Positions 1-64,000 of a stretch of DNA of 64,000 nt are shown here, piece by piece; the stretch's first letter is position 1; the number at the start of each line of letters is the position of its first letter. The notes under the pieces were generated by a model. The model was given only the letters and a program-made list of their open reading frames with translations. It made no database searches and was not told the DNA's origin. The position numbers and the translations under genes were made by a program. Source of the DNA: Eubacteriales bacterium (GTDB lineage: Bacteria > Bacillota > Clostridia > Oscillospirales > CAG-272); assembly GCA_045614425.1 (NCBI GenBank), contig JAZLCX010000143.1:24509-88508 (forward strand), given 5' to 3'.

Positions 1-1193
1 CCGGCGAATTTAGCCTTTAGCTGCGAATACGAAACGCCTTTGGTGGCATCCGTTACGTTGATGGAATAAATTGAGGAATTATTTTTGAGTGCATCTGCCG
101 CCTTTTTTACGGAGAATGTATGTACAGTTATGTTTGAAGGTTGAAGCTCAATGATCTTATCAACCGTTTCGGAGAAGTTTTTGAAATCATCATTCGGCAA
201 CCCGGCGATAAGGTCAACGTTGATATCCCGAATTCCGCTTTTTTCAGCAATAGCATAAGCTCGGTAGAAATCTTCAACCGTATGCCTTCTTCCTATTTCC
301 TTTAAACGTTCGTCATTCAAGGTTTGCGGATTTACGCTTATACGCGTGACACCGTATTTCTTTGCCACGGCAAGCTTTTCTTCGGTAATAGTATCCGGGC
401 GTCCGGCTTCAAGTGTAAATTCCATAAGCCCGTCAACGTCTACGTGCTCGTGAATTTTTTCAAATATACGTTCAAGCTGTGAAGCACTTAACGTAGTAGG
501 CGTTCCGCCGCCGATATAAATCGTAAGAAGCTTTACGCCAATCTCTTTAATAGTTTTCAAGGTTTCTTCAAGCTCGAAAAGCAACGCCGAAAGATAGTCG
601 TCTATCAACGAAAAAAGCCTAGGTGTCGCGTAAGAAATAAAGCTGCAATATGCGCATCTTGACGGACAAAACGGTATCGAGATGTAGAGTGATGCTGTTT
701 TGTCGGGAATTTTTTTCAGCAGCTTAAGCTCCGTTGATGCAACGGAAACCGCAAGATTAGCCTTTTGCGGATGTAAAAAATACTCATCACGCATTATGCG
801 CTTTGATTTTATGATTCCCTTTCCGCTTCTCAATAAATTCCCGGCAACCTTAGCAGGTCTTATGCCTGTGAGAATTCCCCACGGAGGTGTATGACCGAGA
901 AGCTCCTTGCCCGCGGCAAATATAGCCCGTCCCACAGCGATTGACGCGTGCGTGGCAATGGCAATCTCCTGACTAAGCGACACTGTCTCGGTAGCCTCGC
1001 AAACTCGGTCATTGAGTCTTATAGAAACATATGCCGTGACAGATTCGTCACTGTCCGGATATACGTGAACCGTTACCTCGGGAATATCCTCTCCGCCCGT
1101 CTCGTTTTCGCCAAACGTAGAACCCGGAAAGAAAATCATACAGAGCGTCTGAACATAGTATTTATTTATGTTTCCGTCTATATGAAGAATCAT
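1..1193 (-). CDS. hemZ: HemN-family radical SAM enzyme, HemZ-like (coproporphyrinogen dehydrogenase-like); partial, 3' end outside window
   Basis: Absent from the ORF track because no stop is reached. My translation from the ATG at complement 1193-1191 gives MILHIDGNINKYYVQTLCMIFFPG. The same frame gives LYISIPFCPSRCAYCSF (CxxxCxxC radical-SAM motif near 690-640) and IYIGGGTPT. The start lies 1 nt from the dtd stop. Confidence 0.75.
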   Translation of the reverse strand, partial: MILHIDGNINKYYVQTLCMIFFPGSTFGENETGGEDIPEVTVHVYPDSDESVTAYVSIRLNDRVCEATETVSLSQEIAIATHASIAVGRAIFAAGKELLGHTPPWGILTGIRPAKVAGNLLRSGKGIIKSKRIMRDEYFLHPQKANLAVSVASTELKLLKKIPDKTASLYISIPFCPSRCAYCSFISYATPRLFSLIDDYLSALLFELEETLKTIKEIGVKLLTIYIGGGTPTTLSASQLERIFEKIHEHVDVDGLMEFTLEAGRPDTITEEKLAVAKKYGVTRISVNPQTLNDERLKEIGRRHTVEDFYRAYAIAEKSGIRDINVDLIAGLPNDDFKNFSETVDKIIELQPSNITVHTFSVKKAADALKNNSSIYSINVTDATKGVSYSQLKAKFA

Positions 1194-1194
1194 T

Positions 1195-1659
1195 TTAAGC
1201 CTTCTTTCCTTTCTTTAAAACGTCGGATGACATAACGATAGTAACAGGACCGTCCGTTGTCATTTCGGTACTCATATCCGCTCCAAAGCGCCCGGTAGCA
1301 ACCTTTCGCACCTTAAGAGCACACAGGGATACGAAATATTCATAAAGTTCATTTGCCTCTTTGGGAGCCGCTGCGGCAAAAAAATCCGGTCTGTTACCGT
1401 GTGCATAGTTGGCACTCAGCGTAAAATTGGAAACAACGAGAATCTCACCGTCAACGTCCATGACTGATAAATTCATTTTGTCGTTTTCGTCACAAAAAAT
1501 TCTGAGCTTTGAAATTTTCTCCGAGAGAAGCTCGGCATCCTTTTTTTCGTCTCCCTTCTCAACTCCGAGAAGTATATAGAGTCCATGTCCAACCGCGCCC
1601 GAAAGCTCTCCGTCAGCATATACGGTTGCATTTTTAATGCGTTGCAATACAGCTATCAT
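1195..1659 (-). CDS. dtd: D-aminoacyl-tRNA deacylase
   Basis: 154 aa, MIAVLQR...SNFTLSA...GRFGADM, full-length Dtd pattern. It sits in the conserved recJ-relA-dtd order. Confidence 0.95.
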   Translation of the reverse strand: MIAVLQRIKNATVYADGELSGAVGHGLYILLGVEKGDEKKDAELLSEKISKLRIFCDENDKMNLSVMDVDGEILVVSNFTLSANYAHGNRPDFFAAAAPKEANELYEYFVSLCALKVRKVATGRFGADMSTEMTTDGPVTIVMSSDVLKKGKKA

Positions 1660-1670
1660 AAGATTGCCTT

Positions 1671-3908
1671 TCAGCCTGTAAATCCTCTTGTTACGGAAAG
1701 AACCGAGGAAATTGAGCGCAAGCGCGAAACGATAGAATCGTAATGCGAGATGCTCTTGCAGGCAACGAGAATGTTAATTATAGCATTGCCGTCTTTAAGC
1801 GACTGCGTGTTAATTTGAGATATAGACACCTTCATATCGGCAAGCGCCATTGAAATGGCGGCAATTACTCCTATACCGTCCTCAGCGGTGATTTGAAGCA
1901 TGGCTTCATAGGTCTGCTGTGAACCGTCGCGGTTTTCCCACTCGGCAACAACCCACCTTGAAAGATTACCCTCAACGCGTCTTGACGAAATCACGTTGGG
2001 ACAGTCAGTCTTGTGAATAGAGACGCCGAATCCCTTGGTGACAAATCCCACGATTTTATCACCCGGAAGAGGATTACAGCATTTTGCAAACTTAACCTGG
2101 CAGCCGGCTTCACCGTCAATTATAACACCGCCATGCGTACGCTTGCTTCTTGTCGGAGCTGCCACCTTGACCATCGAAAGCTCCTCTTCCTGAGTCAAGG
2201 GCTTTTCGGTGTCGGTATTTATTTTATCGATTTCCTCTTTGATTTTCGGCATAAAGCGCTGAAGCGATATTCCGCCGAATCCCAGTGTATTGTAAAAGTC
2301 GTCAGCATTGTTTATACCAACGCGTCTTGCAACCTGTGATACTATTTCGGAAAGCTCGGCATCCGTACAGGGCTTACCGTAGCGTTTAACCTCTTTTTCG
2401 ACTTCAGCCTTTCCGACTACTATGTTTTCTGCGCGGCGCTCCTTTTTGAACCATTGTCTGATTTTACTGCGCGCCTCGCCTGTTTTCACTATTTTAAGCC
2501 AATCGCGGCTCGGGCCCTTTGAGGCCTGCGAGGTCAATATCTCTATAATGTCTCCGTTCTGCGGAACTTTATCAATAGGAACAATAACTCCGTTGACCTT
2601 TGCGCCGGTCATTTTATTGCCGACGGCTGAGTGGATTGCATATGCAAAATCTATGACCGTAGAACCGAGAGGCAAGGAAATTACGTCACCCTTGGGAGTA
2701 AACACAAAGGTTTCGTCATGAAATATATCGGTCTTAAAGGAACGCATAAATTCGTCGGGATCGCGCGTATTCTCATCCGATTCGAGAATTTTGGCTATCC
2801 AACGAAGCTTCTCGTCTATATTGGCATCGGTATGCTCGCCCGATTTATATTTCCAGTGCGCAGCAATACCGTATTCCGCCTCCTCGTGCATCTGGCGTGT
2901 ACGTATCTGCACTTCAAACGGAATTCCGCTTCTTCCTATAACCGTCGTATGAAGCGAACGGTAAAGGTTCGGCTTAGGCGTGGAAATATAGTCCTTAAAA
3001 CGTCCCGGAACCGATTTAAAAAGCTCGTGCACATATCCGAGTGCCGTGTAGCATTCAAGCTCGGTATTTACAATTATTCTGACGGCGTAAAAATCATATA
3101 TTTCGTCAAAGACCTTATTCTGCGAATACATTTTACGATACAGACTGTATGCCGATTTTACTCTGCCCTCAAGCGTGAAATTTATATTGTTTTCACTGAG
3201 CTTTTCGGATATTATCTGCTTTGCATCTTCAATAAAGGTGCTGCTTATGCCGTTTTTTTCTTCAATAGCTGCCTTTACCTCATCGTAACCGACTCGGTCA
3301 AGGTAATAAAGGCTGATATTTTCGAGCTCTTGCTTTATCTTCTGGATACCGAGACGGTGAGCTATCGGCGCATAGATATACATCGTTTCAAGTGCGATGG
3401 CGCGCTGTCTGTCTTCCTTCTTTGCGGAGAGAGTTCTCATATTGTGAAGTCTGTCGCAAAGCTTGATGAATATAACTCTTATATCCTTATTCATAGCGAG
3501 AAGCATCTTACGGATATTCTCAATATGCGCTTCTTCCTTATCAGCTATCTGAACTTGAAAGATTTTAGTAACACCGTCGACAAGCATTGCTACGTCGGGG
3601 CCGAACATTTTTGAGATAGTCTCAAGGTTTGTTTTATCTCTGCAATCCTCAACCGTATCGTGAAGCAGAGCGGCACATATTGAGTCGGTATCAAGTCCGA
3701 GCTCTGCCACTATTACTGCAACGGCAATAGGATGGCTGATGTAGGGTTCTCCGCTTAAACGAAACTGTCCCTCGTGAAGCGCCGCAGAATATTCGTACGC
3801 CTGCTCAATTTTGGCAATTGAGTAGCTCTTCTCGTTTTTTTCTATTACGTCGTATAAAGGTTTTAGTAGTTCGTACATAAAATTACCGCATTTGACTGAA
3901 GCCAGCAC
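1671..3908 (-). CDS. relA: Bifunctional (p)ppGpp synthetase/hydrolase (RelA/SpoT homologue)
   Basis: HD hydrolase motif HDTVED, synthetase block (YRSLHTTV, FEVQIRT), then TGS and a C-terminal ACT-like region. GTG 3908 abuts the recJ stop; ATG 3878 (MYELLKPLY) is an alternative start. Confidence 0.95.
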   Translation of the reverse strand: MLASVKCGNFMYELLKPLYDVIEKNEKSYSIAKIEQAYEYSAALHEGQFRLSGEPYISHPIAVAVIVAELGLDTDSICAALLHDTVEDCRDKTNLETISKMFGPDVAMLVDGVTKIFQVQIADKEEAHIENIRKMLLAMNKDIRVIFIKLCDRLHNMRTLSAKKEDRQRAIALETMYIYAPIAHRLGIQKIKQELENISLYYLDRVGYDEVKAAIEEKNGISSTFIEDAKQIISEKLSENNINFTLEGRVKSAYSLYRKMYSQNKVFDEIYDFYAVRIIVNTELECYTALGYVHELFKSVPGRFKDYISTPKPNLYRSLHTTVIGRSGIPFEVQIRTRQMHEEAEYGIAAHWKYKSGEHTDANIDEKLRWIAKILESDENTRDPDEFMRSFKTDIFHDETFVFTPKGDVISLPLGSTVIDFAYAIHSAVGNKMTGAKVNGVIVPIDKVPQNGDIIEILTSQASKGPSRDWLKIVKTGEARSKIRQWFKKERRAENIVVGKAEVEKEVKRYGKPCTDAELSEIVSQVARRVGINNADDFYNTLGFGGISLQRFMPKIKEEIDKINTDTEKPLTQEEELSMVKVAAPTRSKRTHGGVIIDGEAGCQVKFAKCCNPLPGDKIVGFVTKGFGVSIHKTDCPNVISSRRVEGNLSRWVVAEWENRDGSQQTYEAMLQITAEDGIGVIAAISMALADMKVSISQINTQSLKDGNAIINILVACKSISHYDSIVSRLRSISSVLSVTRGFTG

Positions 3909-6101
3909 TTACTTTCGCTGCTGATTTCTAAGTCTCTTTAAAAGATTTGATTTTTCCAAGTTGGTTTTCTGTGAATAGCGAACCGTAAACTTATACGTTT
4001 CCTCACTGATTTCGTCTATTCCCATAAGATTTAATTCCTGAAGCACACGGATTATTATTTTGAGCTTAATATATCCGATATTTACAGGCTCATACCCATG
4101 CGAAAGCTTCAGCGAAATTTCACGATGAGTAAACGTGTCAAGCCCCATGCGTCCGGATGCCACAACAAAATTATATACCGCTATGAAATCCTGTCGTGTC
4201 GGAAGGATATTTTCGTCCTCGGAAAAGACGTCACCGTTCCAAATTTCATTAAATCGCTGACGTGCAGCCTGCTCGGCATCCATTATACTCTCTGTAGATT
4301 TTATATCCTTGACGATAAGCTGAACGCTTCTGCGTCCGAGCCACTCATTAACATCAAGGTTGAAAAGCACGTCTACCTTATCGCCGACACAAAGTCCGAG
4401 CGAATCCGGTGAGTTAGAAAAATACATAGCTGTTACAGTGGAATTACCGTTGCCTAAAACAAGGCGCGTATGCTTCCCGTCGCTTACCGGCATTATTTCG
4501 TTTATCCATGCTCCGCGCAGTACAAATGCGGGAATTGGATTTCCCACTCCGTACGGTTCAAGCTTTTGAAGCTGCTGGGCAAGGTTAATGTTTATATCTT
4601 CAAAATTTATAGTGCAGTCGGCCTCAAGTGTCGGGGTCATATCCACACCGGAGAGATTTTTTTCGGCATATTCGTTTATTTGCTGCCTGAAGGTATCAAG
4701 CTCAGCCCGTTTCACCGAGAGGCCTGCTGCGAGCTCATGTCCGCCAAATTTTACAAGATGGGGTGCACAGTGGCAAAGCGCATCAACGAGATTCAGTCCT
4801 TTTACGCTTCTTCCCGAGCCCTTTCCTACGTCATCGGGCGACGGCTCACCGCCACCGTTTCCCTCGAAAGAGACAAGTATTGACGGCTTTGAATATTTTT
4901 CTGTAATACGGGAAGAAACAATACCAATGACACCATGATGCCAATTATCTGCATCGAGAACAATAACCGGAGTATTTTCAACATCGATTTTTTCAATCTT
5001 CTCGTATGCCTCGTTCATTATTTTATTTTCTTCCGCCTGACGCTCGCGGTTTGCCTGACAAAGCTCCTCGACAATAGGCTTTGCCGAGTCCATATTTTTA
5101 GCCAAAAACAGCTCTACCGCTATTTCGGCTGTCCTTATTCTTCCTGCGGCATTTATTCGGGGAGCAAGGGTATATCCTACATATCCGGAGGTTATTTTCG
5201 TGCGTTTTCTGTGGCGCTCCCCCTTCTGATTATCCCTTGAAAGCGATGCGTCCATAAGCGCAAGAAGTCCCGGCCTTTCGGTATTTTCAATCATTTTAAG
5301 GCCGTAGCTGACAATTATTCGGTTCTCGTTTTTTATGGGCATAACGTCTGCGATAGTACCTATAGCGACAAGGTCTGCATATTTGTAAAAGACGTTGAGA
5401 GCCGCTTCTTTTCTAGTTTTTTTACAGATTCCTTCCTCGTATGCCGAAATCAACTTGAAGACAACGCCTACGCCCGCAAGCTCCTTAAACGGATAATTGC
5501 AATCATGCCTGTGCGGATTCACCACTGCAACAGCGTTAGGTATATCCGCGTGGCACTCGTGGTGATCTGTTACTATGAAATCCACTCCGACTTCTTTTGC
5601 ATACTCAACCTCTTCATTTGCAGTGATTCCGGTATCAACAGTTATTACAAGCTTTGTACCGTTCTCTGCAAATTGACTGATTGCCGCCAAAGAAACGCCG
5701 TATCCCTCGCCGGCTCTGTTGGGTATGTAATAATCAATGTTCGCCCCCTTGGACTTCAGATACAGATAAAGCGTGCACACAGAGGTCACGCCATCGACGT
5801 CGTAGTCACCGTAAACCGTGATTTTTTCGGATTTTTCAATAGCCTCACGGATTCTTTCGATTGCCTTATCGACATCCTTCATTTCGAATGGGTTACAGAG
5901 CATTTCGCTTTCCATACCGATAAAATTCTTTACCGACTCTACATCTTTATAACCGCGGCAGTATAAGAGCCGCGCGGTTATGGGATGTATATGGAGCGCT
6001 CTTGAAATTTTCGTAGTTACAAGCTCTGCGTCTTTATCGGCGCATTCCCTGAGAACCCATCTCTTCTCCTTTATAGTTTTTGTTTGCATTATGTAAACCA
6101 T
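3909..6101 (-). CDS. recJ: Single-stranded-DNA-specific exonuclease RecJ
   Basis: 730 aa. DHH-family motifs DYDVDGVTS, VDTGIT, TDHHE and FGGHELAAG, with a long Firmicute-type C-terminal extension. Confidence 0.92.
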   Translation of the reverse strand: MVYIMQTKTIKEKRWVLRECADKDAELVTTKISRALHIHPITARLLYCRGYKDVESVKNFIGMESEMLCNPFEMKDVDKAIERIREAIEKSEKITVYGDYDVDGVTSVCTLYLYLKSKGANIDYYIPNRAGEGYGVSLAAISQFAENGTKLVITVDTGITANEEVEYAKEVGVDFIVTDHHECHADIPNAVAVVNPHRHDCNYPFKELAGVGVVFKLISAYEEGICKKTRKEAALNVFYKYADLVAIGTIADVMPIKNENRIIVSYGLKMIENTERPGLLALMDASLSRDNQKGERHRKRTKITSGYVGYTLAPRINAAGRIRTAEIAVELFLAKNMDSAKPIVEELCQANRERQAEENKIMNEAYEKIEKIDVENTPVIVLDADNWHHGVIGIVSSRITEKYSKPSILVSFEGNGGGEPSPDDVGKGSGRSVKGLNLVDALCHCAPHLVKFGGHELAAGLSVKRAELDTFRQQINEYAEKNLSGVDMTPTLEADCTINFEDININLAQQLQKLEPYGVGNPIPAFVLRGAWINEIMPVSDGKHTRLVLGNGNSTVTAMYFSNSPDSLGLCVGDKVDVLFNLDVNEWLGRRSVQLIVKDIKSTESIMDAEQAARQRFNEIWNGDVFSEDENILPTRQDFIAVYNFVVASGRMGLDTFTHREISLKLSHGYEPVNIGYIKLKIIIRVLQELNLMGIDEISEETYKFTVRYSQKTNLEKSNLLKRLRNQQRK

Positions 6102-6167
6102 CAGTCAGGAAATTAAATTCCCGCCTTCCATTTTTATTATCAACTTTAGTTTGGGGCGGTCTGGTTT

Positions 6168-7796
6168 TCACCCGCCCAAATCAGTAGGCGCATATTTTTT
6201 CATAACGGCTAGTGCCGTTTTTATTCCGTCAATTGCGGCGCTCGTTATGCCACCCGCATAACCCGCACCCTCGCCGCACGGATACACGTTGCGTGTACCG
6301 GGAGCTATTCTGGTTTCGCTGTCGCGGATTATTCTTACGGGGGCGCTGGTTCGTGTTTCGGCGCCGGTCAGGATTGCTGATTTAGAAGCAAATCCCTTGA
6401 TTTTTCTGTCAAAATCGTATAGTGCGTTTTTTATCGACTCACATACAAAATCCGGTAAATACTCACTCGGTGAGGCGATTTTTGTATGCGATGAATTCAT
6501 ATAAGTAGGAATTACCTCCGTCGGCTCGCTTTGTACACGCCCCGAAAGAAAATCCCCTACCGTTATAATCGGTGCTGAATAATCTGAACCTCCGGATAAG
6601 TAAGCCGAACGCTCGATTTTTCTCTGGAAATCTATTGCCGACTTGGCTGTATTTCCGTAGTCTTCCTTGAAAATGGTACATACCACGGCTGAATTCGAGT
6701 TTTTTCCCGAACGCGAATGCGCGCTCATTCCGTTAACAACAACTCCGCCCTCCTCGCTTGCGGCGGCAACAACCTCTCCTCCCGGACACATACAAAACGT
6801 GTATACGCCGCGCTCTTTCGTATTGTGCGACAGGTTATATTCGGCATGCCCGAGATTTGGGTGACCGGCAAAATCGCCGTAAAGCGCACGGTCAATATTC
6901 TCGGCGAGATGCTCAATTCGCATGCCCACCGAAATATTCTTCGGCTGTATATCGTATCCCGCAGATATAAGTTGCGTGTAAGTGTCTCTCGCGCTGTTGC
7001 CGATTGCCAGAATCAATGCTCCGTACTCTATTTCACCATTATTTGTAATCGCAGAGTCCGTGCCAGATATATTCCTTGTTCCCATATATTTTGTATGGAA
7101 ACGCACCTCACCGCCAAGGCGTATGATTTCATCGATTATTCTGTCGACAACTTCGGACAGAATATCCGTTCCTATATGAGGACGCGCAAGATACATTATC
7201 TCCGACGGTGCTCCGAATTCAACAAGACGCCCGAAAACATAGGAAGAAATGGGGTCGTTAATGCGCGTAACGAGCTTTCCGTCGGAAAATGTTCCAGCGC
7301 CCCCTGCGCCAAATTGAATATTTGTTTCGGAATCGAGAATTTGAAATTTGTTAAAGCGCTCAACCGCCTTTTTTCGCTCACTGACCGAGCCGCCGCGCTC
7401 AATTAAAATCGGCTTGTATCCGCGCTCGGCAAGAAGCAATGCGGCAAAAAGACCGCAAGGACCTGCACCGACAATAAGCGGCCGTCCCTTCATCACTTCA
7501 CTTCCCGTCGGAAAATCCGGAAGACTAACCTCAGTGAAATCAGTAATATCCGAGCGTTTCAGAACATCTTCTGCGATGTTCTGCATTTTGCCGCGGACAG
7601 CAACGGAATATACAAACCTGATATCACTTTTCCGCCTTGCATCCACACTTTTCCGATGCAACGTAAAGGTCAAATCGCTCGTTCTGACACCAAGTGCGGA
7701 AAGTTTTTTCTTTGCAACCGAAAACGCCTCTTCGGAAGAGGCGTTAATTGGAAGTTTTATATTACCGACTATAAAAATCCGAGTTTCAGAACTCAT
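6168..7796 (-). CDS. FAD-dependent oxidoreductase of unknown substrate (COG2509-like)
   Basis: 542 aa with dinucleotide-binding motif IVGAGPCGLFAALLLAE. The overall pattern resembles the uncharacterised NAD(FAD)-utilising dehydrogenases common in Clostridia. Its ATG is 9 nt after the stop of the small ORF upstream. Confidence 0.8.
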   Translation of the reverse strand: MSSETRIFIVGNIKLPINASSEEAFSVAKKKLSALGVRTSDLTFTLHRKSVDARRKSDIRFVYSVAVRGKMQNIAEDVLKRSDITDFTEVSLPDFPTGSEVMKGRPLIVGAGPCGLFAALLLAERGYKPILIERGGSVSERKKAVERFNKFQILDSETNIQFGAGGAGTFSDGKLVTRINDPISSYVFGRLVEFGAPSEIMYLARPHIGTDILSEVVDRIIDEIIRLGGEVRFHTKYMGTRNISGTDSAITNNGEIEYGALILAIGNSARDTYTQLISAGYDIQPKNISVGMRIEHLAENIDRALYGDFAGHPNLGHAEYNLSHNTKERGVYTFCMCPGGEVVAAASEEGGVVVNGMSAHSRSGKNSNSAVVCTIFKEDYGNTAKSAIDFQRKIERSAYLSGGSDYSAPIITVGDFLSGRVQSEPTEVIPTYMNSSHTKIASPSEYLPDFVCESIKNALYDFDRKIKGFASKSAILTGAETRTSAPVRIIRDSETRIAPGTRNVYPCGEGAGYAGGITSAAIDGIKTALAVMKKYAPTDLGG

Positions 7797-7805
7797 TCCA
7801 ACCCC

Positions 7806-7955
7806 TTAAAGTGCCAAGCAACCAATAACGGCAAGGGCCGCATTCTGTCCGGCAATATGATGTTTTACAAGCAACCAGATTACGACAGAAAGAACGATGC
7901 ATATCAATGCCGTAAAAAGAGTCGAAAGCTTTATTCCCAAAAACTTTTTGTTCAT
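7806..7955 (-). CDS. Small membrane peptide (49 aa), possible minimal CdaR-like anchor
   Basis: Below the ORF-track cut-off. SD AGGTGA lies 4 nt upstream of ATG 7955. My translation is MNKKFLGIKLSTLFTALICIVLSVVIWLLVKHHIAGQNAALAVIGCLAL, with stop TAA at 7808-7806. It is wedged between the cdaA stop (7965) and the FAD gene start (7796). Confidence 0.5.
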   Translation of the reverse strand: MNKKFLGIKLSTLFTALICIVLSVVIWLLVKHHIAGQNAALAVIGCLAL

Positions 7956-7964
7956 ATTTATCAC

Positions 7965-8828
7965 CTAGTTTTCGTTGTCCGGCTGAGACATTCTCAGCAA
8001 CTTTTGGAAGAGAAACGGTCTCAGCGATTCTGCGTTGTAGTTTCTCGTAAGTGTGCAGTCGTAAGCGATGGATATCGTACCTGTTTCTTCCGAAACAACA
8101 ATGACAATGGCGTCGCTTGTTTCGCTCATACCTATGGCGGCTCTGTGACGTGTGCCGAGGTCCGCATCGACGTCGGTGCGTCTGGTAAGAGGCAAAAGAC
8201 AGCCGGCGGCAACAATGCGCGCATCGTCTATAACCACAGCTCCGTCATGAAGAGGTGCTTTGTCGAAGAAGATGTTTCGCAGAAGAAATGAATTTACATC
8301 CGCATTTATCGAGATTCCGGTTTCGGTTATTTCATCGAGCTTAGTGGTACGGGATATTACTATGAGAGCACCGGTTTTTGTTCTGGAAAGGTCGGTCACC
8401 GCAGAGCAAATCTGGTCGATCGCCTTTGAATAAAGAAGTCTCTTCTTCTTTTGGTCGCCGAAAGACATTATTCCCGTAACCGAACCGGAGCCCACGCGCT
8501 CAAGCGCATCTCTTATCTCGGGTTGGAAAAGTATTATAAGACCGATGACACCTACGTCAAGTATCGCTGAAAAAATAAAGTTTGTCGCATCCAGATTGAA
8601 TATGTAAGTGATAAATGTCAAAATAACAATCAGAAAAACTCCTATAAGGAGCACTCCCGCCTTTCTGCTCTTGAAGAAACGAACGGCGAGAAAAAGTATT
8701 ACTGTGAGTAAGAGTATATCCACGGCATCAGTGACGTGAAATTCCGAAAATGCGTTTTTAACAGAATCAAAAAACGAGGAAAATGCGTCCCGAACACCTC
8801 GTGATGAAATTTGTATTAATGAATTCAT
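7965..8828 (-). CDS. cdaA: Diadenylate cyclase CdaA (c-di-AMP synthase)
   Basis: 287 aa. N-terminal TM helices are followed by a DAC domain with DGAVVI and GTRHRAAIG motifs. Confidence 0.93.
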   Translation of the reverse strand: MNSLIQISSRGVRDAFSSFFDSVKNAFSEFHVTDAVDILLLTVILFLAVRFFKSRKAGVLLIGVFLIVILTFITYIFNLDATNFIFSAILDVGVIGLIILFQPEIRDALERVGSGSVTGIMSFGDQKKKRLLYSKAIDQICSAVTDLSRTKTGALIVISRTTKLDEITETGISINADVNSFLLRNIFFDKAPLHDGAVVIDDARIVAAGCLLPLTRRTDVDADLGTRHRAAIGMSETSDAIVIVVSEETGTISIAYDCTLTRNYNAESLRPFLFQKLLRMSQPDNEN

Positions 8829-8987
8829 TATCTGTAACCTCTTTGCGCAAAATAGCGCGCTGCAAATGGCATATATATAATATTACCTAATTAGTATATC
8901 ATACATTTTGCACAAATGCAATCCCTTTTTTAAAATATTTATGTCACTTTTTTTACTCATTTTTTACCAAAAACCTTGGTTACAGTA

Positions 8988-9016
8988 TTGACATTCTCAA
9001 AAAAATTGTGTATAAT
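8988..9016 (+). promoter_or_regulatory. Sigma-A-type promoter of the crp-ABC operon
   Basis: TTGACA (8988-8993), 17 nt, TATAAT (9011-9016), 33 nt upstream of the crp ATG. Confidence 0.55.
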
Positions 9017-9017
9017 A

Positions 9018-9033
9018 TGTATCAAATGATACA
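9018..9033. promoter_or_regulatory. Perfect 16-bp palindrome TGTATCAAATGATACA (CRP/FNR 5-6-5 geometry), candidate operator
   Basis: It reads TGTAT-N6-ATACA and starts 2 nt after the -10 box, so it overlaps the expected transcription start. Confidence 0.4.
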
Positions 9034-9048
9034 CTATGAGGATAATCT

Positions 9049-9714
9049 ATGGAATTAGAATATTGTGAATTCCTAAGAGACGTGTTCCTTTTCCGTAATA
9101 TCAAATGTGAAACTTTGTCTAAGATATTAAACGAAATTTCTCCGGAAATAAAGGAGTACTCTCATAAGGAGGAAATATATTCCCCGAACGATTTTGAAAA
9201 GAAACTCGGATTTGTGCTATCCGGTGAATGCACTGTAGAAAAAATAAAGCAGGAAGCCGCTGCTGTGCCGCTGAACACGCTTACCGCAGGAAAATCCTTC
9301 GGTATAATGGCTGTTTTTTCAAAAGAGGAGAAATTCCCTACCCGTATAACAGCGAAAAAGGCTACGAAGGTTCTTTTTATTCATCGGGAAGATGTTCTCT
9401 CTATTGTCAGAAAATATCCGGAAATTGCTATGAACGTCATTGAATTCTTAGCAAACAAGGTTGAGTTTCTTAACGGAAAGGTCGCAACATTTTCTGCAGA
9501 TACCGTTGAAGAAAAATTAAAAAGCTTCCTTTTAACCGAATATCGAAAAAACGGTCCGATTTTTTCTTTTAACTGCAAAAAAAGCGCTGAGTCCATAAGT
9601 GCCGGACGAGCCTCATTGTATCGAGCTCTTACATCGCTTACCGAAGCAGGAATTATCAAACTCGAAAACAAAAAAATTTATATATTAGACCCAAACGGTC
9701 TCGAAAGGAATTAA
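9049..9714 (+). CDS. Crp/Fnr-family transcriptional regulator
   Basis: 221 aa. N-terminal cNMP-binding-type barrel and C-terminal HTH (GRASLYRALTSLTEAGII). SD GAGGA lies upstream. Confidence 0.85.
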   Translation: MELEYCEFLRDVFLFRNIKCETLSKILNEISPEIKEYSHKEEIYSPNDFEKKLGFVLSGECTVEKIKQEAAAVPLNTLTAGKSFGIMAVFSKEEKFPTRITAKKATKVLFIHREDVLSIVRKYPEIAMNVIEFLANKVEFLNGKVATFSADTVEEKLKSFLLTEYRKNGPIFSFNCKKSAESISAGRASLYRALTSLTEAGIIKLENKKIYILDPNGLERN

Positions 9715-9718
9715 AAAG

Positions 9719-10675
9719 ATGAAAAAGCTTTTATCACTGATTCTTACCGTCTCCATCCTCTTGCTCGCTCTCGTCTCGTGCGGAGGCAATGACGACAATG
9801 CTCAAATACGTATCGGTTATATGTCCGGCCCCACCGGAATGGGTATGGCAAAACTCATACACGACAACAAGGACAACGCCGAAAAATATTCATTTAAGCA
9901 ATATGAGAATACAAAACTTGCATTTGCCGACCTTACTGCGGGAAAAATTGACGTCATCTGCGCTCCGACCAACGAGTCTGCGAATTATTTCAACACGGTT
10001 GACGATTCAACGGTTATTCTTGCCATCAACACACTCAATACACTGTTTTTGGTTTCGGATGCCGAAACTACCATAAATTCGTTTGCCGAGCTTGATGGCA
10101 AAACTGTTTACACCTGCAAAAACGGAACTCCGAAAGTTGTACTTGAATATCTGCTTGAAGAAGCAGAGGTAAATGCAACGGTATCCACCTCGGTAAACGG
10201 AACAGAAATTACAACACCGCAACAGCTTGCACAGCAAATTATTGCAGGAAACGTTTCTATTGCAGTTGCTCCGGAACCTATTGTAACCTCTGCTACTATG
10301 CAGAATAACAGCTATTCAATTGATCTTAATATGAATACTGTTTGGAAGTCTGTCGCTTCTACTGAATTGACAATGGGTTGCATCATCGCAAACGTAAATT
10401 TTGTAACTCAGCACAAGGGTGCCATTAACGCCTTTCTTCTGGAATACGAAGCATCAATCAACTTCATGAGAAACGCGGCAAATCTCGATACTGCCGCAAA
10501 TTATATAGTTGAAAGCGGAATTATGGCGGCTGCGCCGGCAGCAAAATCTGCCCTTAGAAACCTCGGCGGTTCAATTGCATATATTGATGGCAGCGAAATG
10601 AAAACTTCTCTCAAAGCATTCCTCGCAATAGTCGGAGTCTCCTCGCCTGCAGAGAAATTTTATTATGCGAAATAA
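9719..10675 (+). CDS. ABC transporter substrate-binding lipoprotein (NMT1/SsuA/TauA-like), substrate unknown
   Basis: 318 aa. Signal peptide with lipobox LVSC. The gene starts 5 nt after the crp stop. Confidence 0.85.
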   Translation: MKKLLSLILTVSILLLALVSCGGNDDNAQIRIGYMSGPTGMGMAKLIHDNKDNAEKYSFKQYENTKLAFADLTAGKIDVICAPTNESANYFNTVDDSTVILAINTLNTLFLVSDAETTINSFAELDGKTVYTCKNGTPKVVLEYLLEEAEVNATVSTSVNGTEITTPQQLAQQIIAGNVSIAVAPEPIVTSATMQNNSYSIDLNMNTVWKSVASTELTMGCIIANVNFVTQHKGAINAFLLEYEASINFMRNAANLDTAANYIVESGIMAAAPAAKSALRNLGGSIAYIDGSEMKTSLKAFLAIVGVSSPAEKFYYAK

Positions 10676-11408
10676 GGCGCTCACACTTCTCAAAATTATC
10701 GTTCCTATTTTGTTTTGGCTTTCGGTCTGGCAGGTTGCCGCAATGCTGGTGAACAACTCATATTTTTTCCCAACAGTATTCGCGACCTGCTCGGAGCTTT
10801 TTGAAATTCTCACTTCGCTTGCCACCTACAAAATAGTTGCGCTGACACTCTTGCGTGTAATACTCGGATTAATATTAGGTATCGTTTTCGGTTGTTTACT
10901 CGCTGTTATCTCAAACAGATTTTCCGTCGTAAGAATAACCGTTTCCCCACTTATATCTATAATCAAATCCACCCCCGTGGCGACTTTTATAATAATCCTC
11001 TACGTAATAATGCGCGGCGACGTATTACCTGTTTTCATCGCGTTTTTGATGGTTTTGCCGTTAATTTGGCAAAATCTCATAGACGGATATGACTCGATTG
11101 ACAAAAATCTTTCCGAGGTATGCGATGCCTACGGCTTTACCTATTACAAGCGTTTCAAAATTTTAGTTCTCCCGGCTTTGCTGAAATATCTTATCCCCGC
11201 AGTTGTAACAGCTTCGGGTCTCGCTTGGAAAGCTGAAATTTCGGCTGAAATTATTGTCAACACAGTGAATTCTATAGGTAAAATGATTTATGATGCACAA
11301 TATGCCTTCAATACTTCGCGTGCTTTCGCCTGGACACTCATAATAATTTTCATGAGCATTATTCTTGAAGTTCTGACAAAACGAGCTCTTGGGAGGTGCA
11401 AAAGATGA
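10665..11408 (+). CDS. ABC transporter permease (NitT/TauT-type)
   Basis: 247 aa polytopic membrane protein. Its start overlaps the end of the binding-protein gene. Confidence 0.85.
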   Translation: MRNKALTLLKIIVPILFWLSVWQVAAMLVNNSYFFPTVFATCSELFEILTSLATYKIVALTLLRVILGLILGIVFGCLLAVISNRFSVVRITVSPLISIIKSTPVATFIIILYVIMRGDVLPVFIAFLMVLPLIWQNLIDGYDSIDKNLSEVCDAYGFTYYKRFKILVLPALLKYLIPAVVTASGLAWKAEISAEIIVNTVNSIGKMIYDAQYAFNTSRAFAWTLIIIFMSIILEVLTKRALGRCKR

Positions 11409-11989
11409 GTCTTTTGATAAAAGAGTTATCCAAAAGCTTTGACCAAAAGCAAATATTCGAAAATTTTTCATATGAATTTTCGGAGTACGGGATATATGCT
11501 ATTGTCGGTAATAGCGGAGTCGGAAAAACCACTCTTCTCAGGATGATTGCGGGACTTGACAGTAGGTATACCGGAGAAATTATCGGCGGAGGACTGAAAA
11601 ACACGGCATACGCCTTTCAAGAGCATCGACTCTTTCCCAATCTTACCGCGCTTGAAAATGCCGTAATTCCAAACGGAGATGCCGATAATGCCCTGCTTGT
11701 AGATGAAGCGAAAAAGCTTTTTTCCGTTCTCGGATTTTCTGACACCGAGCTTCAGCTTTACCCTGACGAGCTTTCCGGCGGTATGCGTCAGCGTGTGTCG
11801 ATCATAAGAGCCCTCTTAAAAAATGCTCCCATTTTGCTTTTGGACGAGCCAACAAAGGAGCTTGATTCCGATATACGCGAAGAGCTTTACGGTATCATCA
11901 TCAATGAATCAAAAAAGCGCTTGGTAATTATGGTTTCGCATAACACACTCGATTTCGAACGAATTAATGCAAAAAGAATTTATATTTAA
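11405..11989 (+). CDS. ABC transporter ATP-binding protein (compact, no C-terminal regulatory domain)
   Basis: Walker A GNSGVGKTT, signature LSGGMRQRV, Walker B LLLDEPT, H-loop VSHN. ATGA overlap with the permease stop, SD GGGAGG. Confidence 0.9.
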   Translation: MSLLIKELSKSFDQKQIFENFSYEFSEYGIYAIVGNSGVGKTTLLRMIAGLDSRYTGEIIGGGLKNTAYAFQEHRLFPNLTALENAVIPNGDADNALLVDEAKKLFSVLGFSDTELQLYPDELSGGMRQRVSIIRALLKNAPILLLDEPTKELDSDIREELYGIIINESKKRLVIMVSHNTLDFERINAKRIYI

Positions 11990-11993
11990 CTCT

Positions 11994-12030
11994 GGCGGAG
12001 CGCTCATGTGCTCCGCCTTCTTATTATTTT
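11994..12030 (+). terminator. Intrinsic terminator after the ABC operon
   Basis: GGCGGAGC / GCTCCGCC stem (11994-12001 / 12010-12017) followed by a T-rich run. Confidence 0.7.
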
Positions 12031-12066
12031 GCATAGCATAATTAGCATAAATTTATAACTATATAC

Positions 12067-12095
12067 TTGACATATTGATAATTTGGTGGTATATT
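12067..12095 (+). promoter_or_regulatory. Sigma-A-type promoter of the decarboxylase operon
   Basis: TTGACA (12067-12072), 17 nt, TATATT (12090-12095), with TG at the extended -10 position. Confidence 0.6.
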
Positions 12096-12201
12096 GTATT
12101 TGGTGAAATTTGTGCTACGAATCAGAAATGCGCCATTTCACCTAAAAGCGTTATTATTATGGAAGGAGAGATTTACCGAAAAGGTAAATCGAGAATTCGG
12201 T

Positions 12202-13638
12202 TTGAATAAATACAGAAACACTGAAATCTGTGGACTTCCTACTGTCGAAGAACTTCGCGAAACCCTTCTTGCAGGAGCATCCTGCCCTGCAAGAGAGCGA
12301 CTTGCACTTCTGTTTGATGACAAAACCTTTGTCGAAACAGGCGCTTATGCTAAGCGAAGCTTTTCCGATTTTTTGTCCACGGAAGCTGCGAATGAATTTG
12401 AAGGAGTAATCTGCGGCTACGGCTCAATCAGCGGCAAGCTCGTCTTTGCCTTCTCAGAGGACACTTCGAGACTTGGTGGTGTCATTGATGAACGCCACGC
12501 AAAGAAGATCACCGATCTTTATAAGCTTGCATCCGAAAACGGAGCACCTATAATCGGAATTTTCGACTCAAACGGTACAGATATTTTTGAAGGTACAGCA
12601 GCACTTTCAGCTTACGGCAAAATAATGGCTTCGGTAGCCAAGGCTTCCGGAACTGTTCCGCAGATAGCATTTGTTGCTGGCAAATGTATCGGTTCTGCCG
12701 CTGCAATAGCTTCTATGTTTGATTTTGTTATCAAAAGTGAGGATGCACAGTTCTACGTTTCATCCCCCAACGTTACGGGTATCGGCAATGCACAGGACTC
12801 CGTCCTTGCCTACTCCGGCACGGATGCCGAGTGCGCTTATTACATAAGAACACTTGTATCATACCTTCCCGACAACTCTTCTCTTGGAGTTATGGTCAGC
12901 GAATGCACAGACAATCTTAACAAGAGACTCGGAGAACTTGATTTTGACGGAGAAGCTCTTGCTGCTATATCTGCGATAGCCGATAACAGCGTATATTATG
13001 ACGTGGCAGCTGATTTCGAGCCCGCAGCTTCCACTGTCTTTACAACCATCGGCGGTGTTAAATGCGGTGTCGTTGCAACTTCATTTTCAAAGAATGAAGG
13101 AAAAATAACCGCTATGATGGCAAGAAAAATAACGAAGTTCGTTAATTTCTGTAACGCCTTCTCGCTCCCGGTAGTCACTCTCGTTGACTCTTTGGGACTT
13201 GATGCTTCAAAGGAAAACGAAACCTCATATTATGCACCCGAGCTTGCAAGACTGGCTTTTGCATACTCAACATCATCAATTCCAAAGGTTACGGTAATTC
13301 TTGGTCACGCCATCGGCGCATCATTCGTACTTCTCGGTTCAAAATCACTAGGTGCGGATCTCGTGTATGCAACCGACACATCTGAAATCGGAGCGCTTAA
13401 TGCGGAGAGCGGTGTTGCTTTTGCTTGGGATAAGTACATAACACTCGAAAAAACGCGTGAGGACCTTGTAAAAGAGTGGAAGGCTTCGGTTTCTTCCCCT
13501 GCAGTAGCTGCTGCAAGCGGTGAAATTGATGATATAATCGGCATCAGTGAATTGAGAGCAAGAATATGCTCTGCTCTTCTTATGCTCTCGGCTAAGGGGT
13601 CCGTCTCCGCTTCAAAGCGAAAGATTCTTCCTCTTTAA
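12202..13638 (+). CDS. Acyl-CoA carboxyltransferase subunit (MmdA/PccB/12S fold), divergent
   Basis: Two carboxyl-transferase half-domains (ARERLALLFDD..., GGVKCGVVATSF...). The ORF-track start at 12094 lies inside the -10 box. TTG 12202 (MNKYRNTEICGLPTVEEL) is my best guess, but the start is uncertain. Confidence 0.85.
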   Translation: MNKYRNTEICGLPTVEELRETLLAGASCPARERLALLFDDKTFVETGAYAKRSFSDFLSTEAANEFEGVICGYGSISGKLVFAFSEDTSRLGGVIDERHAKKITDLYKLASENGAPIIGIFDSNGTDIFEGTAALSAYGKIMASVAKASGTVPQIAFVAGKCIGSAAAIASMFDFVIKSEDAQFYVSSPNVTGIGNAQDSVLAYSGTDAECAYYIRTLVSYLPDNSSLGVMVSECTDNLNKRLGELDFDGEALAAISAIADNSVYYDVAADFEPAASTVFTTIGGVKCGVVATSFSKNEGKITAMMARKITKFVNFCNAFSLPVVTLVDSLGLDASKENETSYYAPELARLAFAYSTSSIPKVTVILGHAIGASFVLLGSKSLGADLVYATDTSEIGALNAESGVAFAWDKYITLEKTREDLVKEWKASVSSPAVAAASGEIDDIIGISELRARICSALLMLSAKGSVSASKRKILPL

Positions 13639-13656
13639 TACGTGGGGGTGAATTTT

Positions 13657-13983
13657 ATGCTGAATATAGATTACTCACAGCCGCTCGGATTTTACGATGC
13701 AATCGGCTTTGGAGGTAAAATGCTGCTGCTCGGTATGGGCGCGGTTTTTGCGGTTCTGCTTTTAATTTGGTTTTTGCTTGTAATATTCAAACTTGTTTTT
13801 TCAAATGTAAAAGACAAAAAGAATGCAAAAGAGGAAAATATAGCTCCTGTTACTGCACCCCAAAGTCAAAGTATGAGCGCCGACGAAGAAATCATTGCGG
13901 TAATTGCGGCAGCAATCGCAATGGCTGAATCCGAAAGCTCCGAAGACGTAAAATTCAAAGTAGTTTCATTTAAGAGAAAATAA
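13657..13983 (+). CDS. OadG-family gamma subunit (membrane anchor of Na+-pumping decarboxylases)
   Basis: One TM helix, then EEIIAVIAAAIAMAES, which is typical of OadG. ATG 13657 lies 6 nt after SD GGGGGTG; the track starts 15 nt earlier at a GTG. Confidence 0.8.
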   Translation: MLNIDYSQPLGFYDAIGFGGKMLLLGMGAVFAVLLLIWFLLVIFKLVFSNVKDKKNAKEENIAPVTAPQSQSMSADEEIIAVIAAAIAMAESESSEDVKFKVVSFKRK

Positions 13984-14012
13984 CCGACAAACGATTTGAA
14001 AGGAATAATGCA

Positions 14013-14396
14013 ATGAAAAAGTATAATATAACCGTTAACGGTACAACATATGAAGTTATCGTAGAAGAAGCAGGTACGGTATCGGAAGTTTCCGCTCCCG
14101 CATTTGCGCCCACTGTATCTGCAGCTCCCACAGCTCCCGCAGCTCCTAAGGCAGCTCCCAAAGCAGCAGCTGCCAGCGCCGGCTCTAACAAGGTCGTAGC
14201 ACCTATGCCCGGCACAATTCTCGACGTAAAGGTATCTGTTGGACAAAATGTTAAAAAAGGCGACGTTATATGCGTGCTTGAAGCTATGAAAATGGAAAAT
14301 GACATTCCCGCTCCCTGTGACGGTGTTATAGCTTCGGTAAGCGTTCAAAAGGGGTCGTCAATCAACGCAAACGACATCATTGCTACAATTAACTAA
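14013..14396 (+). CDS. Stand-alone biotin carboxyl carrier protein (1.3S/MmdC type)
   Basis: 127 aa. N-terminal MKKYNITVNGTTYEV, an Ala/Pro-rich linker, and the biotinyl-lysine motif EAMKMEN. Confidence 0.9.
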   Translation: MKKYNITVNGTTYEVIVEEAGTVSEVSAPAFAPTVSAAPTAPAAPKAAPKAAAASAGSNKVVAPMPGTILDVKVSVGQNVKKGDVICVLEAMKMENDIPAPCDGVIASVSVQKGSSINANDIIATIN

Positions 14397-14422
14397 GATA
14401 TTTTGCAGCAGAGGTATTATAA

Positions 14423-15838
14423 ATGTTAGATGCTGTTAAAAACTTTCTAAAATCCACAGGAGTTAGTCAGCTGTTTTCTCAAAGCAATTGGTGGCAATAC
14501 CTTGTAATGTATGTAATTATAGGCGCGCTCTTTTACCTTGCAATTGTGAAAAAGTTTGAACCGCTCCTTCTCATGCCAATAGCATTTGGTATGCTCCTTG
14601 CAAACCTACCCGGAGCCAACCTTATGCATCTTGATTTTTTCTTTGACGAGCATTATCTCGCCGTAGAGAACGGTCAGGTCATAGGTAGCCTTGCTCCGGA
14701 ATTCAATCAGTTTCTCGCTTGGCTTCCCGACACTCTTCATTCGGTTACGTCGGACGGTTTTCTGGAACTTAATTTCACCGAAGAGGCTTTGAATGCCGCA
14801 GGGGTTACACTCGAGGAAATTTCCGCGAACTTTGATCTTTTCATTGGTAACGCGGCTTCGCTTGACGGTGGCGTAATTCACATCAACATGTCCACTATGA
14901 TTAAAGAAGTAATCAATCACGGCGGTCTCGTTGACTTCCTTTACTTAGGCGTAAAGCTTGGCATTTATCCCTCCTTGATATTCCTCGGCGTCGGTGCTAT
15001 GACCGATTTCTCGCCTCTCATTGCAAATCCGAAATCATTGTTTATGGGTGCCGGTGCACAGCTTGGTGTTTTTGTTGCATTCTTCGGAGCTTTGCTTCTC
15101 GGATTTTCTCCTATGGAAGCCGGTTCTATCGGTATCATAGGCGGAGCGGACGGTCCTACGGCTATCTTGGTAACAAAAACACTTGCTCCTCATCTTCTCG
15201 GCGCTATCGCGATTGCCGCATATTCTTATATGGCTCTTATTCCCATAATACAGCCTCCCTTTATGCGTCTTCTTACAACGAAGAAGGAACGCGCAATAAA
15301 GATGACGAACTTGAGACCCGTTTCCAAGATTGAAAAGGTTATCTTCCCTATTGTCGTAACACTTGCGGTAACACTGCTCATTCCCGATGCCGCGCCGCTT
15401 GTCGGCTTCTTAATGCTCGGAAATCTGTTTAACGTTGCGGGCGTTACCGACCGACTTTCCAAAACCGCGCAAAACGAACTTATAAATATCGTTACTATTT
15501 GTCTCGGTGTTTCTGTCGGTGCCACCGCAAACGCAGAAAATTTCTTGAGACCTGAAACCATTTATATAATCGTTCTTGGTCTGTGCGCATTTATCGTTTC
15601 CACCTGCGGCGGTCTTCTGACAGGTAAAATCATGTGCGTCCTCACCCGAGGAAAAATCAATCCGCTTATAGGCTCTGCCGGTGTTTCTGCCGTTCCTATG
15701 GCAGCCAGAGTCGCACAGGATGAGGGCCGCAAGGCTGACCCCTCCAACTTCCTGCTCATGCACGCAATGGGACCGAACGTAGCCGGTGTTATCGGCTCGG
15801 CAGTCGCAGCAGGCGTATTCCTCAGCTACTTCTTGTAA
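14423..15838 (+). CDS. Na+-translocating decarboxylase beta subunit (OadB/MmdB/GcdB family)
   Basis: 471 aa polytopic protein with family blocks KKFEPLLLMPIAFG, GVGAMTDFSPLIANP, IIGGADGPTAI, GSAGVSAVPMAARV and LLMHAMGPNVAGVIGSAVAAG. Confidence 0.92.
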   Translation: MLDAVKNFLKSTGVSQLFSQSNWWQYLVMYVIIGALFYLAIVKKFEPLLLMPIAFGMLLANLPGANLMHLDFFFDEHYLAVENGQVIGSLAPEFNQFLAWLPDTLHSVTSDGFLELNFTEEALNAAGVTLEEISANFDLFIGNAASLDGGVIHINMSTMIKEVINHGGLVDFLYLGVKLGIYPSLIFLGVGAMTDFSPLIANPKSLFMGAGAQLGVFVAFFGALLLGFSPMEAGSIGIIGGADGPTAILVTKTLAPHLLGAIAIAAYSYMALIPIIQPPFMRLLTTKKERAIKMTNLRPVSKIEKVIFPIVVTLAVTLLIPDAAPLVGFLMLGNLFNVAGVTDRLSKTAQNELINIVTICLGVSVGATANAENFLRPETIYIIVLGLCAFIVSTCGGLLTGKIMCVLTRGKINPLIGSAGVSAVPMAARVAQDEGRKADPSNFLLMHAMGPNVAGVIGSAVAAGVFLSYFL

Positions 15839-15859
15839 TCCAACTGAAAGGATAGAAAA

Positions 15860-17260
15860 ATGTCAAAAATTTTAATTACCGAAACAGCTCTTCGTGATGC
15901 GCACCAGTCTCTCGCGGCAACCCGTATGACAACCGAGGAGATGCTGCCGATTCTCGAGGATATGGATAAAGTAGGCTACTACTCCCTTGAGGCATGGGGC
16001 GGCGCTACGTTCGATACCTGTCTCAGATTCCTTAACGAAGACCCATGGACACGTCTTCGCACTATACGTGACCACGTAAAGAAGACCAAGCTCCAGATGC
16101 TTTTCCGCGGTCAGAACATTCTCGGATACCGTCACTACGCTGACGACGTCGTGGAATACTTCGTACAAAAGTCTATTGCAAACGGTATAGATATAATCCG
16201 TATTTTCGACGCTCTCAACGATGCAAGAAATCTTGAAACAGCAATCAAGGCAACAATTAAAGAGGGCGGTCACGTTCAAGCGGCAATTTCGTATACCACA
16301 TCTCCCTTCCACACGAACGACAACTTTGCGGATTATGCAAAGCAGCTTGAGGAAATGGGTGCAAACTCGATATGCATAAAGGATATGTCCGGTCTCCTTA
16401 AGCCGTTTGACGCATATCAGCTTGTAAAGACTCTGAAAAACACAGTAAAAATTCCCGTACACCTTCATACTCACTACACCGCCGGTCTCGGTTCTATGAC
16501 TTTGCTCAAAGCAATTGAGGCAAACGTCGACGGTGTTGACACGTCAATATCTCCTCTTGCAATGGGAACGTCTCACACCCCGACCGAGTCCCTCGTTGCA
16601 ACCCTCAGCAACACTCCTTACGATACAGAGCTTGCTCTTGATAAGCTCGACGTAGTTGCAAAGCACTTCAACAAGATAAGAGAAAAATATCTTGCATCCG
16701 GTCTCATTGACCCCAAGGTGCTTAAGGTTGACGTAAATACGCTTCGTTATCAGGTTCCCGGCGGAATGCTTTCGAATCTTATATCTCAGCTCAAAATGGC
16801 AGGAAAGTCTGATAAGCTTGACGAGGTTCTTGAAGAGGTTGCAAGAGTCCGTGAGGATGCCGGTTACCCGCCCCTCGTTACCCCCACATCGCAGATTGTC
16901 GGTACACAGGCTGTAAACAACGTAATATTCAAGAGCGAAGGCAGATACGCAAGAGTTACCAAGGAATTTAAAGCCCTGATACGCGGCGAGTACGGAAGAT
17001 GCCCTGCGCCCGTTTCCGAAGATTTCAGAAAGCAGATTATCGGCAATGATACCGTCATTGATTACCGTCCTGCTGACAAAATCGCCCCTGAAATCGATTC
17101 GCTCCGTCAAAGAGTTGCTCCTTATCAGGAGCAGGACGAGGACCTTCTCTCTCTTGCTCTTTTTGAACAGGTTGCAGTTAGATTCTTCGAATTCAGAAAG
17201 CAGATCAAATATAATCTCGACTTGAATTCCGACGTTAAAAACGGTATACACACAATTTAA
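15860..17260 (+). CDS. Oxaloacetate/pyruvate carboxyltransferase (OadA N-terminal / 5S / PycB type) lacking a biotinyl domain
   Basis: 466 aa with TETALRDAHQSL, IRIFDALND and VHLHTHYTAG (TIM-barrel carboxyltransferase). There is no AMKM motif. Confidence 0.9.
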   Translation: MSKILITETALRDAHQSLAATRMTTEEMLPILEDMDKVGYYSLEAWGGATFDTCLRFLNEDPWTRLRTIRDHVKKTKLQMLFRGQNILGYRHYADDVVEYFVQKSIANGIDIIRIFDALNDARNLETAIKATIKEGGHVQAAISYTTSPFHTNDNFADYAKQLEEMGANSICIKDMSGLLKPFDAYQLVKTLKNTVKIPVHLHTHYTAGLGSMTLLKAIEANVDGVDTSISPLAMGTSHTPTESLVATLSNTPYDTELALDKLDVVAKHFNKIREKYLASGLIDPKVLKVDVNTLRYQVPGGMLSNLISQLKMAGKSDKLDEVLEEVARVREDAGYPPLVTPTSQIVGTQAVNNVIFKSEGRYARVTKEFKALIRGEYGRCPAPVSEDFRKQIIGNDTVIDYRPADKIAPEIDSLRQRVAPYQEQDEDLLSLALFEQVAVRFFEFRKQIKYNLDLNSDVKNGIHTI

Positions 17261-17267
17261 ATTAACA

Positions 17268-17304
17268 GAAAAATCCCCCTACTTTCGGTAGGGGGATCTT
17301 TTTA
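17268..17304. terminator. Bidirectional intrinsic terminator between the decarboxylase operon and ftsH
   Basis: ATCCCCCTAC / GTAGGGGGAT stem (17273-17282 / 17288-17297), flanked by an A-run and a T-run. Confidence 0.8.
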
Positions 17305-17305
17305 T

Positions 17306-19456
17306 TTATTTTTCCTCATCAGATTTTTTCGTATTTTCGCCATCTTCGTTTGCGTCCGACGAATTATCGCTTTCTTCTTCCGGTACGTTAAAGACCGTTG
17401 AGAAGAACTCATCCACCGGGAATCCTCCCGATTTTTCCATCTCCTCGCGGTGACGCTTAAGCTCTTCTTCAGCCTTGCGCCTGGCTTCCTCTTCCGCCTT
17501 TTCATTATTAGCGTGAGCGGTTTTGTTTTCCTCTTCGCTCTTTTGCTTTTTAGCAGCGGCAATCGCCTCAATATACTCTATTGTAGGCTCTTCGGCTTCC
17601 ATAGCAGCCTTGAACTGTTCCTCGTCCATAGACTCATTTTTAAGAAGGAATTCTGCGATGAAATGAAGCTTATTGATATTTTCGTTCAGAATTTTTTCGC
17701 AAACATTATAGCACGATGCAATAATATCACGTATCTCTTCGTCTATTTCCGATGCAGTTTTTTCCGAATAATTTTTGCCAGACGAGAAGTCTCTGCCAAG
17801 AAATACCTCATCCTGCGAATGCTCTGAGCCGTAAAGAACTGTACCGAGCTTTGAGCTCATACCGTAGCGCGTAACCATGTTACGAGCTATCGCAGTAGCC
17901 TGCTGAATATCGTTGGATGCTCCCGTTGAAATATCGTCAAGAACGATCTGCTCCGCAACTCTTCCTCCGAGTGCCAAAACTATTCTGTCGAGCATTTCAT
18001 TACGAGAGATTACCATTCTGTCCTCCGTGGGAACGCTTATGGTAACTCCGCCGGCAGAGCCTGCGGGAATTATCGTAATATGCTTTACAGGGTCGGTATT
18101 CTTACAGTAGTACGAAGCGACTGCGTGACCTGCCTCATGATAAGCACAAAGCTTATTATCCTTTGCAGTTCGCATGTTTTTCTTCTTTTGCGGACCGAGA
18201 AGAAGCTTCATATAAGACTCCTCAATATCGACCATACCGATAAGAGCCTTATTTTTCTTTGCGGCGCGAAGAGCTGCCTCGTTCATAAGGTTTGCAAGCT
18301 CCGCACCGGTAAAACCAATAGTTGTTTCTGCAATCTTTTTAAGATTTACCGATTCTTCAAGCGGCTTATTACGGCAATGAACCTTCAATATTTCTTCTCT
18401 GCCCTTCATATCAGGGTAATTTACCGTAACACGTCTGTCGAATCTACCGGGACGTAAAAGTGCCGGGTCAAGTATGTCGGGGCGGTTTGTGGCGGCCATT
18501 ACTATAACGCCGGAATTTGTACCGAAGCCGTCCATTTCCACAAGAAGCTGGTTGAGAGTCTGTTCTCTCTCATCGTGACCGCCGCCAAGACCTGCGCCTC
18601 TGTGTCGGCCTACTGCATCAATCTCATCTATAAATATGATACTTGCAGGTGTCTTTCTCGCATTTTCGAACAAATCACGAACTCTGGAAGCACCTACACC
18701 AACGTACATTTCCACGAAATCCGAACCGGAAATCGAGAAGAAAGGAACTCCTGCTTCTCCGGCAACAGCCTTAGCAAGAAGCGTCTTACCCGTACCGGGA
18801 GGGCCTACGAGCAGTACTCCGCGCGGAATACGGGCGCCGAGCTTTACAAACTTAGTAGGATCCTTTAAGAATTCAACAACTTCTTCAAGCTCCGCCTTTT
18901 CCTCATCAGCGCCTGCAACATCGGCAAACTTCACGGCATCCTTTTCGTTATGTGAAAGCTTAGCCTTGGATTTTGAGAAGGAATTCATCTTTCCACCGCC
19001 GCCCGGAACTTGGCGCATTATGAAAATCCAAAGTCCGATAAAGAGAACGGCAAGAATTATATACGGAAGATATGCAACATACCACGGGGTTTCCGCTGCG
19101 CGCTCTATGTCATAATCCTCGAGGGTGACACCCGATCCGACAAGCGACATTATATGCTCCATCTGAAAAGCATAGCTCAGCTTGTATTCAAATATCTCGT
19201 GAACATAGACAAGCTCGCCGTCAACCTCTTGCATTTCATATCCGCCGCCGGCTTTTTCTTTACGCGTATGCAATTCGAGATTGAGATCTCCGTCTATTTT
19301 GAAATAGATGACGTCATCATTTTCAAATTTTTCAACTACCTCGCCATACGTGAGCTCTTTTGTGCCGTTCAAGCTGCTTGTGAAAGCAGTTACAGCAATT
19401 ATCACAGCAACGACAAGGAAAACGAGCATAAATATGCTCTTGAAATTAACCTTCAT
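17306..19456 (-). CDS. ftsH: ATP-dependent zinc metalloprotease FtsH
   Basis: 716 aa. N-terminal TM, Walker A GPPGTGKT, zinc motif HEAGHA, and a long Glu/Lys-rich C-terminal tail. Confidence 0.97.
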
Positions 19457-19511
19457 TAAACAATGCCTTTCTATAAGTCAATTAACAGTATTATTTGCAA
19501 CAATGTAAGTA

Positions 19512-20918
19512 CTATGCTTTATGGGCAACAGCTATATAAAGCTTATTTTCTGCATTTTTAGTGCCACCGTCCCTTACACCGAAGCCCGCAACCCACAAAA
19601 TTCCGTCATCGTCGCAAATAACCGGAATATACTGTCGTCTTTCGGGGGGGATCGATTTGTCGTTAAAGAGCTTTTTGAGCTTGCGGGTCATCTTTCCGTA
19701 GGTATAAGAATCTCCGTCGCGCCTTTCTCTAACGTACAGCTCGCCTTTAATTATATCAAAATCAACCGTCTGTTGTATTGAAATTTTGTAAACTTTTGAA
19801 TAACTATCATTAATCGGCTCTCGGGAAAGAATGATATACGTATCAATTTCCGGAACGTAATTAACTCCTAATGACAGCCTTGATTCATAACCGATTTTTA
19901 TATCATCCCTTGGCGCTTCAATTCTGCATACACCGCGATCCGAAATAAAGCTCACTCCGCCGGGCAAACTTACGGAAAAATCCCCGCCGCCGTGCAAAAG
20001 CTCGTATATTTTTGATATATGCGAGTGCACAATCGAAGAAGCACCGCATTCTTTTGCCATATACGCAACCACTCTCGAAAAAACCGAATAATGAAGCTCT
20101 CTCAAGCTCCTATCCGACGGAGTGAAGGACATTTCATTAAGAAAGCTTATTGCAACGCCTTCTATATATGCTGCATCCGAGCGAAGATTCGCGGAAAGCT
20201 TTGAAACTTGAGCTTCGGGATTATCGCATATCGAAAAAAGCTTCGGCAAAATTTCAGCTCTTATATAGTTGCGCTTATACTCTGTATCCGCATTGGTACT
20301 GTCCGTAACAAAGGGGATCTTTGCAATATTGAGAGCCGTAATAATATCTCGCTTGGGAGATACGAGCAACGGACGTATTATCTTATTATCACGTACCGGT
20401 GCTATCCCGGACACTCCACGTGTTCCCGCGCCGCGCAGCATATTAAATATGACAGTTTCTAGATTGTCGGTTGCATTGTGTGCCACTGCAACGCAAGAAA
20501 CATCGTTTCTGCTCTGTAATATCTCATCGAATATTGAATATCTTACATTTCTTGCAGCTTCTTCAATGCCTAGCGATAATTGCTTTGCCACAGTCGGAAC
20601 ATCGCGGCGTACCGAGATAAATTCCACACCTAAAGATTCGCAAATTTCACGTGAAAAATTCTCATCTCTGTCAGCTTCCGCGCCTCGTATCATATGATTC
20701 ACGTGTACTGCGCAGATCTTCGGACAGGAGTTTTCCTCACTGTATTTTTTCAAAAAGCAAAGAAGCATCATCGAATCCGCACCGCCGGAAAATCCAACAA
20801 GAACGCCTCCGGATAAAGAATCGGTCATACCGTATTCTCTTACTGTTCGAAGCGCATCGGAGTATATCTTCTTACCGCACGGAGAGAGAAAGAGCTTATT
20901 AATATCAACTTTCATCAC
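19512..20918 (-). CDS. tilS: tRNA(Ile)-lysidine synthase
   Basis: 468 aa with PP-loop FSGGADS. The start overlaps the dnaB stop by 4 nt. Confidence 0.9.
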   Translation of the reverse strand: MMKVDINKLFLSPCGKKIYSDALRTVREYGMTDSLSGGVLVGFSGGADSMMLLCFLKKYSEENSCPKICAVHVNHMIRGAEADRDENFSREICESLGVEFISVRRDVPTVAKQLSLGIEEAARNVRYSIFDEILQSRNDVSCVAVAHNATDNLETVIFNMLRGAGTRGVSGIAPVRDNKIIRPLLVSPKRDIITALNIAKIPFVTDSTNADTEYKRNYIRAEILPKLFSICDNPEAQVSKLSANLRSDAAYIEGVAISFLNEMSFTPSDRSLRELHYSVFSRVVAYMAKECGASSIVHSHISKIYELLHGGGDFSVSLPGGVSFISDRGVCRIEAPRDDIKIGYESRLSLGVNYVPEIDTYIILSREPINDSYSKVYKISIQQTVDFDIIKGELYVRERRDGDSYTYGKMTRKLKKLFNDKSIPPERRQYIPVICDDDGILWVAGFGVRDGGTKNAENKLYIAVAHKA

Positions 20919-22273
20919 GCCTTCAGGTCTTCCTCAAGTGTTCTGAATTTAGTGAACTGACCGATCCATCCCATCTTAACGTTTCCGACAGATCCGTGTC
21001 TGTTCTTAGCTATAATCACCTCTGCCGTATTAGCAGTATCCTGAGCTCCCTGTTTTTCACTGCCGCTTATGTCCTTATAATATTCATCGCGGTAGAGAAA
21101 CAGAACTATATCGGCATCCTGCTCGATAGAGCCCGAATCACGAAGATCGGAAAGAGTTGGCTTTTTACCGTCACCTGCACGCGATTCGGTTCCTCTGTTA
21201 AGCTGCGCACAGCATACTATCGGCACTCCGAGCTCCTTAGCCATAATCTTGAGGTTTCTGGAAATCTCACCCACCTGCTGCGCCCTGTTATCGGTATTTG
21301 ACGTGCTCTGCATAAGACCGATATAGTCGATCACAACGAGCCCGAGATTTGGTATGCGCCGAAGCTTTGATTTCATCTCCGCAGACGTTATTGCTGACGT
21401 GTCGTCTATATAGATATCCGAGCCGGAAAGCGAGGAAATTACACCTGCAATATTATCCCAATCCTCAGTCTTGAGCTGTCCTGTTCTGAGCTTTGATGAA
21501 TCGACGAGGGCTTCGCTTGACAAAATACGCGAAACAAGCTGCTCGCCTGACATTTCAAGAGAGAAAATTGCAACCGCCTTCTTTTGCTTGGCAACGTTAA
21601 CGGCTATATTCATAGCAAACGAGGTTTTACCCATACCGGGACGGGCTCCTACTATAACAAGATCTCCCTTGCCCATCTGTATGAGCATTCTGTCAAGCGC
21701 GGAAAATCCCGTTTTAGCGCCTGTAACAGCACCGTTTGTTTCGGCAAGAGTTTCTATATCCTGATATACGTTTTGAAGAATTTCTCTTATATGGCGGAAA
21801 TCCTTGCTGTCGTTTCCGTGCGTTAAATCAAAAATTTTCTGCTCCGCACTGTCAACTATAGTCTTTACGGGAGCGCCCTCATCATACGCATCTCCGCTTA
21901 TCTCATCACATATACCGATGAGCTTACGGAGAGTTGATTTATCCTTTACAATTCTGGCATAATCCTTGACATTTGCAACCGACGGAACCGAGTTTGCTAT
22001 CAATGAAATATACTGTATTCCGCCCGCCTCGTCCCTGTCACCTTCCTCCACAAGAGTATTAACAAGGGTTACGGTGTCAATGACTTTACTCTGATTATAC
22101 ATTTTTATGAGCGCAGAATAGATATGCTTATGCTCATCAAGATAAAAATCGGATGCGCTTATAAATCCGGCAACCTTATCAAACGACTCCGGATTGATTA
22201 TGAGCGAACCAAGCAATGCCTGCTCTGCCTCTATATTTATAGGCATTTGTTTTACAATGCTATTGTTATCCAT
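20915..22273 (-). CDS. dnaB: Replicative DNA helicase
   Basis: 452 aa with Walker A GARPGMGKTSF. The rplI-dnaB order is conserved. There is no intein-sized insertion. Confidence 0.95.
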   Translation of the reverse strand: MDNNSIVKQMPINIEAEQALLGSLIINPESFDKVAGFISASDFYLDEHKHIYSALIKMYNQSKVIDTVTLVNTLVEEGDRDEAGGIQYISLIANSVPSVANVKDYARIVKDKSTLRKLIGICDEISGDAYDEGAPVKTIVDSAEQKIFDLTHGNDSKDFRHIREILQNVYQDIETLAETNGAVTGAKTGFSALDRMLIQMGKGDLVIVGARPGMGKTSFAMNIAVNVAKQKKAVAIFSLEMSGEQLVSRILSSEALVDSSKLRTGQLKTEDWDNIAGVISSLSGSDIYIDDTSAITSAEMKSKLRRIPNLGLVVIDYIGLMQSTSNTDNRAQQVGEISRNLKIMAKELGVPIVCCAQLNRGTESRAGDGKKPTLSDLRDSGSIEQDADIVLFLYRDEYYKDISGSEKQGAQDTANTAEVIIAKNRHGSVGNVKMGWIGQFTKFRTLEEDLKA

Positions 22274-22291
22274 TTTTATACCGCCCGAATT

Positions 22292-22735
22292 TTATTCGTG
22301 TACTTTTACGACAAATTTTGCGCTTATATCCTGAAGAAGTTTAATTTCAACGTCAAAGCTTCCGTATGCTTTGATGGATTCCTTTAAAACGATTTTTCTT
22401 TTATCAACGTCAGTACCTATTATTTTCGAAAGAGCTTCAGCTATATCCTTAGAGGTAACCGAGCCGTAAAGTCTTCCGTCTGCGCCGTGTCCCATAACTA
22501 TATCAACGGAAACAGACTTAATTTTATCGGCAAGAGCGGAAGCGGCCTTTCTGTCTTCGCTTATACGGTACTGCTTTGCTTCCTCCTTGCTCTTAAGCTC
22601 GCTTGTTGCTTTTGCATCTGCTGCGACAGCCTTCTTCTGTGGGAAAAGGAAATTGCGTGCGTATCCGTCAGATACGTTTACAATATCATCCTTCTTTCCG
22701 TGTCCCTTTACATCACAAAGTAAAATTACCTTCAT
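22292..22735 (-). CDS. rplI: 50S ribosomal protein L9
   Basis: [22 protein letters not shown] 22735 is preceded by GGAG; the track starts 4 codons earlier. Confidence 0.95.
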
Positions 22736-22785
22736 AACTATCTCCATTCTGCCGCCCTTGGCGGCCGCACAAAATTAACGTGATT

Positions 22786-24786
22786 TCATAATTCGAGATA
22801 AGCGTCTATACCCGCTTTAAGTGTCTCGAGCACCTCAGCGACAGAATTCGACACAACCTGCGCACCCGCAACGTCAAAGTGTCCGCCGCCATTAAATTTT
22901 TCAAGAATCAACTGTACGTTTATCTTTCCGTTAGATCTGCCTGAAATGTGTATCTGTTCACCTATTCTTACAAGGGCAAACGCCGCATCTATTCCTCGGA
23001 GAGTGAGCATTTTGTCGGCGGCTTTAGAAGCGATAACACGGTAAGTTTCATCGGTTTCTCCGTCGCAGGCGGAAATTGCAATTCTATCTCTGTAGGTTAT
23101 AATTGCAGTGTGGAATCTTGCCTCCTTTGACAAATCCTCTGCCGACGTTTTGAACATGTTATATACATCGGTGGGGCTTGCTCCCGCGCCGCGAAGATAC
23201 TGCGCTGCGCCGAAGGTTCGTGTTCCGGTGTTTCTCGTAAACTGCTTCGTATCAAGGAGAATTCCCGAAAGAAGCATGTTTGCAACCTCTTTAAGAAGGC
23301 TCTGAGAGCTTATCGCATTTTCGAGCATCTCGGTTACAAGCTCGCAAGCGCTCGATGCCGAAGGCTCAAGGTAGGAAAGGCGAACGGTATCCGAAGCCTT
23401 CTCTATTCTTCTGTGGTGATCAATAACAGCAATATTTTTCACCTTTTTAGCAATATCCGGGAACTGCGCGCGTTCTATAATATTGTGGTCGACAAGCACC
23501 ACAAGTGTGTCAGGACCTACAAGATCAAGTCCCTCTGCATTATCCACAAACATTTGCGAGTATATATCGGTTTCCTGCATCATTCGAATGCACGGTAAAA
23601 GGTTCTTATCACGCATATCGACTGCTATATTGGCTTTTACACCGCAAAGCATACAGAGTCTTGCAACACCGACCGAAGCACCGAAGGAGTCAAAGTCACC
23701 GTAACGGTGTCCCATGATAACCACGTTATCTGCACGCGCCATAAGAGCGGTAAGCTGGTTCGTAAAGGTTCTGGAGCGCACGTTGGAGCGCTTGTACACC
23801 GATTTCGTTCTTCCGCCGTAATATTCGGTCGTTGTTTCGGTTTTGTAAACCGCCTGGTCGCCTCCGCGCTGAAGAGCCATATCTATTGCATCTCTTGCGG
23901 CAAGTTCGCGGTCTGCAAGTGTTCCCTTCACACGGGAAACACCGATGGAAACAGTAAGCGAAACGCTGTCACCGACTCTCGTCTCTCTTATGGTATCAAG
24001 AATTGCAAATCTGTCCTTTATACATTCATCGAGATACACCGAGTCAAAGAACATTACGTATTTATCGTTATCATACGACTTAATGATGCCGTTAACGGAC
24101 TGCGCCCACTTTTTAAGCTTTGCATCTACCACCGCAACAGCATCTCTGGACTGCTCGTGAACGTACTGCAATACGTCCTCAACGTTATCTATTGCAATAT
24201 ATGCTACGGCAACTCGCTCATCGGAATACTTTTTCTCAGCTTCGCTGAGTGTTGTAATATCCGTAAGCATGGCGAGATAGAGACCGTCGCCATCCTCGCT
24301 CACTTTAAACCCTTCGATCTTATACAGTCTTCCCTTTACTTCGGTGACCATATCCGAAAAGGTTTCGTGATCAAATTCCGCAGTAAATATCTTTCCGATA
24401 TTTTCCCCGACCAGTGTTTCCTCGGACTGTATAATAGCTCGCATAGAATCGTTATACCAAAGCACAGTTCCGTGCACGTCAAGAGCGATGACGGGATACA
24501 GCGAATTCTTTATTACGATACTGCCGTCTTCATTAAGAATCCTATGGATACTTGCGGACGGATGGACCTTGATATTAGACTTATGGTTTAACCCGATAAA
24601 CGAAACTTCGATAAGGTATATAAGGGTAACAAGTATTGCCGCAAATACCGCCGATGTTTCCCAAAACTCAGCTATTACGGCAAGCACCGCTATGTTTACG
24701 CAAGCAAGAGCTATGGACAGCGCTATTTCAAAGCGCGATGCGTACGGTATTCTCAGCTTTACATGTCTGCTATTCTTAAACGACAT
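22786..24786 (-). CDS. gdpP: c-di-AMP phosphodiesterase GdpP (TM-PAS-degenerate GGDEF-DHH/DHHA1)
   Basis: Two N-terminal TM helices, DHH motif VIDHHRR and DHHA1 GGGH. The yybS-gdpP-rplI-dnaB synteny is present. ATG 24786 is preceded by GGAGAGGTG; the track start is a TTG 18 nt upstream. Confidence 0.9.
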   Translation of the reverse strand: MSFKNSRHVKLRIPYASRFEIALSIALACVNIAVLAVIAEFWETSAVFAAILVTLIYLIEVSFIGLNHKSNIKVHPSASIHRILNEDGSIVIKNSLYPVIALDVHGTVLWYNDSMRAIIQSEETLVGENIGKIFTAEFDHETFSDMVTEVKGRLYKIEGFKVSEDGDGLYLAMLTDITTLSEAEKKYSDERVAVAYIAIDNVEDVLQYVHEQSRDAVAVVDAKLKKWAQSVNGIIKSYDNDKYVMFFDSVYLDECIKDRFAILDTIRETRVGDSVSLTVSIGVSRVKGTLADRELAARDAIDMALQRGGDQAVYKTETTTEYYGGRTKSVYKRSNVRSRTFTNQLTALMARADNVVIMGHRYGDFDSFGASVGVARLCMLCGVKANIAVDMRDKNLLPCIRMMQETDIYSQMFVDNAEGLDLVGPDTLVVLVDHNIIERAQFPDIAKKVKNIAVIDHHRRIEKASDTVRLSYLEPSASSACELVTEMLENAISSQSLLKEVANMLLSGILLDTKQFTRNTGTRTFGAAQYLRGAGASPTDVYNMFKTSAEDLSKEARFHTAIITYRDRIAISACDGETDETYRVIASKAADKMLTLRGIDAAFALVRIGEQIHISGRSNGKINVQLILEKFNGGGHFDVAGAQVVSNSVAEVLETLKAGIDAYLEL

Positions 24787-24821
24787 ATTTAAACACCTCT
24801 CCAAATAGACAAAGTTGCTGT

Positions 24822-25811
24822 TTACTGTTTATTGCCAGATGCTTTTGCTATCTTGTTCTGACGAACGTTTACAAAAACACCTATATACGAGAAAAGCTGC
24901 ACTGCAAACGAAGATATCAAAGACGAAGCGATAATCATAATCAAAACAGCAAAAATTTTACTTCTTCCGCGCGATATAATGAAACGAAATACAGACTTTA
25001 CGCCAATGTAAAGAAATACCGCAGAAAAGATAGTGCTGAGTGTAATTATGACATATGAAAATACACCGGTTCCCGTCGCTTCAAAATAAGCAATGACAGA
25101 CACTATTAAGTAAAAGTAGGCAATGGTATTTGAGGTTCGGAAGCTCCAAGAAGAAATCCCCGCGTCGTCAGAAAAATAAGAATTTGCCGCTTTTGAAAAA
25201 ATCTTCAGCGTTATTCCCGTTATAAAAAACGAGATCAATGCGAACACAGAAACGGAAAGGATCAAAAGCTCGTCGAACATTGCCGCAGCTTCGTAGGCAT
25301 TGTAGGCAAAAAACGTCGTCTCATCCGCCTCTACCTTTAAGGAAGTCACTACTTCCACAAACCGCGTCTTTGTTGCCGAATATAAATTGACACAGTAATC
25401 CTTGAAAGAACCTGCGCCGAGCGATTCTTTTGCATTTGCCAAAAGAAGAATTAATGAAAGCAGCATAAGCACAAAAACCGCAAGGGATATCCAAAACGCA
25501 GTCTCCCCTTTTGAGAGTCCGCGGCGGATAGCCGTAAAAATTATAAATCCGACCGCAGCATACGCAATTCCCTCGAGAGAATAGAGTCCGCTAAGGAAAA
25601 TATTGACCGCAAGGGTTATCACAGGAAGCGCGTAAGAAAAAACTCTTTTATTTTGATTCTCACATAAAAGGAGCAATGCGAAAAATGTCGCCGCAACCGG
25701 CAAAAGAAGGTATCCGAATACTGCACATCCAAGAGCGGACAACAGCGTATATATAGATAGCATAATGACATTCTTTGTGCTACCGCTTTTTCTTTTCAAT
25801 AAAACTTGCAT
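24822..25811 (-). CDS. YybS-like polytopic membrane protein (DUF2232)
   Basis: 329 aa with many TM helices, in the position upstream of gdpP as in the Bacillus yybS-yybT pair. Confidence 0.7.
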   Translation of the reverse strand: MQVLLKRKSGSTKNVIMLSIYTLLSALGCAVFGYLLLPVAATFFALLLLCENQNKRVFSYALPVITLAVNIFLSGLYSLEGIAYAAVGFIIFTAIRRGLSKGETAFWISLAVFVLMLLSLILLLANAKESLGAGSFKDYCVNLYSATKTRFVEVVTSLKVEADETTFFAYNAYEAAAMFDELLILSVSVFALISFFITGITLKIFSKAANSYFSDDAGISSWSFRTSNTIAYFYLIVSVIAYFEATGTGVFSYVIITLSTIFSAVFLYIGVKSVFRFIISRGRSKIFAVLIMIIASSLISSFAVQLFSYIGVFVNVRQNKIAKASGNKQ

Positions 25812-26017
25812 TTAAAACTCCGATAATCTATCTTATATTTGGAGAAAACCCCAAACATACAGAACCATTATAGCACAGATAAAATGTTTTGTAAATATTT
25901 TTCTGAAAAATCTATTAATTTAATTATTTATTATAAATACGGTAATTCTCTTTTTCTATTGCTTTTTCTCTTTCATTGTGATAAAATAATTTTATAACAC
26001 TAACTTGCGGAGGTATT

Positions 26018-26899
26018 ATGAGAGCTGTTAAGGAAAGAGCAAATGCGAAAATCAATCTACACCTTGACGTGATTTCAAGGCGTGACGACGGTTTTCACGA
26101 TATAAAAACAGTAATGCACTCAATATCTCTTGCCGACGATATTACGGTAACCTATACACCGTCTAACGAGACTGTTATCAGACTGTCTGTAAACGGCAAT
26201 AGGTTTTTACCTACGGATGATAAAAATTTGGCAACAAGAGCGGCGGCGTGTTACCTAAACGCAGCTTGCAGGACCGCAAATATCGATATCAAGCTTAACA
26301 AAAAAATCCCCGTTTCCGCGGGACTTGCGGGCGGTTCAAGCGATGCAGCTGCAACACTTCGCGCAATGAACCGGCTTTTTGAAAAAATGTTCTCCGAGGC
26401 TGCTCTTTTTGAAATGGCTGCCACACTCGGCAGCGACGTCCCGTACTGCCTATACGGAAAAACTGCGCTCTGCGAAGGTAGGGGCGAAATAATAACTAAG
26501 CTCCCCGATACGTTGAAGCTATGTGTAGTCGTAGCAATCTCAAACGAAAGAGTATCAACGCCTGCCGCGTACTCTGAGCTTGATAAAATCTACTCTTCTT
26601 TCGACGGCAGTGTGAAAACCGGCGGTGACTCTTATTTTTCGGATTTAATTTCAGCTATAAAAGGCGGCAAAGCATTACCGGGTACGCTTTTTAACGTTTT
26701 TGAAAGTGCAACCTTCAATAAATGCCGCGGTGCAAAATCTATAAAAGAAAAATTGCTTTTACTGGGTGCTGACTGCGCACTCATGAGCGGAAGCGGACCT
26801 AGCGTTTTCGGAGTGTTTAAAAGTATCGATGAGGCAGAACGCGCCCGCACTGCACTTTTATCAGACGGCATTTCCGCGTATACTGCAACGACGGTATAA
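26018..26899 (+). CDS. ispE: 4-diphosphocytidyl-2-C-methyl-D-erythritol kinase
   Basis: 293 aa with KINLHLDV and GHMP-kinase motif GLAGGSSDAAA. Confidence 0.93.
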   Translation: MRAVKERANAKINLHLDVISRRDDGFHDIKTVMHSISLADDITVTYTPSNETVIRLSVNGNRFLPTDDKNLATRAAACYLNAACRTANIDIKLNKKIPVSAGLAGGSSDAAATLRAMNRLFEKMFSEAALFEMAATLGSDVPYCLYGKTALCEGRGEIITKLPDTLKLCVVVAISNERVSTPAAYSELDKIYSSFDGSVKTGGDSYFSDLISAIKGGKALPGTLFNVFESATFNKCRGAKSIKEKLLLLGADCALMSGSGPSVFGVFKSIDEAERARTALLSDGISAYTATTV

Positions 26900-26987
26900 A
26901 TTGCTTTTTGCTTTTAATTATTTCTTCTCTTTTGCTTTACATTTTCATCGGTATATGATATAATAATTCTATAATTCGGAGGTCGGT

Positions 26988-27206
26988 ATGGCTATAATTT
27001 ATTTTTCCGTCGGCGACAGTCTTGTCTTGAAGAAGAAGCACCCCTGCTCTTCCGACATATTTAAGGTCATGCGCGGTGGAAGCGATGTCAGAATTATCTG
27101 CACAAAATGCAATCGTGACCTCACGATTCCGAGAGAAAAGCTCGAAAAAATGATAAAAAAGGTCATTTCAAAAAAAGTTGAACAAACCGACAGTTCCAAT
27201 ACATAA
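26988..27206 (+). CDS. DUF951-family small protein
   Basis: 72 aa with GDSLVLKKKHPC...FKVMRGGSDVRIICTKC, the pattern I recall for DUF951. SD GGAGG. Confidence 0.7.
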   Translation: MAIIYFSVGDSLVLKKKHPCSSDIFKVMRGGSDVRIICTKCNRDLTIPREKLEKMIKKVISKKVEQTDSSNT

Positions 27207-27220
27207 AAACGGAGAAAGCA

Positions 27221-27829
27221 ATGTTTTATTATCTTAACGGAAATCTTGAATACAGAGATGCAAACACCTGCGTTATCGACTGTGGCGGTGTCGGTTATAA
27301 GCTTACCGTCAGCCTCACCACATCCGACTCGCTTGTAAATAAAATGAATCAAACCGTCAAGCTCTTCACCTATCTCGCCGTTCGCGAGGACGGAATTGAA
27401 CTTTTCGGATTTGCCACGAGTGAGGAGCGCGCCTGCTTTAATCAGCTTATAGGCATAAGCGGTGTCGGTCCAAAGGCGGCAATAAGCATTTTATCGACTC
27501 TTTCTGCAGACAAATTTTCCCTTGCCGTATGTACCGAGGATGTAAAGGCAATTTCTAAAGCACCCGGCATAGGCGCAAAAACCGCCGCTCGAATAGTCCT
27601 TGAGCTCAAGGATAAAATTTCGAAGGATATGATGACTGCAGGCGGAAAGGTTGACCGCGGTGAGCAAATCGCCGTTCCCACAAGCTCGGTTCTTTCCGAG
27701 GCTGTCGAAGCGCTTATGGTATTGGGATATGACAAAAATACCGTGCTCAGCGCTCTGCGCGGATTAGATACTCAAGGTATGGACGTCGGAAACGTCATAA
27801 AGGCTGCCCTCAAAAAGCTGTCGAGATAA
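27221..27829 (+). CDS. ruvA: Holliday junction DNA helicase RuvA
   Basis: 202 aa with HhH motifs GISGVGPKAA and APGIGAKTA. Confidence 0.95.
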   Translation: MFYYLNGNLEYRDANTCVIDCGGVGYKLTVSLTTSDSLVNKMNQTVKLFTYLAVREDGIELFGFATSEERACFNQLIGISGVGPKAAISILSTLSADKFSLAVCTEDVKAISKAPGIGAKTAARIVLELKDKISKDMMTAGGKVDRGEQIAVPTSSVLSEAVEALMVLGYDKNTVLSALRGLDTQGMDVGNVIKAALKKLSR

Positions 27830-27847
27830 TATAAAGGAGATGCTGAA

Positions 27848-28930
27848 GTGATAGAAGAAGCAAACGAGTTTGACTTTGAAAACCGTATTATTTCAAGTGA
27901 ATACAGCTCCTCGCAGGATGCGGAAACCGAAAATTCTCTGCGTCCTAAAACTCTTAGCGAATACGTGGGACAGGAAAAGGCAAAATCAAATCTTGAGGTT
28001 TACATAGAAAGCGCAAAGCTTCGCGGTGAACCGCTCGATCACGTTTTGTTATACGGACCTCCCGGACTTGGAAAAACCACGCTTTCAACAATAATTGCCA
28101 ACGAGCTTGGCGTTAATATCAGAACCACCTCCGGTCCGGCTATTGAGAAGCAGGGCGACCTCGCCGCAATACTTACGAATCTTGCCGAGGGTGACGTTCT
28201 TTTCATAGACGAAATTCACAGACTCTCGCGAGCGGTTGAGGAAATTCTCTACCCCGCAATGGAAGACTACGCACTGGACATTATCATCGGAAAAGGACCG
28301 AGTGCGCGTTCGATCAGACTCCCTATACCCAAATTTACGCTAATCGGTGCAACAACACGCGCCGGTCAGCTTACGACACCTCTGCGTGACAGATTCGGTG
28401 TCCTTCTCAAGCTTGAGTTATACACACCTGAAGAGCTTGCACTTATAGTTAAGCGCTCTGCCGATATACTTGAAATAGCCATTACCGATGACGGTGCATA
28501 CAGCATTGCCTCGCGCTCGAGGGGAACGCCGCGTATAGCAAACCGTCTTTTAAAGAGAATACGTGATTTTGCTCTTGTAAAGGGGGATGGCACAATCACC
28601 TCGGAAATTGCTAAGATGGCACTCTCTTCCCTCGAAATCGACGATTTGGGACTTGATAATATCGACCGCAGAATGCTCGAAGCGATAATAAAGTACTACG
28701 CCGGCGGCCCTGTCGGACTTGATACTCTGGCGGCTACGATAGGCGAGGAAGCCATAACCATTGAGGATGTGTACGAGCCTTACCTTATGCAAATCGGATT
28801 CCTTGCAAGGACTCCGAGAGGCAGGTGTGTAACAAAGCTTGCGTACGATCATCTCGGAATTCCTTTCGTGCCGGGCGCAAATCAGGGCGCGCAAGTTGCG
28901 GGACAAAAAATCTTAGATTTGGATAATTAA
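27848..28930 (+). CDS. ruvB: Holliday junction DNA helicase RuvB
   Basis: 360 aa with Walker [10 protein letters not shown] and Walker [12 protein letters not shown] start with AAGGAG upstream. Confidence 0.97.
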
Positions 28931-28957
28931 ACCATAGCAGAAATTAAATTTACAAAT

Positions 28958-29022
28958 AAAAAAAGACGGAGTTTTTGAAGCAAACTGTTTGGGGTTCACT
29001 TCATATTCTCCGTCTTTTTTGT
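28958..29022. terminator. Bidirectional terminator between ruvB and rpe
   Basis: GACGGAG (28965-28971) pairs with CTCCGTC (29008-29014), with an inner TGAAG/CTTCA helix. It is flanked by an A-run and a T-run. Confidence 0.7.
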
Positions 29023-29029
29023 TTAATTC

Positions 29030-29674
29030 TTAGCGAAGAGCTTCGATGGCAGCGCGTCTGTCAGCGGATTTGAATACCGCGCTTCCCGCTACGAGAACGT
29101 TTGCTCCCGCATTAACGGCAAGCTTTGCGGTTTCGGAATTGATTCCGCCGTCAACCTGAATATCAATATCCAGACCGCGCTTGTTTATCTCCGCACGAAG
29201 TGCGCTTACCTTCGCGAGCATATCGGGCATAAATGACTGACCTCCAAAGCCGGGCTCAACAGTCATTATAAGCACCATGTCACATCTGTCAAGGTACGGA
29301 TATACGGCTTCAACAGGTGTTTTAGGCTTGATTGAAACTGCAGCCTTTTTACCGTATTTCTTAATTGTTGCAAGGCACTCATCCGGAACGTCGGTTGCTT
29401 CAAGATGGAAGGTAACAAGATCTGCACCACACTCTGTGATATAGCGCTCTATGTACTTTTCCGGTTTATCTATCATAAGATGAACGTCAAAGAAGATATC
29501 GGTCTTTTTTCTTAACGATTCGAGCACTGCAAGACCAAACGAACTGTTAGGAACGAAAACGCCGTCCATTACGTCCAGGTGTATCATATCAGCACCTGCT
29601 TTTTTGGTTTCGCAGACCTCCTCGCCCATTCTTGTTAAATCGCACGCAAGTGCAGACGGAGAAATTTTTATCAT
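29030..29674 (-). CDS. rpe: Ribulose-phosphate 3-epimerase
   Basis: 214 aa with HLDVMDGVFVPN and MTVEPGFGGQ. Confidence 0.95.
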   Translation of the reverse strand: MIKISPSALACDLTRMGEEVCETKKAGADMIHLDVMDGVFVPNSSFGLAVLESLRKKTDIFFDVHLMIDKPEKYIERYITECGADLVTFHLEATDVPDECLATIKKYGKKAAVSIKPKTPVEAVYPYLDRCDMVLIMTVEPGFGGQSFMPDMLAKVSALRAEINKRGLDIDIQVDGGINSETAKLAVNAGANVLVAGSAVFKSADRRAAIEALR

Positions 29675-29825
29675 TTTAATATTCCTTTCATTTTACTGTA
29701 TAGTAGCAGTAATTAATTATTTTCATAAAGTAATATAGAAAAGGAAACTCGGCAAGCTATGCGCCATCGACATTAAAGAAAAGGAAGTTCCTCGGATTTT
29801 GGCGTGACGAGCGGCCTTTTTGATT

Positions 29826-29848
29826 GGTACCCTGTAAAACAGGGTGCC
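29826..29848. terminator. 9-bp hairpin abutting the ispF stop (terminator-like; orientation puzzling)
   Basis: GGTACCCTG-TAAAA-CAGGGTGCC. The T-run follows only on the plus strand, inside the ispF 3' end. On the minus strand there is no U-tract. Confidence 0.3.
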
Positions 29849-30334
29849 TTATTTTTTTATTTCGAGTAAAACAACTGCGTGAGCAGAAATTCCCTCCTCG
29901 CGACCTGTGAAGCCGAGACGTTCCTCGGTTGTAGCCTTGACGTTAATCTTCTCTACCTCACATCCGAAACCGAATGCGATATTCTCGCGCATTTTTTCAA
30001 TATACGGCGCTACCTTAGGCTTTTGAAGTATAAGTGTAGAATCTATATTTACAATCTTTGCGCCGTGCATATCCATGAGCTTCTTTGTTTTTGCGACAAG
30101 ATTCATACTTGATATATCTTTAAATTCGAGAGATGTGTCCGGGAAATGCTTGCCGATATCACCTTCTCCAAGTGCGCCGATAACAGCATCCATCACAGCA
30201 TGAAGCAAGACATCGGCATCCGAATGTCCGAGAAGACCGAGCGAATGCGGAATTTCAACACCGCCCAAAACGAGTCTTCTGTTTTCGACGAGTCGGTGAA
30301 CGTCATATCCGTGACCAATTCTTAAATCAGGCAT
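29849..30334 (-). CDS. ispF: 2-C-methyl-D-erythritol 2,4-cyclodiphosphate synthase
   Basis: 161 aa with GHGYDVHRL and GHSDADVLLHA. Confidence 0.95.
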   Translation of the reverse strand: MPDLRIGHGYDVHRLVENRRLVLGGVEIPHSLGLLGHSDADVLLHAVMDAVIGALGEGDIGKHFPDTSLEFKDISSMNLVAKTKKLMDMHGAKIVNIDSTLILQKPKVAPYIEKMRENIAFGFGCEVEKINVKATTEERLGFTGREEGISAHAVVLLEIKK

Positions 30335-31021
30335 TTATTCTTCCTCTTTCAGTAGGTATTTTGCAAAAAGCAAATCTTCCGAGGTTGTTATCTTAAAGTT
30401 TTCCTTACCGGTATCCGTACAGTAGGGATAGATACCTATTCGCTCAAGAAGCATATTATCGTCGGTTATTGAAGCATCCTTTAAATCAACACCGAGTATC
30501 GCTTTCGTATATAAATCCATGCGAAATATCTGTGGAGTTTGAACCGCTCTCAATGCGTTTCTGCTTAGATTTTTTTCGATTTTTCCATCAACATCAACGA
30601 TTTTAACTGTATCCGTAACCGCTGCGGATGCCGTAGCCGCGCCATACACAGTCGCATCGTGCAAAACATCTGAAATCATGCGTTCTGTCACAAAGCATCG
30701 CGCCGCATCGTGAATTGCGATAAACTCTGTTTTCTCATCCGCCATCTTAAATCCGGAGAAAGCAGATTCCAAGCGCGTCGAGCCTCCGACAACAATAGCC
30801 TTAACCTTCTTAAAATCACTAAGCTCTGCTCGCGCAAACTCTATTTCATCTTCGCGCGAGACGACTATTACAGACGTAATCTCCTCGCACCTTTCAAATA
30901 CACCGACAGAACGGCGCAAAACGCTCTCACCGCCAAGAAGAAGCTTCTGCTTGGTTGTATTAAGATTCATTCGGCTGCCGCTGCCGGCAGCAAGAATAAT
31001 TGCCGTGACGTATTTTTTCAT
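30335..31021 (-). CDS. ispD: 2-C-methyl-D-erythritol 4-phosphate cytidylyltransferase
   Basis: AIILAAGSGSRM motif. ATG 31021 is preceded by GAAAGG; the track start at 31078 would overlap the upstream gene. The ispD stop abuts the ispF start. Confidence 0.93.
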   Translation of the reverse strand: MKKYVTAIILAAGSGSRMNLNTTKQKLLLGGESVLRRSVGVFERCEEITSVIVVSREDEIEFARAELSDFKKVKAIVVGGSTRLESAFSGFKMADEKTEFIAIHDAARCFVTERMISDVLHDATVYGAATASAAVTDTVKIVDVDGKIEKNLSRNALRAVQTPQIFRMDLYTKAILGVDLKDASITDDNMLLERIGIYPYCTDTGKENFKITTSEDLLFAKYLLKEEE

Positions 31022-31058
31022 ATATACGGCCTTTCTGTGAAATGAAAATTGATGTGCC

Positions 31059-31403
31059 CTACTTTCTGTAATAGACAAAATGAACAGTTATCGTACGCAC
31101 GGTGTCTCCGTTTAAGGCGTCCGGACCTTTAATCACAACTCCATCGCCGCTCATGAGATTGCTGGCCTCAAGGTCACGTACGTTGCAGGAAAAAAGCCGC
31201 TCCCCTGAGGAGTCCACGATAAAATTATCACCGTGTAAACAAAGCGATCCGCCTCTTCCGATCACGTCCTCGTTTCCGTTTCTGTGTTCGGTTACGTATC
31301 TTATCGCCTTGCCGTGCAGAGATTTTGCACGCTCAAGCCTGAATGCGTATGAATTCGTGTTTTGTTCAAGTCCAAACAGTTTTCTGAAAAAAGACATATT
31401 CAT
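31059..31403 (-). CDS. Hypothetical protein (114 aa)
   Basis: Clean ORF heading the ispDF operon. I recognise no motif. Confidence 0.6.
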   Translation of the reverse strand: MNMSFFRKLFGLEQNTNSYAFRLERAKSLHGKAIRYVTEHRNGNEDVIGRGGSLCLHGDNFIVDSSGERLFSCNVRDLEASNLMSGDGVVIKGPDALNGDTVRTITVHFVYYRK

Positions 31404-31523
31404 TGCACCTCGAGTAAACTAATGCTATTTTACCATAAAGTAAGCAAAAATGGAAGACCTTTTACTGTTTTTTAATAGAAATAAAGAAAATTTGAAAAAA
31501 ATTTGATTTTTTTTACAAAAACT

Positions 31524-31552
31524 ATTGATTTTAGGAAAAAAGTGTATTATAA
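31524..31552 (+). promoter_or_regulatory. Sigma-A-type promoter of the dcw cluster
   Basis: TTGATT (31524-31529), 17 nt, TATAAT (31547-31552). Confidence 0.55.
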
Positions 31553-31559
31553 TAATATC

Positions 31560-31576
31560 AAAGTGGGTCGAAGTGG
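31560..31576 (+). promoter_or_regulatory. Two direct AAGTGGG repeats 10 bp apart, candidate MraZ operator
   Basis: AAGTGGG at 31560-31566 and 31570-31576, just downstream of the -10 box. MraZ is known to bind phased GTGGG-type direct repeats in its own promoter. Confidence 0.45.
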
Positions 31577-31633
31577 GGCATTTTACCACAAAACACTCGT
31601 AAACACCCACAAAAGAACACAAGGAGGTAGGAC

Positions 31634-32056
31634 ATGTCATTCGTCGGTACGTACAATCATTCCCTCGATGCTAAAAACCGTGTATTCGTGCCCTCCAAGT
31701 TCCGTGAAGAGCTTGGCGAGGAATTTTACATAACCAGAAAATTTGACGCTTACCTCTCGATATACACTGCTGAGGACTGGGAAGCATACGTTGAAAAAAT
31801 TTCAAAGCTCCCCGAAGCAGATGCTGATGAGTTTCAGGATTTTATCCTCGGCGCGGCACAGAAGTGTGTTCCCGATTCCAGCGGCAGAATCATTCTTGAC
31901 GAAAGGCTTTTAAAGCACGCCAAAATAGAAAAGAATATATCCTTTGTCGGCGCAGGAAAGCAAATTCGCGTTTGGGCAGAGGAAGTCTGGAACGAGCGTG
32001 AGAAAAACAGAGATTACGACAAGATGCGCGAAATTATGCGTCAATACGGACTCTGA
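31634..32056 (+). CDS. mraZ: Transcriptional regulator MraZ
   Basis: 140 aa with two SpoVT/AbrB-type halves (LDAKNRVFVP, PDSSGRIILD). Confidence 0.95.
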   Translation: MSFVGTYNHSLDAKNRVFVPSKFREELGEEFYITRKFDAYLSIYTAEDWEAYVEKISKLPEADADEFQDFILGAAQKCVPDSSGRIILDERLLKHAKIEKNISFVGAGKQIRVWAEEVWNEREKNRDYDKMREIMRQYGL

Positions 32057-32073
32057 TTTGAAAGGATGCGGAT

Positions 32074-33018
32074 ATGTCGGATATATCATTCTCACATACT
32101 TCAGTACTACTCTGGGAATGTATTGAAGCACTCAATATAAGAGACGGATATACCTACGTTGACTGTACCGCCGGTGGCGGAGGACATTCGCTGGAGATTG
32201 CAAAGCGAATGGGCAAAAACTCAAGGCTGATATGCTTTGACCGAGATAAAGCGGCTATTGCTGCCGCAAGTCAGCGTTTAAAGGACTATCTTAATCAGGT
32301 TACATTCATAAACGACAACTTCTCTTCCCTTGAAAACGTACTCAGGGACATGCATATTGACAATTTGGGGGGCGTTCTTGCCGACCTTGGCTGCAGCTCA
32401 TTTCAATTTGATACTCCAAGCCGCGGTTTCAGCTATATGCACGACGCCGAGCTTGATATGCGTATGGATACCGACTCACCGATAACCGCGTATAAAGTAG
32501 TAAACGAATACAGCGAGTCAGAATTAAGAAGAATACTTTATGAATACGGCGAGGAGCGATTTGCACCGCAAATAGCCGCCGAAATCTGCCGAAGAAGAAT
32601 TGAAAAGCCCATAGAAACCACCTTTGAGCTTACAGATATAATAAAATCAAAAATTCCCAAGTTTTCCAGAATAGACGGACCTCATCCCGCAAAGCGAACC
32701 TTCCAGGCAATAAGAATCGAGGTCAACGGCGAGCTTGATGCAATAGAGCCTCTGATTAAGAGCGCGGCAAAATCACTCGTCAGTAGCGGAAGAATTGCGA
32801 TAATATCCTTCCATTCACTGGAAGACAGAATCGTTAAACAGTCTTACCGTTCTCTTGCAAGCGGCTGTATGTGTCCGCGAGACTTTCCCGTTTGCGTATG
32901 CAACAGAAAGCCCCTAATAAAAGAACTTACAAAAAAACCGATACTGCCATCTGATACAGAGCTTAGTGAAAACCCCCGTTCAAGGAGTGCGAAGCTCAGG
33001 ATAGCAGAAAAAATATAA
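32074..33018 (+). CDS. rsmH: 16S rRNA (cytosine1402-N4)-methyltransferase
   Basis: 314 aa with HTSVLL, DCTAGGGGHS and SFHSLEDR. Confidence 0.95.
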   Translation: MSDISFSHTSVLLWECIEALNIRDGYTYVDCTAGGGGHSLEIAKRMGKNSRLICFDRDKAAIAAASQRLKDYLNQVTFINDNFSSLENVLRDMHIDNLGGVLADLGCSSFQFDTPSRGFSYMHDAELDMRMDTDSPITAYKVVNEYSESELRRILYEYGEERFAPQIAAEICRRRIEKPIETTFELTDIIKSKIPKFSRIDGPHPAKRTFQAIRIEVNGELDAIEPLIKSAAKSLVSSGRIAIISFHSLEDRIVKQSYRSLASGCMCPRDFPVCVCNRKPLIKELTKKPILPSDTELSENPRSRSAKLRIAEKI

Positions 33019-33031
33019 GGAGATAAGAAAA

Positions 33032-33460
33032 ATGAACACCTCTAACGTATATGAGTCATTATATAATAATATGAAGAATAGATTCACCGTAGTTAACGAT
33101 AACTGCGAATATACTCTTGGCGAATATATGCTTATGAAAGCCGGTCAGAAAAAAGAAACCTCATCCCTGCCCGTCGTTAGAAAGAATTCTGCAGGAACAA
33201 CTGCTATAACAACGGTGTTCAAGTATGTTAATGATAAACTCACCTTGAAAGCTCCGCCGCAAAAGGACAAGGTTATCAGAAGATTTCCCTTCCGCACCTC
33301 TTTTGCTGCCGTTCTTTCCGCAGTAGTTGCGTGTACGCTCGTAATTTCATACGGCTCGGCAACACTCAGATCCGGCAGTACTCTCCCCCCCTCAACTGCA
33401 GAGGTTAACGAAGAGATTATTGATGAACCGATAACCGACACCTTTAACGCTGAAAATTAA
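33032..33460 (+). CDS. Hypothetical membrane protein in the ftsL slot of the dcw cluster
   Basis: 142 aa. The single TM helix (FAAVLSAVVACTLVISY) lies near residue 100, not near the N-terminus as in FtsL. Confidence 0.6.
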   Translation: MNTSNVYESLYNNMKNRFTVVNDNCEYTLGEYMLMKAGQKKETSSLPVVRKNSAGTTAITTVFKYVNDKLTLKAPPQKDKVIRRFPFRTSFAAVLSAVVACTLVISYGSATLRSGSTLPPSTAEVNEEIIDEPITDTFNAEN

Positions 33461-33495
33461 TTTGTTTCTCATATTTCTCACTTCTTATAAATAGG

Positions 33496-33535
33496 ATATA
33501 GCGATAGCTTAAGTGGCTGTCGCTATATTTTTTTG
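33496..33535 (+). terminator. Intrinsic terminator inside the dcw cluster
   Basis: ATATAGCGA / TCGCTATAT stem (33496-33504 / 33520-33528), extendable by TAGC/GCTG, followed by TTTTTT. Confidence 0.65.
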
Positions 33536-33549
33536 TTTTGGAGCAAAAT

Positions 33550-35793
33550 ATGAAGAATAATAAAATAAAAGGACAAAACACGATAGTTGCAACAAGAAAA
33601 CGAATCACCCTTATTTGTATTGCCCTTTTAACATTTCTCTCTTATCTGCTTCTTAACCTCATAAAGCTGCAGGTAGTCGGTCACGATTATTATAAAAACA
33701 AGGTTTACGACCAGATAACCACAACGACACCGCTGCGCGCAAACCGAGGTAAGATATACGACACAAATATGAATCTTCTCGCCGCAACAAGCACCGAGTG
33801 GAGAATATTTGTGTCAACCCGAGATATCAAAAAAGCCGAAAAAGAAAGCGGAATCAAGTATTCTAAAATAATTTCATCCGGACTTGCGGCTATACTCGGC
33901 TTATCTAGCGCGGATTTAGAAAAGAAAATAGTGTCTACAAATCAGCTTGACGTTACGGTAAAAAAATCCGTGTCCGAAAGTGACTACGTCAAGGTTTTGG
34001 ATTTTATAAGAAAAAATTCGCTTTTCGGACTTGTTTTTACAGAAGCCCACAGCTCGAGGTATTACCCGGAAGAAACACTTGCGGCACACGTGCTTGGGTT
34101 TACCGGAAGCGACAATCAAGGACTTTACGGGCTTGAATATTATTATGAGGATATCCTACGGGGAACAGACGGTTATTATCTTTACGCCAAAGATGCTAAC
34201 GGTAATGCACTCGACACGGAATATTCAACCTATATTCCCTCATCAGACGGATACAGTCTTGTAACAACCATAGATTCCTATATACAAACAGAGCTTGAAA
34301 GCCAGCTCGAAACGATACTTGTAAATCACTCGGTAGAAAACCGAGTTACCGGAATAGTTATGGATACTTCAACAGGTGCAATACTTGCAATGGCGACCTC
34401 TTCCCCGTTCAATCCGAACTCACCGTACGTGCTCGACGATATATCACTTGAAAAGCTCGCTTCGTGCGGCTATTCCGAATCAAGTGATGAATATAAAAGT
34501 TATAAACGCGCGCTTATGGAAACAATGTGGTCAAACAAAGCCGTCAGCGAAACCTACGAACCGGGTTCAACCTTCAAAATAATTACGGTTGCGACAGCGC
34601 TCGAAACGGGCAAGGCGACCGTCAACGATAGATTTTCTTGCGCCGGATACTACAAGGTTGGGGGCTGGCGCATAAAATGCCATAAGGTTACCGGACACGG
34701 CTCGGGATTTAATCTTGCCTACGGTCTTCAAATGTCATGCAACCCCACAATGATGCAGCTTGCTGAAAGAATCGGAGCTGAGAATTTTTATTCCTATATA
34801 GAAAAATTCGGATATTTTGAAAAAAGCGGAATAGATTTACCGAGCGAGGCGTCCACTATATTTCACAAGCCGGAAAACATAGGAACAACCGAGCTTGCCA
34901 CAATTTCATTCGGTCAGCGCTTCAAGGTATCGGTAATAAATCATCTGACGGCAATCGCAGCAGTTGCAAACGGTGGGAAGCTTGTAACTCCATACGTAGT
35001 AGAAAAAATAATTGACAAAGACGGAAATATAATATCAGAGCATATTACAGAAGAAAAACGGCAGGTAATATCCGAAAATACAGCATCATTACTTGCATCT
35101 ATACTTGAAGAGGGAGTAAGCGGAGACGGCGGCGCAAAAAATGCGCGCGTTGACGGATATAAGGTAGCAGCAAAGACCGGCACTTCGGAAAAATTCGATG
35201 TGCTTGATGCAAACGGAAACTCATACCTACGAATCGGATCTACCGTCGCTTTTGCACCGTCGGATGAATCGGGAATCGCCGTAATTATAGTTGTTGACGA
35301 GCCTACAAGCGCTGTAAAATACGGCAGTTTTGTAGCAGCGCCGTACGTATCGGCTCTTCTCACAAAAATACTCCCCTATCTTGAATACGAATCAAGCGAG
35401 GAAAAAATAAACCGTGAGGTTGATAACTACGTCGGATTAAAAACCGCAGATGCCGTCTCAAAGATCAAAGAGGCCGGATTTGAATACGAAATCATAGGAG
35501 ACGGAGATACGGTTCTCTCGCAAACGCCGAGTATGGATGACGTTATCAGTACGAAGCACTCAAAAATAATTCTATATACCACTCACGAAACCGAAATGAC
35601 GGTTGTACCAAACCTTGTCGGAAAAAGCATCGACGAAGCGGCGCGCTTGGCCATAAATTCAGGTCTTAATATCTCCATATCAGGCTCTGCTGACGGAGGC
35701 ACTGTCGTATATCAATCATTGCCTATGGGAGCGTCAGTCAAGAAAGGCGAGGTTATAAAGCTTAAAACAATGATTACCGATTTTGAGGATTAG
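33550..35793 (+). CDS. Class B penicillin-binding protein with two PASTA domains (FtsI/PBP2B/SpoVD type)
   Basis: N-terminal TM, transpeptidase motifs STFK, SCN and KTGT, and two C-terminal PASTA repeats. ATG 33550 lies 6 nt after TGGAG; the track TTG at 33538 sits in the terminator T-run. Confidence 0.93.
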   Translation: MKNNKIKGQNTIVATRKRITLICIALLTFLSYLLLNLIKLQVVGHDYYKNKVYDQITTTTPLRANRGKIYDTNMNLLAATSTEWRIFVSTRDIKKAEKESGIKYSKIISSGLAAILGLSSADLEKKIVSTNQLDVTVKKSVSESDYVKVLDFIRKNSLFGLVFTEAHSSRYYPEETLAAHVLGFTGSDNQGLYGLEYYYEDILRGTDGYYLYAKDANGNALDTEYSTYIPSSDGYSLVTTIDSYIQTELESQLETILVNHSVENRVTGIVMDTSTGAILAMATSSPFNPNSPYVLDDISLEKLASCGYSESSDEYKSYKRALMETMWSNKAVSETYEPGSTFKIITVATALETGKATVNDRFSCAGYYKVGGWRIKCHKVTGHGSGFNLAYGLQMSCNPTMMQLAERIGAENFYSYIEKFGYFEKSGIDLPSEASTIFHKPENIGTTELATISFGQRFKVSVINHLTAIAAVANGGKLVTPYVVEKIIDKDGNIISEHITEEKRQVISENTASLLASILEEGVSGDGGAKNARVDGYKVAAKTGTSEKFDVLDANGNSYLRIGSTVAFAPSDESGIAVIIVVDEPTSAVKYGSFVAAPYVSALLTKILPYLEYESSEEKINREVDNYVGLKTADAVSKIKEAGFEYEIIGDGDTVLSQTPSMDDVISTKHSKIILYTTHETEMTVVPNLVGKSIDEAARLAINSGLNISISGSADGGTVVYQSLPMGASVKKGEVIKLKTMITDFED

Positions 35794-35799
35794 CGAAAA

Positions 35800-37281
35800 A
35801 TGAAATTATTCGAACTTATTAAAAAAGAAGAATATACCGTAGATAAAGATATTGAAAATGTAGAGATTGACAGTATTACCACGACGCCAAGCAAAATAGG
35901 CCCGCAGACACTGTTTGTTCTGCTCAAAAGCATAAGCTTTGACGTCAACAATATAATAGAATACGTAATCAACCGAAGACCCGCCGCTATAATATGCGAC
36001 TATGATATTTCATTTAATTCCGAAAGCATTCCGATACTGAGATGTGAAAGCACACGGAAAGCTCTTCCCTATATTTATTCGGCGTATTACGGTATCAAGT
36101 ATGAAAAAATGAGGTTTTGCGCGGTAACCGGCACCAACGGAAAGACGACGACCGCCACTATGCTCTCGCACATTCTCGTCCATTCAGGCTTTAGGGTCGG
36201 ATTTATCGGCACGGGAAAAATCACAGTAAATAATAAAACGATAACCGACAGCAAGTATTCGATGACAACTCCCGACCCGGAGTTGCTCTATTATGCCATA
36301 AAGGAAATGGAAAATGCAGGTTGCGAATACGTAGTTATGGAAGTTTCAAGTCACGCTCTCCATTTTGAAAAGGTAGCTCCAATCCCCTTTGAAATTTCAA
36401 TCTTCACCAACCTTTCGCCCGAGCACCTCGACTTACATCGGGATATGGATAATTACTTTAGAACAAAAATGAAGCTTTTTTCATCAACAAAGGTCGGCAT
36501 ATTCAATACAGACGATGAATACTCAAAAAGAGCATGTCACGAAGCATCTTGTGAGAAAATAAAAACAGGAATCCTCTCTTCTGCGGATATAACCGCTAAA
36601 GACATAACCTTGAATGGACTTTCGGGTTCAGAATACATATACTCCGAGAACGGCTGTTTATTTAAGATAAAACTTTGTATCGGCGGAAAATACAATATAT
36701 ATAATTCAATGATGGCAACCGCCGCAGCCATTCGTCTTGGCGTAAAGCCTTCTATGGCCAAAGAAGCTCTTGCGAAGCTCGAGTTAATTGACGGAAGACT
36801 TGAAATTTTAAAAGATGACGTAACGGTAATAATCGATTATGCGCATACCGAAGAAGCATTTTTAAACTTGCTAAAAACAGTAAATGCGGCAAAAAACAAA
36901 GAGCAGAATGTAATTACAGTCTTTGGGTGTGGTGGAAACAGAGACTCGTCCAAGCGTCCAAAAATGGCCAGGGTCGCTGAAAAATATTCGGATTTTGTTA
37001 TAGTAACGACAGATAATTCAAGGGCTGAATCCGAATCGAAAATCATAAAGGATATCCTCGCGGGATTTCATTCTGAGAATCAGAGAAAAATTATCACCTC
37101 TCGCAAATCGGCAATCGAATATGCAATTTTGACGGCAAAGCGCGGTGACATAATTACGGTAATAGGAAAAGGTCACGAGCGGTATAATATAGACAAAAAC
37201 GGTTATTCTGATTTTGATGAAAGAGCTATTATTAAGAACGCTTTGAGGAAAAGAAAGCAGATTTATGAGAATAATACCTGA
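35800..37281 (+). CDS. murE: UDP-N-acetylmuramoyl-L-alanyl-D-glutamate--2,6-diaminopimelate ligase
   Basis: 493 aa with GTNGKTTT and a Mur-ligase C-terminal domain containing DNSR (TTDNSRAE). Confidence 0.93.
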   Translation: MKLFELIKKEEYTVDKDIENVEIDSITTTPSKIGPQTLFVLLKSISFDVNNIIEYVINRRPAAIICDYDISFNSESIPILRCESTRKALPYIYSAYYGIKYEKMRFCAVTGTNGKTTTATMLSHILVHSGFRVGFIGTGKITVNNKTITDSKYSMTTPDPELLYYAIKEMENAGCEYVVMEVSSHALHFEKVAPIPFEISIFTNLSPEHLDLHRDMDNYFRTKMKLFSSTKVGIFNTDDEYSKRACHEASCEKIKTGILSSADITAKDITLNGLSGSEYIYSENGCLFKIKLCIGGKYNIYNSMMATAAAIRLGVKPSMAKEALAKLELIDGRLEILKDDVTVIIDYAHTEEAFLNLLKTVNAAKNKEQNVITVFGCGGNRDSSKRPKMARVAEKYSDFVIVTTDNSRAESESKIIKDILAGFHSENQRKIITSRKSAIEYAILTAKRGDIITVIGKGHERYNIDKNGYSDFDERAIIKNALRKRKQIYENNT

Positions 37282-38638
37282 ACTGAAAATTACACTCGGC
37301 GAAATTGCTTCTCTCTTTGAACTTTCCGAAGTAAAAAATGTAAATGCCGAAGTTTCGGCATTTACCACCGATTCGCGAGAGGTAAAAGAGGGAGATGTTT
37401 TTGTCGCATTAAAAGGCGAGAGGCGAAGCGGCGAAGACTACATTAGTGAGGCTCGGGCAAAGGGCGCTTACATTATTTCATCGGAAAGTCAGCGTGCCAA
37501 TTTTAAGGTGGAGAACACTTACCACGCCCTTTTACGCATTGCTTCGTTTTATAAGGGAAAATTAAAAAAGCTCAAGTCTACAGTAGGGATAACCGGAAGC
37601 GTCGGAAAAACAACCGCGAAGAACATTGTTGCAAAAATGCTTTCTCAAAAATATCAAGTTCATGCAACAGAGAAAAACTATAATAATTTTCTCGGTCTTT
37701 CCCACACTATTCTTACCGCACCGTCAGACACTGAAATTATTGTCGCCGAGATTGGTATGAACCACTTAGGCGAAATTGAGATGCTCTCACGCGCGCTGCG
37801 CCCAAATATTTCGGTTATCACAAATATCGGAACTGCTCACGTCGGTATGCTGGGCAACCGCAAACGAATTGCAGAGGCAAAGCTCGAAATTCTTAAAGGA
37901 ATGTCAGTTCCGACGGTAATTGTTCCCTATGAAGAAATTCTTCTGAAGGATGCTCCGGGAAGCTATACCTATTCAACCGAAAACAAATCTGCCGATTGCT
38001 TTATACTTCCCAAAGAAGAGCTCTCTTCCGGCTCTAAATTCGAGGTACGAACAGGAAAATGGTCTATTCCCGAAAACAGCACTGTACTTCCCGGCCGACA
38101 TATTCTAAGCTCCATTGCAATCGGTGTGTCGGTTATGGACATTCTAGACTATAGCATGAGTGATGTCAGAGGAGCATTAACGATGCTCTCTCCCGACTTA
38201 ATACGTGCCAAAGAATATGATATCGGAAAAATATCCGTCTATGACGATACCTACAGCTCCTCGCCCGAAGCCATAATAGCGGTATTTAAGCTTTTGGCTC
38301 TCGATAAAAGCAGAACCAGAAGCTGTGTACTCGGTGATATGCTGGAGCTCGGAGAACACAGCGAGCAATTGCACTGTAAAATAGGTGAAGCTGTACACAG
38401 TTACGGTTTTAGTAGACTTTATACTTTTGGAAAACTCGCCCAAAAGATTGCCGACGCGGCAAAGCGCAGCGGTATGAAACCCGAAAATATATTCACAAAT
38501 TGCGATTTAAGCGCTCCCGAAATAACCGCGGAGCAAATATTTAAAAGCTGCGAAGCCGGTGAAATTATATTATTTAAAGCATCACATGAAATAGATGCCG
38601 GGCGAATATGCGAATGTCTTAAAAGAAAAATGAAGTAA
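37265..38638 (+). CDS. murF: UDP-N-acetylmuramoyl-tripeptide--D-alanyl-D-alanine ligase
   Basis: 457 aa with GITGSVGKTT. It overlaps murE by 17 nt. Confidence 0.93.
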   Translation: MRIIPELKITLGEIASLFELSEVKNVNAEVSAFTTDSREVKEGDVFVALKGERRSGEDYISEARAKGAYIISSESQRANFKVENTYHALLRIASFYKGKLKKLKSTVGITGSVGKTTAKNIVAKMLSQKYQVHATEKNYNNFLGLSHTILTAPSDTEIIVAEIGMNHLGEIEMLSRALRPNISVITNIGTAHVGMLGNRKRIAEAKLEILKGMSVPTVIVPYEEILLKDAPGSYTYSTENKSADCFILPKEELSSGSKFEVRTGKWSIPENSTVLPGRHILSSIAIGVSVMDILDYSMSDVRGALTMLSPDLIRAKEYDIGKISVYDDTYSSSPEAIIAVFKLLALDKSRTRSCVLGDMLELGEHSEQLHCKIGEAVHSYGFSRLYTFGKLAQKIADAAKRSGMKPENIFTNCDLSAPEITAEQIFKSCEAGEIILFKASHEIDAGRICECLKRKMK

Positions 38639-38655
38639 GAAAGGACGAAAACAAA

Positions 38656-39642
38656 ATGCTGGATAAGTATTTTCCACTCTACGTTTTTGTGTTTATATTC
38701 ACGTTTGCTTTCACGGCGGTATTTGAAAAGAAACTTATTCCAAGACTTTCAAAGCATGCGCGTCAACCGATTTACAGCGAGGGGCCGAAATGGCACATGA
38801 AGAAAAACGGAACCCCCACCATGGGAGGACTTGCGTTTCTCTTATCGTCATCATCAATTCTTTTCTGCTCTACTTTATTTTCGTTTTTATTTATTTCCAA
38901 AGAAATTGCAGTGTCTATATTTCTTTCTTTGATATTTGCTTTTTTCAACTCCGCGGTAGGAATTATTGACGACCTAAAAAAGCTTCACAGAAAGCAAAAC
39001 AAAGGACTTACACCTATCCAAAAATTACTCTTACAGTTCCTTGCGGCAATTTTATTCCTTTTAGGCAGGCATTTTCTTTTAGGCGACGGCACCGAGCTTC
39101 TTTTTTCATTCGGTGTGATTGATATAGGATTTATTTATTATCCGCTCTCCGTGCTTCTGCTTCTCGGAATCGTAAATTGCGCAAACCTCACCGATGGAGT
39201 TGACGGACTTGCTTCATCTGTCGCCTTTGGAATAGGAGTTTCCCTATTTTACGTAGCCGCGGCGCTAAGTGTAGATACGGGCATTATAGCTTCCGCAATA
39301 ATAGGTGCGTCGATAGGCTTTCTGATGTTTAATCTACACCCGGCAAAAATTTTTATGGGTGATACCGGCTCTCTCTTTTTCGGTGCTTTGATTGCAAGCT
39401 GCGGGTTCACTCTGAAAAATCCCTTTTTGTTTTTGTTTGTTTCGGGTGTCTACGTGATTGAAGGAATATCCGTAATCTTGCAGGTCCTCTCTTACAAAAT
39501 CACGCATAAAAGGATATTCAAAATGGCGCCTATTCATCATCACCTTGAAAAATGCAATTGGCCAGAAAACCGAATATGCATAGTTGCCATTTTATTAACG
39601 TTTGTTTTGTCAATTCCTGCGTATATTTTTTATTTGCCATGA
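38656..39642 (+). CDS. mraY: Phospho-N-acetylmuramoyl-pentapeptide transferase
   Basis: 328 aa with NLTDGVDGLA, MGDTGS and HHHLE. Confidence 0.96.
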   Translation: MLDKYFPLYVFVFIFTFAFTAVFEKKLIPRLSKHARQPIYSEGPKWHMKKNGTPTMGGLAFLLSSSSILFCSTLFSFLFISKEIAVSIFLSLIFAFFNSAVGIIDDLKKLHRKQNKGLTPIQKLLLQFLAAILFLLGRHFLLGDGTELLFSFGVIDIGFIYYPLSVLLLLGIVNCANLTDGVDGLASSVAFGIGVSLFYVAAALSVDTGIIASAIIGASIGFLMFNLHPAKIFMGDTGSLFFGALIASCGFTLKNPFLFLFVSGVYVIEGISVILQVLSYKITHKRIFKMAPIHHHLEKCNWPENRICIVAILLTFVLSIPAYIFYLP

Positions 39643-40805
39643 AAATATTTAATCCAATAGGCGACAAGCGTAAAAGCTCGCTTTTAATCAAAAACACACC
39701 TAAATGTGACCTGTTTTTTACTGTCACGGTTTTAATGCTCTCGCTTTACGGCACGGTTATGGTTTTCAGCGCGGGTTATGCATACGCATACGCGAGATAC
39801 GATGACGGAGCATATTTTATGAAAAGACAGGTGGTTTGGTTGGCGCTAGGTCTTTTAATCATGCTTATCGCCTCATATATAAGGCCATCGTTTTATAAAA
39901 AGATAACGCCTATTCTTTATATTGCGACTTTAGCTCTGCTTCTGCTTGTTCTCGTTATCGGAATGGTTGGAAACGGCGCTAAACGGTGGATTTCTATTGG
40001 CCCGCTCACTTTACAACCCTCGGAGATCGCAAAAATCACAATCATATTGATGCTATCGAAATATTTTACAGACTATGAGGACCGAGCTTTGTCACAAAAA
40101 AACAAGAGAAACGTTTTTCTTTACGGAACGGTTTTTCCTATAATTCTGATGCTAATACCGATAGTCCTTGTAATGCTTCAAAAGCATCTGTCTTGTATAA
40201 TAATTCTGGGTGCAATAGGCCTTTTGATGATAGTCGCGAGCGGTGCCAATCTAAAATACATATCATTTTTTTGCGGCGTAGGTGTTGCAGGCGTCAGCGC
40301 TTTGGCACTCTTCACGGATTATACCAAGGAACGAATTACGGTATGGAGAAATCCCGAGGCATATAAGCTGACAGGAGGATGGCAAACACTTCAAGGACTT
40401 ATGGCTATAGGCTCGGGCGGCTTTTTCGGTGTGGGACTTGGAAACAGCGTAATGAAACACTGCTACGTTTCCGAGCCTGCGAATGATATGATTTTTGCAA
40501 TTTTATGCGAGGAGTTAGGTTTCGTGGGCGCGTTTTTTGCCCTTTTCCTCTTCGCGCTTTTAGTATACAGAGGATACGTAATCTCGGTTAAAGCGGCAGA
40601 CGTATTTTCAAGGCTTGTCGCCTTTGGTATAAGTTCAAAAATGGCGATTCAGGTTTTGCTTAACGTGGCCGTTGTCACAAACACAATTCCGAACACCGGA
40701 ATTTCTCTTCCTTTTTTCAGCTACGGTGGCTCTTCACTAATAATGATTTTCTTTGAAATGGGCATACTTTTGTCAATATCAAGATATTCAAAAATTACGA
40801 AATAA
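39639..40805 (+). CDS. ftsW: SEDS-family peptidoglycan polymerase FtsW/SpoVE
   Basis: ATGA overlap with the mraY stop (MKIFNPIGDKR). The track start at 39552 lies inside mraY. Polytopic, with the SEPANDMIFA block. Confidence 0.9.
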   Translation: MKIFNPIGDKRKSSLLIKNTPKCDLFFTVTVLMLSLYGTVMVFSAGYAYAYARYDDGAYFMKRQVVWLALGLLIMLIASYIRPSFYKKITPILYIATLALLLLVLVIGMVGNGAKRWISIGPLTLQPSEIAKITIILMLSKYFTDYEDRALSQKNKRNVFLYGTVFPIILMLIPIVLVMLQKHLSCIIILGAIGLLMIVASGANLKYISFFCGVGVAGVSALALFTDYTKERITVWRNPEAYKLTGGWQTLQGLMAIGSGGFFGVGLGNSVMKHCYVSEPANDMIFAILCEELGFVGAFFALFLFALLVYRGYVISVKAADVFSRLVAFGISSKMAIQVLLNVAVVTNTIPNTGISLPFFSYGGSSLIMIFFEMGILLSISRYSKITK

Positions 40806-40822
40806 GGAGAATCTGTCAGGAT

Positions 40823-41929
40823 ATGAGAGTAATATTTTCGGGCGGCGGGACAGCGGGACACGTGACGCCCGCAATAGCGATAGCGGAAGCACTGATCGAA
40901 AAAGAAAAAAACTGTGAAATACTTTTTATCGGTCGCGAGGGCGGAGAGGAAAACAAAGCGGTCGAAGACCGCGGATTCCCAATAGAAACACTACGAATTA
41001 AAGGTTTTGAGCGCAAAATAAATTTCACAAATATCAAAAACGTTTTTGTTGCGATAAATGCCTTGAACAAAGCAAAATCTATCATAAAGGACTTTTCTCC
41101 CGACGTTGTTATAGGTACCGGCGGTTATGTCTGCTGGCCGGTTTTAAAATCTGCGGCAAAGCTCGGCATTCCAACCGTTATACACGAATCAAACGCTTCG
41201 CCGGGTCTGGTCACAAAGCTCCTCGCACCAAAATGCTCCCGTGTGCTTCTAAACCTCAAGGGCTCGGAAAAGGAGTTTCGCAGAAAGGACAATATACGTA
41301 TTGTAGGTAACCCTGTACGAGAGGATTTTTTCTCACTCAACAAAGGCACTGCCAGAAAAAAGCTCGGGATCAAGAAAAACGAATTTCTCATTTGTTCCTT
41401 CGGCGGAAGCGGCGGCGCGGAAAAACTGAACGAAATTATGATAGAACTGATGTATTCCCACTCTACCAAAAACAAACGGTTAAAACACGTACATTCGGCA
41501 GGAAAACGGTATTTTGACGAAATAAAAAAAGCTCATCCCGAGCTGACGCGAGGATATAATGGATGTCTTATTAAGCCATATATTGATGATATGCCGTCAT
41601 ATATTCTTGCAGCAGATATCGTAATTTCCAGATGCGGAGCCATGACACTGGCAGAACTAAGTGCGGCCGGCTCTGTCGCGATACTCATCCCCTCGCCAAA
41701 CGTAACCAATAACCATCAGTATAAAAACGCCCTTTTGGCAACAGAGAATTCTGCCGCTGTGATGATAGAAGAAAAGAATTTAAATCTCAGGCGTATTTTA
41801 GACGAAATCAAACGGCTTGAGTCAGACTCGGCAACAAGGAAAACTTTATCCGAAAACATGACGTTACTATGCAACAGAAACTCCAAAAACGACATCGCTG
41901 ACGAAATTATCAATTTGACGAAAAAATAG
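40823..41929 (+). CDS. murG: UDP-N-acetylglucosamine--N-acetylmuramyl-(pentapeptide) pyrophosphoryl-undecaprenol GlcNAc transferase
   Basis: 368 aa with GGGTAGHVTPA. Confidence 0.95.
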   Translation: MRVIFSGGGTAGHVTPAIAIAEALIEKEKNCEILFIGREGGEENKAVEDRGFPIETLRIKGFERKINFTNIKNVFVAINALNKAKSIIKDFSPDVVIGTGGYVCWPVLKSAAKLGIPTVIHESNASPGLVTKLLAPKCSRVLLNLKGSEKEFRRKDNIRIVGNPVREDFFSLNKGTARKKLGIKKNEFLICSFGGSGGAEKLNEIMIELMYSHSTKNKRLKHVHSAGKRYFDEIKKAHPELTRGYNGCLIKPYIDDMPSYILAADIVISRCGAMTLAELSAAGSVAILIPSPNVTNNHQYKNALLATENSAAVMIEEKNLNLRRILDEIKRLESDSATRKTLSENMTLLCNRNSKNDIADEIINLTKK

Positions 41930-42062
41930 TTTCTGCCACGGAATATCGCAAGAAAATAAAGTTGTTTTTGTCGAACAAATGACAGCCTTTGTCTTTCTGC
42001 CACACATTTTAACGTTTTTTAAGAGAAAAACTGATAACAAAGTGTGAATTAGAAAAAAACTG

Positions 42063-42091
42063 TTGCAATTATTCCCGTTTCAATATATAAT
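42063..42091 (+). promoter_or_regulatory. Sigma-A-type promoter upstream of ftsZ
   Basis: TTGCAA (42063-42068), 17 nt, TATAAT (42086-42091). A second TGTATAAT lies 10 nt downstream. Confidence 0.5.
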
Positions 42092-42162
42092 ATTTATGTA
42101 TAATACTATATACAAATATAAAATATTTTCAAATATAACTATTTGATATGGAGGACTGAAAC

Positions 42163-43383
42163 GTGGAATTTGATTTTGAACAGGCATACGACAGTGGCGT
42201 TAATATAAAAGTTATCGGTGTAGGCGGCGGCGGAAACAATGCTGTTAACCGTATGATATCAACCAATATAAGAGGCGTGGAATTCATCGCTATGAATACG
42301 GACAAGCAGGCTCTTAATACCTCTTGTGCGGCAAAAAAACTCGTTATCGGAGATAAAATTACAAAGGGCCTTGGCGCAGGCTCCAATCCCGAAGTGGGAA
42401 AAAGAAGCGCCGAGGAATCCATTGAGAGCATCCGCGAAATTCTCGACGGTGCAGATATGGTATTTATCACCGCCGGAATGGGCGGAGGAACCGGTACGGG
42501 TGCTGCTCCCATAGTTGCAAAAGCTGCTCACGAAATGGGAATTTTGACAGTCGGTATCGTTACCAAGCCCTTCTCGTTTGAAGGTATAAAGAGATACAGA
42601 CAGGCAGAAGCCGGAATCGCTGAGCTCTCAAAATACGTTGACTCGCTTATAGTTATCCCCAACGAGCGTTTGAAGCAGGTTGAGGATACCCACATTACCC
42701 TCGCGAATGCATTCGAAATTGCCGATGACGTTCTTCGCCGCGGTGTGCAGTCAGTATCCGAGCTTATCAACGTTCCCGGATTCATAAACCTTGACTTTGC
42801 AGACGTTACCACTATTATGAAGAATGCCGGATATGCTCACATGGGTGTCGGTGCGGCTAAAGGCTCCGACAAGGCTCAGCTTGCTTCTATGGCGGCAATA
42901 TCCTCTCCCCTGCTCGAAACCAGCATTTCTGGTGCAATGGGTGTTCTCGTATGCATAACAGCATCTCAGGATATTCAGCTTGATGAGGTTAACCTCGCTT
43001 CTCAGCTTATTCAAGAGGAAGCTCATCCCGATGCTACAATTATTTGGGGCGCGACGCTTGACCCGTCACTCGAGGACGAGATGAGAGTTACCATTATAGC
43101 TACCGGATTTTCTCAGCCCGTTAACAAGATAGCTAATTTGGTTAAGGATTCAGAGGCTGCCCCCAAGACTCAGACTCCCGCAGTTGAACAGCCCGAGGCT
43201 ATAGCTCCCGTGGTTGAGGAGGTTGCCAACGAAGCCCTTGCAACCGCATCTGACAGTGCGCCAGTAGCCGAGGACAAGCCGGAAACAATCGTCAACGTCA
43301 TCCGTACAAGAAGCACTCCCAAGGAGTCAGCTTCGGATTATGACAACCTTTTCGCAAACATAAAAAGACCTAATTTCAAGTAA
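42163..43383 (+). CDS. ftsZ: Cell division protein FtsZ
   Basis: 406 aa with [10 protein letters not shown] and [13 protein letters not shown] start lies 7 nt after GGAGGA. Ala/Pro/Glu-rich linker and a C-terminal peptide. Confidence 0.97.
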
Positions 43384-43396
43384 TAAGTAAACATAG

Positions 43397-43438
43397 AAAA
43401 AGAAGACCGATATCAGCTCGGCCTTCTTTTTCTTTTTC
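43397..43438. terminator. Terminator after ftsZ (usable in both directions)
   Basis: AGAAGACCGA / TCGGCCTTCT stem (43401-43410 / 43418-43427) with a T-rich run after it and an A-rich run before it. Confidence 0.7.
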
Positions 43439-43455
43439 AAAAATACATTTTTCCG

Positions 43456-43602
43456 TCATGTGTAAAAAGCAACAAAAAAGCAAGTATATATTTTTCCGTT
43501 GTGCCATTTTTGAATACTTTCGCACATTTTTAAGTGTTTTTCTGCCTTTTTACCCGCTAAATATCGGATTTGTATACTTTTTTCGTTGAAAGATTTCAAC
43601 AT
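43456..43602 (-). CDS. Speculative small ORF (48 aa)
   Basis: Below the ORF-track cut-off. AAGAGG lies 8 nt upstream of ATG 43602. My translation is MLKSFNEKSIQIRYLAGKKAEKHLKMCESIQKWHNGKIYTCFFVAFYT, with TGA at 43458-43456. No convincing promoter was found. Confidence 0.3.
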   Translation of the reverse strand: MLKSFNEKSIQIRYLAGKKAEKHLKMCESIQKWHNGKIYTCFFVAFYT

Positions 43603-43639
43603 TTTATTTTCCTCTTTAAGTTTTCAACACTTTTCAACA
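43585..43639. repeat. Four TTTCAAC(A)/GTTGAAA half-sites
   Basis: Palindrome GTTGAAAGATTTCAAC at 43585-43600, plus TTTCAACA at 43622-43629 and 43632-43639. They surround the SD and start of the 48-codon ORF. Confidence 0.6.
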
Positions 43640-43704
43640 TCCCTTTTCGGTTCTAAAAACATTTATTAACCGATACGATGTTTGGAAACGGAAATGTATA
43701 TTTT

Positions 43705-43745
43705 GCAAAAAAATCCTGCCCCCTCAAACGAGGAAGCAGGATTTT
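43705..43745 (-). terminator. Intrinsic terminator of the MreB-like/peptide operon
   Basis: On the minus strand: AATCCTGC..CCTC-GTTT-GAGG..GCAGGATT followed by TTTTTTT. Confidence 0.7.
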
Positions 43746-43762
43746 GATTTTCTATTTTGTGA

Positions 43763-43876
43763 TTACAGAAAATAAACAACTACTCCGAGAACGACCGCTA
43801 AAAGCATAACGAATGCAAGACCGCCCGCTATTACCCTTGTAGTCAAAGACACCGTTTTTTTCTCTTGCTTTTTCAT
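43763..43876 (-). CDS. Small bitopic membrane peptide (37 aa)
   Basis: Below the ORF-track cut-off. AAGGAG lies 8 nt upstream. ATGA overlap with the stop of the MreB-like gene. My translation is MKKQEKKTVSLTTRVIAGGLAFVMLLAVVLGVVVYFL. Confidence 0.5.
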   Translation of the reverse strand: MKKQEKKTVSLTTRVIAGGLAFVMLLAVVLGVVVYFL

Positions 43877-44922
43877 TTTTTAGTCTCCTTATTACTTTTA
43901 GATTGTTGCTTACTTTCGTAAAGCTTTGCGAGCTGTGAGGTTATATTTTTGCCGTTAATTCGCGACTTGGCAGGTATGAAAGCATTTATTCTCGCAAGTC
44001 CCTTGGACACACTGTCAATCGGTGAAGACGGCATTGTTACCGAGATTCCGAACACCTTCTCTATCATAGTGTCAAGACCGTATATCTGCGCACCGCCGCC
44101 GGTCAGTATGATACCGTTTTCAAAAATATCCTCGACGCACTCAATCGGTATTTTTTTCACTGCATTAGCAATCGTCTCGAGCAACTTTTTAAGCGGCTGT
44201 TCAAAAACGCCTACTATATCCTCAGTGGAAAGGCTCATTTTTACTCGGCTGCCCGTAAGTGAAAGAGTTCCTTCGATGTCTATGCTTTCTGACGGCCTTC
44301 CCTGCCATACAGCGCCCAAAGACTCCTTTATAGTACGCGCTATAAGAAGAGAAACGGTCATATCGCCCTGCTCAAAAATAAACTGCTTGACGGCCTTATC
44401 AAAGTCCTCTCCGCCAATAAGCTCGCGAATGCTGAACAGAATGTTTCCTTTATGTACTACGGCTATTTCGGTTGCGACCGCTCCGATATTTACGGACACT
44501 GCACTTATTGACGGTGAATACCCCGCTCCGATAAGCGCCGCTATTGCGGGCGTTACAGAGCACGACTCGGATACACCTGCCTGACTCAGCATCTTAAATA
44601 TCTCCGACTCCTGTTTGGGAATAAAATCGGATGGCAAAGCTATCACACAGCGAATTTTATCCGCACCCTCAACCGCGCTTACAGCGTGCTTTATAATCTC
44701 TCTTGTTAAATCAGATGAATAAAGCAGTCCGTTTTTAAACGGGCGCACGAGCATTCCACCGGTAGCATCCCCCTCGGATAGCGCTGCGCGAGCACCTACG
44801 GAAATAACCTGGCGCGTATTTTTATCGACAAGCACAACCGAGGGCTCTCGGTAGACTTCGGCCGTAACGTTACTGATTGTAAGATTTGCATATCCAAGGT
44901 CAAGACCGATTTTAGTAGTCAT
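43873..44922 (-). CDS. MreB-like actin-fold protein, divergent nucleotide-binding motifs
   Basis: 349 aa with MreB-type blocks REPSVV, VRPFKNGLL and LTGGGAQIYGLD. The phosphate motifs read DLGYANLT and NIGAVATE. Basic Lys/Ser/Gln C-terminal tail. No mreC/mreD adjacent. Confidence 0.8.
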   Translation of the reverse strand: MTTKIGLDLGYANLTISNVTAEVYREPSVVLVDKNTRQVISVGARAALSEGDATGGMLVRPFKNGLLYSSDLTREIIKHAVSAVEGADKIRCVIALPSDFIPKQESEIFKMLSQAGVSESCSVTPAIAALIGAGYSPSISAVSVNIGAVATEIAVVHKGNILFSIRELIGGEDFDKAVKQFIFEQGDMTVSLLIARTIKESLGAVWQGRPSESIDIEGTLSLTGSRVKMSLSTEDIVGVFEQPLKKLLETIANAVKKIPIECVEDIFENGIILTGGGAQIYGLDTMIEKVFGISVTMPSSPIDSVSKGLARINAFIPAKSRINGKNITSQLAKLYESKQQSKSNKETKK

Positions 44923-45002
44923 AACGCGCTCCTTTCCGTAGTAGTTTTCCCTATTTTTATATTATACTATAACGTCCCACAAATTTCAAGTATATTTTAA
45001 AA

Positions 45003-47219
45003 TTAACAAGACTTTAGAGCAGAAATGCGTTCTTTTAAAGTGGTATACCGCAAAATTTCTCTGTCGTTATCCACCATTTTTTTCGGTATATCGCGCCGTC
45101 CGACTACGATTACCATTCTCTTTGCACGAGTTACCGCAGTATAAAGAAGGTTTCTTGTCATAAGCATTGGCGCGCACTGATATGACGGAATTATGACAAC
45201 CGGATACTCGCTTCCCTGACTTTTATGTACGGTTATTGCGTACGCAAGCTCAAGGTCCTCAAGCAAATCAAAATCGTACTGAACGGTTTTATCGTCAAAG
45301 CGAACAGTCATCGTGCTCTCATTGCAGTTTATGCTGTCAATGACACCTATATCACCGTTGAAAATGCCGTTACCTACGTAACCGTTCTTTTCCCATTCGA
45401 TGTCATAATTATTTACGGTTTGCATTACTCGGTCGCCCTCGCGAAAAACAGTGCCGTGGCTCAGTTTTTCCTTTTTGAACTTAGCGGGAGGATTTATGCG
45501 AGCCTGAAGTTCAAGATTTAAGAGCTCGACGCCGCCCGAACCCTTTTTAGACGGTGTTATTACCTGTATTTCGTTTTTGATATGCGCGCCGTACCTTTTA
45601 GGCAGACGCTCGGTTATCAGAGAAGAAATTGTGCCTTTAATGTCACCTTCAAATTCCCTGTTTACAAAGAAGAAATCGTTATCGGTAACGTTGAGCAACG
45701 GCTCTTCTCCCCTGTTTATTCTGTGCGCATTGGTAACTATCAAACTTTCGCCGGACTGACGGAAAATGTCGGTAAGGCGGACAATTTTAATTTTCTCGCT
45801 GGCTATCAGGTCGGCAAAAACATTTCCTGCCCCCACACTCGGAAGCTGGTCGGCATCGCCGATCAGTATAAGTCTTGAGCCCCTCTTCATAGCACGAAGA
45901 AGCGCCGCAGTAAGCGAGAGATCCATCATAGAAGTCTCGTCTACAATCACAACTCTCTCATCAAGCGGATGCCTTTCGTCACGTCCGAAGCGGCTCTTAC
46001 GCTCACGGGTAATTTCCATTTCAAGCATTCTGTGAACGGTTTTTGCCTCTCTCGCGGTTGTTTCGCCAAGACGCTTTGCCGCTCTGCCTGTAGGCGCGGC
46101 CAGGGCGCATTTCATTCCAAGCGAGTCAAATATTTCTATGAGCGCCTTTACTACGGTTGTCTTACCCGTTCCGGGACCGCCGGTGAGTATCATAACTCCG
46201 TTTCTCAGCGCCTCATATATAGCTTCCTTCTGCATACGGGCATATTCTATACCCAGCCTTAATTCAAGCTTCTCTACGAGCAACCCTACGTCAGCCCGAG
46301 AAAAACTCGAAGCACCAAGATCGAGTTCCAAAAGCCGCTCGGATATATACTCTTCTGCCTCGAAAATCTCGTTTGTCATAACGAAATTTACTCCGTCTTT
46401 GGAATATGAGCTCAGAGACCCGTCTTTGCAAAAATCCAAAAGCATCTCTTGTATTACAGCGATGTCAGCCTCAACAAGCTCCGATGTTTCTTTAGTGAGA
46501 ATAGACATTGGAAGGCAGGTATGACCGTGAGTTACGGCATTATAAGATAAGAGGTACTTCGCCGCGCTTAATATTCTTATAGGATCAAGCGGCGAAAAAG
46601 ACAAGGTTTTTGCAAATGCATCTATTTTCTTGAATGAAATTCCGTATTCCTCATCGCAAAGCACATACGGATTTTCTTTAATAATCGATGCAGCACCTGC
46701 ACCAAGCCTCTTGTATGCGCGTGTAGCCTCAGAGGTGGCGATATAATCCTTGCAAAGCATCATAATGTCGCGCAGACCCGCTTGCTCACGGAATGCAGAG
46801 GATATGGCCGCCGCCTTCTTCATAGTGATGCCCTGAATATCCGAGAGCCATTCCGGGTGATTTTCTATTACATCAAAGCTATCAGCCCGAAATCTGTTAA
46901 CGATTCGAAGCGCGGTTGCAGGTCCAACACCTTTTATTGCTCCCGAGGAAAGATAACGGATTATTCCCTCCTCATCGCTTGGCAGACTCTTTTCATACTC
47001 CTCAAATCCAAACTGCTTTCCAAAGTCCTTATGATAAGACCACGAGCCTCTTAAAATCAGCTTTTCACCCTCGCACGTCACGGGAATAACTCCAACCGCC
47101 GTTATAAGCTCGTTTTCGGGAGTGGCAATCTCCAAAACGGTATAATCGTTGTTCTCGTTGCGGTATACCACGTTTTCAACCGTGCCGCTTACCGTCTCGT
47201 ATGTACGAATACTGTCCAT
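45003..47219 (-). CDS. recD2: RecD2-type SF1B DNA helicase (RecD/TraA family)
   Basis: 738 aa. N-terminal HhH region, Walker A GGPGTGKTT and Walker B VIVDETSM. AGGAGG SD. Confidence 0.9.
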   Translation of the reverse strand: MDSIRTYETVSGTVENVVYRNENNDYTVLEIATPENELITAVGVIPVTCEGEKLILRGSWSYHKDFGKQFGFEEYEKSLPSDEEGIIRYLSSGAIKGVGPATALRIVNRFRADSFDVIENHPEWLSDIQGITMKKAAAISSAFREQAGLRDIMMLCKDYIATSEATRAYKRLGAGAASIIKENPYVLCDEEYGISFKKIDAFAKTLSFSPLDPIRILSAAKYLLSYNAVTHGHTCLPMSILTKETSELVEADIAVIQEMLLDFCKDGSLSSYSKDGVNFVMTNEIFEAEEYISERLLELDLGASSFSRADVGLLVEKLELRLGIEYARMQKEAIYEALRNGVMILTGGPGTGKTTVVKALIEIFDSLGMKCALAAPTGRAAKRLGETTAREAKTVHRMLEMEITRERKSRFGRDERHPLDERVVIVDETSMMDLSLTAALLRAMKRGSRLILIGDADQLPSVGAGNVFADLIASEKIKIVRLTDIFRQSGESLIVTNAHRINRGEEPLLNVTDNDFFFVNREFEGDIKGTISSLITERLPKRYGAHIKNEIQVITPSKKGSGGVELLNLELQARINPPAKFKKEKLSHGTVFREGDRVMQTVNNYDIEWEKNGYVGNGIFNGDIGVIDSINCNESTMTVRFDDKTVQYDFDLLEDLELAYAITVHKSQGSEYPVVIIPSYQCAPMLMTRNLLYTAVTRAKRMVIVVGRRDIPKKMVDNDREILRYTTLKERISALKSC

Positions 47220-47285
47220 AAAGAAAGCCCTCCTAACTTTTTTATATATTATAGCAAATTATCGTCTTCAATACAAGGCTAAAAC

Positions 47286-47316
47286 TAAAAAAGCAGGTAA
47301 AATACCTGCTTTTTTA
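47286..47316. terminator. Bidirectional terminator after metK
   Basis: AGCAGGTA-AAA-TACCTGCT flanked by AAAAA and TTTTT. Confidence 0.75.
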
Positions 47317-47319
47317 AAA

Positions 47320-48501
47320 TCAAATGCAAAGAGATTTAAGCTCGTCAGCTATATCGCAAATCTCCCACTTGACAGCAAGGTCCTCACGTCCCATATGACC
47401 GTAAGCGGCAAGCTCTTTATATATAGGCTTTCTAAGGTCGAATTTTTTGATAATAGCCGCAGGACGAAGATCAACAAGCTTCTCAACAGCAGCACTGATT
47501 TTCGCCTCGTCCACGGTAGACGTACCAAAGGTATCAATCATAACCGATACCGGACGTGCAATACCTATCGCGTATGCAATCTGAACCTCGCACTTCTCTG
47601 CAAGGCCTGCTTTTACAATATTCTTTGCAACGTATCTTGCGGCATAAGAAGCGCTGCGGTCAACCTTTGTCGGATCTTTGCCCGAAAAAGCTCCGCCGCC
47701 GTGTCTTGAATATCCGCCGTAAGTATCAACTATTATCTTTCTGCCCGTAAGACCGGTATCACCCTGAGGACCGCCGATGACAAATCTTCCTGTCGGATTA
47801 ACGTATATATTCATCTTTCCGTCGATAAGCTCTCTAGGAATAACAGGCAAAATTACGTTTTCAATTATATCCTTACGGATAGTAGCCGAATCGATTTCGG
47901 GGCTGTGCTGAGAGGACACAACCACCGTATCAACCCTCTTCGGCTCACCGTCTATGTATTCAACTGTAACCTGTGTTTTTCCGTCGGGGCGAAGATAAGA
48001 AAGCTTGCCCGATTTTCTGACCTCGGTGAGCTTCTTCGCAAGACGGTGGGAAAGAGAAATGGGAAGAGGCATAAGCTCGGGGGTTTCATTGCAGGCATAT
48101 CCGAACATAAGTCCCTGGTCGCCGGCTCCCGTATCAAGCTCATCGGTCATATCACCGTCCTTGGCTTCAAGGCACTTGTCAACTCCAAGTGCGATATCAG
48201 CGCTCTGCTCATGTATCGAGCTAAGCACAGCGCAGGTGGTGGCATCAAAACCGTACTTTGCTCTGTCATAGCCGATTTCGCTTACGGTTTCGCGCACTAT
48301 CTTTTGCACGTCAATCTTTGCCTTAGTAGTGATTTCTCCCATTACGGTAATTATACCCGTAGTAGCAAACGTCTCACAAGCGACACGGCTCTCCGGGTCC
48401 TGTGCAAGTATTTCATCAAGAATTGCATCTGAAACCTTGTCGCATATTTTGTCGGGATGTCCTTCGGTTACCGACTCCGAGGTAAATAAAACTTTTTTCA
48501 T
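47320..48501 (-). CDS. metK: S-adenosylmethionine synthetase
   Basis: 393 aa with [20 protein letters not shown] and GGGAFSGKD. Confidence 0.98.
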
Positions 48502-48529
48502 TTAAAAATCCTTTCTTTAGCCAAAGCAA

Positions 48530-48666
48530 ACAAAAAAATCGAAAATCTCACCAAGAGATTCCCGAAGTTCAGACTCATACTCATCTGTCAGGAATTAGCA
48601 CCTTGTAAAAATTACAGGTTGCCGGGTTTCACAGGGCCGGTCCCTCCGCCACTCTTGATAAGCAAT
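48530..48666 (-). promoter_or_regulatory. SAM-I (S-box) riboswitch with terminator, metK leader
   Basis: The minus strand reads CTTATCAAGAGTGGCGGAGGGACCGGCCCTGTGAAACCCGGCAACC...GGTGCTAATTCCTGACAGATGAG, matching the S-box core. It is followed by CGGGAATCTC-TTGGT-GAGATTTTCG and a U-run. A TTGATT-17-TATACT promoter lies just upstream. Confidence 0.9.
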
Positions 48667-48732
48667 ATTAAATTACGTATGTCAGTATAACATATTTTTC
48701 AAAAAAAATCAATAGCTGTCGAAAAAATGTTT

Positions 48733-48768
48733 CAAAAAATAAAGGCGAGGATAATCCCCCGCCTTTAA
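48733..48768 (-). terminator. Intrinsic terminator after the phosphofructokinase gene
   Basis: On the minus strand: AAAGGCGGGGG-ATTAT-CCTCGCCTTT followed by ATTTTTT. Confidence 0.7.
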
Positions 48769-48775
48769 GAATGCA

Positions 48776-50008
48776 TTAAAGAACTATATGCTTCGGCAAA
48801 CCGTTTTCGTACTCGACGTCAACCTCACCGATAATCAAGGGAGCGAGATAATCAAGACCCTTTTCGGTGATTCCGTTACCCGCTTCGTTAATGTAATCCT
48901 GCGGAACGCCGCGAACCTCGTTCGCAATAGTTGAAATATCGGCACAGTCTATGTAAGAAGAATAGGTCTCGCCGGGCTTACGGTTAATAGTCATCATAAT
49001 TCCGGTTCTTCCCGAAACCGCTGCGGCAACACCGCCTTCGCCTACCGCGAGAGACTCGTCAATGTCGGTTTTAGAAAGAATATGGCCGGCACATCTCTGT
49101 GTAAGGCTGAGCTCCATGGAACGAACCTTGCATCCAAGCTTTTCCTTTACAAGCTCCTCAAGCACCTTACCTGCACCGGAAAGGCTCTTATGGCCAAATG
49201 CATCGGTTGCACCCTTGCCCTCACCGATATACTTTCCGTCGGCAAGTCTTATACCCTCTGAAACCGCAACGAGTACTGCGGGATGGTCCTCAAATATTTT
49301 TTCGATAGATGCGATGAATTCATCGGGGTCGAACGCGCGCTCGGGAAGATATATGAGGTCAACGCCAATTCCACCAGATACCTTCGTAAGTGCGGCAGAC
49401 GCGGTAAGCCAACCTGCATCGCGTCCCATTATCTCAACGATAGTGACCGCCTTCATCTTGTAAACAGAAACGTCGCGAAGCACCTCTTTCATGGTAGTAG
49501 CCACAAATTTCGCGGCAGAACCGAATCCGGGAGTGTGGTCGGTAGCAACGAGGTCGTTATCGATTGTCTTAGGAAGACCTACTACGCGAATCTCATAATC
49601 GTGATTTTTTGCGTACTGTGAAAGCTTCATAACGGTATCCATAGAATCGTTACCGCCGATGTAGAAGAAGTATCTTATATCGTACTTTTTGAATATCTCA
49701 AGAAGCTTTGCATAGGTGGGCTCGTCAACCTCGTAGCTTTTGAGCTTTCTGCGGCAAGAGCCGAGTGCTGCTGCGGGAGTTGTGGAAAGAGTCTTTATCT
49801 TGCTCTCATCCGAAAAAATTTCGGTAAGGTCGATGAGGTCCTCGTTAAGAAATCCCTCAACACCGTTTCTCATACCGTACAAGGTTTTAATAACGCCGTC
49901 TTTCTTAGCTTTAAGCGCGCCCTTGATAACACCGGCAAGGGTTGCATTGATAGCTGCAGTGGGGCCGCCGGACTGACCGACTACTGCATTTCCACATAAA
50001 ATAGCCAT
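48776..50008 (-). CDS. pfp: Pyrophosphate-dependent 6-phosphofructokinase (PfkA family)
   Basis: GQSGGPTAAINA. GGNDS replaces GGDGS, and PKTIDND has Lys where ATP-PFKs have Gly; this Asp/Lys pair is the established PPi-specificity signature. ATG 50008 follows AGGAG. Confidence 0.9.
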   Translation of the reverse strand: MAILCGNAVVGQSGGPTAAINATLAGVIKGALKAKKDGVIKTLYGMRNGVEGFLNEDLIDLTEIFSDESKIKTLSTTPAAALGSCRRKLKSYEVDEPTYAKLLEIFKKYDIRYFFYIGGNDSMDTVMKLSQYAKNHDYEIRVVGLPKTIDNDLVATDHTPGFGSAAKFVATTMKEVLRDVSVYKMKAVTIVEIMGRDAGWLTASAALTKVSGGIGVDLIYLPERAFDPDEFIASIEKIFEDHPAVLVAVSEGIRLADGKYIGEGKGATDAFGHKSLSGAGKVLEELVKEKLGCKVRSMELSLTQRCAGHILSKTDIDESLAVGEGGVAAAVSGRTGIMMTINRKPGETYSSYIDCADISTIANEVRGVPQDYINEAGNGITEKGLDYLAPLIIGEVDVEYENGLPKHIVL

Positions 50009-50056
50009 TGAAATTCTCCTGTATTTTTGTATTTCCACCCTATTATATCACAGCTG

Positions 50057-50593
50057 TTATGGTTTTTCAATCCTTGTCTGACAAAATTTATCAAGTTTAC
50101 TTAAATTTAGGTGAGCGAGGGCGGTTTTAACGTATGCCTCCCTCTCAAACCCGTAGTCGAGAAAATATGCGTGCTCACACAGGTCAATTACAAAAACCGG
50201 ATTTTTGAGCCTTAAAATAAGCCGTCCGTCTCCGATGCAAACTCCAACTCCGGCGCCAGAAGAAGAAATAAATAAAAAATCTCCACGCGCCGCCTTTACG
50301 TATTCGGAAACCTCGTAAAAGAATGATGCCTCGCTCCTGAATTGCGACTTTATAAGAGAAGAGCTGCCGTACCCCTTTCCAAAGGACTCAAAAAAAATGT
50401 CGTGGCACAGAATATTACATTTGAGAGTTAGAATTTCGTCCTTATCCCTGAGCCTCATTCCCGAAATTTCGCGCATATCCTTCCCCACTATCTTAGGTAT
50501 GCTTTTTTCCAAAATAGAATATTTAAGACGTTCTTGCCGCAGATATTCCTTATGTAATTCATTAGCTCTGTCAGAAAGAAAATTAATATTCAT
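50057..50593 (-). CDS. Divergent Fe/Mn superoxide dismutase-fold protein
   Basis: PVFVIDLCEHAYFLDYGFEREAYV aligns to the SOD DxWEHAYY signature, and LCHDIFF to the NHxxFW block. ATG 50593 (MNINFL) follows GGGGGG. Confidence 0.65.
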   Translation of the reverse strand: MNINFLSDRANELHKEYLRQERLKYSILEKSIPKIVGKDMREISGMRLRDKDEILTLKCNILCHDIFFESFGKGYGSSSLIKSQFRSEASFFYEVSEYVKAARGDFLFISSSGAGVGVCIGDGRLILRLKNPVFVIDLCEHAYFLDYGFEREAYVKTALAHLNLSKLDKFCQTRIEKP

Positions 50594-50656
50594 CGCTATA
50601 CCCCCCAAAAATAAAAAATCCTCTCCCACATATTATGCAGAAGAGGAATTTTTGCT

Positions 50657-51556
50657 TTATTTTGTTTTTCCGAGCAGTTCACTCTCGGAGAATGTATATT
50701 CGCTGTTACAGAATCGGCATACAGCGGTAAGCTCGCGAGGCTTTCCCTCAGCCTCCTGCTCGGAGAGCATATTTTCTATCTCCCCCTTGCCGAGAGAAAT
50801 GATCTTCTCTTTCATTCGGCCGCGTGAACAATCACACTTGTAGGAGACCGTAAGGGTATCAAATATATCGTATGGTATATCTCGCATAGCTATATCCGCT
50901 ATTGCGGTATTATCAGCACCGTTCTCTATGAGTCTTGATATATTGGAAAGGTCTATGGCATTGCGCTCTATGAGGTCAACCGTTGCATCATCCGGAAAAG
51001 GCATAACCTGAACCAAAACTCCGCCTGCAGCACGGCAGGAATAATCCTTATCCACAAGAACACCGAGCGAAAGGAGAGTCGGTATCTGCTCGCTTACTGC
51101 AAAATAAGAGGCAATATCCTCGGCAATTTCACCCGTGACTATTTCGGTTGTTCCGATCTGGGGCTCTTTTCCTCCCACGTCCTTCACTACCGAAAACGTA
51201 CCGCGTCCGACTGCTGCTCCGACATCAAGCTTTCCGTTTGGCTTTTTGGGAGGATTTGCAAGGGGATTCTGAATATATCCCTTAACGTTTCCGAAGTAAT
51301 CGGCAACCGCGATTATTTTACCTGCCTCGCCGTCACCGGAAAAACTCATTGTAAGAGTATCTCCCTTTTCGGGAAGCATTGTACCAACCATGGAAGCGGC
51401 GGTTATTGTTCTTCCGAGTGCTGCAGTGGCGGTCGGCGAGGTTTTGTGTGCTTTTATCATACCGTTTACCATTTCGGTTGAGTTAATTACAAGTATTCTT
51501 GCCGAGCCGTCGCGCGTCATACCGCGCAGTATTGTAGATTTTATTTCCTTTTGCAC
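50657..51556 (-). CDS. hslO: Redox-regulated chaperone Hsp33
   Basis: C-terminal zinc centre YKCDCS...CRFCNSEY. GTG 51556 lies 8 nt after AAGGAG and clears the methyltransferase stop; the track start is 51577. Confidence 0.9.
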   Translation of the reverse strand: MQKEIKSTILRGMTRDGSARILVINSTEMVNGMIKAHKTSPTATAALGRTITAASMVGTMLPEKGDTLTMSFSGDGEAGKIIAVADYFGNVKGYIQNPLANPPKKPNGKLDVGAAVGRGTFSVVKDVGGKEPQIGTTEIVTGEIAEDIASYFAVSEQIPTLLSLGVLVDKDYSCRAAGGVLVQVMPFPDDATVDLIERNAIDLSNISRLIENGADNTAIADIAMRDIPYDIFDTLTVSYKCDCSRGRMKEKIISLGKGEIENMLSEQEAEGKPRELTAVCRFCNSEYTFSESELLGKTK

Positions 51557-51561
51557 CTTGT

Positions 51562-52323
51562 TTACTCCTTTATGCATCTTGCGGCGATGTAAATTCTGTC
51601 GTCGCAGTCATCTCCTGTTTCAAAATCAAAATCTTTGTATGCACCGATGAACTCAAATCCGCATTCTCGAAGATGTTTTTTTATACTTCGCAGCGTGTAC
51701 ATTCTCTCGCGCTGAACATCATCGTATCTTTCGTATCTGCCGTCTTTTCCTTCTTCAAAAACCGTTATATAGAAGTCGCACATTTTGCTCTTTTTATTGT
51801 AATAATTTTGCCAGATGCAAACCTTGTTTTCATCCTCAAAAACGTAGCTGTTATCCGAATATACGGTTTCAAATTTATGTTTTCCGTTTACGTCAAATAT
51901 AAAAAGTCCGTTCGGCACAAGATAATTATGTACGAGCTTAAAGCAATCGGTCAATTTCCCCGTGTCCCAAATGTGATTTATGCAGTCAAGGCAGGAAACT
52001 GTAACGTCAACCGTACCGTAAAGCTCAAACTCCGACATATCCTGGCAGAGCCACAGCATTTTTTCGCCGAAGCCTTGCTTTTCCGCGCTGAGTTTAGCAA
52101 TATCAAGCATTTCAGGAGATGAATCGACTCCCGTCATATCATAACCGCGTCGGGCAAGCTCACATGTCATTCTTCCGGTTCCGCATCCAAGGTCAAGCAC
52201 AAGCTCCGGAGTACCCGCCAAATATTCACGCTTTATGATTTTCTCAATAAAATCCGCCCATACGGAATAATCTATATCACGATTGACCGCATCGTAAAAG
52301 GGGGCTAACAGATCGTAAATCAT
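51562..52323 (-). CDS. Class I SAM-dependent methyltransferase, substrate unknown
   Basis: 253 aa with SAM-binding motif I, VLDLGCGTGR. Confidence 0.85.
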   Translation of the reverse strand: MIYDLLAPFYDAVNRDIDYSVWADFIEKIIKREYLAGTPELVLDLGCGTGRMTCELARRGYDMTGVDSSPEMLDIAKLSAEKQGFGEKMLWLCQDMSEFELYGTVDVTVSCLDCINHIWDTGKLTDCFKLVHNYLVPNGLFIFDVNGKHKFETVYSDNSYVFEDENKVCIWQNYYNKKSKMCDFYITVFEEGKDGRYERYDDVQRERMYTLRSIKKHLRECGFEFIGAYKDFDFETGDDCDDRIYIAARCIKE

Positions 52324-52519
52324 ACCATATCACCTTCTTCGGCAGGAATATATGCAGCCGATTAGAGTATCTTCGTAGATTATAATTTATGTGTAGTTGA
52401 TTTTTTAAAAAAGAAAATCAACCGTGCTACCTTCGGTATCACCACGAAAATCGGGGATTTTCGCACATTCCTTGAAATATAGTCGTTCGCACTTGCTGGC
52501 AAGCCGACAGATGCGAACT
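52324..52519 (-). promoter_or_regulatory. Long structured 5' leader of the methyltransferase-hslO operon (candidate attenuator or riboswitch)
   Basis: No SD-preceded ORF is present. It contains several helices, a duplicated GATTTTC competing for one GAAAATC, and a U6 tract at 52412-52407 (minus strand). Confidence 0.35.
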
Positions 52520-52525
52520 TCGTAT

Positions 52526-52554
52526 ATTATAGCATAAAGCCGGAAGAATGTCAA
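52526..52554 (-). promoter_or_regulatory. Consensus sigma-A promoter (minus strand)
   Basis: TTGACA (complement of 52549-52554), 17 nt, TATAAT (complement of 52526-52531). Confidence 0.6.
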
Positions 52555-52605
52555 TCGTGCGTTACCATATAAATATAATTATTTTATAAAAACGTGTTTT
52601 TACTA

Positions 52606-52634
52606 TTGACAAAGGAAAAAAAGTGTGATAGAAT
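52606..52634 (+). promoter_or_regulatory. Sigma-A promoter of rpsF-ssb-rpsR
   Basis: TTGACA (52606-52611), 17 nt, TAGAAT (52629-52634), with a T-rich upstream stretch. Confidence 0.6.
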
Positions 52635-52640
52635 ACTATA

Positions 52641-52711
52641 TCGGTTCGGGTATTACCCGACGCCCCTTGCCGTCAGAGGACGGCCTAAAGACCATAAGGA
52701 GGTGTATCAAG
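52641..52711 (+). promoter_or_regulatory. rpsF 5' leader, possible S6:S18 autoregulatory element
   Basis: Hairpins TCGGG-TATTA-CCCGA and GCCGTC-AGAG-GACGGC contain a CCG element. A conserved S6:S18-binding leader is described upstream of rpsF in many bacteria. I could not verify the match. Confidence 0.35.
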
Positions 52712-53086
52712 ATGGAAAAGAAGATTTGTTCTTACGAAACTCTCTTCGCTGTAAGCGGCAATCTCGCAGAAGACGATTGCAAGGCTCTCGTTGAGAAGTT
52801 TGTAAATCTTGTTAAGGAAAACGCATGTGACGTTGACGTTAACGAGTGGGGCAAGCGCAGATTCGCATATCCTATCAACTACGTTACCGAAGGATACTAC
52901 GTTCTCGTTTCCTACAAGAGCAATCCGGACTTCCCTCAGGAGCTCGAGCGTCAGTTCGGCATCACTGAAGGCGTTCTTCGTTATATGACTACAACGAAGT
53001 GCGAGAAGTCTGCTCCCAAGGCTGAGCCCGCTGTAAGCGAGTCTGCTGAGGAAACCGTCGAGGTTGCAGAAGCAGCTGAGGCATAA
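52712..53086 (+). CDS. rpsF: 30S ribosomal protein S6
   Basis: ATG 52712 follows AAGGAGG, giving MEKKICSYETLFAV. Acidic C-terminal tail. The track start at 52625 lies in the promoter. Confidence 0.95.
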   Translation: MEKKICSYETLFAVSGNLAEDDCKALVEKFVNLVKENACDVDVNEWGKRRFAYPINYVTEGYYVLVSYKSNPDFPQELERQFGITEGVLRYMTTTKCEKSAPKAEPAVSESAEETVEVAEAAEA

Positions 53087-53111
53087 TTAAAATTTAAAAA
53101 AAGGCGGAATT

Positions 53112-53579
53112 ATGGCAAGTTTCAACAAAGTTATACTCATCGGAAATATGACAGCCGCCCCCGAACTCAAGCAGACCGCCGGCGGCGTTTCTGTTTGCAG
53201 CTTTTCGATAGCGGTCAACCGTCGTTTTGCGAGAGCCGACCAGGGACAGCAGAACGTTGACTTCATCAACATCGTGACCTGGCGTCAGCAGGCTGAATTT
53301 GTCAGCCGCTATTTCAAAAAGGGCAACCCTATCCTTATATGCGGCCAGCTCCAGACAAGAAGCTGGAACGATACTCAGGGTCAGAAAAGGTATACAACCG
53401 AGGTAGTTGCGGACGAGGTTTCCTTCGTTGCATCTGCTGCACAGACCGCGGCACAGGGCTCATCCTCTGCTCCCGCAGGTACAGGCTATACCCCCGACGC
53501 TTACGGTGCGCCCACGTTTAACAGCGCTCCCGGCGCTGCTTTTGAAGAAATTCCCAATGACGGAGATCTTCCCTTCTAA
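53112..53579 (+). CDS. ssb: Single-stranded DNA-binding protein
   Basis: 155 aa. OB fold beginning MASFNKVILIGN, a Gly/Ala/Pro-rich linker, and the C-terminal DGDLPF. Confidence 0.96.
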   Translation: MASFNKVILIGNMTAAPELKQTAGGVSVCSFSIAVNRRFARADQGQQNVDFINIVTWRQQAEFVSRYFKKGNPILICGQLQTRSWNDTQGQKRYTTEVVADEVSFVASAAQTAAQGSSSAPAGTGYTPDAYGAPTFNSAPGAAFEEIPNDGDLPF

Positions 53580-53663
53580 TAGGGCTTCGTCCTCCCCCGT
53601 TTGACTCACAACGGTAAGGAGCAATACAGAAACGTGAGTCGGAAAGGTTTATGGACTATTCAA

Positions 53664-53915
53664 ATGGATAGAAACGATACTCAGCGTCCCTCCTTCCGTC
53701 CTATGCACAGAAGAAAGAAGGTTTGTATCTTCTGTCAGGACAAGGTAGCAGACATTGATTACAAGGATACCGCGAAGCTCAGAAAGTTCATTTCCGAGAG
53801 AGCAAAGATCCTTCCGAGACGTGTTTCCGGCACTTGCGCTCTTCACCAGAGACAGCTCACAGTAGCTATCAAGAGAGCTCGCCAGATGGCACTTCTTCCC
53901 TACATTTCTAACTAA
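53664..53915 (+). CDS. rpsR: 30S ribosomal protein S18
   Basis: KKVCIFC...DYKD...LPRR.TG...QR.L..AIKRAR.MALLPY. ATG 53664 gives 83 aa; the track start is 63 nt upstream. Confidence 0.95.
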
Positions 53916-53932
53916 AAGATTAAAAAACATTA

Positions 53933-53966
53933 AAGCACTCTGCCCAATAGGCAGAGTGCTTTTTTC
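53933..53966 (+). terminator. Intrinsic terminator after rpsR
   Basis: GCACTCTGCC-CAATA-GGCAGAGTGC followed by TTTTTT. Confidence 0.8.
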
Positions 53967-53978
53967 ACCCATTTAGGT

Positions 53979-54007
53979 TGACATTGCAAGGCTGATATGC
54001 TATACTT
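53979..54007 (+). promoter_or_regulatory. Sigma-A promoter of the LRR lipoprotein gene
   Basis: TTGACA (53979-53984), 17 nt, TATACT (54002-54007). Confidence 0.55.
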
Positions 54008-54148
54008 TAATTGTCAGTTGTAAATCAATTACTGCAGGACCTAGGTAGGACATATAAGTGCCGAAAGCTTTGAAAAATAAGGATTCAGTGCGTGTTTGGA
54101 TTATTCACTCTTACCTACATATAAATCACATGAATTGAGGAATAAACA

Positions 54149-56656
54149 ATGAGAAAAAAATTTCTGCTTTTTCTTTCACTGATTTTTACTTGTGCGATTG
54201 CTCTGGGACTTGTCTCATGTGACGACGGAAACGGCGGAGATAATCACAACCACGAATTAACTCATATTTCAGAGACTTCCCCAAGTTGCACCGAGAATGG
54301 CACTGTCGAGCATTGGTTATGCAACGCGTGTGGCAAAATCTTTTCCGACGAGCTTGCCGCAAACGAGATAACGAACACGGTTTTGCCGGCACATCATACG
54401 CTTGTTTTTAACCCCCAAATTACCCCCACCTGTACAGAAGACGGATTCAAGTCATACTGGAAATGCTCAGCATGCTCAACGAAATTCTCCGATGAGTCTG
54501 CCGGTAAGATAGCATATAATGTTTGGATTCCCGCCACGCACAGCTTTGTTGACGGTACTTGCGAGTCCTGTCAAGCGAACGGAACGCCGGAGCTTATATA
54601 TGAATTATGCGGTGACACATATACGGTTACCGGTGTAAGCAACCGTAACCTTCTCGAAATAATTATACCTGCAACTCACAATGAGAAGCCTGTGGTCGCT
54701 ATTGCCGGCGGAGCTTTCGATAACTGCAAAAGTCTTAGAAGCATAGAAATCGGCGAAAATATTACAGAGCTTGCCGAGAGCTTCCTCGATGGATGCGATA
54801 AGCTTGTGGAAATCGTCAACCGAACCGAAATGAGTAGTATTTCAACGACTCTTCCGAATAGCGTCGAATGGTCTAGTAACGAAGAGTCAGGACTTGAAAT
54901 TTCCGATGGCTACTTATTCTACGTTGAAAGCGATAACAAAAGTTACCTTATTGATTATCTCGGCAGCGACAGCGATCTCGTGCTACCCGAAAATTTCGTT
55001 ATTGAAGAAAAATACAGGATACTGCTTCCCGTGATGCTTTTAGCAGAGGATTTTGAGCAATCCATTCTTATTCCTTTATTAGAGCGTTTTGCTCTTGCAA
55101 TGGAGGAGTATTGCTCCGAAAAATATTCGGACGTTAACTTCAGCTTCTTTGATAACCCGAGCTACGCCGCATACGAATACGAATGTATTTCCTATACCGA
55201 AGCGAGAAAATACTTGTCTGATATGAAGGCTGTATATCAGAGTGCATTTAAGATAACCTCTCCCGAATATAAGCAGCTCAACGCTTTCAGTACAGATATA
55301 AACAGGATAATGGCGGCGTATTCCGCTAAGATTCCTGCAAAGTATATAAACGCGAGCAACAATGATGCTCTTGAAGCTATGTACAAGGAATATCCCATAA
55401 CCAAGAGCGGCAAGGCTATCTACGTTTATGCAGGAAGTGAGACATCGGCTGTCAAACGCGCAGTTGAAAGCATCATAAAGGAGGCTTGCCCCAACTATTC
55501 GTTCTCCTTTATGTACGAGCAGGAAAAGGCCTGCGGTTTCGACAGATTCTCCAATGATTATTATAGCGGTTACACTGTTATAGGCAAGGCTTTTTACGGT
55601 CGTGATGATATAACGAGCGTCACGGTTATAGACGGTGCCAAGCATATTGGATTTATGGCTTTCGCATATTGCAAAAACCTTAAAAGTGTTGCAATAAACT
55701 GCGGTACTATAGATATCGGAGCATTTGCGGCCTGTGAAAATCTCGAAAGTGTAACGTTGAATATAGCACTCACCGCCGACACAATATCTCCGGATTCATT
55801 CATTGATTGTAAAAAGCTTAAAACTTTAACCATAGGCAAAGACGTTGAAGAAATCGATCCTTATAGGAGTACTTATTACCTCACGATTGAGAATATTGAG
55901 GTGGATTCCGGCAACCAAAACTACTTGTCTATAGACGGAAATCTCTATAGTTCTGATGCCAAAACGATTATTCGCTACGCTCCCGGAAAAGCTAACGAAA
56001 GCTTTACTCTTCCAAGCACGGTCGAAACTGTTGGTAAGTATGCATTCTATAATTGCATAAGCCTCACGAGCATTGTGATCCCCGACAGTGTTGAAGCATT
56101 GGAAAGATTTGCATTTTTGGATTGCACAGAGCTTAAATCAATATTTATCCCCGCAAGCGTAAAAGTTATTAAAAGCGGTGCTTTTGCCGGATGCGAAAAT
56201 GTAACGATTACAGTCGATTCCGAAAACGCAGTATATCACACAGACGGAAATTGCCTAATCATCACCGACAAAAAAATGTTGATTTTCGGAAATAAAAACA
56301 GTGTTATTCCAAACGACGGAAGCGTTACCGTTATTGTATCTTACGCATTTGCCCATTCCGAACTGTTAACCGAAATAACCATTCCCGGATCCGTCAAGTT
56401 TATTATGTACAGTGCATTCTATGATTCTGTAAATTTGATAAACATAAAGTTTGACCTTGAATATCCGTTTTATTTGGTAGAGTTGATTTACGAGATAGTA
56501 GATGGAGACTATGTGGAATCGTACAGAGCCGGCCATGCATTTAATAATGTTTATATGCTGGATTTATTGGATCTAAACAGTCTGTGCCGTGATTTTGATA
56601 ACATAAATTCATATATGCAAATGGCTAGGGATTGGTATATGCAAAATAAAACATAG
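54149..56656 (+). CDS. Large surface lipoprotein with Cys-rich N-terminal repeats and BspA-type leucine-rich repeats
   Basis: 835 aa. Signal peptide with lipobox LVSC. Repeats of PSCTENG..W.C..C...FSDE. LRR_5-like units such as IPDSVEALERFAFLDCTELKSIFIPASV. Confidence 0.8.
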   Translation: MRKKFLLFLSLIFTCAIALGLVSCDDGNGGDNHNHELTHISETSPSCTENGTVEHWLCNACGKIFSDELAANEITNTVLPAHHTLVFNPQITPTCTEDGFKSYWKCSACSTKFSDESAGKIAYNVWIPATHSFVDGTCESCQANGTPELIYELCGDTYTVTGVSNRNLLEIIIPATHNEKPVVAIAGGAFDNCKSLRSIEIGENITELAESFLDGCDKLVEIVNRTEMSSISTTLPNSVEWSSNEESGLEISDGYLFYVESDNKSYLIDYLGSDSDLVLPENFVIEEKYRILLPVMLLAEDFEQSILIPLLERFALAMEEYCSEKYSDVNFSFFDNPSYAAYEYECISYTEARKYLSDMKAVYQSAFKITSPEYKQLNAFSTDINRIMAAYSAKIPAKYINASNNDALEAMYKEYPITKSGKAIYVYAGSETSAVKRAVESIIKEACPNYSFSFMYEQEKACGFDRFSNDYYSGYTVIGKAFYGRDDITSVTVIDGAKHIGFMAFAYCKNLKSVAINCGTIDIGAFAACENLESVTLNIALTADTISPDSFIDCKKLKTLTIGKDVEEIDPYRSTYYLTIENIEVDSGNQNYLSIDGNLYSSDAKTIIRYAPGKANESFTLPSTVETVGKYAFYNCISLTSIVIPDSVEALERFAFLDCTELKSIFIPASVKVIKSGAFAGCENVTITVDSENAVYHTDGNCLIITDKKMLIFGNKNSVIPNDGSVTVIVSYAFAHSELLTEITIPGSVKFIMYSAFYDSVNLINIKFDLEYPFYLVELIYEIVDGDYVESYRAGHAFNNVYMLDLLDLNSLCRDFDNINSYMQMARDWYMQNKT

Positions 56657-56751
56657 AGTACTTACCGGTGAAAACGACAAAGTGTTATAGCGCCGTGTCG
56701 GTGTAGCAAAAATACTTGTCGTTATGAGAAAAATTATTGGTACTACAATTT

Positions 56752-56788
56752 AAGGCGCTGAATCGCAAGGATTCGGCGCCTTTTTTTA
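56752..56788. terminator. Terminator between the LRR gene and the dGTPase-like gene
   Basis: GGCGCTGAATC-GCAAG-GATTCGGCGCC followed by TTTTTTT on the plus strand. Confidence 0.75.
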
Positions 56789-56794
56789 TTATAA

Positions 56795-58006
56795 TTAGTG
56801 TGTTAAATCCTCAAAATAGCCGTGATATTTTATATCGACACTGCTATTCGGGAAAAGATACTTATAAAGCTCGGTACAGTAATCATCGGTCATTGATGCC
56901 ATATAGTCAACGACTATCTGATTCGGCTCGGTTTCAATATACGGTGTTTTCGCAGCGTAGTGGTTTCCCGAAACAAAATCAACGTGATGCTTAAATACAG
57001 GCGAGGATTTGTCGCCCGCCTTTAAATCCGAGAGTAGCTTTTCGTAGAGATTTTGCATCATCGGCTTTACCGTTTCGTCGAGAACCTTGGAAATTCTCTC
57101 GGTCCTGTAAATCTGCTCGTAATTTACCTTTTTAGCCTCCTTCATTCCCATATAATGCTCTGCATCCATCATTATATACGGCTTTCCGTAGCTGTGCTCT
57201 ATTATATTAACCTCAAGGTTGTTTATAATTTCAGCATTAATAGTTCCTATTCCTGCGTCTCCGAGCGAGGTATCGGAATCGATGAATTTAGCTCTTTTCG
57301 CATCCTGCCTGTCTTTACCGAGATAAGCTATAATATCACAAACTCGCACCACGCATCCTTCAAGAGTCGACGGCACAATCTTGATAATATTTTTCTCGTC
57401 AACATAACAGCTTTCGACCATTTTATCAAACGCATCAAAATCCGGCATCGTTGAGGGGCGGTATTCGTGCATCTCAAACTCACCGTTGTGTGTGATAATT
57501 CCGTCAAGCGTATCAAGTGTTATGTTTAACGGGAATATTCCGTCAAGCACACGCACGCTATGAACATTGTGGTTGAAATATCTTCCCGTTTCGGCGTGGA
57601 ACACCTCGCTTATATAGCGCTCGCCCGCATGTCCGAACGGGGTATGACCGATGTCATGGCCAAGGGCAATTGCTTCGATAAGATCAAGGTTCAAATTAAG
57701 CACCGAGCCGATTGAGCGGGCAATTCTCGATACGAGCTGAACGTGGAGCGCACGCCTTGTAATATCGTCATTCTTATAAAAGGAAAAGACCTGTGTTTTA
57801 TCTGTATATCTGTTATAATAGGGACTGTGCATAATTTTGTCAACGTCGCGGGCGTATGCCGGACGCCATACCGATTCCCTGTCATATGCGGGGTTGCGCC
57901 TTATGGCGTTTGCACTTTTAGCCGCAAAATTCGGTCTGGTTCCCTTTTCAATATCCTCTCGTATGCGTTCGAGAATTTCCGGAGACAGCTTTTCGTAGTT
58001 AGGCAT
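56795..58006 (-). CDS. dGTPase-family HD-domain triphosphohydrolase-like protein
   Basis: 403 aa with LGHDIGHTPFGHAGE. Confidence 0.85.
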   Translation of the reverse strand: MPNYEKLSPEILERIREDIEKGTRPNFAAKSANAIRRNPAYDRESVWRPAYARDVDKIMHSPYYNRYTDKTQVFSFYKNDDITRRALHVQLVSRIARSIGSVLNLNLDLIEAIALGHDIGHTPFGHAGERYISEVFHAETGRYFNHNVHSVRVLDGIFPLNITLDTLDGIITHNGEFEMHEYRPSTMPDFDAFDKMVESCYVDEKNIIKIVPSTLEGCVVRVCDIIAYLGKDRQDAKRAKFIDSDTSLGDAGIGTINAEIINNLEVNIIEHSYGKPYIMMDAEHYMGMKEAKKVNYEQIYRTERISKVLDETVKPMMQNLYEKLLSDLKAGDKSSPVFKHHVDFVSGNHYAAKTPYIETEPNQIVVDYMASMTDDYCTELYKYLFPNSSVDIKYHGYFEDLTH

Positions 58007-58079
58007 TCATTTCTCCTAAATAAACATTATATTATATATAAAGTATATCATATACCGCCGAGTATTGTCAATATGACAA

Positions 58080-58110
58080 ACAAAAAGACCTGCCGGGTTA
58101 TGCAGGTCCT
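58080..58110 (-). terminator. Intrinsic terminator after rpsT
   Basis: On the minus strand: GACCTGC-ATAACCCG-GCAGGTC followed by TTTTT. Confidence 0.7.
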
Positions 58111-58116
58111 TGTTAA

Positions 58117-58380
58117 TTATGCCATTTTATTAAACTTGAGAGTGAACTCAGACTTCTTGTGAGCTGCGTTGTTCTTGTGAAGAATGCCGTGAGCAACTGC
58201 CTGGTCAACCTTCTTAACAGCAAGTCTGTAAAGCTCGGAAGCAGCAGCCTTGTCACCTGCATCAACAGCAGCATTGAACTTCTTAATAGTGGTCTTGAGC
58301 TGGCTCTTAACCATCTGATTCTGAAGTGCCTTTGCCTGGTTAACAAGAATACGCTTTTTAGCCGACTTAATATTAGCCAT
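58117..58380 (-). CDS. rpsT: 30S ribosomal protein S20
   Basis: 87 aa, MANIKSAKKRILVNQAKALQN. Confidence 0.96.
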   Translation of the reverse strand: MANIKSAKKRILVNQAKALQNQMVKSQLKTTIKKFNAAVDAGDKAAASELYRLAVKKVDQAVAHGILHKNNAAHKKSEFTLKFNKMA

Positions 58381-58580
58381 TTTTTTCTCCTTTTAATTAT
58401 GAGCGGAATTTACGCGAGGACAAGCTCGGCTGAGAGGGTCCGAAGAATATCTTCTTGCAATCTACCCGCCATTTCTTTTATACACCAAGAGATTTTAACA
58501 TAGTTTTACAAAAAAATCAAGTCTTTTTTGAAATTTTGTTGGTATTTTTAAAATATTTTTATAAAATGCGCTAACACCCC

Positions 58581-58609
58581 TTGACAAAACAGAAAAAGTT
58601 TGTTATACT
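58581..58609 (+). promoter_or_regulatory. Sigma-A promoter of ylxM-ffh-rpsP
   Basis: TTGACA (58581-58586), 17 nt, TATACT (58604-58609). Confidence 0.55.
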
Positions 58610-58659
58610 TGTAAAGTAATTTGCTTTACACCACGACTTTAAAATTGAGTGAGGCAGTT

Positions 58660-59004
58660 ATGTTCCAAAAAAATATGAGAATTTCATATCTGCTTGATTT
58701 CTACGGTGACGCTCTTGATGAGCGCACAAGCTCTATTATGCAGGCGTACTACAACGACGACCTCTCGCTTTCGGAAATCGCGGATGGGGAGAATATTTCG
58801 CGTCAAGGGGTACGGCACATAATAAAAAAAGGCGAAGAGCAGCTTGAATTTTTTGAACTTAAGCTCGGCCTTGCCGCCCATTACGACGAGCTGAAGCTTA
58901 TAGCTAATAGGCTCGAAACACTCAGGGAAAACGTAAAAATGCCAAAGGAAAGCGAGGAATTGATTTCCGAGGCAATCTCAACAATACTTAATAAAGGAAT
59001 TTGA
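58660..59004 (+). CDS. ylxM: YlxM-type putative DNA-binding protein (UPF0122)
   Basis: ATG 58660 follows GAGTGAGG. ISYLLDFYGDAL...YYNDDLSLSEIA. It lies immediately upstream of ffh, as in Firmicutes. Confidence 0.85.
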   Translation: MFQKNMRISYLLDFYGDALDERTSSIMQAYYNDDLSLSEIADGENISRQGVRHIIKKGEEQLEFFELKLGLAAHYDELKLIANRLETLRENVKMPKESEELISEAISTILNKGI

Positions 59005-59005
59005 T

Positions 59006-60337
59006 ATGTTCCAAGGACTTACAGAAAAGCTTTCAAACGCTTTCAAAAGGTTTAGAGGCAGAGGTAAGCTTACCGAGGCAGACGTACGTGAGGGTATGCG
59101 CGAGGTAAAGCTCGCACTTCTCGAGGCCGACGTAAATTTTAAGGTTGTCAAGGAATTTACTAAGGCTGTAACCGAAAGAGCTGTCGGTCAAGAGGTGCTT
59201 GAAAGTCTTCTTCCCGACCAGCAAATAATCAAGATAGTAAACGAAGAGCTTATAAAGCTTATGGGCTCCGAGTCATCAAAAATTGAAATCAATCCCAAGC
59301 CTCCTACAGTCATTATGATGGTGGGTCTTCAGGGCGCGGGTAAAACCACACATGCCGCAAAAATTGCAAACACCTTCAAGCAAAAGGGCAAAAATCCTTT
59401 GCTCGTAGCCTGCGACGTATATCGACCTGCGGCAATCGACCAGTTGAAAATTGTCGGTGAAGCGGTTAAAATCCCCGTATTCTCAATGGGCGCAAAGCTC
59501 TCCCCCGTCGAAATTGCAAAGGCGGGCGTCGAGTTTGCCAAAAAGAACGGACACGATATGGTCTTTATCGATACGGCGGGACGACTTCACATCGATGAAG
59601 AGCTTATGGGTGAGCTTGTAAAAATCAAAGAATCAACGTCACCCACAGAAATTCTTCTCGTCGTTGATGCAATGACAGGTCAGGATGCCGTAAACGTTGC
59701 AAAATCCTTTAACGACCTGCTTGATATCACCGGTGTCGTTCTCTCGAAAATGGACGGTGACACTCGCGGCGGTGCTGCCCTTTCAGTACGCTACGTAACA
59801 GGAAAGCCTATCAAATTTATAGGCACAGGTGAAAAGCTTGATGCAATAGAGCTCTTCCACCCCGACAGAATGGCATCGCGTATTCTTGATATGGGAGATA
59901 TTCTTTCACTCATTGAAAAGGCGGAGGCGGCATTCGACGAGAAAAGCGCCAAGGAGATGGAGAAGAAGTTCAGAGAGCAGACCTTCACTCTTGAGGATTT
60001 CCTCGCTCAGCTTTACCAAATCAAGAAGATGGGCAATATAAGTCAGCTTATCGGCATGCTTCCCGGTGTAAAAACCGGCGCACTCAAGGATGCTGAAATA
60101 GATGAGAATTATATGAAACAAATCGAAGCTATCATCCTTTCTATGACGAAGGAAGAGAGAACTCGTCCCGAACTTATAAACGGCTCACGAAGAAAGCGAA
60201 TCGCCAAGGGCTCGGGAACAACAGTAGAAGACGTCAATAAGTTGCTTCGTCAGTTCGAGCAAATGAAAAAGACTATGAAGCAATTTACAAATATGGGCAA
60301 GCGCCGTTCCTTTGGCGGCATAAAGCTTCCCTTTTAA
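59006..60337 (+). CDS. ffh: Signal recognition particle protein Ffh
   Basis: 443 aa with GLQGAGKTT, DTAGR and a Met-rich M domain. Confidence 0.97.
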   Translation: MFQGLTEKLSNAFKRFRGRGKLTEADVREGMREVKLALLEADVNFKVVKEFTKAVTERAVGQEVLESLLPDQQIIKIVNEELIKLMGSESSKIEINPKPPTVIMMVGLQGAGKTTHAAKIANTFKQKGKNPLLVACDVYRPAAIDQLKIVGEAVKIPVFSMGAKLSPVEIAKAGVEFAKKNGHDMVFIDTAGRLHIDEELMGELVKIKESTSPTEILLVVDAMTGQDAVNVAKSFNDLLDITGVVLSKMDGDTRGGAALSVRYVTGKPIKFIGTGEKLDAIELFHPDRMASRILDMGDILSLIEKAEAAFDEKSAKEMEKKFREQTFTLEDFLAQLYQIKKMGNISQLIGMLPGVKTGALKDAEIDENYMKQIEAIILSMTKEERTRPELINGSRRKRIAKGSGTTVEDVNKLLRQFEQMKKTMKQFTNMGKRRSFGGIKLPF

Positions 60338-60393
60338 TCGGTTATAATTAAAAAATTATAAAAATATTTTCAAACATTTTGGAGGACAAAAAA

Positions 60394-60639
60394 ATGGCAG
60401 TAAAAATCAGACTTAAGAGAATGGGCGCAAAGAAGACCCCCTTCTACCGTGTAGTTGTAGCAGACGAGAGATCGCCCCGCGACGGAAAGTTCATCGAGGA
60501 AATCGGTTACTACAATCCCCTTACCGACCCCGCTGATATCAAAATCAATGCTGAGAAGGCTACCAAGTGGCTTGACAACGGCGCTCAGCCCACTGAAACC
60601 GTAAGAACTCTTCTCAAGAAGGCTGAAATCATTAAGTAA
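60394..60639 (+). CDS. rpsP: 30S ribosomal protein S16
   Basis: [27 protein letters not shown] 60394 follows GGAGG. Confidence 0.96.
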
Positions 60640-60690
60640 TTAAAAAATCGGAAGGAAGCTTTCACATAACGTGAAAGATGGTAGCGCAAA

Positions 60691-60924
60691 ATGGAACTGA
60701 AGCAAATACTTACAGACATAGCGCGTGCAATCGTTGATACTCCCGATGCCGTTTCCGTAGAGGAAAACGTTGACGGCGATAATGTCGAGCTTATTCTTAC
60801 CGTTTCGGAAGATGACACGGGTATGGTCATTGGCCGTCACGGCAAGATTGCAAAGGCTATCAGACAGATAATGAAAGCCGCGGCTAATACGTGTGGAAAG
60901 CACGTAACTGTTGAAATCAGATAA
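60691..60924 (+). CDS. KH-domain RNA-binding protein (YlqC-like)
   Basis: 77 aa with GxxG loop VIGRHGK, in the conserved position after rpsP. Confidence 0.85.
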
Positions 60925-60929
60925 TCCTT

Positions 60930-60963
60930 ATATCCTCGGTCTTTTTGCCCGAGGATATTTTTA
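60930..60963 (+). terminator. Intrinsic terminator after the KH-domain gene
   Basis: ATATCCTCGG / CCGAGGATAT stem followed by TTTT. Confidence 0.65.
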
Positions 60964-61001
60964 AAAATCAGCGCAATGCGTATTGTAGGAGACCCGACGC
61001 T

Positions 61002-62492
61002 ATGAAAAAATACATAATGGCTCTTGACCAAGGAACGACCAGCTCCCGCTGTATTCTTTTTGATCGCGAAGGCAAAATAGCAAGCATGGTTCAGCGAGAA
61101 TTTCCTCAGATATTCCCCTCTGACGGTTGGGTCGAGCACGACCCGATGGCTATACTCTCGACAGAAGTAAGTGCCGCGACCGAGGCACTTATTAAAATCG
61201 GTGCAAGCTGGGATGATATTTTGGGAATAGGAATAACTAACCAACGCGAAACAACAGTGCTTTGGAACAGAAAAACCGGTATGCCTATTTACAATGCTAT
61301 TGTATGGCAATGCAGAAGAACTGCAGATTATTGCCGTGAGCTTAAAGAAAAAGGATACGAGAGCTTTGTAAAAGAAAAGACAGGTCTTCTTTTAGACCCC
61401 TACTTCTCTGCAACTAAAATCAAATGGATACTCGACAACGTTGACGGCGCACGTGAGCTTGCCGAAAGAGGCGACATTTGTTTTGGAACTGTTGACAGCT
61501 GGCTTATATGGAACCTCACAGGCGGCAAAGTACATGCAACCGACTACTCGAACGCATCGAGAACTATGCTCTTCAATATCAAAGAGCTATGTTGGGACAA
61601 GGAGCTTCTTCAGCTCTTTGATATACCGAGCTCCATTCTTCCCGAGGTGTTACCTTCCTCATCTCTTTTCGGTTACACAGATGCAAAAATGCTCGGTGCC
61701 AAGGTACCTATTGCAGGTGTCGCGGGAGATCAGCAGGCTGCCCTTTTCGGTCAGTGCTGTTTTGACGGGGGCGACCTCAAAAACACATACGGAACCGGCG
61801 CGTTTTTGCTTATGAACACGGGAACGACGCCCTGTATTACAAAGGACGGGCTTCTGACTACTGTTGCCTGGGGTATTGGAAATCAAGTGTACTACGCGCT
61901 AGAGGGCTCGGTATTTGCATGCGGCGCCGCGATACAGTGGTTACGCGACGGTCTTCAGATAATCGACAGCGCAAAGGAGAGTGAGAGCGCTGCCGCTTCG
62001 GTCAGCGATTCGGGCGGAGTTTTTGTAGTTCCCGCCTTTCAGGGACTCGGTGCACCCTGGTGGGATCCGTACGCGAGAGGCATGATAATCGGCATAACTC
62101 GGGCAACCACAAAAAACCATGTTATAAGAGCAACACTTGAATCTATGGCATACCAGACATCCGACGTAATTGAGCTTATGGAAAGAGCCGCAGATATAAA
62201 GGTCAAGCTTCTGAAGGTTGACGGCGGAGCAAGTGCAAACAATCTTCTGCTTGATTTTCAGTCCGATATTCTTGGAATTCCTATCGAACGACCCGCGTGT
62301 GTTGAAACAACGGCTCTCGGAGCTGCCTACCTAGCGGGGCTTGCCCTCGGTGTTTACGAGAGCACCGATGAAATCCGAAAAAACCGCAGTGCCGACAAAT
62401 ACGTTACTCCGAAAGCAGACGACGCTTGGCGAAACGAGCACATTTCTCTATGGAAAAAAGCGGTAAACCGCTCGCTTTCATGGAAGGAATAA
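61002..62492 (+). CDS. glpK: Glycerol kinase
   Basis: [19 protein letters not shown] 61002; the track start at 60945 lies in the upstream terminator. Confidence 0.96.
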
Positions 62493-62497
62493 ATGTA

Positions 62498-62530
62498 AAA
62501 ACCCCGTATCAAATCGATATGGGGTTTTAT
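62498..62530 (+). terminator. Intrinsic terminator after glpK
   Basis: ACCCCGTATC-AAATC-GATATGGGGT followed by TTTT. Confidence 0.65.
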
Positions 62531-62552
62531 AATATAAAATATTTTTTTACTA

Positions 62553-62581
62553 TTGACAAACGTATTTAAAAGTGATAAAAT
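62553..62581 (+). promoter_or_regulatory. Sigma-A promoter of tRNA-Thr
   Basis: TTGACA (62553-62558), 17 nt, TAAAAT (62576-62581), about 10 nt upstream of the tRNA 5' end. Confidence 0.5.
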
Positions 62582-62590
62582 ATTAACGTT

Positions 62591-62666
62591 GCTGGTGTGG
62601 CTCAGTTGGTAGAGCAGTTGATTCGTAATCAACAGGTCACCGGTTCAAGTCCGGTCACCAGCTCCA
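62591..62666 (+). tRNA. tRNA-Thr (anticodon CGT)
   Basis: Manual cloverleaf: acceptor GCTGGTG/CACCAGC, D arm GCTC..GAGC, anticodon stem GTTGA/TCAAC with loop TTCGTAA, T arm ACCGG-TTCAAGT-CCGGT, and an encoded CCA. Total 76 nt. Confidence 0.93.
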
Positions 62667-62668
62667 AT

Positions 62669-62700
62669 AAAAAAAGAGAACCCGTGGGTTCTCTTTTTTT
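62669..62700 (+). terminator. Intrinsic terminator after tRNA-Thr
   Basis: AGAGAACC / GGTTCTCT stem followed by TTTTTTT. Confidence 0.8.
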
Positions 62701-62737
62701 GAATATTTTATTGAGTTCATCGGGGAGGAAAAACGTT

Positions 62738-63616
62738 ATGGATTTATGCAATATTTCGGTCATAAAGTCACTTATGAATGAAGCCGGAATAGTCTTTCGC
62801 AAGGACTACGGTCAGAACTTTTTGATCAACCGTCTTATACCCGAGGATATTGCTGATAACTGCACCGATGAAAGCGAAAGTCTTATCATTGAGGTCGGAC
62901 CCGGAATCGGTTGTCTTACAAGAGAGCTCGCCGCACGGTATAAAAAGGTTGTAGCGGTTGAAATTGATAAAGGTCTTATTCCTGTGCTTGATAAAACGCT
63001 TTCGGAATTTGACAACGTCACAGTAATCAATGATGACATAATGAAAATCGATATAAAAGAGCTTGCCGAAAAATACTCGGACGGTATGCCTATCTCGGTC
63101 TGCGCAAATCTTCCCTACTATATCACTACCCCGATACTCATGCGTCTTATTGAAAGCGGTGTTAATTTTTCCTCGATTACGGTCATGGTTCAAAACGAGG
63201 TTGCCTCAAGGCTGGTCGCAAAGCCCGGAACGAGCGACTACGGTGCGATAACCGCAGTCATTGGATTCTACGGTGTAGCAAGAAAGCTCTTTAAGGTTTC
63301 ACAAGGATGTTTTATCCCCGCACCAAAGGTAGAAAGCGCGGTAGTCAGAATAGACCTGTACGATAAGCCAAAGTATATTCCGGAAAACGAAAAGCTATTC
63401 CGAGACCTTATAAAAGCTGCTTTTGAGATGCGCCGCAAAACTCTTATAAACGCAGTAAGCGCGAAGCTTCCAAGCGTTGACAAAGAGGCTCTGAAGAGGG
63501 CCCTTATTACACTCGGAAAGGATGAAGCAATACGCGGAGAGCGACTTTCCACCGAGGATTTTGTAAATCTCTCTAACCTCATTTTGAAAAATTCAAACGA
63601 ATCATCTGACCTTTAA
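62738..63616 (+). CDS. rsmA: 16S rRNA (adenine1518/1519-N6)-dimethyltransferase
   Basis: ATG 62738 follows GGGGAGG. GQNFLI, EVGPGIGCLT and NLPYYI. The track start at 62597 runs through the tRNA. Confidence 0.95.
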   Translation: MDLCNISVIKSLMNEAGIVFRKDYGQNFLINRLIPEDIADNCTDESESLIIEVGPGIGCLTRELAARYKKVVAVEIDKGLIPVLDKTLSEFDNVTVINDDIMKIDIKELAEKYSDGMPISVCANLPYYITTPILMRLIESGVNFSSITVMVQNEVASRLVAKPGTSDYGAITAVIGFYGVARKLFKVSQGCFIPAPKVESAVVRIDLYDKPKYIPENEKLFRDLIKAAFEMRRKTLINAVSAKLPSVDKEALKRALITLGKDEAIRGERLSTEDFVNLSNLILKNSNESSDL

Positions 63617-64000
63617 CTTATAAATGACGCGTCTTATCATCTCAAACGGCACTACGCTTGCCGCCAGAAGAATTACACGGATTAATTCCCCGACTCCTAA
63701 CGGCAGAGTTCTGAAGGCCTGACCTCCGTAATAAATCATAATAATCTGTATCACCGATATAAATATCATTATAAAAATAAACGGACGGTTTTTTCTGATA
63801 TTTGACAGTATCCACATCCGCTCGCACCTTGCACCGAAGCAATTAAATATTCCCGCGAATATGAAGAGTGCGTAAAATCCGGTCATGAAATATCCGTTTG
63901 TAACAGACGGGCGAAACATACCTCGAAAGAAATCAAGACTTAAAAACGCAATACACATACAAAGGGTATATGCCCCCGTGAAAAATATCTGATGCAGCAT
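63602..64000 (-). CDS. P-type cation-transporting ATPase, C-terminal membrane segment; partial, 5' end outside window
   Basis: The last TM helices resemble the Cation_ATPase_C region of Ca2+/Mg2+-type P-type ATPases (FNCFGARCE..., IYYGGQAFRTLPL). The Met at the window edge is coincidental. The 3' end overlaps rsmA by 15 nt. Confidence 0.75.
   Translation of the reverse strand: MLHQIFFTGAYTLCMCIAFLSLDFFRGMFRPSVTNGYFMTGFYALFIFAGIFNCFGARCERMWILSNIRKNRPFIFIMIFISVIQIIMIYYGGQAFRTLPLGVGELIRVILLAASVVPFEMIRRVIYKLKVR

Follow-up and report, generated by a model that had tools for sequence, protein, structure and literature searches.

A conserved five-gene operon that joins biotin transcarboxylase parts to a sodium-pumping decarboxylase subunit

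Introduction

The transcarboxylase of Propionibacterium (EC 2.1.3.1) is composed of the subunits 12S, 5S and 1.3S. The operon described here, which lies in a 64-kb stretch of DNA (the window), encodes an acyl-CoA carboxyltransferase (CT) of the 12S fold (TM 0.88 and 30% identity to 1ON3), a 5S-type oxaloacetate/pyruvate carboxyltransferase (1RQB, E 9e-133) and a 1.3S-like carrier with the N-terminal docking strand MK..(V/I)TVNGT.Y.V, as in 1.3S, and an Ala/Pro linker. Exactly this trio is also present in the pump-less relatives of the operon. Unlike the Propionibacterium system, the operon always encodes an OadG-type anchor (gamma) and in about 85% of the loci an OadB-type pump (beta), it never adjoins mutase or epimerase genes, and its CT, about 30% identical to 12S, lacks the canonical CAGG and YGGA.

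The Na+-translocating methylmalonyl-CoA decarboxylases of Veillonella parvula and Propionigenium modestum (MmdA, D, (E), C, B) share with the operon the succession of genes for acyl-CoA carboxyltransferase, anchor, carrier and beta. The top NCBIfam matches of three window subunits are mmdA, MmdD and MmdC, and beta is intact. However, the Mmd models are matched far below their cut-offs (275/999, 31/150 and 118/200 bits), the operon always has a fifth gene, the oxaloacetate carboxyltransferase, and beta is dispensable in several lineages.

The OadABG oxaloacetate decarboxylases of Klebsiella, Salmonella and Vibrio have an OadA-type carboxyltransferase domain, OadB and an OadG-type anchor, all of which recur in the operon with conserved catalytic residues; the split oxaloacetate decarboxylase of Enterococcus faecalis (OadA, OadB, OadD, OadH) has a separate carrier protein, as does the window operon. 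In contrast to these pumps, the first gene of the operon is always an acyl-CoA carboxyltransferase, and the operon lies among housekeeping genes without a link to citrate-lyase genes.

Gene clusters annotated as 'oxaloacetate decarboxylase', each a putative transcarboxylase, are found in Clostridium thermocellum (Cthe_0699-0701, Clo1313_1523-1526) and C. cellulolyticum (Ccel_1736-1738). They contain genes for CT, a gamma-like protein, the carrier and an OadA-like protein without beta, which is the content of the pump-less loci reported below, and the window operon adds the pump; the likeness is one of gene content. A characterised enzyme with the gene set CT-gamma-BCCP-beta-5S was not found in the searchable literature.

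Results

The operon and its leader

The sequence-only reading of the window had described a five-gene operon, and this observation was confirmed. Five open reading frames, all on the plus strand and at the positions assigned before, are tightly packed in the order CT-gamma-BCCP-beta-5S and bracketed by a single conserved promoter and a single terminator; the intergenic gaps measure 18, 29, 26 and 21 nt. The proposed list of five subunits proved correct in Pfam and NCBIfam profile searches, with Carboxyl_trans, OAD_gamma, Biotin_lipoyl, OAD_beta and HMGL-like plus PYC_OADA all matched.

12067-12095, plus strand: predicted sigma-70-type promoter, TTGACA, 17-nt spacer, TG-extended TATATT (best scan site, 11 of 12 matches)
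12081-12105, plus strand: operator-like direct repeat, ATTTGGTG at 12081-12088 and again at 12098-12105 (alignment of about 40 leaders)
12161-12170, plus strand: Shine-Dalgarno sequence GGAAGGAGAG of the first gene (CT), kept in nearly all of 44 leaders
12170-12190, plus strand: 8-bp hairpin GATTTACC-gaaaa-GGTAAATC, inserted between Shine-Dalgarno sequence and start codon
12202-13638, plus strand: single-chain acyl-CoA carboxyltransferase of the 12S/PccB/MmdA fold, 478 aa, TTG start (Pfam Carboxyl_trans)
13657-13983, plus strand: OadG/MmdD-type anchor, 108 aa (Pfam OAD_gamma, 63 bits, E 4e-17)
14013-14396, plus strand: stand-alone biotin carboxyl carrier protein (BCCP) of the 1.3S/MmdC type, 127 aa (Pfam Biotin_lipoyl, 79 bits)
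14423-15838, plus strand: OadB-type Na+-translocating carboxybiotin decarboxylase (beta), 471 aa (Pfam OAD_beta, 512 bits)
15860-17260, plus strand: OadA/5S-type oxaloacetate-pyruvate carboxyltransferase without biotinyl domain, 466 aa (HMGL-like and PYC_OADA)
17273-17297, found by scan on both strands: intrinsic terminator, an 11-14-bp hairpin with a T-run on each strand, best site in the region

The scan gave about as many promoters as chance predicts (11 against 10.6). The promoter is credible because about 40 homologous loci keep TTGAC[TA]-17-TG-TATA[TG]T at an equal distance from the start codon, about 95-110 nt on its 5' side. The two copies of the direct repeat flank the -10 box and the predicted transcription start, and their bases are nearly invariant in the same number of aligned leaders, more so than the promoter hexamers demand; a regulator may bind here. 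The hairpin occurs in 40 of the 44 leaders, and in 4 loci the Shine-Dalgarno sequence is situated 7-8 nt before the TTG start. Covariation supports the hairpin: all cells of the seven counted pairs (100%) are able to pair, three pairs are changed on both sides, and the pairing statistic was reached by none of 500 shuffles. The terminator is shared with the convergent ftsH (17306-19456, minus strand).

The divergent acyl-CoA carboxyltransferase

The reading frame of the CT is open from 12094, but the true start is the TTG at 12202, as judged from homologue lengths, gene calls and the conserved Shine-Dalgarno sequence and TTG. The protein matches Carboxyl_trans with 220 bits over profile positions 10-483 of 493, whereas its match to TIGR01117 (mmdA) reaches 275 bits at a cut-off of 999. 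Among PDB entries it matches PCC beta, 12S and PccB at E of about 1e-62 and GcdA at E 2e-6. An AlphaFold2 model (pLDDT 88) superimposes on 6YBQ, 7YBU and 1ON3 with TM 0.85-0.88, so the CT is predicted to fold like 12S and PCC beta.

The unusual motifs quoted in the sequence-only reading are real. Alignment to PDB carboxyltransferases places GKCIGSA (aa 160-166) at the canonical GPCAGGA and GHAIGASF (within GHAIGASFV, aa 368-376) at RKAYGGAY, and thus the second Gly of both oxyanion motifs is gone. Further changes are DSGGARIQEG to DSNGTDIFEG (aa 122-131) and VDTPGY to VDSLGL. Their presentation as an oddity of the window CT was overstated. Since the loss of the second Gly is common to a very large carboxyltransferase radiation, it is no mark of oddness of this copy, and the missing Gly-Gly motifs appear to be a trait of that radiation and no defect. 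Throughout the radiation (31-64% identity) the scaffold residues K102, S123, G125, E130, G160, C162, G164, A370, G372, S380, G384 and D386 are kept, which are common to working carboxyltransferases. At the column of PccB Asp422, a specificity residue mutated to V, L and I in the PDB entries 3IAV, 3IB9 and 1XNW, the CT has Val, which would agree with a substrate range beyond propionyl-CoA. The CT evolves about twofold faster than beta and 5S (34-47% versus 61-77% identity between distant operons).

Anchor, carrier, pump and 5S-type subunit

The anchor most likely starts with the ATG at 13657. A single transmembrane helix spans aa 22-44, and the C-terminal tail (EEIIAVIAAAIAMAESE...KFKVVSFKRK) is conserved. 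The protein scores 38.7 against TIGR01195 (cut-off 36.05), and a PDB sequence match was not found for it. The carrier consists of the N-terminal docking strand MKKYNITVNGTTYEV, the Ala/Pro linker and the biotinyl-Lys93 in EAMKMEN; its top NCBIfam match is MmdC (118 bits, below the cut-off of 200). In the PDB it matches, among others, 1.3S (1DCZ), MmdC of P. horikoshii and, docking strand included, the C-terminus of the beta chain of two-subunit pyruvate carboxylase.

All known catalytic residues are present in beta and 5S. Beta matches TIGR01109 with 487 bits and carries, at about aa 69-166, a hydrophilic insertion that varies; D203, Y229, N373, G377, S382 and R389 of Salmonella OadB (6IVA) correspond to D243, Y269, N413, G417, S422 and R429. 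The 5S-type protein exceeds the cut-off of the short OadA model NF008985 (730 bits, cut-off 718), matches the carboxyltransferase of V. cholerae OadA (2NX9) at E 3.5e-145, and keeps RD13AHQS, IK174DM and H201LH203. It is the most conserved gene product of the operon, with 83-92% identity within the family. Separate transcription of the 5S-like gene, which had been envisaged as a counter-argument, is not what we find: only 21 nt precede it, and all loci on sufficiently long contigs have it.

Distribution and loss of the pump

The arrangement is widespread and no one-off. About 60 species-level genomes of uncultured gut Clostridia have the identical five-gene order, and annotations of the pump-less form in C. 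thermocellum and C. cellulolyticum go back a long time. Among species-representative genomes, the window included, 54 of 62 evaluable loci show the order CT-gamma-BCCP-beta-5S, and it is also found around five of six distant CTs that are only 34-47% identical.

Beta is absent from eight loci, or nine of about 63 evaluable loci if one truncated locus is counted. On the CT tree, which was built by neighbour joining from metagenome-assembled genomes throughout and carries no support values, the losses are spread over about six separate positions. The BCCP-5S junctions are clean, and one locus (L048) still has remnants of beta (aa 343-376 and 455-470). CT, gamma, BCCP and 5S are full length in the pump-less lineages, and the anchor is kept with the same tail in all pump-less loci. 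In the pump-less clade L044/L051/L078 dN/dS is 0.04-0.10 for the CT and 0.007-0.013 for 5S; the four core genes are thus inherited together under purifying selection in the absence of the pump.

In 80 loci the flanks consist of housekeeping genes, and methylmalonyl-CoA mutase or epimerase genes were never found there, which agrees with a core role over a propionate-specific one.

Discussion

We propose that the products of the operon form a single biotin-dependent machine for carboxyl transfer, anchored in the membrane, with an obligatory transcarboxylase core and an accessory Na+ pump, a reading to which we give an even chance. The OadA/5S-type subunit would move the beta-carboxyl of oxaloacetate onto the biotin that the single 1.3S/MmdC-type carrier bears, and pyruvate would be set free; the carrier would dock via its N-terminal strand, and the C-terminal tail of the anchor would keep the assembly at the membrane. 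From carboxybiotin two routes may lead on. First, the divergent CT could pass the carboxyl group to a short acyl-CoA; second, OadB could decarboxylate the carboxybiotin with export of Na+. Every step would be reversible in principle. The acceptor of the CT is most likely acetyl-CoA, which would yield malonyl-CoA for fatty-acid synthesis with no ATP spent, the alternative being propionyl-CoA, which would yield methylmalonyl-CoA. We infer the physical assembly of the complex, the direction of the flux and the identity of the acyl-CoA. If the proposal is right, the carboxyl group of oxaloacetate goes either into an acyl-CoA or into a sodium gradient, and the operon is a hybrid in which the parts of a biotin transcarboxylase (two carboxyltransferases, one carrier) are joined to the subunit of a sodium-pumping decarboxylase.

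The invariant core has the appearance of a transcarboxylase anchored in the membrane, to which the pump adds an optional outlet, because the pump was lost repeatedly while CT, anchor, carrier and 5S were kept under purifying selection. For the same reason, of the two functions suggested in the sequence-only reading, the comparative data favour a transcarboxylase with pump over a pure dual-substrate decarboxylase. Several points count against our proposal: where present, the pump would compete with the CT for carboxybiotin, the CT has lost the second Gly of both oxyanion motifs and has further altered motifs, and its fast evolution is unexpected for an essential source of malonyl-CoA.

Reports on C. 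thermocellum speak for the proposal: the CT was located in the membrane fraction (PMC3039559), and oxaloacetate decarboxylase activity was reported not to be detected (PMC8303734). A curated model of this organism uses the cluster as malonyl-CoA source because a standard acetyl-CoA carboxylase is absent (PMC5414155); this role is a modelling assumption.

The operon could instead encode a pump with two donors, in which oxaloacetate and methylmalonyl- or malonyl-CoA are both decarboxylated via the shared carrier and beta without net transcarboxylation. The presence of beta in about 85% of the loci with intact catalytic residues, the top matches to mmdA, MmdD and MmdC and the order of the first four genes, which is that of known mmd operons, speak for it. 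All characterised beta-containing relatives are decarboxylases (PMC7145394, PMC8100219). Nevertheless, we consider such a pump unlikely: where beta has been lost, which happened repeatedly and with the other four genes kept under purifying selection, carboxybiotin has no outlet unless an acceptor takes the carboxyl group, mutase and epimerase genes are absent nearby in 80 loci, and the CT lies far below the mmdA cut-off.

Very unlikely, in our view, is that a biotin carboxylase of the AccC/PycA type encoded elsewhere charges the carrier, the operon providing the transferase halves of acetyl-CoA carboxylase and pyruvate carboxylase around one shared carrier. The 5S-like protein is indeed strong on PycB models (NF006761, 702 bits), and the carrier resembles those of ATP-dependent enzymes (8HZ4_E, 5KS8_C). 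However, a biotin carboxylase gene was found neither within 6 kb on either side in 80 loci nor in the 64-kb window, all loci co-encode a membrane anchor and most of them a carboxybiotin-decarboxylating pump as well, the pump would waste carboxybiotin made with ATP, and C. thermocellum is reported to lack the standard acetyl-CoA carboxylase (PMC5414155).

The oxyanion holes of crotonase-fold enzymes use backbone amides. The least probable explanation, a split oxaloacetate decarboxylase of the E. faecalis type, known without any acyl-CoA carboxyltransferase (PMC3198936, PMC6193673), with a non-catalytic CT as 12S-like scaffold or regulator, would account for the altered canonical motifs, with the second Gly lost in both oxyanion motifs, and for the CT being the fastest-evolving large subunit, but catalysis could survive a side chain at the second position where backbone amides form the oxyanion hole, a very wide radiation shows little or no variation in the first Gly of each motif and in other scaffold residues, dN/dS of the CT is 0.02-0.10, and a scaffold-only CT would leave the pump-less loci with a system that has no reaction to run.

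Organization of the operon

Between 12.1 and 17.3 kb of the window lie five open reading frames of the same direction, separated by 18, 29, 26, and 21 nt. The sequence-only reading had placed a single promoter and a single terminator around these genes, and both were recovered as the top sites of a promoter/terminator scan in which the number of sites found did not exceed that in shuffled sequences. The promoter consensus TTGAC[TA]-17-TG-TATA[TG]T recurs at a fixed distance from the start in about 40 homologous loci, evidence that the operon is transcribed from a single start. It comprises the following features:

12067-12095, promoter
12081-12088 and 12098-12105, direct repeat ATTTGGTG flanking the -10 box
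12161-12170, Shine-Dalgarno sequence of the first gene
12202, TTG start codon of the first gene; product of 478 aa, a divergent acyl-CoA carboxyltransferase of the 12S/PccB fold (CT)
13657, ATG, probably the start codon of the second gene, giving a product of 108 aa, the OadG-type membrane anchor (gamma)
third gene; product of 127 aa, stand-alone biotin carrier of the 1.3S/MmdC type, Biotin_lipoyl domain with the motif EAMK93MEN
fourth gene; product of 471 aa, OadB-type pump subunit (beta), OAD_beta domain
fifth gene; product of 466 aa, 5S-like protein (short OadA-type oxaloacetate carboxyltransferase), HMGL-like plus PYC_OADA domains, no biotinyl domain
17273-17297, terminator hairpin

A longer CT beginning at 12094, where the reading frame is open, was considered and rejected. 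The homologues of CT are 477-478 aa long, gene callers pick the TTG codon, and this codon and its Shine-Dalgarno sequence are conserved in the leader alignment.

The five gene products

The gene assignments made from the sequence alone were borne out by profile searches, the first two products matching Carboxyl_trans and OAD_gamma and the other three the domains listed. Beta scored 487 bits with TIGR01109 (cut-off 191) and, aligned with Salmonella OadB (6IVA), keeps D203, Y229, N373, G377, S382, and R389 (numbering checked on the alignment), residues whose roles were assigned in the literature of the Dimroth laboratory. After the second helix it carries a hydrophilic insertion of very variable length (about aa 69-166, window 14627-14920). 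Beta comprises 407-417 aa in ten loci of the family, 456-491 aa in most, and 543 aa in one, and 386-400 aa in distant operons.

The 5S-like protein passed the short OadA model (NF008985, 730 bits, cut-off 718) and scored 567 with the 5S model (NF008984, cut-off 827). It aligns end to end with the carboxyltransferase domain of Vibrio cholerae OadA (2NX9, E 3.5e-145), with the 5S subunit (1RQB, E 9e-133), and with the beta chain of two-subunit pyruvate carboxylase. D13, K174, H201, and H203 of 2NX9 are kept, as are the motifs RDAHQS, IKDM, and HLHTH. For the anchor the matches were OAD_gamma (E 4e-17) and TIGR01195 (38.7, cut-off 36.05), and no sequence match was found in the PDB. The biotinyl domain of the carrier matches MmdC and 1.3S (1DCZ, E 1.3e-11 for the domain). 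It is preceded by a linker and an N-terminal strand, MKKYNITVNGTTYEV, which aligns with the docking strand in front of the carrier domain of 5KS8_C; we take this segment to be comparable to the N-terminus of 1.3S.

The Carboxyl_trans match of CT spans profile positions 10-483 of 493. Two stretches of CT had been noted as deviating from the usual double-glycine motifs, and alignments to solved carboxyltransferases confirmed both (GPCAGGA is GKCIGSA, RKAYGGAY is GHAIGASF) and revealed two further changes, DSGGARIQEG to DSNGTDIFEG and VDTPGY to VDSLGL. CT lies at nearly equal distances from PCC beta, 12S, PccB, and AccD5 (about 30% identity, E about 1e-62), and its identity to MmdA-like structures is likewise about 30%. 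Its AlphaFold2 model, built with 50 homologues, had a pLDDT of 88 and a pTM of 0.87 and superposed on PCC beta, 12S, and PccB with TM scores of 0.85-0.88 (0.88 to 1ON3). A GcdA-type enzyme was rejected (1PIX, E 2.4e-6 and 3GF3, E 3e-4, versus about 1e-62 for PCC beta and 12S), and so was an MmdA-type enzyme (TIGR01117, 275 bits, cut-off 998.8). Since CT is nearly equidistant from PCC beta, 12S, PccB, and AccD5, far from GcdA, and below the mmdA cut-off, it is placed in the short-acyl-CoA carboxyltransferase superclade, outside all named families of that superclade.

In the 50%-identity representative library CT groups with a great many short single-chain carboxyltransferases of 440-510 aa (P0121-P0270); the scores have to fall to about 210 bits before canonical PccB-like proteins turn up. 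Nearly all members of the set show G-x-C-x-G-[not G] and G-x-A-[Y/I]-G-[S/A/G/T], so that each oxyanion motif has its second Gly replaced. In members 31-64% identical to CT the first Gly of each motif is invariant or nearly so, as are K102, S123, G125, E130, C162, A370, S380, G384, and D386. That the changes are kept over such distances marks them as a conserved family trait and not as decay. The operon also defines a very large unnamed carboxyltransferase radiation with altered oxyanion motifs. The library, cluster look-ups, and a profile search yielded no named or cultured relative of CT, only entries called 'hypothetical' or 'carboxyl transferase' from Clostridia metagenome-assembled genomes.

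Occurrence of the gene order and loss of the pump gene

For the gene-order survey one genome per species was used, all of them metagenome-assembled, and the best 80 of 115 loci encoding CT relatives were analysed. The loci come from uncultured Clostridia, Eubacteriales, and Oscillospiraceae of ruminants, other animals, and the human gut. The order CT, gamma, carrier, beta, 5S was present in 54 of the 62 loci that could be evaluated because the contig was long enough, the window included. Every locus has an acyl-CoA-type CT and a gamma-type anchor, and a 5S/OadA-type gene closes the operon wherever the locus extends far enough. Among six distant CTs of the radiation that were examined (34-47% identical) five lie in the same five-gene order. 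This distribution shows an arrangement that is ancient, widespread among Clostridia of the gut and rumen, and preserved by selection. Between the distant operons the identities are 34-47% for CT, 66-77% for beta, and 61-73% for 5S (45% for the 5S of the distant locus L085), so that CT is the fastest-evolving catalytic part.

Beta is present in about 85% of the loci. It is absent in eight, or nine with the truncated locus L017, where the 5S gene comes right after the carrier gene. The pump-less loci occupy about six separate places in a neighbour-joining tree of CT calculated without support values. In one of them, L048, two pieces of the beta sequence survive in the spacer between the carrier and 5S genes (8213-8420), aa 343-376 at 65% identity and aa 455-470, the scar of a recent deletion. 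In the distant locus L085, too, beta is missing, and CT is accompanied by a small protein, the carrier, and 5S.

All pump-less loci of the family retain the anchor with its transmembrane helix and the conserved tail EIIAVIAAAIAMAESE..GLKFRVVSFRR, and these loci as well as L085 keep CT, carrier, and 5S intact. The dN/dS values were 0.02-0.10 for CT and 0.007-0.06 for 5S, the pump-less clade L044/L051/L078 included, with synonymous sites saturated in the deeper pairs. From these values and the conservation of motifs and scaffold across the radiation, CT is unlikely to be a dead enzyme. As the pump was lost repeatedly and both transferases, the carrier, and the anchor stayed under selection, the function shared by all members must use both transferases and no pump.

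Relation to known biotin enzymes

Textbook biotin enzymes fall into carboxylases, in which ATP loads the biotin, decarboxylases, in which a donor loads it, and a single transcarboxylase. In the decarboxylases CO2 is freed at the Na+ pump and the carboxyl group is passed to no substrate (review PMC8100219). The characterized biotin-dependent Na+ pumps, Oad, Mmd, Gcd, and the malonate enzyme, have one transferase each (PMC7145394, PMC8085960). In the operon a single carrier links a transcarboxylase to a decarboxylase pump.

With oxaloacetate decarboxylase (OAD) the operon shares the OadA-type carboxyltransferase domain, an OadB with the six key residues, and the OadG-type anchor. However, OAD has one carboxyltransferase and delivers carboxybiotin to the pump only, whereas here a second transferase occurs everywhere and 8-9 loci have no pump. 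Resemblance to Mmd lies in the carrier and the small subunit, whose best-scoring named models are MmdC (NF047903) and MmdD (NF047902), although both, like CT with the mmdA model, stay far below the equivalog cut-offs (118 versus 200 and 31 versus 150). Moreover, Mmd lacks an oxaloacetate carboxyltransferase, whereas the operon ends with a 5S/OadA-type gene. Gcd differs in that CT is not of the GcdA type. The classical transcarboxylase is matched by a 12S-type CT with two crotonase-fold domains, the sequence motifs of the window CT being noncanonical, by the small carrier with its N-terminal docking segment, and by the inheritance of both transferases and the carrier independently of the pump; but the classical complex is soluble, whereas all loci have the anchor and most have beta. 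With its second transferase the operon is not a plain OAD or Mmd, and with its membrane parts it is not the classical soluble transcarboxylase. Because at least one defining feature fails for each family, we regard the operon as a widespread hybrid architecture, a variant of known systems. It is predicted to work like a transcarboxylase in its core and like OAD or Mmd in its membrane module.

The literature searched contained no characterized enzyme with this gene set, no description of a transcarboxylase combined with oadB, and no experimental test of the clusters of Clostridium thermocellum or others. In C. thermocellum (Cthe_0699-0701; Clo1313_1523-1526 including a gamma-like gene) and C. 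cellulolyticum a pump-less set is annotated as 'oxaloacetate decarboxylase'; the C. thermocellum cluster was likened to the pump-less loci by its annotated gene content. Its CT was found in the membrane fraction (PMC3039559), and a report on this organism detected no oxaloacetate decarboxylase activity (PMC8303734). Because C. thermocellum lacks the standard acetyl-carboxylase, a metabolic model uses the cluster as a transcarboxylase for malonyl-CoA (PMC5414155). In Geobacter bemidjiensis an operon of 12S, 5S, and carrier is predicted to act as a transcarboxylase.

Proposed function and alternatives

Given what the pump-less loci retain, all members would have to share one function, the transfer of a carboxyl group between oxaloacetate/pyruvate and an acyl-CoA. 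In loci with beta this carboxybiotin could also be decarboxylated with export of Na+, or formed by the reverse reaction; the reversal of such pumps was reportedly described by Dimroth and Hilpert in 1984.

For the acyl-CoA side we favour acetyl-CoA to malonyl-CoA, on account of the C. thermocellum precedent, the housekeeping neighbourhood, the lack of adjacent genes of the propionate pathway, and the Val that CT has in place of Asp at the PccB-422 column. PDB entries 3IAV, 3IB9, and 1XNW contain PccB with Asp422 mutated to V, L, and I, and non-Asp residues at this position reportedly broaden the specificity towards acetyl-CoA. Propionyl-/methylmalonyl-CoA is a serious alternative for the acyl-CoA pair. 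If malonyl-CoA is made, this would explain how fatty-acid synthesis starts without acetyl-CoA carboxylase, for instance in C. thermocellum, and would reveal a way of carboxylating without ATP that could be of interest to metabolic engineers.

We consider it possible, if rather doubtful, that in a large clade of gut and rumen Clostridia, most of them uncultured, a membrane-bound oxaloacetate:acetyl-CoA transcarboxylase has taken the place of the ATP-dependent acetyl-CoA carboxylase, its single swinging biotin also serving a reversible Na+ pump. One machine would then couple the supply of malonyl-CoA with the PEP-oxaloacetate-pyruvate node and with the sodium-motive force. Oxaloacetate, or CO2 together with the Na+ gradient, would supply the carboxybiotin, which could go into fatty-acid synthesis or into pumping.

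Alternatively, the transferase halves may be served by a distant ATP-dependent biotin carboxylase. The operon may also encode a dual-donor decarboxylase, in which both transferases would feed the pump, but this fits the lineages without beta poorly. A split OAD with a noncatalytic CT, as an addition to the kind known from Enterococcus faecalis with separate OadA, carrier, OadB, and OadH (PMC3198936, PMC6193673), may be considered too and likewise fits the pump-less lineages poorly.

Leader region and genomic neighbourhood

The ATTTGGTG repeat is nearly invariant in about 40 homologous promoters and looks like a candidate operator. In an alignment of 44 leaders the first gene starts with TTG in all loci. 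A hairpin of 7-9 bp (8 bp in the window) and a CGGGAATTCGG block separate the Shine-Dalgarno sequence from this codon in 40 of the 44; where they are present the distance is 32 nt (window 12161-12204). The arms read ATTTGC..GCAAAT in the family and ATTTACC..GGTAAAT in the window, a compensatory change; 100% of the cells pair, and three of seven pairs change on both sides. Four loci lack the entire 31-nt hairpin block, their Shine-Dalgarno sequence being situated 7-8 nt before the TTG, and the distant operons show a plain GGAGG-N7-9-ATG start. The hairpin block may split the ribosome-binding site or serve to control translation. An upstream ORF of 16 codons (ATG 12159) was rejected as a coupling device, its ATG not being conserved, and an Rfam search found no known RNA family in the operon leader.

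Neither in the 80 loci nor in the 64-kb window did fab, acc, methylmalonyl-CoA mutase/epimerase, or citrate-lyase genes occur beside the operon. The flanks contain housekeeping genes only (xerC-like, amidase, radA, EF-G-like, ftsH, tilS, relA, recJ, cdaA, and the dcw cluster). Genes for the c-di-AMP cyclase CdaA and the phosphodiesterase GdpP (7965-8828 and 22786-24804, both minus strand) lie within 8 kb on either side, and RelA/SpoT, RecJ, FtsH, TilS, DnaB, and RuvB are also encoded around the operon; together they make up a conserved housekeeping neighbourhood.

A gene for an XRE-family HTH protein of about 280-290 aa directly adjoins the operon in 34 of the 80 loci and is found in distant clades as well (6060-6914 in L085 and 12758-13636 in L086, another distant operon). 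In the window it is absent beside the operon, which instead has ABC-transporter genes and a gene of the Crp family (9049-9714) on its upstream side. Farther away, a SAM riboswitch (48578-48664, minus strand; RF00162, 73.7 bits) immediately precedes the gene for S-adenosylmethionine synthetase (47320-48501, minus strand), which is an ordinary arrangement.
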